From positions 1 to 11,889 of the forward strand of contig CAZTTV010000017.1 in the NCBI GenBank assembly GCA_964616385.1: DNA of 11,889 nt, written 5' to 3'. The position numbers and the translations under genes were made by a program. This stretch comes from an uncultured Candidatus Saccharibacteria bacterium (GTDB taxonomy: Bacteria > Patescibacteriota > Minisyncoccia > Phycocordibacterales > CAZTTV01). Shown here piece by piece: positions 1 through 11,889 of the stretch (within the stretch, counting starts at the first letter, position 1; every line of letters begins with the position of its first letter). Under the pieces are notes generated by a model. The model saw only the letters and a list, made by a program, of their open reading frames with translations, did not search any database and had not been told where the DNA came from.

Positions 1-55
1 ACTAGAAATAAAACGTGAAATGCTAGCTAAAAAAGCGACTAAAAAGCGTAAGTAA
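1..55 (+). repeat. Direct-repeat copy A, exact 55-bp match to 2328..2382. It carries the 3' end of a lysine-rich reading frame (…KRLEIKREMLAKKATKKRK*) and is cut by the window edge, so it may be longer.
   Basis: Character-by-character identity of 1..55 with 2328..2382. Flanks diverge immediately after (gtcatcg vs tttttgt). Confidence 0.9.
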
Positions 56-77
56 GTCATCGCATACAATGCCCTGC

Positions 78-107
78 ACCCAAAATAACGAGGTTTGGGT
101 CATTTTG
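78..107 (+). terminator. Weak hairpin (acccaaa…tttgggt) followed by a cattttg T-run, downstream of repeat copy A.
   Basis: 7-bp inverted repeat plus T-run, seen directly. Confidence 0.3.
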
Positions 108-116
108 TTATAAAAT

Positions 117-150
117 AATCGTACACCACACTCGTGATGTACGATTTTTA
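117..150. terminator. Bidirectional intrinsic terminator: 9-bp stem aatcgtaca/tgtacgatt with a T-run on both strands. It terminates the 148..639 (-) gene.
   Basis: Perfect 9-bp inverted repeat with 12-nt loop, then ttttt. It overlaps the stop codon of the minus-strand ORF. Confidence 0.55.
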
Positions 151-639
151 TGCCTTAATATCTATTCTATTCCCTAACAGTGAGCGAGACCTTTCTAATT
201 CTTTATGTAACTCATCAAATAAAGTATCCGTTGTTTTGTTTGGGTCATAACCCGAACTTGGAGCTACCCTTACAATACTTTGAGCAAGTTTTTTCTTCTC
301 TTGAGGAATTGGTGCTTCTGATACTGAGCTAACGGCATTTAACAATGCGGTAACTCCAACCTTTAATCCATTATTTGATGCAGCAGGACCGTATACCGAC
401 AACGAACCAATCCCGTTTGTAGACGAGCCTCCCATAAATCCATACAAAGAACTCAAGGATCCTTGTCCAATACTTCCGGTATTAGCGCTATCAATAATGG
501 AGATTAGACTCGCATTCATTTCCTGCCCTGTCTGCTGTATCGCTCCGCTACCAAGAGCTCCCATAGAAATCTTGAGTGATGATCCTAATAAACCAACAAC
601 TGGATTTGCGAAAACAGGAGAAATAGCTCCAATCTTCAT
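148..639 (-). CDS. Hypothetical Gly/Ser/Asn/Gln-rich low-complexity protein, 163 aa. Paralog family member P1 with a hydrophobic Gly-rich N-terminus and a VGLLGSSL motif.
   Basis: ATG at 639 is preceded by AGGAGA with a 5-nt spacer. It has its own terminator downstream. The N-terminal motif is shared with the 737..1081 and 1103..1360 products. Confidence 0.7.
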   Translation of the reverse strand: MKIGAISPVFANPVVGLLGSSLKISMGALGSGAIQQTGQEMNASLISIIDSANTGSIGQGSLSSLYGFMGGSSTNGIGSLSVYGPAASNNGLKVGVTALLNAVSSVSEAPIPQEKKKLAQSIVRVAPSSGYDPNKTTDTLFDELHKELERSRSLLGNRIDIKA

Positions 640-690
640 AATATTCTCCTAATGTTCTATCTAGCTACATAATAACATTTATTTTACAAT

Positions 691-730
691 TAAAAAACTC
701 CGCAGTGGTATATAAATACACACTGCAGAG
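691..730 (-). terminator. Intrinsic terminator after the 737..1081 gene: 10-bp stem (one mismatch) ctctgcagtg/cactgcggag, 13-nt loop, then TTTTTTA on the minus strand.
   Basis: Inverted repeat 698..707 / 721..730. The complement of 691..697 is ttttta. Confidence 0.6.
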
Positions 731-736
731 GTTTAC

Positions 737-1081
737 TTAGACATACATATTAACGGAGCCAGATCCAGAGCTTGAACTGTGCCCAGTATTTACTGGGTCT
801 CTCGCTCCAGAAGCACCGACGGAGCTTGGATAAACGGGGCCAAGGGAAGTATCCGAGCCAGGCCACTTGTCTTCCAGGGCCATCGCACGAATTAAATTAA
901 TATCTTTTTCGACACCTTTACTTTTAGGATCATCCTCTGCGCGCAATGAACCTGGTGACAGACTACTAGCCAATAACTCCCCCACTTGGGGCGCCTTAGA
1001 TCGCAGATCGGCAAAATCACCAAGATTAAGCCGCAAGCCACTAGCACTACTTACACCGCCTACTGGAGCAATACTTGACAT
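737..1081 (-). CDS. Hypothetical Gly/Ser-rich protein, 114 aa. Paralog family member P2 with a VGELLASSLSPGS motif and a C-terminal Ser-rich tract HSSSSGSGS.
   Basis: ATG at 1081 is preceded by GAGGAGA with a 6-nt spacer. It lies 21 nt downstream of the previous gene's stop, which implies an operon. Confidence 0.7.
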   Translation of the reverse strand: MSSIAPVGGVSSASGLRLNLGDFADLRSKAPQVGELLASSLSPGSLRAEDDPKSKGVEKDINLIRAMALEDKWPGSDTSLGPVYPSSVGASGARDPVNTGHSSSSGSGSVNMYV

Positions 1082-1102
1082 AGATTATCTCCTCAATTAA
1101 TG

Positions 1103-1360
1103 TTAAGCAGTACTATCTAATTTAGTACCTTTTCCAACTTCTTTTGCACCTGCGTCAAGAACATCGGACAGTTTACCTACGGACATTTTTTGAGCATCTC
1201 CAGAAGCAGTAGCCACTTCTTTTTGCTTGAATTCATCAACCGCATTTTTTACCGCATTTGCCTCGCCTGCAACCACTTGAAGCTCTTTGGGGCTCAAACT
1301 ACTCGCTTGAGTTGCACCAAACCCACCAATAGCACCTACGGACATACCTGAATCAGACAT
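1103..1360 (-). CDS. Hypothetical Gly/Ala/Lys-rich protein, 85 aa. Paralog family member P3 with N-terminus MSDSGMSVGAIGGFGATQASSLSPKEL.
   Basis: The ATG at 1360 is preceded by GGAAGGTGA about 6 nt upstream. It is chosen over the track start at 1411, which lacks an SD. The ASSLSP motif is shared with P2. Confidence 0.65.
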   Translation of the reverse strand: MSDSGMSVGAIGGFGATQASSLSPKELQVVAGEANAVKNAVDEFKQKEVATASGDAQKMSVGKLSDVLDAGAKEVGKGTKLDSTA

Positions 1361-1470
1361 GATATTCACCTTCCATTTATTTGTATAAAAACTAATTTGT
1401 GCACCATGCACGACAACCTATACTAGGTATAACATAAACTATTTAAAAATCAAGTCTTCCCGTAAATATT

Positions 1471-1506
1471 AAAACCCCCTCTATTTTATTAAACTGAGGG
1501 GGTTTT
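1471..1506 (-). terminator. Intrinsic terminator after the 1505..1747 gene: 11-bp stem aaaaccccctc/gagggggtttt with a 14-nt loop.
   Basis: Perfect 11-bp inverted repeat with an A-tract on one arm and a T-tract on the other. Confidence 0.65.
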
Positions 1507-1747
1507 AGATGGCTATATTGATTCCTCTACCAATGCCAAATTCGGACATAACATTATTAACATACTCTACGACTTCTCTTTTTTTTTCTTTGGCATTTTT
1601 CTTAGCAAGAGTACCTCTTGCCTGACGTCCACCACCTTGCCCAGAATTTATCCCTGAGAGAAATTTCACTCTTGCATACGCTCTAGCAACGGCCATTCTT
1701 CTCGTCATACTTCCTTGATTCTCTCCAGTTAATTGTGAGATATTCAT
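1505..1747 (-). CDS. Hypothetical basic Gly-rich protein, 80 aa (…MTRRMAVARAYARVKF…GQGGGRQARG…KKNAKEKKRE…MSEFGIGRG). Its ATG sits 1 nt after the upstream gene's TGA (TGAtATG).
   Basis: ATG 1747..1745. A purine-rich AAAGAAAG lies upstream and the gene is translationally coupled to 1749..1925. Confidence 0.55.
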   Translation of the reverse strand: MNISQLTGENQGSMTRRMAVARAYARVKFLSGINSGQGGGRQARGTLAKKNAKEKKREVVEYVNNVMSEFGIGRGINIAI

Positions 1748-1748
1748 A

Positions 1749-1925
1749 TCACTTTCTTTCTGATATTACAATACGGGAGGAAGGGATACAGTCGTGATCA
1801 TTGAAATAACCCACGATTATTTTACAACTACAGATTCCGCAAAAATGAAGACTTCTAGAATTCGCACCAGCACCAACTAAAGGCAAGTATTCCTTAATCT
1901 TTTTCTTATCCGCTAAGTCTGACAT
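1749..1925 (-). CDS. Cys-rich small peptide, 58 aa: MSDLADKKKIKEYLPLVGAGANSRSLHFCGICSCKIIVGYFNDHDCIPSSRIVISERK. Possible leader-core architecture; a candidate bacteriocin/RiPP-like precursor or a small metal-binding peptide.
   Basis: The real start is the ATG at 1925, preceded by GGAGA with a 5-nt spacer. The track's GTG at 1970 has no RBS. The reverse complement was translated codon by codon. Confidence 0.6.
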   Translation of the reverse strand: MSDLADKKKIKEYLPLVGAGANSRSLHFCGICSCKIIVGYFNDHDCIPSSRIVISERK

Positions 1926-1968
1926 AATAATCTCCAATTCAAAAGATGTTTTATTTTTTCTATCTGTC

Positions 1969-1996
1969 ACTGTATCATATTAAATGTTTTTGTCAA
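1969..1996 (-). promoter_or_regulatory. Putative sigma70-type promoter for the Cys-peptide operon: TTGACA, 16 nt, then TGATACAGT (extended -10-like).
   Basis: Reverse complement of 1991..1996 is TTGACA, and of 1969..1977 is tgatacagt. Confidence 0.4.
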
Positions 1997-2261
1997 CCCA
2001 AATCGCTATATCTTAAAAACCATACTTTCTGTTAAATAAAGAACTCCAGATATAGAATGCCGTGGGTATCAAAGGAGTTTGTTGCCTCAGGTCAAACCTG
2101 AGACATGATTTAGGCGTTGAACATAAAAATCTTCTTGTGTTTATTTAAAATACAGTAACCTAAGTGTTTAGATGAGCACATATATTTGTCTATACCTACA
2201 AATAACAAACATCCTGTATATTATTTTGTAAACTATAATATAAATAGTGTATACTGTGGCA

Positions 2262-2382
2262 TATGGCAAAAAGAAGTACTGGAATAGAAAAAAATAAAAC
2301 ATCACGTTCAAAAAAGACAAAAAAACGACTAGAAATAAAACGTGAAATGCTAGCTAAAAAAGCGACTAAAAAGCGTAAGTAA
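2262..2382 (+). other. Tiny lysine-rich reading frame. ATG 2262 gives MAKRSTGNRKK* (11 aa). The +1 frame continues …GIEKNKTSRSKKTKKRLEIKREMLAKKATKKRK* to 2382. It is either a frameshifted or slippage-prone small basic protein gene, or a non-coding repeat. Its 3' 55 bp are duplicated at 1..55.
   Basis: Manual translation of both frames. TTGTAA-18-TATACT ends 7 nt before the ATG (a leaderless-type layout). The homopolymer aaaaaaa lies at 2288..2294. Confidence 0.3.
2328..2382 (+). repeat. Direct-repeat copy B, exact 55-bp match to 1..55.
   Basis: Exact identity with 1..55. Confidence 0.9.
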
Positions 2383-2404
2383 TTTTTGTATTAAATTGTT
2401 TGCT

Positions 2405-2432
2405 AAAAACCAAGAATATTCTTGGATTTTTT
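2405..2432. terminator. Bidirectional terminator: the palindrome ccaagaat|attcttgg flanked by aaaaa and tttttt.
   Basis: Perfect 16-bp palindrome with flanking A- and T-tracts. Confidence 0.6.
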
Positions 2433-2464
2433 CGTATAATTACATAGAAATAATTTTATAAGAT

Positions 2465-2493
2465 AAAACCGCTTACAATCGTAAGCGGTTTTA
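2465..2493. terminator. Bidirectional terminator: aaaaccgcttac-aatc-gtaagcggtttt. It terminates the 2500..2787 (-) gene.
   Basis: Perfect 9 to 12-bp inverted repeat with a 4-nt loop and A/T tracts on both sides. Confidence 0.65.
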
Positions 2494-2499
2494 GAAATT

Positions 2500-2787
2500 C
2501 TATTCTTTCCTGAGTGACTCATAGAAATCAACAATTTCTTTTAGACGCTCTTCGCCGATTTCGTTTTCCAAAACATCTAAGAAAGAACTCCCCATTTCTT
2601 CCTCTGCAAGAAGCTCTTCCATTAAAATATGTATGTTTGGTAAATTCTCGTCCCTAGATCCCTTGTTGGTTCTGCGTATTATGAGAAGTTCTCTAATGCA
2701 TAGATATACACCGACATCTGTCCTTTCATACTCTGACAAACCAAAATGTTTTGAAACAATCTCCATATGATCTTCGTTGCAACGCAT
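2500..2787 (-). CDS. Hypothetical acidic protein, about 95 aa (MRCNEDHMEIVSKHFGLSEYE…EEEMGSSFLDVLENEIGEERLKEIVDFYESLRKE).
   Basis: The ATG at 2787 is preceded by GAGGTG 4 to 5 nt upstream. The track start at 2799 is an in-frame ATG lying inside the SD. Confidence 0.55.
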   Translation of the reverse strand: MRCNEDHMEIVSKHFGLSEYERTDVGVYLCIRELLIIRRTNKGSRDENLPNIHILMEELLAEEEMGSSFLDVLENEIGEERLKEIVDFYESLRKE

Positions 2788-2967
2788 TATGCACCTCATT
2801 TTTTGTAATTTTTTATTATCAAATTACCCCAAAGGATAACTCACTTTCTAATATCTATCTTAGATTATCTCATAATACTGTGGTAATGTCAACAGTAACG
2901 TAGCGCACGTATATTAGAATATATAATATACTTTTTATATATTTTGTGTTATCGTATAACCAATATC

Positions 2968-2995
2968 AAATCTCCTCTTTGGTTGGAGATTTTTT
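2968..2995 (+). terminator. Plus-strand intrinsic terminator or attenuator: hairpin aaatctcc-tctttggtt-ggagattt then TTTTTG. It lies 42 nt upstream of the typA ATG with no plus-strand gene upstream.
   Basis: 8-bp perfect stem and T-tract. The complementary-strand flank is not T-rich, so it is plus-strand specific. Confidence 0.5.
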
Positions 2996-3036
2996 GTTTG
3001 AAGTATAAAACACTTAGATAATTTAAATTTATATTT

Positions 3037-4821
3037 ATGGAAATAAGGAACATAGCAATAATAGCTCATGTTGACCACGGGAAGACGACTCTTACCGATG
3101 CTATTTTGCGTCAAACTGGTGCTGTTGATAATAATACAAGCATGGACAGCGATGCCCTTGAACAAGAACGGGGTATAACCATATACTCAAAAAATGCTGC
3201 GACTGTATATAAAGACACAAAAATAAATATTGTTGATACACCAGGTCATGCAGATTTTGGTTCAGAGGTAGAGCGAGTATTGCGTTCAATTGACTCTGTA
3301 TTATTGATAGTTGATGCACAAGAAGGTCCGATGCCACAAACTCGTTTCGTTCTAAAGAAATCTCTTGATCTTGGTCTTCGTCCAATTTTAGTAATAAACA
3401 AAATAGACAAAGAAGCTGCTGATCATGTTAAGGTACACGATGAAGTATTTGATTTATTTTCAGAGCTAGGAGCAACAAACGAGCAGTTGGACTTCCCTGT
3501 TATTTATGCAATTGGAAGAGATGGCGTTGCAATGAAAAATATAGACGATGAAAAAAAAGACCTTACTCCACTTCTTGATTTAATTTTAGAACATGTACCA
3601 GTAGCGTCAGGAGACAAAGACGGTTCGTTCATCGCACAGCCTTTTAACCTTGCGTATGACAATTTTCTAGGAAGACTTGCTATCGTACGTATTCACGACG
3701 GAAGTATAAAATCAGGTGATAATATTTTTGTAAAAAAACAAGACGGAATTTCTAAACATAAAATAACAAAACTATTTACTTTTCATGGAACATCACGTGT
3801 TGATACAGATGAAATAATTGCTGGAGATATTGCAATCATTGCAGGACTTCCTGATGTATATATTGGAGATACACTATGCACAGATGAAAACACTGCTCTA
3901 CTTGAAGCTATTGCTGTTGACGAGCCAACTATTGAGCTTACATTTCTTGTAAACAACTCCCCTTTCGCAGGTCGTGAAGGAAAATTTGTAACAAGCAGAC
4001 AAATCCGTGAGCGTTTAGAAAAAGAACTTGAAGTAAATGTTGGATTACGTGTTAATTTTGATACAGGAGGTGGTGAACAATTCACAGTTTACGGACGTGG
4101 CGAACTACACATTGCGATTTTAATAGAAAATATGCGTAGAGAAGGATACGAACTTCAAATTTCACAACCAAAAGTTATCATGAAAGAAGTCGATGGAAAA
4201 AGACAAGAACCATTTGAAGAAATAACGATTGATGTTCCTGAAGAATTTCAAGGTACAGTGATTGAAGCATTGAATAAAAGAGGTGCTACTATGCTAAATC
4301 TTGAACTCCATGACACTCGTGCGCAAATGTTATTTGAAGGTCCAACACGTGGACTATTTGGATACAGAAGTGTATTTGTAATTGATACAAGAGGAGAAGG
4401 AATCTTTGCAACTCGTGTGACAGGATACAAACCATACGCAGGCGAAATAGAACGTCGTGATGCAGGTTCAATGATTTCACAAGTTACTGGCAAGACACTC
4501 GCCTTTTCACTCGCAAATCTTCAAACACGTGGAGTACTATATATTAAAGAAAATACTGAGGTTTACGAAGGTATGGTTATAGGAAATACATCCAAAGGAG
4601 AACAAATGACAGTAAACCCTACAAAAGGAAAACAACTTACCAACATGCGTGCATCTGGAAGTGATGAAGCTATTTCACTTACTCCTCCACAAATTGTTAC
4701 TATTGAAACTGGTCTTGAGATAATGGCGAAAGATGAGTATTTAGAAGTAACCCCAAAATCTGTACGTCTTAGAAAACAACATTTGACTGATAATGACCGA
4801 TCAAAAGCAAGAAGAAAATAA
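3037..4821 (+). CDS. typA: Translational GTPase TypA/BipA (594 aa).
   Basis: N-terminus [21 protein letters not shown] with G1-G5 GTPase motifs ([13 protein letters not shown]). Length and C-terminal domain are typical of the BipA family (established knowledge). No SD upstream. Confidence 0.95.
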
Positions 4822-4850
4822 ATAAAAATTGCTAACAAATTATAATATAC

Positions 4851-4893
4851 AAAAAAATACCCCGAGTACTCTTACGAATACTCGGGGATTTTG
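4851..4893. terminator. Bidirectional terminator between convergent typA and the band-7 gene: aaaaaaata-ccccgagta…tactcgggg-attttg.
   Basis: 9-bp perfect stem with 10-nt loop and flanking A/T tracts. Confidence 0.7.
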
Positions 4894-4902
4894 TTTGTGT
4901 TG

Positions 4903-6666
4903 CTATTGTTTATTGGATGCTGGCTTTGCATCCATTTGCATCACAACAGGAATACTTCTTTTTATTGCTTGGGTTAGTGTTGAATTACCTAATATCGCTG
5001 CTGCACCTTCCAATGTCCCACCGCCCTGAACACCACTAACATTTACATGTGGCACTTTGACAATATCAGGATTTTCAGCAGCAACTTTTAATGCTTCTTT
5101 AAGCATTTGTAGTTGCAATACACGATCTTGACCCAATACATCTACTTGGGCCTTTTGACCTTTTGCAATTTCGATTAGCTTTAGCTTCTCACCCTCACCT
5201 TCAAGTTTCAATCGGTCCTTTTTAAATGAGGCTGCTTTTTTTTCAATCTCTGCTTGAACTAAGATTGGCTGTTTGTCAGCTGTTGCTCGTTCACGTTCAG
5301 ACTTGATTCGCTCTTTTTGAGCTTTCTGCTCCTCTATGTATGTTTCCCTTAGTTGACTCGCAAGCTGCTGACGCAAGGTTGCGACCAGTAATTCCGGTGG
5401 AATTGCTGGTTCACCCATCCTAGCCTCTTGTATCGTAACACCTGCTTTTGCTCCTTCCGGGGCAATAGCCTCTTCTACTTGCGCAACGATTTCGTCTCGC
5501 TTTTCTATAAAATCCAATACCTTGCGATCCGGATGACCACCTATAGTTCGAAGAATGTCCCGAATTGCTGGCGTTACGATTTTATCTTCAACATCTTGCA
5601 GTGTGCCAACAGAAGCAACAACTTTCGGCGCATCGTTTGGATGTACTTGAACTAATACACGCATATCAACTGGAATTATCCAACCTTCAACACGTACATT
5701 AATTGCATGATCCGCGGCGCTTTTCGGTTGAACAATTTCGTATGGCTCCTCTGTTTGCTCAATCTTACCATCGTCTCCAACAGTTAAATTGATTTTACGA
5801 CTACTATACCCACCACGATATGTCCATGTTTGAACACGTGTTGGAATAATTGTAGGAACATATGCACGGTCGTTCAGATAATATTTCCCTGGGGACAAAG
5901 GCTCACTCCAAACACCGATACATCCTCTTGGTACAAGTGGCGCAGACAAATCCGAACCGGTCTTACCACTTTCGGATGTCATGAGTTTGCTATTGTCTGG
6001 ACAGTCTTCATCTGTTTGAACATTAGAACGTATCACTGCGACATGCCCGGTTGGCACATTTAGAGCTTTGCCAAGTTTAACTTCAAATAAATATTGGTTG
6101 ATACGATATTTACCGGGACGCAATACATCAAGTTGAGGTCCTTTCTGTCCTTTACCATCACCAAGAAAATACTTGGCATCCAACATTTTATCAAAATTGC
6201 TTTCTCCCCAAGCATCAGCTATAAACTGATTATTGCGTAGAGGTGAGCCATCTTTGGTAACAAGAAAACCCCATTTCCCACTGGGGATGTCTATTACTGG
6301 CAACTCTTCAATTTCATACAAGACACGAATAAATGGTCTGAAATGAAAACCTGGTCCAAGGATTTCAGCTTGTGGTCCTTTTTGTCCATATTGCGCAATA
6401 ATCTTTCCAGGTGGTAGAGTATCTCCCAAATAAATACGCTTCAGATGACCGACTTTATCCTGACCGATAACCACAAATGATGTACTCGCGAATAAAAATA
6501 AAGCGACCAAACCCATGGTTCCAGCCGTAACATATCGAAGCCATTCTAGTTTTATCTCAACATTTTCTCCTCTGGTATCACTCCACACCTTTCTCGTCTC
6601 TGGAATAAACCTTGGTGCAAAAACTGCAGCCAAGATTGCAAGAATACCTAATATAATTTGAAACAT
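4903..6666 (-). CDS. SPFH/band-7 flotillin-like membrane protein (YqiK/FloT type), about 587 aa. It has an N-terminal double hydrophobic segment, an SPFH domain, and a C-terminal Glu/Ala/Lys-rich coiled-coil.
   Basis: The start is reassigned to the ATG at 6666 (MFQIILGILAILAAVF…), preceded by AAGGAAG. The track start at 6729 adds 21 residues with no RBS. The SPFH-like region and the EA-rich coiled-coil tail are typical of flotillins. Confidence 0.75.
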   Translation of the reverse strand: MFQIILGILAILAAVFAPRFIPETRKVWSDTRGENVEIKLEWLRYVTAGTMGLVALFLFASTSFVVIGQDKVGHLKRIYLGDTLPPGKIIAQYGQKGPQAEILGPGFHFRPFIRVLYEIEELPVIDIPSGKWGFLVTKDGSPLRNNQFIADAWGESNFDKMLDAKYFLGDGKGQKGPQLDVLRPGKYRINQYLFEVKLGKALNVPTGHVAVIRSNVQTDEDCPDNSKLMTSESGKTGSDLSAPLVPRGCIGVWSEPLSPGKYYLNDRAYVPTIIPTRVQTWTYRGGYSSRKINLTVGDDGKIEQTEEPYEIVQPKSAADHAINVRVEGWIIPVDMRVLVQVHPNDAPKVVASVGTLQDVEDKIVTPAIRDILRTIGGHPDRKVLDFIEKRDEIVAQVEEAIAPEGAKAGVTIQEARMGEPAIPPELLVATLRQQLASQLRETYIEEQKAQKERIKSERERATADKQPILVQAEIEKKAASFKKDRLKLEGEGEKLKLIEIAKGQKAQVDVLGQDRVLQLQMLKEALKVAAENPDIVKVPHVNVSGVQGGGTLEGAAAILGNSTLTQAIKRSIPVVMQMDAKPASNKQ

Positions 6667-6924
6667 TTTTCTTCCTTTCTTTAGTTTGTTTTGTGAAATC
6701 ACAAAATTGCGATATCCACGACATAACATTCAGTTTTCAACGAGCCTATGATAAAAACATGTTTAATTTAAACACATTAACCTATCATAGCAATAAACAC
6801 TAACAATTTTTATGTATCTTGTCAATAGTAGTAATGTAAACAATTAAAAACTTCAGTTATTGCACTTTTATATAAATTTTATATTTATAAACAAAAATAT
6901 TCAAAAATCTGATACAATTTAAAT

Positions 6925-7725
6925 ATGAGGAAAATAAATAAATTAGTTGGAGAAATTCCAATACATATTGTTAGTATAAAGACCGATAGAAAAGAAATTT
7001 CTGGAAATATTGTTTTTATTCATATGTCTTGGGGTGGAGCTTGGGCATTTAATTTTTATATGAAATTTTTTGCGCAAAATGGATACACCTGTCATGCATT
7101 TGATTTACGTGGACATGGTGAAAGTGGCGGCACAGTAGAAGGTACTACTATGCAAGATTATGTAGATGATGTAAGAGATGTTGTTAAAAATCTAAATATA
7201 CAAAATCCAATAATTATTGGACATTCTATGGGCGGGCTAATCGCTTTAATGTATAGCGCACAATATGGTTCAAAAGCAACTATCTCAATCGATGGAAGTC
7301 CGAGTATTGAAGTACAAAAAGTAAGCGAAGAAAAAACATACCCACTGTCATATACACCCAAAGATTCTGGAATGCCTACAAATTTGATAAAAGCCATGAT
7401 GATGTTACCAGACATATATCTATGGAGACTTATGAAGATGAAGAAAATGCTTACTGTAGAATCTGGTATTGCACGAAGTGAAAGAAAGAAAGGGATATCT
7501 GTGCCAAAAGAAAAATTAACACAACCTTTACTTTTTGTAGGAGCTGAAAAAGGGACAACACTTCCATTTGGTATAGGGATAGAAAAAGTCCGCAAACAAG
7601 CAGAATACTATAACTCTCCTGTTGTAGAAATATTTGGAGCTACACATCCTGGACTACTTATGGGAAAATATTGGGAAAAATCTGCTAGTGTAATTTTTAA
7701 GTGGCTTAAAGAAAATAATATATAA
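6925..7725 (+). CDS. Alpha/beta-hydrolase fold serine hydrolase (lysophospholipase/esterase-like), 266 aa.
   Basis: Nucleophile elbow GHSMGG, an HG-type oxyanion region IVFIHMSWGG, and a C-terminal His (GATHPG). No SD. TGATACAAT ends 6 nt before the ATG. Confidence 0.8.
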   Translation: MRKINKLVGEIPIHIVSIKTDRKEISGNIVFIHMSWGGAWAFNFYMKFFAQNGYTCHAFDLRGHGESGGTVEGTTMQDYVDDVRDVVKNLNIQNPIIIGHSMGGLIALMYSAQYGSKATISIDGSPSIEVQKVSEEKTYPLSYTPKDSGMPTNLIKAMMMLPDIYLWRLMKMKKMLTVESGIARSERKKGISVPKEKLTQPLLFVGAEKGTTLPFGIGIEKVRKQAEYYNSPVVEIFGATHPGLLMGKYWEKSASVIFKWLKENNI

Positions 7726-7805
7726 CAACTAATATAACTACTTTATAATTTACCTATTTCGTGTATTATCCATACAGTTCTCTAATATTTTTATAAAAAT
7801 ATCTC

Positions 7806-7849
7806 AAAAAAAACACCATCGTTTCTAAAAAAGAAACGATGGTGTTTTT
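7806..7849. terminator. Bidirectional terminator between the convergent hydrolase and zinc-ribbon genes: aaaaaaa-acaccatcgtttct-aaaaa-agaaacgatggtgt-tttt.
   Basis: Perfect 14-bp stem with 5-nt loop, A-tract and T-tract. Confidence 0.8.
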
Positions 7850-7867
7850 ATATACTTATCACCTTAC

Positions 7868-8146
7868 CTATCTACTATTCCTGAAACAATCTATGCATTT
7901 TAAATTCCCTGTTTCTCTTGGCTCGAATGGTAGTTGTGATATTGTCGCACTACAGCTACCACATTTCCAATCTCCTTGAAACATTTTCTTTTGTGGGCTA
8001 TCTGACTTTTTTGATGCATGACAATCACGACAAAGTAACCCACTTGTATCTCTCGGTTCAAACGGTAATTCTGTTATATCTTTATTACAACCCGAACACT
8101 TCCAATTGCCTTGAAACATTTTTCTATCACTATTTTGTGAATCCAT
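7868..8146 (-). CDS. Small tandem C4 zinc-ribbon protein, 92 aa, with two copies of KMFQG(N/D)WKC(S/G)(G/S)C-x18-C-x-DC.
   Basis: Internal duplication at protein level and at DNA level (about 28-nt near-identical repeat starts). C-x2-C-x18-C-x2-C spacing resembles TraR/DksA-type C4 fingers, ending in CIDC. No SD, so the start (8146 vs 8119) is uncertain. Confidence 0.6.
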   Translation of the reverse strand: MDSQNSDRKMFQGNWKCSGCNKDITELPFEPRDTSGLLCRDCHASKKSDSPQKKMFQGDWKCGSCSATISQLPFEPRETGNLKCIDCFRNSR

Positions 8147-8220
8147 AAAATATTATTTATTATTTTTAATATATAATATTTTACTATAAAAACATTACAC
8201 AGACCAGAATATTGCTATAT

Positions 8221-8256
8221 TAAAAAACGAGTATTACCTAAAGTGGTAATACTCGT
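8221..8256 (-). terminator. Intrinsic terminator after leuB: acgagtattacc-taaagt-ggtaatactcgt, then TTTTTT on the minus strand.
   Basis: Perfect 12-bp stem. The complement of 8221..8226 is a T-tract. Confidence 0.7.
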
Positions 8257-8263
8257 CAATATT

Positions 8264-9430
8264 TTACAAATATGATATAACTTTATTCGCCATATCTTTT
8301 GTACCTAAAAGTTTTAAAGAATCATCTCCATCAGAAAATATATCTCCTGTACGATACCCTTCACGCAAAACACGCAAAACTGATTTCTCTATATCATCAG
8401 CACCTTCAATTGCACCGATGTGTCTGAGCATCATACCTGCTGTAAGAATTCTTCCAAGTGGATTTGCTATTCCCTGCCCAGCAATTGTTGGTGCAGTACC
8501 TGCTCCACTTTCAAACATAGCAGAACCCGTATCAGGATTTATAGCAGAACTACACATCATTCCCATACTTCCCAATGCGCTAGCTGCACCGTCTGACAAT
8601 ATATCGCCATGTTCATTACCACAAGCGATAACTCCATTAAGTTTTGCTGGTGTGAACAAAAGTGCATTAGCTGAATCTACAAGTTGATGTTTTAATTCAA
8701 CATCAGGAAATTCTTCCATCCCAATTTTTGTAGTAATCTTCCTCCAAAAATCATATCTTGCCATTACGTTAGCTTTATCGATTGAAATAAGCGGAAGATC
8801 CAACTTCTTGGCATAGCCAAAAGCAAAGCGTATATACTTTTCAATAGTCTCTTTTCTGTAATAAGCAACGTCAGTAACAATATATTCTTCTATAGAAACT
8901 TTATTTTTGAGCATTATACCGAGCATTGTTTTTGTATCATCATCGATAAAATCAACAAAGTCTGTATTCCCAAAATAGCTATCTTCCAGAAGAAGACGAA
9001 TCCAAATTTGTTTTATCCCTTTATCTGGTATTGTCCCAGGTTTAACATTTGCGAGACTATCAAGCACCTTGTAATAAGTCATTGGTCGAAAATTAAGCAA
9101 CAAACCCATAGTACTTCTAAGAGCAAGTAAGCATCTGGCTTCAGGCTTCATCTCTGGTTTTTCAATACCTATTGTATTGTCAAACTTAGGATCACCTACT
9201 CCACCAAAAAATATCGTACCGATTTCAACTGCTCTTTCAAAAGAACTCTTTGGAAGTGTGTCTCCAAATATTTCGTAAGCATTCCACCCCATAGGAGTAT
9301 CTTCAAAAACAATTTCCATACCATATTTCTCCGCAGCAATAATAGCAACGGAACAAGCAGCTTCCATCATTTCTGGACCAGAACCATCACCTTTTACTAA
9401 AGCAATGGTTTTCTTTCTATTAATTCCCAT
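8264..9430 (-). CDS. leuB: 3-isopropylmalate dehydrogenase family (isocitrate/isopropylmalate/homoisocitrate DH superfamily), 388 aa.
   Basis: Family motifs (…GNEHGDILSDGAASALGSMGM…). RBS GAAAGGA. It lies 15 nt downstream of the leuCD stop, so it is operonic. Confidence 0.75.
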   Translation of the reverse strand: MGINRKKTIALVKGDGSGPEMMEAACSVAIIAAEKYGMEIVFEDTPMGWNAYEIFGDTLPKSSFERAVEIGTIFFGGVGDPKFDNTIGIEKPEMKPEARCLLALRSTMGLLLNFRPMTYYKVLDSLANVKPGTIPDKGIKQIWIRLLLEDSYFGNTDFVDFIDDDTKTMLGIMLKNKVSIEEYIVTDVAYYRKETIEKYIRFAFGYAKKLDLPLISIDKANVMARYDFWRKITTKIGMEEFPDVELKHQLVDSANALLFTPAKLNGVIACGNEHGDILSDGAASALGSMGMMCSSAINPDTGSAMFESGAGTAPTIAGQGIANPLGRILTAGMMLRHIGAIEGADDIEKSVLRVLREGYRTGDIFSDGDDSLKLLGTKDMANKVISYL

Positions 9431-9445
9431 AAATATATCCTTTCT

Positions 9446-11389
9446 CTATAGAATTTTATGTTGTTTCTGTAATTCAGCTGCAATTTCAATCATTACATTA
9501 ACACTTCCATTATTTCTAATGAGCTCTTTTTGATAATCAGACAATCTAAACTCTATAAATATGTCTCCATTGCTGATTAGACCGTTCTCTATATCAATCG
9601 TCAGATTGCTGACACTTCCTAATTGCTCAATAGTGTTAGCTGGTAGTGTTATGCACAAAAGACCATTTGCGAACATATTATCTTCAAAAATACGTGCAAA
9701 ACTTGGTGCTATAATACATTTAGTACCAGCTCCTTCCAATGCCCATGGTGCATGCTCTCTTGATGACCCACAGCCAAAGTTCTCCCCAACTATAAGTATC
9801 TGAGATTCAAATAATCTCTGTCTCCCTTCTTTGTCAATGGAAGAATCTTCGAGACAATGTTCTCCAAATACTTTTTTATCAGTTTCTGTTAAATATTTTG
9901 CTGGTATTATCTGATCTGTATCAACATTGTCATCTTTCAAATGAAAAACTTTGCCAGAAAAATCTTTTTTACTTTCACTGCTAAACATTTTTAACAACTT
10001 AGAATAATCAGGGGTTGTAAACGGAACATCATTCCAATGAGTTGGTATGGATTTTGACACCTCACAACCAACCAAAGAACCTAGGCGCGCTCGCTTGCAC
10101 ATATCCTTATCTGGTTCTGTTATTACTCCAAAAATAGCAGACATAGCTGCTGTTGCAGGAGATACTAAATGCACAATTCCGCCCTTACCCATTCTTCCTG
10201 GGAAATTACGATTAGTTGTAGAAATACAAACCTCACCAGGGGCAAGAACACCACAACTCATACCAAGACAAGCACCACATGTAGGACCACTAACAAAACA
10301 TCCAGCTTTTACAAATGTCTGTATTAATCCTTCTGAAATAGCTTGCTCATATATATGTTGTGTGGCAGGAACTATAATACATCGAACAGAAGAATTTATT
10401 CTACCTCCCAAAATACGAATGACTTCTGCTGCTATTCTCAAATCTTCAATTCTTCCATTTGTGCAAGAACCAATATATATCTGATCAATTTTCTTGTCAG
10501 CAATACCAGATACATCAACAACACACTCGGGTGAATAATTGATAGTAGCTTTAGGACACATGTCTGACACATCAATTTCTATGACATCATTATATTCTGC
10601 ATTCAAATCACTATTAAAAGACAAAAATCTTTCAATATTAGAATCTACGTTTTCATGTCCAAGATATTTTATGATAGCTGGTTTTAAATAAGAAATCGTC
10701 TTTCCGTCAATTGGCATAATCCCTGATGTTGCTCCAGCTTCAACAACCATATTAGTGATTGTCATTCTACTTTCCATGGTCATTTCATTAATGACTGACC
10801 CACCAAATTCCAATACAGAGTTTGTCGCACCTTTTACACCAATTTTCCCAATAAGTGTCAAAATCAAATCTTTAGCAAATACATTTTCAGGCAACTCGCC
10901 TACAAAATTCACACGTATAACTTTTTGAGGTTGGCATATCCAAAGTCCTGTTATGATACCATTTTCTAGATCGGTAGAACCAACTCCTGCAGAAAAAGAA
11001 CCAAAGGCTCCATGTGTGCAAGTGTGGCTATCTCCCATAATTCCAACTTCTCCAGGGAGTATCCAACCCAATTCTGGTATGATCGCATGACACACGCCAT
11101 TTCGTCCTATATCTAGAAACTCTATTTTATGGCTATGGCTCCAATCTCTTATTATTTTACCCTGAACAGCAGATGCTGTATCTTTCGCAGGATTAACATG
11201 ATCTATCATTGCCTTAATCTTATTTGGATCAAAAACAACGTCACAATCGCGAGACTGTGCATCAATTATAGAAGGAGGAGTAGTAATCTCGTGACACCAC
11301 ACCCTATCAACTTTTAGCACCATTCTTCCGTCTTGTAGTGTTTTTACAACATGTTTAGAGATTATTTTCTCATACATATTTCTAGCCAT
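9446..11389 (-). CDS. leuCD: Fused 3-isopropylmalate dehydratase: large-subunit (LeuC, aconitase-family, small archaeal type) plus small-subunit (LeuD) in one polypeptide, about 647 aa.
   Basis: N-terminal part has aconitase-family Cys ligands (…GSCTNGRIEDL…, …CGACLGM…). C-terminal part matches LeuD (…NVDTDQIIPAKYL…GENFGCGSSREHAPWAL…SFARIFEDN…). Start is reassigned to the ATG at 11389 (MARNMYEKIISKH) behind AGGAGAAAAAAATG. The track's TTG start at 11500 is the -35 box. Confidence 0.8.
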   Translation of the reverse strand: MARNMYEKIISKHVVKTLQDGRMVLKVDRVWCHEITTPPSIIDAQSRDCDVVFDPNKIKAMIDHVNPAKDTASAVQGKIIRDWSHSHKIEFLDIGRNGVCHAIIPELGWILPGEVGIMGDSHTCTHGAFGSFSAGVGSTDLENGIITGLWICQPQKVIRVNFVGELPENVFAKDLILTLIGKIGVKGATNSVLEFGGSVINEMTMESRMTITNMVVEAGATSGIMPIDGKTISYLKPAIIKYLGHENVDSNIERFLSFNSDLNAEYNDVIEIDVSDMCPKATINYSPECVVDVSGIADKKIDQIYIGSCTNGRIEDLRIAAEVIRILGGRINSSVRCIIVPATQHIYEQAISEGLIQTFVKAGCFVSGPTCGACLGMSCGVLAPGEVCISTTNRNFPGRMGKGGIVHLVSPATAAMSAIFGVITEPDKDMCKRARLGSLVGCEVSKSIPTHWNDVPFTTPDYSKLLKMFSSESKKDFSGKVFHLKDDNVDTDQIIPAKYLTETDKKVFGEHCLEDSSIDKEGRQRLFESQILIVGENFGCGSSREHAPWALEGAGTKCIIAPSFARIFEDNMFANGLLCITLPANTIEQLGSVSNLTIDIENGLISNGDIFIEFRLSDYQKELIRNNGSVNVMIEIAAELQKQHKIL

Positions 11390-11471
11390 TTTTTTCTCCT
11401 TTTTTGTATATGATTCTAAAACTTTTATCAATGAACAAAAACAGCTACGCCGTTTAAGCTTTCTAATAGCC

Positions 11472-11500
11472 ACATTACATAAAATATACTGTTTGGTCAA
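11472..11500 (-). promoter_or_regulatory. Putative leuCD promoter: TTGACC, 17 nt, then TAATGT.
   Basis: Reverse complement of 11495..11500 is ttgacc, and of 11472..11477 is taatgt. The spacer is 17 nt. Confidence 0.45.
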
Positions 11501-11510
11501 GCATATTTCC

Positions 11511-11539
11511 TTGACATCGCTACTTCATTATGATAGGAT
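11511..11539 (+). promoter_or_regulatory. Putative csp promoter: TTGACA, 17 nt, then TAGGAT(ATAT). It gives a 5'UTR of about 90 to 100 nt.
   Basis: TTGACA at 11511..11516 and an AT-rich -10 region at 11534..11543. Confidence 0.4.
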
Positions 11540-11637
11540 ATATGCTATCAAATCAGACCTGTAGGAGAAGCGATGTCGAGTTTTACAATACAGCCCCCTG
11601 TGTTTGAAAATTTATCAGTATAGCTCTCTTACAAAAA

Positions 11638-11838
11638 ATGAAAGAAGGAACTATAGCTCGTCTTACAGACCGAGGATTTGGATTCATCTCAATTGAAGGT
11701 GAGGAGAAAGATTTATTCTTTCACTCAAATGAACTTCAAGGAGTACAGTTCAATGATCTTCGTGAAGGAGATAAAGTAACATTTGAAACAGCAGAAGGTC
11801 CAAAAGGACTTAACGCAGTAAATGTTAGCAAAGTGTAA
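11638..11838 (+). CDS. csp: Cold-shock protein (CspA-family, S1-like cold-shock domain), 66 aa. It is a variant lacking the canonical KWFN Trp.
   Basis: RNP1-like RGFGFI, RNP2-like LFFHSN, and C-terminus …GPKGLNAVNVSKV. Has a long leader. No SD. Confidence 0.85.
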   Translation: MKEGTIARLTDRGFGFISIEGEEKDLFFHSNELQGVQFNDLREGDKVTFETAEGPKGLNAVNVSKV

Positions 11839-11855
11839 TTTTATATAACACTTCT

Positions 11856-11885
11856 AAAAAATACCCCGTATGGGGTATTTTTTAT
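11856..11885. terminator. Intrinsic terminator after csp: aaaaaa-tacccc-gta-tggggta-ttttttatttt.
   Basis: 6 to 7-bp GC-rich stem, short loop and a long T-tract. Confidence 0.7.
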
Positions 11886-11889
11886 TTTA

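What the first reader, a model, noticed from the sequence alone, without database searches (positions are those of the whole stretch)
1..2382. Exact 55-bp direct repeats bracket a 2.27-kb cassette of five same-strand small genes
1..55 and 2328..2382 are 100% identical. Both are the 3' end (through the TAA) of a tiny lysine-rich frame, and the flanks diverge immediately. All five CDSs between them are on the minus strand in three compact, individually terminated transcription units. They encode non-housekeeping low-complexity or Cys-rich products. This looks like an accessory cassette inserted into or next to a duplicated small gene (att-like duplication or tandem paralog), yet no recombinase is visible. 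Copy A is cut by the window edge, so the repeat may be longer.
Basis: seen in the sequence. Interest (0 to 1): 0.7.

Follow-up and report, generated by a model that had tools for sequence, protein, structure and literature searches.

The report
Duplicated tiny gene flanking small-gene islet
A very conserved 39-codon gene of an uncultured Patescibacteria (CPR) bacterium appears twice, on either side of five small genes of unknown function, but the "exactly 55 bp" length comes from the contig starting inside the repeat, so this is an ordinary small duplication or islet rather than a new mobile element.

Summary
The 55-bp exact repeat (1-55 = 2328-2382) is real and far beyond chance. However, the window is a complete 11,889-bp contig, so copy A sits at a contig end, and 55 nt is a common assembler k-mer size. 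The true repeat is therefore at least 55 nt. Two contigs from another assembly of the same population overlap by exactly 101 nt ending at 2382, which suggests at least 101 nt, nearly the whole 120-nt gene.

The repeated gene (sg) belongs to a family of at least 1,130 clusters. It is single-copy on every other contig seen and lies upstream of typA in four lineages. The nearest relatives have one sg and no cassette at this site.

The cassette is not random cargo. Three of its genes have homologues in the same order at another locus (uvrC-secG) in other CPR genomes. Otherwise the families are extremely rare, and no function could be assigned.

No recombinase lies in the cassette. A 937-bp IS481/IS3-like element is insertion-polymorphic 510 bp to the right in a 100%-identical strain.

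Best reading: sg is duplicated around a lineage-specific islet, probably by homology-driven recombination. A loop created by mixed strains in the assembly cannot be excluded without reads. Interest is low to moderate.

The parts
1..55 (+). Copy A of the small gene (sg): last 18 codons plus TAA, cut by the contig end. Identical to 2328-2382.
   Evidence: The window is a whole contig. The junction into 56 onward is confirmed by Logan contig L001, which stops 30 nt into the repeat, as expected for k=31.
117..146 (.). 13-bp-stem hairpin with T-runs on both sides. It is the terminator of c163 (minus strand) and is usable for sg copy A (plus strand).
   Evidence: -18.2 kcal/mol, z -5.4.
148..639 (-). 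c163: a 163-aa Gly/Ser-rich ORFan, possibly a distant paralogue of c114, transcribed as its own unit.
   Evidence: Its only hit among 5.8 billion proteins is itself. No Pfam, NCBIfam or PHROG match. Weak similarity to the L022 118-aa protein (E=0.007). The strain variant keeps the frame despite a 9-nt indel.
698..730 (-). Terminator hairpin of the c85-c114 unit.
   Evidence: -20.3 kcal/mol, z -5.7, followed by UUUUUU.
737..1081 (-). c114: a 114-aa Ser/Gly-rich protein from a very rare family.
   Evidence: only P0008 (91% identity), P0135 (42%) and P0136 (37%) were found. Homologous to the L022 118-aa protein (E=2e-18) and the L023 111-aa protein (E=1e-16). The AlphaFold2 model has low confidence (pLDDT 51).
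1103..1360 (-). c85: an 85-aa protein, first gene of the second pair.
   Evidence: with the Shine-Dalgarno sequence GGAAGGTG seen. Homologous to the L022 98-aa protein (E=9e-6) and the L023 93/120-aa protein (E=2e-5).
1470..1507 (-). Terminator hairpin of the c58-c80 unit.
   Evidence: -20.3 kcal/mol, z -4.5.
1505..1747 (-). c80: an 80-aa basic protein whose start lies next to the c58 stop (likely translationally coupled).
   Evidence: Homologous to the L022 96-aa protein (E=3e-4, same N-terminus MNIS/TxLTGE).
1749..1925 (-). c58: a 58-aa protein with four Cys, first gene of the first pair. A promoter-like site lies at 1996-1969.
   Evidence: A Cys-rich 60-aa gene occupies the same position in L022, but alignment with it is not significant.
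2226..2255 (+). sg promoter. The extended -10 box (TGTATACT here, TGTATAAT in relatives) ends 7 nt before the ATG and there is no Shine-Dalgarno sequence, so the mRNA is probably leaderless.
   Evidence: for the promoter match, for conservation across five loci, and for L011 and L012.
2263..2382 (+). Complete sg copy B: a 39-aa protein with net charge +15. Its last 55 nt form the repeat. This is the ancestral position, upstream of typA.
   Evidence: Strain S2 contig L019 and contigs L002 and L017 confirm the context.
2410..2425 (.). Small hairpin with T-runs on both sides, between sg copy B and p99.
   Evidence: z -2.4.
2500..2799 (-). p99: an acidic 99-aa ORF lying between sg and typA. It is absent from relative L004, so it is part of the variable sg-typA interval.
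2893..2897 (.). Empty target site (CAGTA) of a ~937-bp IS481/IS3-like insertion sequence that is present in an otherwise identical strain.
   Evidence: L017 gives the left junction (identity through 2897) and L003 the right junction (identity from 2893). The transposase C-terminus matches IS3/IS481 and rve models. Terminal inverted repeats are shown.

Best explanation
The window is a whole metagenomic contig from a Patescibacteria (CPR, Parcubacteria-like) population.

The repeated gene. A strongly conserved, normally single-copy 39-aa basic-protein gene (sg) has its ancestral place just upstream of typA. Here it is present as two identical direct copies. Between them lies a 2.27-kb lineage-specific islet. 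The islet holds two conserved but very rare small-gene pairs (c58-c80 and c85-c114) plus one extra gene (c163). Each unit has its own promoter and terminator.

Why 55 bp. Because the two sg copies are identical, the assembler collapsed them. The contig therefore starts with one k-mer's worth (55 nt) of the upstream copy. The real repeat is longer, probably the whole gene.

How it arose. The most likely origin is homology-driven recombination using sg itself as the homologous segment. This could be Campbell-type integration of DNA carrying the islet plus an sg copy, or unequal crossing-over. The region turns over quickly: the sg-typA interval holds different genes in each lineage, and an active IS sits 0.5 kb away.

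Shown versus inferred.
- Shown: both right-hand junctions, the single-copy and no-cassette state in relatives, module homology elsewhere, and the IS polymorphism.
- Inferred: that both copies lie in one genome, the full extent of the repeat, and the recombination route.
- Unknown: the function of the five products. They look like short, largely disordered Gly/Ser-rich proteins with shared end motifs, evolving fast between strains.
For: - Repeat at a contig end. The repeat is exact and begins at base 1 of a complete contig.
- Breaks in independent assemblies. Logan contig L001 (k=31) ends 30 nt into the repeat. NCBI contig L002 ends exactly at 2382.
- Evidence for a longer repeat. L002 and L017 come from the same assembly and overlap by exactly 101 nt (2282-2382), ending at the divergence point. 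A graph branch there requires both continuations to share that 101-mer.
- The loop is covered by identical contigs. L001 (26-938), L002 (1642-2382) and L017 (2282-2897) are each 100% identical to the window. L006 (1389-1858) is 99.6% identical. A second strain (L007, L019) shows the same gene order.
- sg distribution. sg is single-copy on all 14 other loci. It belongs to a family of at least 1,130 clusters, and typA lies downstream in four lineages with different intervening genes.
- Cassette distribution. There is no cassette at this site in L004/L005 or L009/L010. Cassette genes are homologous and syntenic with modules next to secG in L022 and L023, with no sg nearby.
- No recombinase domain in the cassette.
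Against: - Copy A is only 55 nt at a contig end. Whether it is a complete gene, and whether it lies in the same genome as copy B, cannot be seen.
- The sample holds at least two or three closely related strains (95.8-99.9% identity). Graph paths can therefore be chimeric.
- Window 1239-1388 is not covered by any independent contig.
- The k=101 inference rests on one contig pair, and the assembler is not known to me.
- No contig showing what lies upstream of copy A was found.
- The recombination route is pure inference.
Confidence: 0.55

Rival explanations
1. Assembly loop from mixed strains. Each genome has one sg. Different strains carry different DNA after the sg stop codon, and the assembler threaded them into one path. 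On this reading the bracketed cassette is an artefact of graph traversal.
For: - The repeat sits at a contig end and has a typical k-mer length.
- Several strains coexist.
- The position just after the sg stop is demonstrably variable between lineages.
- L017 shows that a path can leave a repeat (the IS) into a different flank.
- Window 1239-1388 lacks independent cover.
Against: - With one sg per genome, the chain sg->56..->..2262->sg closes into a circle. To avoid that, a chimeric join inside 56-2262 is needed.
- Contigs that are 99.6-100% identical cover 26-938 and 1389-2897, and strain S2 covers 152-1238 in the same order.
- That leaves only about 150 nt (1239-1388) where a false join could hide, and no sequence discontinuity is seen there.
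Confidence: 0.2
2. Site-specific integration. The 3' end of sg is an attB-like target, as the 3' ends of tRNA or tmRNA genes are for genomic islands. The cassette would be a small integrated element whose integrase acts in trans or lies beyond the contig end.
For: - A direct repeat formed by the 3' end of a highly conserved small gene, ending at the stop codon.
- Empty site in relatives.
- Different cargo begins 8 nt after the sg stop in L009 and L010.
Against: - No integrase or recombinase lies in the 2.27 kb.
- The complete gene, with its conserved promoter, is the copy next to the native downstream flank. That is the reverse of the usual 3'-end-targeting layout unless both copies are complete.
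- The repeat is probably at least 101 nt, far longer than a typical core site.
- sg is not found on viral contigs.
- Homologous modules elsewhere are not flanked by sg.
Confidence: 0.1
3. A 2,327-bp unit (cassette plus sg) that exists as a tandem amplification or as a small circular molecule sharing sg with the chromosome. This would give a cycle-with-tail ('lollipop') assembly graph.
For: The contig has the form X-A-X-B, which is exactly a cycle plus a tail. No entry edge into the cycle was found in any collection.
Against: - The unit has no replication or mobilisation gene.
- Contigs under 1 kb are missing from the scanned collection, so failure to find an entry edge is weak evidence (one search lacks the 741-bp L002).
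- The Logan contig runs through position 56 without a branch. That argues against an entry point at the start of the cassette.
Confidence: 0.07
4. IS-mediated rearrangement. The multicopy IS481/IS3-like element of this population moved or duplicated the segment.
For: An active, multicopy IS is inserted 510 bp right of copy B in a 100%-identical strain. It has a 4-5-bp target duplication and at least two different right flanks.
Against: No IS ends or remnants occur at or near 56, 2327 or 2382; only chance 10-12-mers match. The repeat is gene sequence and not IS sequence.
Confidence: 0.08

Closest known systems
Genomic islets flanked by a duplicated conserved gene or gene end (for example islands at tRNA or tmRNA 3' ends; Campbell-type integration by homologous recombination)
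   Same: Direct repeats made of the end of a small, highly conserved gene flank lineage-specific genes. Relatives have a single copy and an empty site.
   Different: No integrase is present. The complete copy lies next to the native downstream flank. The repeat probably spans nearly the whole gene. The cargo is a conserved chromosomal module and not phage or ICE genes.
De Bruijn-graph contig-end overlaps (contigs that start or end with one k-mer of a collapsed repeat; 55 is the usual largest default k of SPAdes/metaSPAdes, from my own knowledge)
   Same: The repeat begins at contig base 1 and is exactly 55 nt. Other assemblies break at the same boundaries, with overlaps of 30 and 101 nt.
   Different: The underlying branch is real. 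Two different sequences follow the gene in the reads of independent assemblies.
IS481/IS3-family insertion sequences
   Same: The neighbouring polymorphic element encodes a ~300-aa DDE (rve) transposase. It has ~27-bp imperfect terminal inverted repeats and a 4-5-bp target duplication.
   Different: It lies outside the repeat-bracketed segment and does not flank it. At about 937 bp it is unusually compact.
Ribosomal protein bL32 (the label JGI gives two sg family members)
   Same: Short and very basic. The N-terminal K-x-S-R-S-K-K-x-K-K-R stretch recalls the bL32 N-terminus (my recollection).
   Different: No Pfam or NCBIfam match and no match to any PDB chain with a family profile. It has no zinc-ribbon part and is only 39 aa.
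Integron gene cassettes
   Same: Several small same-strand genes of unknown function in a compact array.
   Different: Each unit here has its own promoter and terminator. No intI is present, and attC-like sites were not looked for. The genes are syntenic with a chromosomal module elsewhere.

Membership tests
Integrase-mediated integrated element (att-flanked island) | Direct repeats (attL/attR) at both ends | tested here: inconclusive
   An exact repeat of at least 55 nt is present. Its left limit is the contig end, and it is probably at least 101 nt.
Integrase-mediated integrated element (att-flanked island) | Tyrosine or serine recombinase gene inside the element, next to an att site | tested here: not met
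   None of the five products matches a recombinase in Pfam, NCBIfam or PHROGs. DNA left of copy A is not available.
Integrase-mediated integrated element (att-flanked island) | Empty site with one att copy in related genomes | tested here: met
   L004/L005 and L009/L010 have one sg and no cassette. These are different species (~82% nucleotide identity). No same-species empty site was found.
Segmental or tandem gene duplication (two complete paralogues) | Both copies complete, with start codon and promoter | not testable with these tools
   Copy A is cut at the contig end. The 101-nt overlap of L002 and L017 implies at least 101 of 120 nt are shared.
Assembly-graph repeat collapsed at a contig end | Repeat lies at a contig terminus and its visible length equals an assembler k | tested here: met
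   The window is a whole contig and the repeat starts at base 1 and is 55 nt long. That 55 is a default SPAdes k is my own knowledge. The assembler used for this contig is unknown.
Assembly-graph repeat collapsed at a contig end | Independent assemblies break at the same repeat boundaries | tested here: met
   L001 ends 30 nt into the repeat, L002 ends at 2382, and L017 starts at 2282.
Composite transposon / IS-flanked segment | IS copies or IS ends at both boundaries | tested here: not met
   BLAST of the 937-bp IS against the window gives only 10-12-nt chance matches.
IS481/IS3-family insertion sequence (the neighbouring element in L017 and L003) | DDE (rve) transposase, terminal inverted repeats, short target duplication | tested here: met
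   The C-terminal 23 aa match positions 346-368/369 of transpos_IS3 and 261-283/284 of transpos_IS481 (E=2-4e-4), and also rve_2 and rve_3. A ~300-aa ORF is present. The inverted repeats share AGCTTGGAACCA. CAGTA is present on both sides. The full-length transposase was not itself scanned.
Ribosomal protein bL32 (for sg) | Match to the Ribosomal_L32p model or to bL32 chains in solved ribosomes | tested here: not met
   No Pfam hit for eight family members at E up to 10. No NCBIfam hit. No PDB chain matches the family profile at E up to 10.
YjfB-like 'putative motility protein' (PF14070), a lead from memory for the cassette proteins' end motifs | Match to the Pfam model | tested here: not met
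   No hit for ten module proteins at E up to 10. HMMER's filters may drop very weak matches.

The most novel reading that the evidence does not exclude
The ultra-conserved 39-aa gene acts as a portable recombination anchor in Patescibacteria. Because its sequence is nearly the same across lineages, DNA carrying an sg copy can integrate next to the resident sg without a dedicated recombinase. This would leave sg duplications that bracket captured small-gene modules, and it would explain why the DNA just after the sg stop codon differs in every lineage. A related version is that the 2.3-kb unit cycles between an integrated and a circular form.
Probability: 0.1. Interest if true: 0.6.

Novelty: new member of a known kind. 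Interest (0 to 1): 0.27.

Why it matters
The finding has modest value if true. It would be one documented case of how reduced CPR genomes gain and shuffle small strain-specific gene modules, here through a duplicated conserved gene and next to an active IS.

The by-products may be more useful than the repeat itself:
- a very widespread, unannotated 39-aa basic protein with a likely leaderless promoter;
- a rare, fast-evolving small-protein module with shared end motifs.

For genome-scan practice, it shows that an exact repeat starting at base 1 of a contig, with a length equal to a common k, should first be read as an assembly boundary.

Tried and rejected
- Function of the products. Pfam, NCBIfam and PHROGs scans of all cassette products, sg and p99 found nothing above noise. 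The only near-hits were c85 against a CTB-bacteriocin model (E=0.058) and against MxiM (E=0.029).
- Other sequence features. Rfam on 1-3100 gave nothing credible, and no tRNA was found.
- Cassette protein families. c163 is an ORFan among 5.8 billion proteins. A profile search of the c114 family added no members beyond three.
- Structure. AlphaFold2 on the c114 family gave pLDDT 51, so no fold search was done.
- sg as bL32. Not supported.
- YjfB-like idea. Not supported, and the literature search was unhelpful.
A genome-collection scan and a metagenome scan found no contig that extends left of copy A. The window's own contig is not in those collections.
- Failed look-ups. SPFH, p99 and c85 returned nothing, probably because of different start-codon calls.
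- Viral contigs. sg is absent from them.
- Source and assembler. A literature search for the run and assembly accessions gave nothing, so the assemblers and k values are unknown.
- Foreign-origin argument from GC. Rejected. The cassette has GC 38.6% against 35.9% for the rest, and GC3 0.26-0.37 against 0.19-0.28. SPFH (GC3 0.28) and p99 (0.38) overlap that range.
- L002 as the whole collapsed repeat (1642-2382). Considered. Its left end could equally be a strain SNP, so this was left open.
Full report
**1. The observation**

Positions 1-55 and 2328-2382 are identical. About 3e-24 such pairs are expected by chance in this window. Both are the last 18 codons plus TAA of a 39-aa Lys/Arg-rich frame. 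Only the second copy is complete (2263-2382). The sequences diverge at the first base after TAA.

Five minus-strand genes lie between the copies: c163 (148-639), c114 (737-1081), c85 (1103-1360), c80 (1505-1747) and c58 (1749-1925). Four have good Shine-Dalgarno sequences. They form three units, each closed by a strong hairpin plus T-run. The hairpins fold at -18 to -20 kcal/mol with z-scores of -4.5 to -5.7. So the description is correct.

**2. What '55 bp' means**

The longest contig carrying these exact proteins is 11,889 bp, which is the window length. Base 1 is therefore a contig end, and the repeat starts exactly there. A repeat that begins at a contig's first base and is 55 nt long is what a de Bruijn assembler leaves when a contig path starts at a repeat node. 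That 55 is the usual largest default k of SPAdes/metaSPAdes is my own knowledge, and the assembler used here is unknown.

Other assemblies of the same population break at the same node:
- Logan contig L001 (k=31) equals window 26-938 and stops 30 nt into the repeat.
- NCBI contig L002 equals 1642-2382 and stops at the last base of the repeat.
- L017, from the same assembly as L002, starts at 2282 and runs through the repeat into the typA side.

L002 and L017 overlap by exactly 101 nt, ending at the known divergence point. If that overlap is the graph node, both continuations share at least 101 nt. The repeat would then cover at least 101 of the gene's 120 nt.

**3. Is the two-copy structure real?**

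Both right-hand junctions are independently confirmed: X->56 onward by L001, and X->2383 onward by L017 and L019. The path around the loop is covered as follows:
- 100%-identical contigs: L001 (26-938), L002 (1642-2382), L017 (2282-2897).
- A 99.6%-identical contig: L006 (1389-1858).
- A second strain, S2, in the same order: L007/L008 (152-1238, 95.8%) and L019 (1874-2978, 98.4%).

Only 1239-1388 lacks independent cover. With one sg per genome these links would close into a 2,327-bp circle. Two copies in one genome is therefore the simplest reading. However, the sample contains several strains, and no contig showing what lies left of copy A could be found. A chimeric path, a tandem array or a circle cannot be excluded without reads.

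**4. The repeated gene**

sg is not an odd little ORF. A profile of eight divergent members finds at least 1,130 clusters at 90% identity, nearly all 39 aa. Hits in named genomes include a Candidatus Zambryskibacteria MAG and another CPR MAG. In that eight-member alignment, 26 of the 40 columns are invariant.

An extended -10 box (TGTATAAT) ends 6-7 nt before the ATG in all loci, and there is no Shine-Dalgarno sequence. This suggests a leaderless mRNA.

JGI labels two members 'ribosomal protein L32'. Pfam, NCBIfam and a profile search of all PDB chains give no support for that label.

sg is single-copy on all 14 other loci. typA lies downstream in four lineages, with different DNA in between:
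- 180 nt in L004;
- p99 in the window;
- a 363-aa gene and a GH130-type gene in L009;
- a 154-aa membrane-protein-like gene (opposite strand) and a helicase-like gene in L018.

Copy B is therefore the ancestral position, and the stretch after the sg stop codon is a variable spot.

**5. The cassette**

The closest relatives (L004/L005 at ~82% nucleotide identity with typA 92% aa identity; L009/L010) have no cassette at this site. It is therefore lineage-specific here.

It is not anonymous cargo, though. A full HMMER scan of 1.8 billion representatives found two distant relatives of c114. In L022 these sit in a four-gene module of 60 aa (Cys-rich), 96, 98 and 118 aa, with the same order, gene coupling and two-operon layout. 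There, c114 matches the 118-aa protein (E=2e-18), c85 the 98-aa protein (E=9e-6) and c80 the 96-aa protein (E=3e-4). That module lies between uvrC and secG, with no sg nearby. L023 has only the second pair, again upstream of secG.

The families are otherwise extremely rare. The proteins share N-terminal M-x-I-S-x-I-S-G-like and C-terminal G-x-G-x-x-[LIV]-[DN]-[ILV]-x-[AVT]-like ends. No library gives a function. The AlphaFold2 model is mostly disordered.

Between the two strains, 25 of the 46 differing alignment columns (SNPs plus a 9-nt indel) fall in c114, giving 10 amino-acid changes in 114 residues. c163 keeps its frame across the 9-nt indel. These are real, fast-evolving genes. GC and GC3 are only mildly raised and overlap neighbouring genes.

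**6. Mobile DNA nearby**

The cassette contains no recombinase. However, a strain that is 100% identical over 2282-2897 carries a ~937-bp element at 2893-2897. Its features are:
- a ~300-aa ORF whose C-terminus matches IS3/IS481 transposases and rve domains;
- ~27-bp imperfect terminal inverted repeats;
- CAGTA duplicated on both sides.

The window has the empty site. L017 leaves the IS into a different flank than L003 does, so the IS is multicopy. No IS ends occur at the cassette boundaries.

**7. Explanation**

Most likely (about 0.55), sg is duplicated around a lineage-specific islet, and the assembler collapsed the identical copies. The route I favour is homology-driven recombination through sg, either Campbell-type integration or unequal crossing-over. 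That route is inferred, not shown.

Rivals are:
- a strain-mixture graph loop (0.2);
- integrase-mediated integration at the sg 3' end (0.1);
- IS-mediated rearrangement (0.08);
- a circular or amplified 2.3-kb unit (0.07).

Read mapping or long reads would settle the matter.

**8. Verdict**

This is a new instance of a known kind of event, of low to moderate interest. The conserved 39-aa gene, the rare small-protein module and the compact polymorphic IS are worth noting as side findings.

Noticed in passing
window 2226-2382; L004 9976-10120; L009 673-814; L011 2085-2226; L012 (minus) 1149-1290: The 39-aa basic protein (net charge +15) belongs to a family of at least 1,130 clusters at 90% identity, with 26 invariant alignment columns among eight divergent members. 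It has a conserved TGTATAAT box 6-7 nt before the ATG and no Shine-Dalgarno sequence, so it is probably leaderless. It is essentially unannotated. Two members are labelled L32 by JGI, which Pfam, NCBIfam and PDB searches do not support. It may be an unrecognised ribosome- or nucleoid-associated protein of CPR bacteria.
   Followed up: partly
window 2893-2897; L017 (reverse complement) 617-1553; L003 1-95: A compact (~937 bp) IS481/IS3-like insertion sequence is present in an otherwise identical strain and absent from the window. It has a 4-5-bp target duplication (CAGTA), ~27-bp imperfect inverted repeats sharing AGCTTGGAACCA, and at least two different right flanks in the population.
   Followed up: partly
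window 148-1747 (minus); L022 6128-7528; L023 443-1190: The cassette proteins and their homologues share short N-terminal (M-x-I-S-x-I-S-G-like) and C-terminal (G-x-G-x-x-[LIV]-[DN]-[ILV]-x-[AVT]) motifs across otherwise dissimilar, Gly/Ser-rich sequences. This hints at a common processing, secretion or assembly signal. The module sits upstream of secG in two other genomes.
   Followed up: partly
window 862-1066 and 269-299 versus L007: Differences between the two strains cluster tightly. There are 25 substitutions in c114, giving 10 amino-acid changes, nine of them between residues 40 and 74. There is also a 9-nt in-frame indel in c163. Long stretches between these are identical. The pattern suggests recombination or diversifying selection.
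   Followed up: partly
window-equivalent position 152 (ends of L007 and L008): Two assemblies of the same reads (NCBI VAPK and Logan k=31) both end the S2-strain cassette contig at the same base, one nucleotide past the c163 stop codon. This may mark another branch point (alternative left flank) in that strain.
   Followed up: no
window 4903-7725 and 8264-11500 versus L004 12198-13533: L004 has the gene order typA, zinc-finger gene, cold-shock gene. Relative to that, the window carries extra blocks. An SPFH/Band-7 protein plus an alpha/beta hydrolase replaces two small ORFs. leuB plus a fused leuC-leuD (684 aa) is inserted between the zinc-finger and cold-shock genes. Leucine-biosynthesis genes seem unusual for a CPR genome (my own knowledge).
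   Followed up: no
window 7868-8146 (minus); direct repeat D1 7910-7987 / 8045-8122: A 92-aa protein made of two tandem CxxC-x17-CxxC treble-clef zinc-finger repeats (Pfam zf_Tbcl_2, E=1e-12). The internal 78-nt repeat at 71% identity reflects this duplication. The gene is conserved in the relatives.
   Followed up: no
window 2500-2799 (minus): An acidic 99-aa ORF (net charge -10) lies between sg and typA. It has no family match, is absent from L004, and carries many substitutions between strains S1 and S2.
   Followed up: no

What the first reader, a model, noticed from the sequence alone, without database searches (positions are those of the whole stretch)
148..1360. Three-member paralogous family of Gly/Ser-rich low-complexity proteins with a conserved N-terminal module
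P1 (163 aa), P2 (114 aa) and P3 (85 aa) each begin with a Gly-rich hydrophobic stretch (IGAISPVF / IAPVGGVSS / MSVGAIGGFG). Each then has the motif G-x-LL-x-SSL-(S/K)-(P/I): VGLLGSSLKIS in P1, VGELLASSLSPGS in P2, GATQASSLSPKEL in P3. ASSLSP is identical in P2 and P3. The C-termini diverge into G/S/N/Q-rich prion- or amyloid-like sequence in P1 (…SLSSLYGFMGGSSTNGIGSLSVYGPAASNNG…) or K/A/E-rich sequence in P3. All three have strong SDs and no classical signal peptide. P3 and P2 are operonic and P1 has its own promoter and terminator. I cannot place them in any known family. The GxxG/GxxxG N-termini suggest glycine-zipper membrane insertion or self-assembly into a coat, amyloid or bacteriocin-like structure.
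Basis: partly seen in the sequence, partly recalled or inferred. Interest (0 to 1): 0.75.

Follow-up and report, generated by a model that had tools for sequence, protein, structure and literature searches.

The report
Orphan disordered proteins sharing end motifs
Four neighbouring small genes in an uncultivated ultra-small (Patescibacteria) bacterium encode mostly disordered orphan proteins that are not alignable paralogues. They share short motifs at their very beginnings and ends that are far too similar to be chance, which suggests they all dock onto one still-unknown partner.

Summary
The three ORFs are real and look like genuine genes. They have Shine-Dalgarno sites, three intrinsic terminators and host-like codon usage, and a 96%-identical strain variant differs only inside the ORFs, with an in-frame 9-bp indel. 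The organism is a Patescibacteria/CPR bacterium from a metagenome.

They are not a paralogous family in the usual sense: BLASTP, Smith-Waterman shuffles and hhalign are all non-significant. The claimed G-x-LL-x-SSL motif does not hold up.

Two short terminal motifs are shared. The first is an N-terminal I-x-A-I-S-P-V-like core (P1, P2, P3).

An exhaustive search gave P1 four remote homologues. In these, the two termini and a ~75-aa C-terminal module are conserved, while the Gly/Ser-rich middle is a variable linker. On another contig a P1 homologue is again flanked by small genes with these motifs. Six of 14 neighbour tests reach p ≤ 0.014 (binomial 2e-8).

The tail resembles that of the flagellar proteins FlaG and YjfB, but family membership fails. 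The likeliest mechanism is that the termini dock the proteins onto a common partner. The function remains unproven.

The whole block is bracketed by a perfect 55-nt direct repeat.

The parts
148..639 (-). P1, 163 aa. It has an N-terminal motif MKIGAISPV, an almost uncharged Gly/Ser-rich disordered linker (about 10-88), a conserved C-terminal module (89-163) and the tail LLGNRIDIKA-COOH.
   Evidence: ORF. Coding LLR 0.19/codon, the best of 6 frames. Four remote homologues by exhaustive phmmer, best E=3.4e-13 over the full length. Alignment A2. AF2 mean pLDDT 46.6, residues 1-91 disordered, helix 137-155.
613..639 (-). N-terminal motif of P1 (residues 1-9, M-K-I-G-A-I-S-P-V).
   Evidence: M1 and I3 are invariant. 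Mean pairwise identity is 51% in the P1 family, against 27% in the linker.
151..177 (-). C-terminal tail of P1 (last 9 residues, LGNRIDIKA).
   Evidence: L154, G156 and A163 are invariant in the family. The strict tail regex hits 8 of 13,369 ORFs: 7 are P1, P3, P4, three P1 homologues and the L171 79-aa neighbour, and the 8th is a 43-aa out-of-frame ORF in L167. None are in the background loci.
117..146 (-). Intrinsic terminator after P1 (13-bp stem followed by a T-rich tract).
737..1081 (-). P2, 114 aa. N-terminal MSSIAPVGG (the P1-type core shifted by 2 residues), Ser/Gly-rich C-terminus, tail GSGSVNMYV (marginal match).
   Evidence: ORF. Coding LLR 0.15. N-core p=0.002. Tail p=0.026. NG86 omega 0.42 against the L002 variant.
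692..730 (-). Intrinsic terminator after P2 (CTCTGCAGTG...CACTGCGGAG + TTTTTT). It ends the P3-P2 operon.
   Evidence: Read directly.
1103..1360 (-). P3, 85 aa. N-terminal MSDSG-MSVGAIGG, a predicted helical hairpin and the tail GKGTKLDSTA-COOH.
   Evidence: ORF. SD GGAAGGTGA with a 5-nt spacer before Met1. Coding LLR 0.42. AF2 pLDDT 68, helices 24-52 and 56-77, both termini free. Tail p=0.0004 and N-core p=0.014.
1106..1132 (-). C-terminal tail of P3 (KGTKLDSTA).
   Evidence: Ranks above all but 5 of 13,164 background ORFs on a PSSM trained only on the P1 family.
1505..1747 (-). P4, 80 aa, basic (pI 11). It lies outside the finding's coordinates but carries the same tail (GIGRGINIAI-COOH). 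It forms its own transcription unit.
   Evidence: ORF. Coding LLR 0.28. Tail p=0.0014 and N-core not significant at p=0.40.
1470..1507 (-). Hairpin terminator after P4 (AAAACCCCCTC...GAGGGGGTTTT).
   Evidence: Inverted repeat I4. Sequence.
1..55 (+). Left copy of a perfect 55-nt direct repeat, located at the contig edge.
   Evidence: D1, 100% identity. The Logan contig L001 ends inside it at window 26.
2328..2382 (+). Right copy of the 55-nt direct repeat. It is the 3' end, including the stop codon, of a 39-aa Lys-rich ORF (2263-2382). Together the two copies bracket a 2,327-bp unit holding P1-P5.
   Evidence: The sibling-metagenome contig L177 equals window 1642-2382 and ends exactly at 2382.
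1749..1925 (-). P5, a small ORF (58-73 aa) in the same block. It has neither terminal motif and serves as a negative control.
   Evidence: p=0.62-0.89.

Best explanation
P1, P3 and P4 (with P2 as a weaker member) are real genes for small, largely disordered, cytoplasmically synthesised proteins of a Patescibacteria bacterium. They have no signal peptide. They are linked not by a common fold but by two short linear motifs at their extreme ends: an N-terminal hydrophobic core (I-x-A-I-S-P-V-like) and a C-terminal tail G-x-x-[IVL]-[DN]-[hydrophobic]-x-[AVI]-COOH.

I propose that these termini are docking signals. The tail, with alternating hydrophobic residues up to the free carboxylate, would add as a beta-strand onto a common partner protein. 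The N-terminal motif would provide a second contact or an export signal. The Gly/Ser-rich or helical middles would be variable spacers or payloads. The proteins would then be either clients of one signal-peptide-independent export or assembly machine, or competitive regulators of it.

SHOWN: the genes look coding and expressed; the termini are conserved and statistically non-random; the middle is variable and disordered.

INFERRED: beta-strand docking, a common partner, and export. The partner is unknown.
For: GENES ARE REAL:
- SDs and terminators.
- Coding LLR is the best of six frames for all four, and GC3 is host-like.
- A 95.8%-identical variant (L002) has 37 substitutions, all inside ORFs and none in 118 nt of intergenic DNA, plus a 9-bp in-frame indel in P1. 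P2 omega is 0.42.

P1 FAMILY:
- Exhaustive phmmer over 1.84 billion representatives finds 4 homologues, E=3e-13 to 1e-4.
- Conservation is concentrated in residues 1-9 (51%) and 89-163 (45%), against 27% in the linker.

TAIL:
- The strict regex hits 8 of 13,369 ORFs. Seven are P1, P3, P4, three P1 homologues and a 79-aa neighbour of a P1 homologue. The eighth is a 43-aa out-of-frame ORF in L167. None lie in the roughly 160 background loci.
- With a PSSM trained only on the P1 family: P3 p=0.0004, P4 p=0.0014, L171 79-aa p<8e-5, controls P5 and P6 p>0.6.

N-TERMINAL CORE: P2 p=0.002, P3 p=0.014, L171 136-aa p=0.0018.

OVERALL: 6 of 14 neighbour tests reach p<=0.0144, binomial 2.4e-8.

REPLICATION: in contig L171 the P1 homologue is again next to two small ORFs, one with the N-motif and one with the tail.

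STRUCTURE: P1 residues 1-91 are disordered, and a helix (137-155) precedes the free tail. P3 is a helical hairpin with free termini.

PRECEDENT: real FlaG and YjfB proteins end in the same type of tail. PSSM p = 2e-4, 0.002 and 0.011 for FlaG, and <8e-5 and 8e-5 for YjfB. For C. jejuni FlaG, AlphaFold 3 predicts that the last six residues dock as a beta-strand on the FlhA export-gate torus. FlaG is also secreted without a Sec signal (PMC11536152).
Against: - No partner has been identified.
- The phylum is reported to lack flagellar genes (PMC13293708), so the FlaG/FlhA precedent cannot apply literally.
- The motifs are only 7-9 residues long. I first recognised them by eye, although the PSSMs were trained on independent sequences.
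- After correcting for 24,736 Pfam families, the YjfB resemblance is what about 2 families would show by chance.
- hhalign shows no domain-level link to YjfB or FlaG beyond the tail: P=0.02 and 0.17 for the P1 family, and nothing for P3 or P4.
- P2's tail is marginal (p=0.026) and P4 lacks the N-motif.
- Three of the five homologue-bearing contigs (L167, L168, L170) show no motif-bearing neighbour, and L169's only downstream ORF runs off the contig end. All of these contigs are short, at 2-5 kb.
- P2, P3 and P4 were searched only with the word-index tool, so conservation of their termini in orthologues is unknown.
- P1 against its variant has 7 nonsynonymous and 2 synonymous changes, so it shows no demonstrable purifying selection at that scale.
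Confidence: 0.4

Rival explanations
1. Self-assembling structural proteins (coat, fibre, amyloid). The uncharged Gly/Ser-rich segments or the hydrophobic termini would drive polymerisation, for example head-to-tail pairing of the N-terminal motif of one subunit with the C-terminal beta-strand tail of the next.
For: P1 residues 1-100 are 35% G+S with only 5 charged residues. Both termini are hydrophobic and strand-prone, and they co-occur in the same proteins. There are several co-located genes with the same ends, as in multi-component fibres. A type IV pilin gene sits next to the L171 cluster.
Against: The Gly/Ser-rich region is the least conserved part of the P1 family, in both sequence and length. 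N+Q is only 10%, so it is not prion-like. There is no signal peptide or sortase-like, pilin-like or other export signal for an extracellular polymer. AF2 shows no strands at either terminus in the monomers. P3 and P4 are charged and helical or basic, not low-complexity.
Confidence: 0.15
2. Unrelated, fast-evolving, lineage-specific orphan genes in a variable genomic island. In this view the terminal similarities are compositional or coincidental and imply no common function.
For: No pairwise or profile homology. Near-total absence from 5.8 billion clusters. No homologues near TypA in 160 related loci. Strain-level hypervariability in P2. The block is bracketed by a direct repeat and is absent from the neighbourhoods of relatives. 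The motifs were recognised post hoc.
Against: PSSMs trained only on the P1 family place the termini of P2, P3, P4 and both L171 neighbours in the top 0.01-1.4% of 13,164 ORFs, while controls P5 and P6 score at random. The binomial is 2.4e-8. The same association recurs on an independent contig at about 30% P1 identity. Within the P1 family these termini are among the most conserved segments across roughly 65-70% sequence divergence.
Confidence: 0.2
3. Ribosomally made, leader-dependent secreted peptides (bacteriocin- or microcin-like). P3's LSPKELQVVAGE resembles a double-glycine leader, and P2's SSSSGSGS resembles the Ser-rich C-terminus of class IIb microcins.
For: Weak NCBIfam hit of P3 to 'CTB family bacteriocin' (E=0.058, 13.6 bits). 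Gly/Ser-rich composition. The resemblance of LSxxELxxVxG to the leader consensus, and of the P2 C-terminus to microcin E492-type tails, rests on my own knowledge.
Against: The score is far below the cutoff (13.6 against 32 bits). The position after the putative leader is G-E rather than GG, GA or GS, and 21 residues precede the 'leader'. The would-be mature peptides are acidic and hydrophilic (pI 4.9-5.2). There is no peptidase-domain ABC exporter, immunity or modification gene in the 11.9-kb window. P2's Ser-rich run is followed by VNMYV, so it is not C-terminal.
Confidence: 0.04
4. The ORFs are not genes. They would be chance open frames or non-coding RNA.
For: Small size, low complexity and orphan status.
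Against: SDs, terminators and a six-frame coding test. P1 has full-length homologues at E=3e-13. An in-frame indel, and substitutions confined to the ORFs. No Rfam family and no tRNA.
Confidence: 0.02

Closest known systems
YjfB family, 'putative motility protein' (Pfam PF14070)
   Same: Small proteins with no signal peptide. The N-terminus is M-D-I-x-A-L-S (compare M-x-I-x-A-I-S) and the extreme C-terminus is (H)-L/I-G-x-x-[IL]-D-x-K-[LV]-COOH. Real members (Acetoanaerobium; B. velezensis WP_012117340) rank 0 and 1 of 13,164 on the P1-trained tail PSSM. hhalign aligns the last 25 columns of the YjfB profile end-to-end with the P1 family (P=0.02), and the last 17 with the L171 79-aa protein (P=3e-4, probability 39%). 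P3's predicted layout (free N-terminus, helices, free tail) is the layout I would expect for YjfB. That expectation is an inference.
   Different: No Pfam hit even at E<=10. hhalign finds nothing for P3 or P4. P1 is three times longer, with an unrelated 75-aa module and a long Gly/Ser linker. YjfB sits in sigma-28/flagellar modules (bioRxiv 10.1101/2024.01.09.574855), whereas this phylum largely lacks flagella. After correction for the number of Pfam families the resemblance is not significant. YjfB itself is uncharacterised.
FlaG (Pfam PF03646; PDB 2HC5, 6JSX), flagellar filament-length regulator
   Same: A small protein with a flexible N-terminal region and no Sec signal, ending in G-[LI]-[IF]-[IV]-[DN]-x-x-[AG]-COOH. 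Real tails: KLGLIIDEKA, RAGLIVDKRG, LQGLFVNQTA, with PSSM p=2e-4 to 0.011. Its last six residues are predicted to dock as a beta-strand on the FlhA torus, and the protein is secreted (PMC11536152). This is the only mechanistic precedent for such a tail. In Acetoanaerobium, yjfB lies immediately upstream of flaG.
   Different: The FlaG alpha/beta domain is not detectable in P1-P4: no Pfam hit, hhalign P=0.17 on a different region, and no PDB hit with the P1 profile. There is no fliD/fliS/flagellin context, and no FlhA is known in the phylum.
Intrinsically disordered flagellar/T3SS clients such as FlgM (my own knowledge)
   Same: Small and largely disordered until bound. They have no Sec signal and function through short terminal segments that bind a partner or an export gate.
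   Different: No sequence similarity was found (Pfam). No T3SS is known in the host lineage. This is purely a functional analogy.

Membership tests
YjfB_motility (PF14070) | Match to the Pfam HMM at or above the gathering score (27 bits) | tested here: not met
   No hit for P1-P4, P0009-P0012 or the L171 ORFs even at E<=10. Control probes scored 75 and 89 bits.
YjfB_motility (PF14070) | C-terminal tail ...G-x-x-[IVL]-D-x-x-[AVL]-COOH | tested here: met
   P1, P3 and P4 carry it. Real YjfB tails score in the top 0-1 of 13,164 on the P1-trained PSSM. P2 is marginal (p=0.026).
YjfB_motility (PF14070) | N-terminal M-D-I-x-x-L-S motif | tested here: inconclusive
   Real YjfB N-termini score p=0.06-0.10 on the P1-family N-core PSSM.
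YjfB_motility (PF14070) | Profile-profile similarity over the helical core | tested here: not met
   hhalign aligns only the tail (P=0.02 for the P1 family) and finds nothing for P3 or P4. The YjfB profile had only 2 real sequences plus 2 Pfam-validated probes.
YjfB_motility (PF14070) | Flagellar / sigma-28 genomic context | tested here: not met
   No flagellar gene in the 11.9-kb window. The phylum is reported to lack flagellar genes (PMC13293708). The whole genome is not available.
FlaG (PF03646) | Match to the Pfam HMM, or profile-profile similarity to the FlaG domain | tested here: not met
   No Pfam hit. hhalign of A4 against A2 gives P=0.17 on a non-equivalent region. The P1 profile against PDB, which includes 2HC5 and 6JSX, gives 0 hits.
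FlaG (PF03646) | C-terminal beta-strand tail G-L-[IF]-[IV]-[DN]-x-x-x-COOH | tested here: met
   Native FlaG tails score p=2e-4, 0.002 and 0.011 on the P1-trained PSSM.
FlaG (PF03646) | Docking of the tail onto FlhA, and secretion by the flagellar T3SS | not testable with these tools
   This needs the complete genome to look for an FlhA/SctV homologue, plus interaction assays. The precedent comes from PMC11536152 only.
Double-glycine-leader bacteriocins / CTB family (NF038167) | HMM score above the cutoff, and a GG/GA/GS cleavage motif after LSxxELxxIxG | tested here: not met
   13.6 bits against a cutoff of 32. P3 reads ...LSPKELQVVAG-E, not GG/GA/GS.
Double-glycine-leader bacteriocins / CTB family (NF038167) | Adjacent C39-peptidase ABC exporter or immunity gene | tested here: not met
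   None in the window. The genome beyond 11.9 kb is unknown.
Glycine-zipper membrane proteins (Pfam Gly-zipper families) | Pfam match and a membrane-spanning hydrophobic segment | tested here: not met
   No Pfam hit. The maximum 19-residue Kyte-Doolittle mean is 1.33 (P1), 0.71 (P2) and 0.69 (P3), all below about 1.6.

The most novel reading that the evidence does not exclude
The shared termini are a portable address label for a leaderless protein-export or host-injection route in Patescibacteria, a phylum without flagella or known T3SS. The FlaG/YjfB-type C-terminal beta-strand tail would dock disordered effector proteins onto an as yet unrecognised gate. The 2.3-kb repeat-bracketed, strain-variable block P1-P5 would be a mobile or amplifiable effector cassette used in episymbiosis.
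Probability: 0.08. Interest if true: 0.8.

Novelty: new variant of a known kind. Interest (0 to 1): 0.4.

Why it matters
Patescibacteria make up a large share of bacterial diversity and live attached to other microbes, yet almost nothing is known about the proteins they use beyond type IV pili.

If a set of otherwise unrelated disordered proteins carries one common pair of end-signals, that pair becomes a searchable signature. It could be used to find the clients, and then by pull-down the machine, of a shared pathway in organisms that cannot be cultured easily.

It would also suggest that the C-terminal tail of FlaG and YjfB is a more general docking motif than a flagellum-specific one.

If the similarity proves functionally empty, the locus is simply a fast-evolving orphan island and is of local interest only.

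Tried and rejected
1. CURATED LIBRARIES. Pfam, NCBIfam, PHROGs and PADLOC gave nothing for P1-P6. Rfam and tRNA scans gave nothing.

2. WORD-INDEX HOMOLOGY SEARCHES. For P1, P2 and P3 these returned only self hits or a 91% variant.

3. SYNTENY. I anchored on TypA in 80 reference genomes and 80 metagenome contigs (2.26 Mb). There is no P1-P6 homologue by tblastn and no conserved gene order upstream of TypA. The only close relative (L005, about 90% TypA) ends inside TypA.

4. DIRECT SCANS. P4 in genome contigs, P1 in metagenome contigs, and P1 and the P1 family in viral contigs: no relatives. A phage origin of the family is therefore not supported, despite RusA, ThyX and Tmk neighbours on some homologue contigs.

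5. STRUCTURE. The P1 model is too poor for a fold search (pLDDT 47). The P3 hairpin gave 0 PDB Foldseek hits. The afdb50 library was unavailable.

6. FlaG-DOMAIN HOMOLOGY of the P1 C-terminal module. I considered this because of '...P..TTEEL...L.E...L.G..VD..A', and rejected it on hhalign (P=0.17).

7. FOREIGN ORIGIN suggested by raised GC (0.44-0.46 at 500-1250). Rejected because GC3 is host-like and the excess comes from Gly/Ala/Ser/Pro codons.

8. P3 STARTING AT Met6, which would put the motif at residue 1. Rejected because the strong SD serves Met1.

9. RECODED STOP OR READ-THROUGH joining P3 and P2, which are in the same frame 21 nt apart. Rejected because there are two further in-frame TAA codons and P2 has its own SD.

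10. SOURCE STUDY. A literature search for the accession numbers found none.
Full report
WHAT IS THERE. The window holds the three minus-strand ORFs exactly as described: P1 148-639 (163 aa), P2 737-1081 (114 aa) and P3 1103-1360 (85 aa). Each has a strong Shine-Dalgarno sequence. P3 and P2 are 21 nt apart with no terminator between them. Hairpin + T-run terminators follow P2 (692-730) and P1 (117-146). A further small gene upstream, P4 (1505-1747, 80 aa), has its own terminator at 1470-1507. With a codon model trained on the window's five well-identified genes, P1-P4 score as coding (0.15-0.42 nat/codon, against 0.28-0.38 for the training genes). The annotated frame is the best of six in each case. 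Their GC3 (0.26-0.38) is host-like, so the locally raised GC reflects Gly/Ala/Ser/Pro codons and not foreign DNA.

SOURCE AND POPULATION VARIATION. The sequence comes from a large metagenome assembly (GCA_006243085.1, with sibling assemblies VAPM and VAPH) and from Logan assemblies of SRR6439371 and SRR6439372. TypA's best matches (75-71%) are Patescibacteria/CPR MAGs. A second allele of the locus (L002/L003) is 95.8% identical over window 152-1238. All 37 substitutions lie inside ORFs and none in the 118 nt of intergenic DNA. P1 carries a 9-bp in-frame insertion. P2 has 25 differences (NG86: 10.5 synonymous, 14.5 nonsynonymous, omega 0.42, dS 0.14), 14 of them within 862-907. P1 has 7 nonsynonymous and 2 synonymous changes, too few to judge. 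Together these results settle that the ORFs are genes.

IS IT A PARALOGOUS FAMILY? Not by any alignment test.
- BLASTP E-values are 2.0, 0.037 and 0.55.
- Smith-Waterman scores against composition-matched shuffles give p >= 0.095 for all pairs.
- The P1-family profile against P2, P3 and P4 gives hhalign P = 0.31, 0.27 and 0.61.
- The identical hexamer ASSLSP in P2 and P3 is mildly unusual (44 of 20,000 shuffles). It reads AISLSP in the 96% variant, and the corresponding P1 segment is not conserved in P1's homologues.
- No curated library (Pfam, NCBIfam, PHROGs, PADLOC) and no PDB sequence matches.

P1 HAS A SMALL, REAL FAMILY. Word-index searches of 5.8 billion clusters found only self hits or the variant for P1-P3. 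The single exhaustive phmmer run over 1.84 billion representatives gave P1 four remote homologues of 166-184 aa (E = 3.4e-13, 1.1e-8, 2.4e-6, 1.1e-4; 29-35% identity, collinear over the full length). All are singleton clusters from a few metagenomes. The alignment shows three zones:
- an N-terminal M-x-I-(G/S/D)-A-I-S-P-V motif (51% mean pairwise identity);
- a Gly/Ser-rich, almost uncharged linker, variable in length and sequence (27%);
- a conserved acidic C-terminal module of about 75 aa ending in L-x-G-x-x-V-D-x-x-A-COOH (45%).
AlphaFold2 with this alignment predicts residues 1-91 disordered, with the best element a helix at 137-155 just before the free tail (mean pLDDT 46.6).

THE SHARED FEATURE IS AT THE ENDS. 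On contig L171 the P1 homologue is followed by two small ORFs. One (136 aa) begins MVIDAIGAVGGV. The other (79 aa) ends HLGGKIDVFA. That prompted a check of the window proteins: P1 ends LLGNRIDIKA, P3 GKGTKLDSTA, P4 GIGRGINIAI and P2 GSGSVNMYV.
- A strict tail regex hits 8 of 13,369 ORFs in all the DNA I held. Seven are P1, P3, P4, three P1 homologues and the L171 79-aa ORF. The eighth is a 43-aa out-of-frame ORF in L167. None lie in the roughly 160 background Patescibacteria loci.
- To avoid circularity I trained PSSMs only on the five P1-family sequences and ranked other proteins against 13,164 background ORFs.
- Tail: P3 p=0.0004, P4 p=0.0014, P2 p=0.026, L171 79-aa p<8e-5, controls P5 and P6 p=0.62 and 0.97.
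- N-terminal 7-residue core, allowed to slide within the first 15 residues: P2 p=0.002, P3 p=0.014, L171 136-aa p=0.0018, P4 p=0.40, controls p>0.7.
- Six of 14 tests reach p <= 0.0144 (binomial 2.4e-8). Fisher-combined p values are 7e-5 (P3), 6e-4 (P2) and 5e-3 (P4).
The stronger shared feature, the C-terminal tail, and the fourth member P4 were missed.

PHYSICAL CHARACTER. None of the proteins has a signal-peptide-like N-terminus or a segment hydrophobic enough to span a membrane (maximum 19-residue Kyte-Doolittle mean 1.46 across the whole set). P1 residues 1-100 have 35% G+S, 10% N+Q and 5 charged residues. P3 is predicted as a free N-terminal segment, a helical hairpin (24-52, 56-77) and a free tail (pLDDT 68), with no PDB fold match. 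Glycine-zipper membrane insertion and 'prion-like' are not supported. Amyloid or fibre formation was not tested.

COMPARISON WITH KNOWN FAMILIES. The tail and N-terminus reminded me of the YjfB 'putative motility protein' family and of FlaG, so I tested both.
- My remembered probes hit PF14070 (75 and 89 bits) and PF03646 (107 bits), which confirmed the recollection.
- I then fetched real sequences: YjfB from Acetoanaerobium and B. velezensis; FlaG from Rossellomorea, Acetoanaerobium, Cupriavidus and PDB 2HC5/6JSX.
- Real YjfB tails rank 0 and 1 of 13,164 on the P1-trained PSSM. FlaG tails rank at p=2e-4, 0.002 and 0.011.
- Membership nevertheless fails. There are no Pfam hits even at E<=10. 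hhalign aligns only the last 25 columns of YjfB with the P1 family (P=0.02) and the last 17 with the L171 79-aa protein (P=3e-4), finds nothing for P3 or P4, and finds nothing between FlaG and the P1 family (P=0.17).
- Corrected for 24,736 Pfam families, the combined YjfB resemblance is what about 2 families would show by chance.
I therefore treat YjfB and FlaG as the closest analogues, not as the family. They matter because FlaG offers the only mechanism for such a tail. In C. jejuni, its last six residues are predicted to add as a beta-strand onto a conserved strand of the FlhA export-gate torus, FlhA-site mutations change filament length, and FlaG is secreted without a Sec signal (PMC11536152). 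YjfB is 'an uncharacterized small protein' of the sigma-28 module, and in Acetoanaerobium it lies directly upstream of flaG. Patescibacteria are reported to lack flagellar genes (PMC13293708), so any partner here must be different.

MOST LIKELY MECHANISM (confidence 0.4). P1, P3 and P4, with P2 a weaker member, are disordered proteins whose conserved termini are short linear docking motifs for one common partner. The tail, with alternating hydrophobic residues up to the free carboxylate, would bind by beta-strand addition. The N-terminal motif would be a second contact or an export signal. The middles would be variable spacers or payloads.
- Shown: gene reality, conservation and non-randomness of the termini, a variable and disordered middle, and recurrence of the association on an independent contig.
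- Inferred: docking, a common partner, and export.
- Rivals: self-assembly, including head-to-tail strand pairing (0.15); unrelated orphans with coincidental ends (0.2); leader-dependent bacteriocin-like peptides (0.04); non-genes (0.02).

GENOMIC SETTING. No homologue of P1-P6 and no conserved gene order exists upstream of TypA in 160 related loci. P1's homologues are stand-alone genes in differing contexts: DUF1573 and RusA; Tmk-ThyX; and a type IV pilin plus small ORFs. Window 1-55 is an exact copy of 2328-2382, the 3' end of a 39-aa Lys-rich ORF. The contig starts at this repeat, and two other assemblies break at or inside it: L001 at window 26 and L177 at 2382. The 2,327-bp unit holding P1-P5 is therefore flanked by duplicated gene ends, tandemly duplicated, or circular/excisable. 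Only reads can decide which.

VERDICT. The locus encodes a very rare, previously undescribed set of disordered proteins united by terminal motifs, with a FlaG/YjfB-like tail in a phylum without flagella. Function is unproven and the motifs are short. P2, P3 and P4 could not be searched exhaustively. Interest is moderate (0.4).

Noticed in passing
window 1-55 and 2328-2382; unit 56-2382: A perfect 55-nt direct repeat (the 3' end and stop codon of a 39-aa Lys-rich ORF, 2263-2382) brackets the 2,327-bp block that holds P1-P5. The contig begins exactly at the repeat. Two other assemblies break at or inside it: L001 at window 26 and L177 at 2382. The cause could be a flanked insertion, a tandem duplication or a circular/excisable unit. 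The block contains no integrase or Rep gene.
   Followed up: partly
window 862-907 (inside P2), compared with L002/L003: 14 of the 37 substitutions between the two alleles fall in 46 bp of P2 (KDINLIRAMALEDKWPG becomes GDINLIHAMELIKKWAG). dS in P2 is 0.14, against about 0.02 in P1 and 0 in the intergenic DNA. This suggests an imported divergent allele (recombination) or local diversifying selection.
   Followed up: partly
window 4903-6729 (-): A 608-aa SPFH/Band-7 protein gene with raised GC (0.43-0.46) lies between TypA and the alpha/beta hydrolase. In the closest relative (L005, JGI 3300039233) TypA is followed directly by the hydrolase, so this gene is an indel between close relatives.
   Followed up: partly
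window 8264-11500 (-); L005 2549-5680: An isocitrate/isopropylmalate-dehydrogenase-family gene sits next to a fused aconitase-family large+small subunit gene (up to 684 aa here, 649 aa in L005). These are biosynthetic or TCA-type enzymes and are unusual for the metabolically minimal Patescibacteria. The pair is conserved in the close relative.
   Followed up: no
window 7868-8146 (-): A 92-aa protein with two tandem CxxC-x17-CxxC treble-clef zinc fingers (PF23477 / TIGR04272). It is 86% identical in L005 and 44% identical in L166.
   Followed up: no
L171 1206-1616 (-), 1647-1886 (-), 3-479 (-): Next to the P1 homologue P0012 there are a 136-aa ORF with the P1-type N-terminus, a 79-aa basic ORF with a perfect YjfB-like tail (EHLGGKIDVFA), and a type IV pilin (N_methyl motif). 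P4 and the 79-aa ORF are the same length, are both basic, and share a central GGG(R)Q-x-R motif, but their Smith-Waterman p is only 0.10.
   Followed up: partly
L175 463-639 and 733-1125 (Acetoanaerobium noterae NZ_CP154629.1): yjfB lies about 90 nt upstream of flaG on the same strand, and both end in the same type of C-terminal tail. The two families may share a tail-dependent mechanism. hhalign finds no domain homology between them (P=0.52).
   Followed up: partly
window 2500-2799 (-) and 1749-1970 (-): Two more small orphan ORFs (99 aa; 58-73 aa) lie between the block and TypA. They have no family hit and lack the terminal motifs. A palindromic terminator-like site at 2410-2425 sits just after the right repeat copy.
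   Followed up: no
L006/L087 (VAPK011167456.1) = window about 2798-5068: The same assembly holds a second contig whose TypA product is identical to the window's (594 aa, 100%), and several short variant contigs (L002, L004). GCA_006243085.1 is therefore redundant or multi-strain, and its contig copy numbers should not be read as genomic copy numbers.
   Followed up: no

Follow-up and report, generated by a model that had tools for sequence, protein, structure and literature searches.

An intact gene for a conserved 39-residue basic protein of Patescibacteria with a predicted leaderless promoter

The DNA analysed here (the window, a whole NCBI contig of 11,889 bp) carries a short lysine-rich reading frame that a preliminary description had taken to be broken. 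The frame was said to stop after 11 codons (MAKRSTGNRKK*) at runs of G and A, with a +1 frame running on behind the break, and a sequencing indel, recent pseudogenisation, programmed slippage or a non-coding element were offered as possible accounts. The question raised by this locus is whether such a break exists at all and, if it does not, what kind of gene is found in its place.

An uninterrupted frame and its protein family

The ATG occupies positions 2263-2265, one base to the right of 2262, where it had been placed. From there a single open frame extends on the forward strand to 2382 and comprises 39 codons and the stop codon TAA, with the direct translation MAKRSTGIEKNKTSRSKKTKKRLEIKREMLAKKATKKRK. 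Bases 2280-2285 read t-g-g-a-a-t and thus contain two G's and not three. The eleven-codon peptide results from counting one extra G, as it needs GGG at 2280-2282 (GGG AAT AGA AAA AAA TAA), and the supposed +1 frame is the true frame of the 39-residue protein. The run of seven A's that had also been pointed out does exist at 2288-2294, inside codons 9 to 11 (GAA AAA AAT), and the frame continues through it.

If the gene were interrupted at its homopolymers, be it by a sequencing indel, as a recent pseudogene or by programmed +1/-1 slippage, the runs prone to such events would be at hand, because an A6 run (2311-2316) and a second A7 run (2321-2327) also lie inside the coding sequence. The frame of the window is nevertheless continuous, and the same uninterrupted stretch 2263-2382 is found base for base in two contigs of other assemblies. 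One of them (L001) covers the gene and is identical to the window along its full length, the other (L096) has zero differences from 2161 to 2494 and encodes the same 39-residue protein. Neither here nor there do two frames have to be joined. Furthermore, all 81 sequences compared (the open reading frame of the window and 80 extracted homologous coding sequences) are each read in one frame, with lengths of 34-59 residues. The probability of an interruption is negligible and we reject it, as direct translation shows no break. With no break to explain, the indel, the pseudogene and the slippage all fall away, and frameshifting, slippage and pseudogenisation play no part in this gene. There is nothing unusual in its decoding, and the reported anomaly is not real.

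The product has 39 residues and 4.6 kDa with 18 lysines and arginines versus three glutamates, a pI of 11.6 and zero cysteines. It had correctly been described as a very basic peptide of 39 residues with a composition like that of ribosomal proteins; it is an ordinary gene product and not one of slippage. That the stretch might be a non-coding element is contradicted by the substitutions, which amount to 0.22, 0.19 and 0.53 differences per site at the first, second and third codon position in 61 gap-free coding sequences. The excess at third positions marks the gene as protein-coding, and the pattern is that of purifying selection acting on the protein rather than on an RNA molecule or DNA site. 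Of the 81 sequences, 76-79 have the remaining forward frames closed, and a search of the window for known RNA families and tRNAs found none. Translation, family conservation and the third-position excess agree on an intact coding sequence at 2263-2382.

A search with the single sequence, padded with two in-frame upstream codons to reach the minimum length of 40 residues, yielded 106 clusters at 90% identity, almost all of 39-45 residues. The profile of 50 diverse members retrieved approximately 2,900 clusters at E <= 10, of which the best 120 are again nearly all 39-45 residues long, and clustering at 50% reduces the whole family to about ten representatives. The length peaks at 39 (24 sequences), 41 (19) and 40 residues (13), so that most species have 39-41. 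Identity is 60-90% across deep lineages of the candidate phyla radiation (CPR). Residues M1, K3, R4, K18-T-K-K-R-L23 and K26 are invariant, with A2, S16, M29 and L30 nearly so, and the motifs MAKR and KTKKRL are thereby preserved throughout the family.

At least 331 loci were confirmed among GTDB species, with one genome scanned per species, and almost all belong to Patescibacteria. Among the best 80 loci 62 carry names of patescibacterial lineages (Paceibacterota/Parcubacteria, Nomura-, Wolfe-, Kaiser-, Colwell-, Gribaldo-, Falkow-, Veblen-, Levy- and Roizmanbacteria, Saccharibacteria), while most of the others bear unspecific or doubtful labels. The protein of the window is, by its sequence, a member of an unnamed and very tightly conserved family found throughout Patescibacteria (CPR), and the source organism of the window belongs to the same group. 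The protein has no match in Pfam, NCBIfam or PHROGs. NCBI records name the members "hypothetical protein". The family stands for a small gene of very wide occurrence and very high conservation, which lacks a Pfam or NCBIfam entry, goes under the label "hypothetical" and is occasionally mislabelled as L32.

The record titles of several family loci (L021, L022, L037, L043, L074, L082, L086, L089, L040) read Gammaproteobacteria, Patiriisocius or Humimicrobiaceae, and at least some of them look like placeholder or mis-binned labels; one "Gammaproteobacteria" chromosome measures 0.94 Mb, and the tail of the protein from L037 matches one from Veblenbacteria.

Promoter position and transcript ends

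The preliminary description had proposed a near-consensus promoter of the form TTGTAA-18-TATACT that ends 7 nt before the ATG, and this layout is confirmed. The hexamer ttgtaa lies at 2226-2231, followed by 18 nt, by tatact at 2250-2255 and by gtggcat (2256-2262), which fills exactly the 7 nt up to the ATG at 2263. The site reaches 9 of 12 matches in a promoter scan. Taken by itself, such a match is what chance would produce in a region this rich in AT, since five promoter-like sites were found between 1900 and 2900 compared to 5.1 +/- 2.3 in shuffled sequences. The -35-like hexamer in particular is weak, and the homologue alignments contain no conserved -35 element.

The argument for the promoter comes from the comparison between species. 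The block AAATAGTG-TATACT at 2242-2255, which includes the -10 hexamer, is invariant in a four-way DNA alignment, and upstream regions of 70 nt aligned from 80 species give the consensus AAATAGTGTATAAT, which ends 6-9 nt before the ATG. A -10-like hexamer ending 5-9 nt before the ATG occurs in 55 of the 80 species, compared to 21% of 800 control reading frames in the same loci. If the strict motif RTRTAYANT is required at this offset, the difference becomes even more prominent, with 34 out of 81 family genes as opposed to 5 out of 1,116 control frames. The conservation of the promoter at the same offset in the homologues is far beyond chance.

A Shine-Dalgarno sequence is lacking before the ATG of the gene and there is no room for one. 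The geometry of the sequence thus combines the two marks of a leaderless gene, a -10 element at the start codon and no Shine-Dalgarno sequence, and the earlier suggestion of a leaderless-type promoter gains support from the cross-species counts. Transcription would proceed from the conserved -10 block of the AAATAGTG-TATAAT type. With only 7 nt between this block and the ATG, the mRNA is predicted to begin with the A of the start codon or with an adjacent base. We infer leaderless transcription of the gene from this conserved arrangement. It appears to be common in the family and not universal, as approximately 25 of the 80 species have no -10 box close to the ATG and presumably must use a leader.

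These species show either a leader of some 35 nt that is rich in AT or a short hairpin of G and C directly in front of the ATG. In some of the subfamilies without the nearby -10 box (L044, L087, L056; L088, L093, L091, L076, L048) a CTGCTATAAT-type box approximately 35-45 nt upstream is followed by an AT-rich leader (ATTAATTAA...), in others a hairpin CCGCC-N3-GGCGG ends about 9 nt before the ATG.

At the other end of the gene a hairpin resembling an intrinsic terminator (CCAAGAATATTCTTGG and a T-run) is located at 2410-2431 on the forward strand. The predicted mRNA would end there, which would close a monocistronic transcript of about 170 nt. A second strong hairpin, AAAACCGCTTAC-AATC-GTAAGCGGTTTT, lies at 2465-2497 between the gene and a convergent reading frame of 99 residues on the minus strand (2500-2799). 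No protein family matches this frame, and the nearest longer relative, the locus L012 of assembly GCA_054034115.1, does not have it.

The family offers a conserved geometry of promoter and start codon in which both transcription and leaderless translation in CPR bacteria could be studied.

The repeated 3' end and the segment between its copies

The 55-bp repeat that had been noticed at the 3' end of the gene is exact, with positions 1-55 equal to 2328-2382 in direct orientation. The second copy (2328-2382) starts at the third base of codon 22 and takes in codons 23-39 as well as the stop codon, while the first copy (1-55) begins with the first base of the contig. It had been argued that the duplication of the 3' end speaks for its function. 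This argument is invalid: the first copy stands at the start of the contig and the duplicated residues 23-39 include the C-terminal tail, where the protein is least conserved, so that the repeat says nothing on function.

Both right-hand contexts of the repeat are documented. The passage from the first copy to position 56 and beyond is seen in the window and in a Logan contig (L002, window 26-938). This contig proceeds from 938 towards lower coordinates and breaks off at 26, after 30 nt of the repeat, where an assembly with k=31 would be expected to end at a branch. The passage from the second copy to 2383 and beyond is confirmed by the contigs L095 and L096. The contig L001 ends exactly at 2382, and as L095 starts at 2282 the two share an overlap of 101 nt (2282-2382) in the VAPM assembly. 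A value of 55 is a common k-mer length of assemblers. Given this value, the overlap of 101 nt and the position of the first copy at base 1, the true repeat may be longer, with at least 101 nt, and might possibly be a whole second copy of the gene. Look-ups with exact proteins and two metagenome scans returned only L001, L002 and L094-L096, none of which shows the left flank of the first copy. These contigs are pieces of the same genome, which appears in strongly fragmented assemblies (records VAPK and VAPM) as well as in a Logan assembly. The repeat would represent a second genomic context of the 3' end of the gene, upstream of a strain-specific insert of 2.2 kb, and its apparent length would be set by the start of the contig.

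The segment between the copies (56-2236, minus strand) is absent from L012. It contains five consecutive orphan reading frames of 163, 114, 102, 80 and 73 residues on the minus strand, several of them rich in Gly, Ser or Ala, together with a promoter-like site at 1996-1969 and a terminator with a 13-bp stem at 146-117, both on the minus strand. Its GC content is 0.36-0.44 compared to 0.29 around the 39-residue gene. The reading frames gave no match to protein families including PHROGs, and the 163-residue frame, the one tested, has no homologue in 5.8 billion clusters. As there is also no DNA match to phage records, a phage origin of the insert was rejected.

One could read the repeat as the attL/attR pair of a mobile element that integrated site-specifically into the 3' end of the gene. 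The flanking of 2.2 kb of orphan DNA by exact repeats would fit this, as would the higher GC content of this DNA, its absence from L012, the branch that several contigs show where the repeat ends on its right side and an IS element that is mobile nearby in the same population. Yet of what marks an integrative element the locus offers repeats and orphan DNA, whereas it lacks an integrase or recombinase between the repeats and a partial gene copy downstream. The geometry is in fact reversed: the terminator and then typA still follow the intact gene as its native flank, and it is on the upstream side that the extra copy is found. Because this flank is intact and a recombinase is missing, classical integration at a 3' end does not fit. 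The first copy moreover begins at the contig start, 55 may equal the k-mer of the assembler while the other assembly overlaps by 101 nt, and no other species surveyed has two family copies within 4 kb. We consider integration of this kind unlikely. The reading of the repeat as a second context of the 3' end leaves a duplication, a Campbell-type insertion via the shared gene, or a small circle or loop in the assembly graph as possible origins.

A different event is visible at 2893-2897. There, the contigs L095 (VAPM010040064.1) and L003 (VAPK011167456.1) contain an insertion with CAGTA duplicated on both sides, which encodes a transposase of 292 residues with HTH and rve (DDE) domains. The window and L096 are free of it, so the site looks like an insertion-sequence polymorphism.

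Possible function and relation to known systems

An AlphaFold2 model based on the family alignment (mean pLDDT 82) shows residues 1-16 as unstructured coil and residues 17-38 as one helix. The predicted architecture is an extended N-terminal segment followed by one long helix. A Foldseek search and a profile search of the PDB with the family at E <= 10 each returned zero matches.

A hint towards the function arises from the gene neighbourhood. In L012 the family gene lies 180 bp upstream of typA, beyond which a zf_Tbcl_2 protein and a cold-shock gene follow, and all of them also occur in the window. There, typA/bipA, which encodes a ribosome-associated GTPase, occupies 3037-4821 on the forward strand and is the downstream neighbour conserved in L012. 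DNA similarity between the window and L012 in this part is restricted to 2237-2386, from the -10 block through the stop codon. We surveyed 4 kb on either side of the family gene in 80 species. A cold-shock gene of the CspA type (CSD) is present at 18 of the 80 loci, at a median distance of 186 bp downstream and on the same strand in 15 of the 18. A DEAD-box RNA helicase was found at seven loci, TypA/BipA at six, the hibernation factor HPF at four and GreA at four. At least one of Csp, DEAD-box helicase, TypA and HPF lies within 4 kb at 30 of the 80 loci. For a genome of about 1 Mb with one to few csp genes, a rough calculation puts the chance expectation at a few percent for each 8-kb window, so that the enrichment is an estimated one. 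A ribosomal-protein operon was not seen at any locus examined.

The remaining part of the window holds further genes. The zf_Tbcl_2 protein (92 residues, 7868-8146, minus strand) consists of two treble-clef CxxC...CxxC modules, which correspond to an internal direct repeat of 78 nt with 71% identity (7910-7987 and 8045-8122), and in several relatives its gene shares synteny with both the cold-shock gene and the 39-residue gene. On the minus strand at 8264-11500 a LeuB-like dehydrogenase (388 residues) adjoins a fused dehydratase of the LeuC-LeuD or homoaconitase type. The fusion has 684 residues when called from a TTG start, and family matches begin near residue 38. This biosynthetic content is unexpected in a contig of patescibacterial appearance.

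The RNA chaperones and factors of ribosome assembly and hibernation in the neighbourhood are, together with the protein's composition, constant length and very strong conservation, arguments for a protein bound to RNA or to the ribosome. It would bind structured RNA, most likely as an integral or accessory component of the ribosome, and would act in the same setting as its neighbours Csp, the DEAD-box helicase, TypA/BipA and HPF. On composition, conservation and neighbourhood we hold this to be plausible, if still short of an even chance. Against it, the PDB profile and Foldseek searches gave no similarity to solved ribosomal proteins and a ribosomal operon is missing around the gene at the loci examined. 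A more specific proposal, to be taken as tentative, is that the family is a ribosomal protein or tightly bound factor specific to Patescibacteria, which is translated from a leaderless mRNA and tied to the set of Csp, DEAD-box, BipA and HPF. CPR bacteria are noted for reduced ribosomes without several ribosomal proteins and rRNA segments. The family protein might compensate for such losses. Our literature search found no paper on the structure of a CPR ribosome or on a new CPR ribosomal protein. With its conserved promoter of the leaderless type and its link to genes of cold shock and the ribosome, a basic protein of 39 residues that occurs across the whole lineage clearly suggests itself as a candidate for a ribosome component not recognised so far.

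The main rival to the ribosome-bound reading is a small nucleoid-associated protein or general nucleic-acid chaperone, similar to a histone or a Csp partner, which would coat DNA or RNA outside the ribosome via its lysine-rich helix. Its extreme basic charge, the single amphipathic helix of the model, the frequent vicinity of csp genes, whose products are nucleic-acid chaperones, and the missing ribosomal-operon context are all compatible with such a role. A coating protein would however not be expected to keep invariant, non-repetitive motifs such as MAKR and KTKKRL at 60-90% identity across the CPR, which favour a specific binding site, nor a length fixed at 39-41 residues in most species. 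We regard a chaperone outside the ribosome as a minor possibility.

With the protein as a binder of structured RNA, most likely at the ribosome, the question arises whether it could be a known ribosomal protein in disguise, namely a truncated, zinc-free derivative or paralogue of bL32 (RpmF) that kept the N-terminal rRNA-penetrating segment (K-x-K-T-S-[RK]-S-[RK][RK]). Both proteins are small and basic, by eye the segment resembles the N-terminus of the Thermus thermophilus bL32, the sequence of which was verified, and JGI names 5 of the 106 matches of the first search round "ribosomal protein L32". Two curated models give matches below their thresholds, Pfam Ribosomal_L32p (PF01783) with 2 of 44 members (best E 0.12) and TIGR01031 rpmF_bact with 5 of 44 (best E 0.062). 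None of these reaches the cut-offs of the models, and the protein of the window itself gives no match to them. The comparison of the family profile with the T. thermophilus bL32 by hhalign resulted in a probability of 0.18% with no aligned stretch, and the PDB, from which the profile search retrieved nothing, holds hundreds of bL32 chains. With 39 residues, coil plus helix and no cysteines, the family protein also leaves no room for the zinc-ribbon-type C-terminal domain of bL32, a protein with a total of about 55-60 or, more narrowly, 57-60 residues.

The phylogenetic distribution points in the same direction. Tsurumaki et al. reported bL32 to be missing mainly in Saccharibacteria and some Peregrinibacteria and listed it among the proteins that are large in CPR (PMC9297842). 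The family is abundant in other lineages, Parcubacteria/Paceibacteria and Microgenomates, which are reported to keep the canonical bL32 (PMC9297842). No canonical bL32 was present in the 686 kb of family loci, which at about 8 kb per genome are too small a share to bear on co-occurrence. On account of the sub-threshold models, the hhalign probability and the reported distribution we do not file the family under bL32; homology is rejected, and a derivative of bL32 has to be called improbable.

Taken together, the best explanation of the locus is a conserved 39-residue gene with a leaderless promoter and a role at RNA or the ribosome, the 3' end of which recurs in a second genomic context. As a whole we judge this account to be rather probable.

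The locus can be compared to three further known systems. Programmed ribosomal frameshifts take place at A-runs, for example of the dnaX A AAA AAG type. The gene shares with them the A6-A7 runs in its coding sequence, but it has no second frame, no stop codon to bypass and no conservation in an alternative frame.

Leaderless bacterial genes include lambda cI and many genes of Actinobacteria and Deinococcus. The gene resembles these in the -10 element, which ends 6-8 nt before the start in the known cases, in the lack of a Shine-Dalgarno sequence and in the ATG start. In contrast to them, the block of the family extends upstream of the hexamer (AAATAGTG), the transcription start is here predicted from sequence, and approximately 30% of the family members seem to use a leader instead.

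The third comparison is with very small basic ribosomal proteins, which besides eL39 include eL41, bS22/mS38-like proteins and bL37. A resemblance to eL39 by eye (SHKT..IKR..LAKK) was rejected, as hhalign gave a probability of 0.47% over 11 columns. No sequence relationship to these proteins was found, and the PDB profile search was likewise empty. The family shares with them a size of 25-50 residues, the extreme positive charge, a predicted extended segment combined with a helix, and the lack of annotation.

Follow-up and report, generated by a model that had tools for sequence, protein, structure and literature searches.

The window analyzed here, 11,889 nucleotides from an uncultured Candidatus Saccharibacteria bacterium, carries a short gene on its minus strand at positions 7868 to 8146. 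According to the ORF list, this frame specifies a 92-aa product, MDSQNSDRKMFQGNWKCSGCNKDITELPFEPRDTSGLLCRDCHASKKSDSPQKKMFQGDWKCGSCSATISQLPFEPRETGNLKCIDCFRNSR, identical to the sequence quoted in the original prediction. The gene, referred to below as the zf gene, is convergent with an alpha/beta-hydrolase gene on the plus strand and is separated by a hairpin from an upstream Iso_dh gene. The window sequence was found in the NCBI metagenome assembly GCA_006243105.1. The features that matter to the argument are listed with the evidence on which each was drawn.

7809–7849, no strand assigned: hairpin with a perfect 18-bp stem between an A-run and a T-run (fold energy)
7868–8146, minus strand, stop included: coding sequence of the 92-aa protein, assigned to the tandem zf_Tbcl_2/CxxC-x17-CxxC family (ORF list and family models)
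7883–7987, minus strand: finger unit 2, residues 54–88, KMFQGDWKC-GS-C-x18-C-ID-C-F (alignment and AlphaFold2)
7988–8017, minus strand: linker, residues 44–53, ASKKSDSPQK (lower pLDDT and ortholog alignment)
8018–8122, minus strand: finger unit 1, residues 9–43, KMFQGNWKC-SG-C-x18-C-RD-C-H (alignment and AlphaFold2)
8147–8225, minus strand: AT-rich 79-nt spacer from the upstream terminator to the ATG (sequence)
8226–8257, minus strand: T-tailed hairpin resembling an intrinsic terminator, behind the Iso_dh gene (terminator scan and fold energy)

The gene, its flanks and its repeat units

The hairpin at 7809 to 7849 folds with -25.1 and -25.2 kcal/mol on the two strands (z of -7.1 and -10.1), no shuffled sequence folding as well, and is absent from the output of a simple terminator scan. 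It looks like a bidirectional intrinsic terminator common to the zf gene and the convergent alpha/beta-hydrolase gene. The terminator scan returned two sites against 0.1 expected; for the hairpin at 8226 to 8257 it gives 13 pairs, 5 of them G-C, followed by TTTTTAATATA. With a fold energy of -19.1 kcal/mol (z of -7.8), this second hairpin is terminator-like and would set the Iso_dh transcript apart from the zf gene. The zf gene looks monocistronic, and these two hairpins bear out the claim that it sits alone between two strong terminators. The spacer presumably holds its own promoter and 5' UTR, from which it would be transcribed outside any operon; about 34 nt ahead of the ATG align with the ortholog on the syntenic metagenome contig L007. 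A sigma-70 search of the spacer gave no convincing promoter, its promoter-like matches being not above shuffle expectation. The spacer also lacks a Shine-Dalgarno-like sequence, as do the leaders of several neighboring genes. Rfam and tRNA searches of the window returned no match.

The 92-aa product is dominated by two 35-aa units, each with one C-x2-C-x18-C-x2-C motif (residues 17–42 and 62–87), so that eight of its 92 residues are cysteines. Between units 9–43 and 54–88, 21 of 35 residues are identical, far above what 500 shuffles of the protein yield as best internal match (mean 6.3, maximum 10). The two-unit description in the original prediction is thus fully supported. Its further remark that about 28 nt are nearly identical at the unit starts has to be divided. 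The likeness itself is there, with 24 of 28 nt (86%) at the unit start, 67 of 105 nt over the whole unit, and a direct repeat of 78 nt with 71% identity and a spacing of 135 nt in the repeat search. As additional evidence of duplication, however, it carries no weight: the same codon is used at 11 of the 19 identical residues that have degenerate codons, where the codon preferences of the window's large genes would give 10.1. Amino acid conservation and codon bias suffice to account for the DNA-level repeat; the units resemble each other at the nucleotide level because their residues are conserved in an AT-rich genome (GC 0.36).

The age of the repeat can be read from other species. Among 39 orthologs picked with the x18 pattern, 76 of the 78 fingers have their closest counterpart in the corresponding finger of another species; the duplication therefore took place before the orthologs diverged and is ancient. 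Codon sharing at the level of codon bias and the separate grouping of the fingers together rule out a recent duplication or gene conversion as the source of the repeat. Each position has kept signatures of its own. Finger 1 ends in C-x-x-C-H, with His behind the last Cys in 38 of the 39 orthologs; finger 2 ends in C-x-x-C-F/Y and has N-L-K ahead of its third Cys. The linkers of the orthologs differ in both composition and length, from about 10 to more than 60 residues. Overall, the protein has 15 Lys and Arg against 12 Asp and Glu, for a net charge of about -1 if two [Zn(Cys)4]2- sites are included.

Family assignment and predicted fold

Two curated models recognize the protein, each over two stretches: Pfam PF23477 (zf_Tbcl_2, "Probable treble clef zinc finger") with 47.7 bits against a cut-off of 27, and NCBIfam TIGR04272 (CxxC-x17-CxxC domain) with 50.1 bits against 36. 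On these scores we assign it to the named family that the two models describe, and the orphan status implied at the outset does not hold. Some of the orthologs already bear the label CxxC-x17-CxxC domain-containing protein in their source annotations. Both units have a spacing of 18 residues between the Cys pairs instead of the exact 17 in the family name. Aligned with hhalign, the finger profile of the Candidate Phyla Radiation (CPR, Patescibacteria) matches the generic x17 profile with 98.3% probability (E 1.4e-14) and a one-residue insertion, hence x18 in the CPR finger and x17 in the generic one. Since the curated HMMs are still passed, the x18 spacing is best regarded as a subfamily variant that does not place the protein outside the family.

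The PFxP loop of the family is found in both units as LPFEP, followed by C-x-x-C-H in the first and C-x-x-C-F in the second, and in the generic profile as VPFKP followed by CRDCF. Because this PFxP core is common to the whole family, LPFxP is a family-wide signature and probably a structural one. This weakens the suggestion that LPFEPR marks a specific binding function, as the motif is more likely structural. The emphasis on the conserved tryptophan was sound: an alignment of 40 orthologs shows no variation in the eight Cys nor, in each unit, in G, W, I and L-P-F-x-P, so that both Trp and both LPFxP motifs are invariant. Beside the shared core, the G-x-W ahead of the first Cys is the only subfamily-specific element, and the x18 subfamily that carries it appears, from the homologs collected, to be specific to the CPR.

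AlphaFold2 models point to the same kind of fold in both units. The single-finger model of unit 1 (pLDDT 87.9) has strands at 3–8 and 15–19 and a helix at 32–38, with the cysteines at 9, 12, 31 and 34; the two-domain model (mean pLDDT 83) gives strands at 56–61 and 68–72 and a helix at 85–91 for unit 2. In both models the first CxxC is part of a beta-hairpin knuckle, and a helix begins with the second, so that each unit is confidently predicted to be a treble clef and not the zinc ribbon originally proposed. The prediction agrees with the name of the Pfam family. The only helices in the two-domain model span residues 40–49 and 85–91, and no coiled coil appears in the model of the 92-aa protein, as had been anticipated. 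In the linker region (residues 41–50) pLDDT falls to 74, and a pTM of 0.42 suggests that the fingers have no fixed orientation to each other. Searches of solved structures by fold and by sequence gave no close relative (Foldseek E > 2). The weak structural neighbors, PHD, RING, LIM, ZZ, ClpX-ZBD and CsfB, are all of treble-clef type, and the fold matches include neither GATA nor any other nucleic-acid-binding treble clef. A PDB profile search gave a marginal LIM match only, to the second finger of the FHL2 LIM domain (E 0.003).

Metal binding can be approached through relatives. [quoted passage not shown] Given these M. mazei members and the invariance of the cysteines, each unit of the CPR protein would be expected, by homology, to bind one Zn(II) through its four Cys. 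The M. mazei domain members also rank with the small proteins that proteomics detects most confidently (PMC12704099).

Distribution, conservation and genomic context

A word-indexed search gave 331 homologs, nearly all of them about 90 aa long with two fingers, and all carrying PF23477. Their named sources are Campbellbacteria, Parcubacteria and Pacebacteria, or the entries are simply labeled as CxxC-x17-CxxC domain-containing proteins. In a scan with one genome per species, 284 species-level genomes match, of which 80 loci were kept. These have Patescibacteria or CPR-type titles (Kaiser-, Campbell-, Wolfe-, Nomura-, Portnoy- and Falkowbacteria, Paceibacterota), with the exception of a few titled only "bacterium" and one 1.7-kb contig titled Izemoplasmatales. 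A single-finger profile, run exhaustively with HMMER, returned 401 clusters at E<=0.001. The generic x17 type is larger, with more than 3,000 members, mostly two-finger proteins of about 100 aa, whose hosts are mostly Thermoplasmatota, Heimdallarchaeota and Methanomicrobiales and include some CPR bacteria.

Comparison with the L007 ortholog, which has 88% protein identity, counts 28 synonymous against 11 nonsynonymous codon differences and therefore indicates purifying selection. The zf gene is a genuine, conserved one. Given how small CPR genomes are, a gene so strongly conserved in them, with a presumed promoter and a terminator of its own and present in hundreds of CPR species, is probably important to these bacteria.

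The neighborhood of the gene varies with lineage. Upstream ftsE-ftsX-pyrG is found in about 25 of 78 species loci and dnaX-His_Phos_1 in about 7 of 78; recJ and a copper oxidase are other contexts, unrelated genes are found in Andersenbacteria, and Thermoplasmatota show a succinyl-CoA ligase/GNAT neighborhood. Because contexts differ between lineages, a function based on the operon is rejected. As to the conserved context that the original prediction proposed to check, the neighbors vary by lineage, and proximity to two genes recurs in a minority of the 78 loci. In 10 of the 78 loci the zf gene has a cold-shock-domain (CSD) gene no more than 2.7 kb away, which in 6 of those 10 is directly adjacent and convergent, at 47 to 78 nt. 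BipA lies within 4.1 kb in 8 of the 78; a ninth match (L048), with 30% identity only, is probably a paralogous GTPase and was left out. The window and L007 have both genes no farther than 3.5 kb from the zf gene but differently arranged, with the CSD gene on its opposite side, and the BipA of the window is 91% identical to that of L007 and 74 to 76% identical to those of three further loci (L079, L083 and L092). A rough chance expectation for CSD proximity is about 1 of 78 loci, assuming a genome of about 1 Mb and one or two CSD genes; the CSD and BipA figures are raw counts, and the 78 loci are not phylogenetically independent. The proximity may reflect shared ancestry and concerns about 13% of species only. 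The arrangement is mostly convergent; therefore, the genes are not cotranscribed.

Fusions are rare. Three independent proteins of TIR or TIR-like type end in a CPR-type finger, suggesting that the finger serves as a generic sensor or adaptor. A fusion to an ECF sigma factor was discarded as a clue to transcription, being a singleton sequence on a 1.5-kb contig. A phage or defense-system origin was likewise set aside, with no PADLOC match and a PHROG match below threshold only.

Possible ligands and relation to known systems

That the protein is a tandem zinc finger of the zf_Tbcl_2/CxxC-x17-CxxC family is highly probable. It would be a small, stand-alone cytoplasmic protein with two treble-clef fingers on a flexible linker of variable length. 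Two independently folded fingers could grip a macromolecule at two points, and this bivalency, together with the choice of ligand, is the weakest step of the scheme. As to the ligand, we tentatively favor RNA or a ribonucleoprotein (RNP), with a possible RNA-chaperone or ribosome-associated role alongside CSD proteins and BipA. The overall confidence of roughly 0.55 is a compromise between the high probability of identity and architecture and the low one of an RNA/RNP ligand. The leaning to RNA comes from the linker composition of relatives and from the CSD/BipA proximity. RGG-like, Arg/Asp-rich composition is typical of RNA-binding proteins, and three multi-finger relatives (P0147, P0189 and P0195) have RGG- and RD-rich linkers, whereas the linker of the 92-aa protein is short and Lys/Ser-rich. 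In CPR proteins the basic residues are gathered in the tails and linkers that flank the fingers; the cores of the fingers themselves lean slightly to the acidic side, with near-invariant Glu around the LPF motif. With a near-neutral protein and acidic cores, protein binding fits at least as well as RNA binding. Further points against RNA or RNP are that pyrG, the commonest context, has no link to RNA, that the weak structural neighbors PHD, RING, LIM and ZZ are mostly protein-binding modules, with no nucleic-acid-binding treble clef among the matches, and that the finger is also fused to TIR or TIR-like proteins.

Nearly as likely as an RNA or RNP ligand, and thus also a possibility to be held lightly, is that the protein works as a protein-protein adaptor or regulator, its fingers binding a peptide or protein at two points in the manner of PHD, LIM, RING or ZZ domains or of the anti-sigma factor CsfB/Gin. 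Conceivable targets include dimeric enzymes, partners in defense systems and parts of the transcription machinery. Several strands converge on such a role: the protein-binding treble clefs, CsfB/Gin included, among the weak structural neighbors; the slightly acidic cores with their near-invariant Glu in a protein that is about neutral as a whole; the three C-terminal placements on TIR or TIR-like proteins; and a linker of variable length, as is typical of tethered binding modules. A role in transcription has also been raised for the M. mazei members, as speculation by the authors only (PMC12704099). An improbable alternative is a zinc or thiol-redox buffer or sensor, storing or releasing Zn(II), or sensing oxidants through a reversible disulfide with loss of zinc, as in switches of the Hsp33 or zinc-binding anti-sigma (ZAS) type. 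The high Cys content of a stand-alone gene with no fixed genomic partner would suit it, as would the dehydro-cysteine forms found in M. mazei homologs by top-down proteomics, earlier read as disulfides (PMC12704099). Nevertheless, conservation reaches well beyond the cysteines, to G, W, I, LPFxP, the position-specific residues and the fixed two-finger architecture, more than mere metal buffering would call for. A 92-residue chain with two zinc ions would also store little metal, and zinc-homeostasis neighbors are lacking in the loci that have the gene, a CsoR-like metal repressor with a P-type ATPase being found downstream in a single lineage only.

Two further alternatives have very little in their favor. 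A TraR/DksA-type C4 finger acting in the secondary channel of RNA polymerase, or a classical FmdB-like zinc ribbon, is very unlikely. The resemblance to TraR/DksA that had been proposed is confined to a four-Cys site of similar spacing near the C-terminus; in the 92-aa protein the finger is duplicated, belongs to another family whose curated model is passed, and comes without a coiled coil. Pfam matches to zf-dskA_traR, FmdB/Zn_ribbon_8 or GATA were not obtained even at E<=10, and other zinc-ribbon models score far below cut-off. The predicted position of the second CxxC on a helix N-terminus, together with the missing Zn_ribbon_8 match, led us to reject the classical ribbon. Remoter still is a haem-binding peptide resembling a c-type cytochrome, for which one could cite the CxxCH in finger 1 of 38 of 39 orthologs and weak subthreshold matches to DmsE decahaem, CctA and cytochrome c3/c7 Pfam models. 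All of these matches fall far below cut-off (19.6 bits against 192) and are driven by CxxC/CxxCH patterns, and F/Y replaces the His in finger 2 and in the generic family. The hydrophilic N-terminus, moreover, shows no sign of the signal peptide that periplasmic haem attachment requires, and the same cysteines form the zinc site in the zinc-binding homologs (PMC12704099). A match to ribosomal protein eL43/L37ae was dismissed on the same grounds of low score and pattern-driven similarity.

Our preferred reading of an RNA- or RNP-binding tandem finger might extend to the archaeal x17 proteins. That the CPR x18 and archaeal x17 proteins form one widespread and abundant prokaryotic class of tandem treble-clef RNA/RNP binders is a doubtful proposition at present. 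If true, it would give a family of several thousand small proteins its first function, and archaea would share with the ultra-small CPR bacteria a functional analog of the eukaryotic tandem zinc fingers that bind RNA or DNA. Curated models cover this family, which counts thousands of small archaeal and CPR proteins; no experiment or annotation assigns a function to any zf_Tbcl_2/CxxC-x17-CxxC member, and a literature search found no paper that names PF23477, zf_Tbcl_2 or TIGR04272 and none on zinc-finger small proteins of Patescibacteria. The original view of a conserved protein outside the well-characterized zinc-ribbon families thus stands in part, as the eight Cys are kept in 40 orthologs and the family is functionally uncharacterized, but the family already had a name. 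The window itself brings nothing qualitatively new to the zf_Tbcl_2 family. What the survey adds is modest, namely, the x18/G-x-W subfamily of the CPR, the ancient duplication with its position-specific residues, the weak genomic link to CSD and BipA genes, and the finger fusions to TIR proteins.

Several known zinc-finger systems look alike at first sight. In abstracts on GATA proteins, class IV fingers are given as C-x2-C-x17/18-C-x2-C, with a spacing range of x17-20. The 92-aa protein shares this Cys spacing (x18 in both units), the predicted treble clef and the tandem arrangement, but the GATA T-x-L-W-R-R core is missing from it. With no GATA HMM match at E<=10, no GATA structure among the fold matches and no similarity in core or structure, GATA membership was rejected. 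The LIM domain consists of two contiguous, interleaved fingers, C2HC and C4, in one domain of about 55 aa, a pattern that is not present here. LIM does occur among the recorded Pfam matches of some homologs. A relationship was rejected, as the marginal match at E 0.003 is lost with the generic family profile and the LIM Pfam model scores 12 bits against a cut-off of 22.9. The C(P)XCG microproteins of Haloferax volcanii (HVO_2753 and HVO_0758) are likewise very small stand-alone proteins with four-Cys zinc sites. HVO_2753 too has two finger-like motifs (PMC6562870), and the Haloferax proteins have been cited as zinc-binding small proteins comparable to those of M. mazei (PMC12704099). They have no sequence relationship to the CPR protein (a CPxCG-related protein reaches E 1.2 against the generic profile), which lacks the CPxCG motif and differs in spacing and in details of the predicted fold.

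The nearest comparison is with the archaeal members of the family itself. The 92-aa protein shares with the M. mazei A00184/A01980 proteins the signature CxxC ... PFxP ... CxxC-aromatic, and the stand-alone two-finger protein of about 100 aa is the commonest architecture in the generic x17 family too. Against that background, the CPR protein has its extra residue after the first CxxC, an acidic loop (ELPFEPR) where the generic type has VPFKP, and a nearly invariant His behind the last Cys of finger 1. Its distribution is in CPR bacteria, whereas that of the generic type is mainly archaeal.

Finger termini and extent of the repeat

Finger 1 of the zinc-finger protein ends in C-R-D-C-H (window 8018-8032, minus strand, residues 39-43), with a His that is retained in 38 of 39 orthologs; in the ortholog alignment, finger 2 carries Phe or Tyr at the matching position. 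The resulting resemblance to a CxxCH motif explains the weak, sub-threshold matches to multihaem cytochrome models. Each finger is preceded by a D-R-x-M-F/H element, which indicates that the true repeat unit spans about 40 aa and includes this conserved N-terminal lead-in. An N-terminus of the form MAF/Y-(D/N)-(D/N)-R, e.g., MAFDDRNRDR, recurs in some relatives from the Candidate Phyla Radiation (CPR) and elsewhere (P0120, P0055, P0124, and P0195), and the published cloning primers for Methanosarcina mazei A01980 and A00184 encode MAFNDRN... (PMC12704099).

Cold-shock and BipA genes near the zinc-finger gene

Two genes of the window are found near the zinc-finger gene in other species as well:

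11638-11838, plus strand: cold-shock domain (CSD) gene, 66 aa
3037-4821, plus strand: BipA/TypA gene

The CSD gene is a recurrent neighbor, located within 2.7 kb of the zinc-finger gene in 10 of the 78 species loci and directly adjacent and convergent to it in 6 of the 78. In loci L059, L077, L079, L083, L087, and L092, it lies 47-78 nt downstream on the opposite strand. BipA/TypA occurs within 4.1 kb of the zinc-finger gene in 8/78 species loci, a count that leaves out a ninth match, in L048, of only 30% identity. In the window and in the syntenic metagenome contig L007, both genes lie within about 3.5 kb of the zinc-finger gene, in a gene order that differs from that of the other loci. The intergenic space between the zinc-finger gene and the hydrolase gene contains a further element:

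7809-7849: perfect 18-bp hairpin, flanked symmetrically by an A-run and a T-run

This hairpin, which a simple terminator scan of the window did not list, could terminate both convergent transcripts, i.e., those of the hydrolase (plus strand) and the zinc-finger gene (minus strand).

Segments particular to the window

The interval from the zinc-finger gene to the CSD gene is occupied in the window by two metabolic genes, and two further segments stand out in base composition:

8264-11500, minus strand: Iso_dh gene (388 aa) and single-polypeptide aconitase-family gene
4903-6729, minus strand: SPFH/Band-7 gene, 608 aa, between BipA and an alpha/beta hydrolase gene
148-1411, minus strand: three small ORFs in a row (163, 114, and 102 aa)

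The aconitase-family product joins Aconitase and Aconitase_C domains in one polypeptide, as a LeuC/LeuD-like fusion. Its ORF, listed as 684 aa, begins at a TTG and carries a 37-residue Cys/Lys-rich N-terminal extension (window 11390-11500, minus strand); the Pfam match starts at residue 44, and the true start is probably the ATG at codon 38 (MARNMYEKI...), near 11389. Both metabolic genes are missing from L007, which has a 284-aa ORF of unknown function in their place, and, apart from loci that duplicate the window sequence itself, no other fetched locus has them. The pair resembles an insertion specific to this lineage.

The SPFH/Band-7 gene may be an acquired insertion. Its GC content is 0.42-0.44, versus 0.36 for the window; BipA and the hydrolase gene are directly adjacent in L007, without it; and among the other loci its start is found only in L093, which duplicates the window sequence. 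The small ORFs, which encode Gly-, Ser-, and Ala-rich products, coincide with the GC maximum of the window (0.44-0.45). The first two have Shine-Dalgarno-like sequences, which most other window genes lack. No Pfam match was found for the two ORFs tested and no PHROG match for any of the three.

Fusions of the finger to TIR and other proteins

A search with a single-finger profile retrieved three independent TIR or TIR-like proteins (P0232, P0235, and P0249) that bear the CPR-type finger at their C-terminus, with the signature G-x-W-x-C ... LPxEP ... CRDCH. A fourth fusion, P0254, combines the same C-terminal finger with a hydrophobic, apparently membrane-spanning segment at its N-terminus. P0235 matches the PADLOC TIR-TM model at 9e-59, and its finger occupies the place where the name of that model implies a transmembrane segment.
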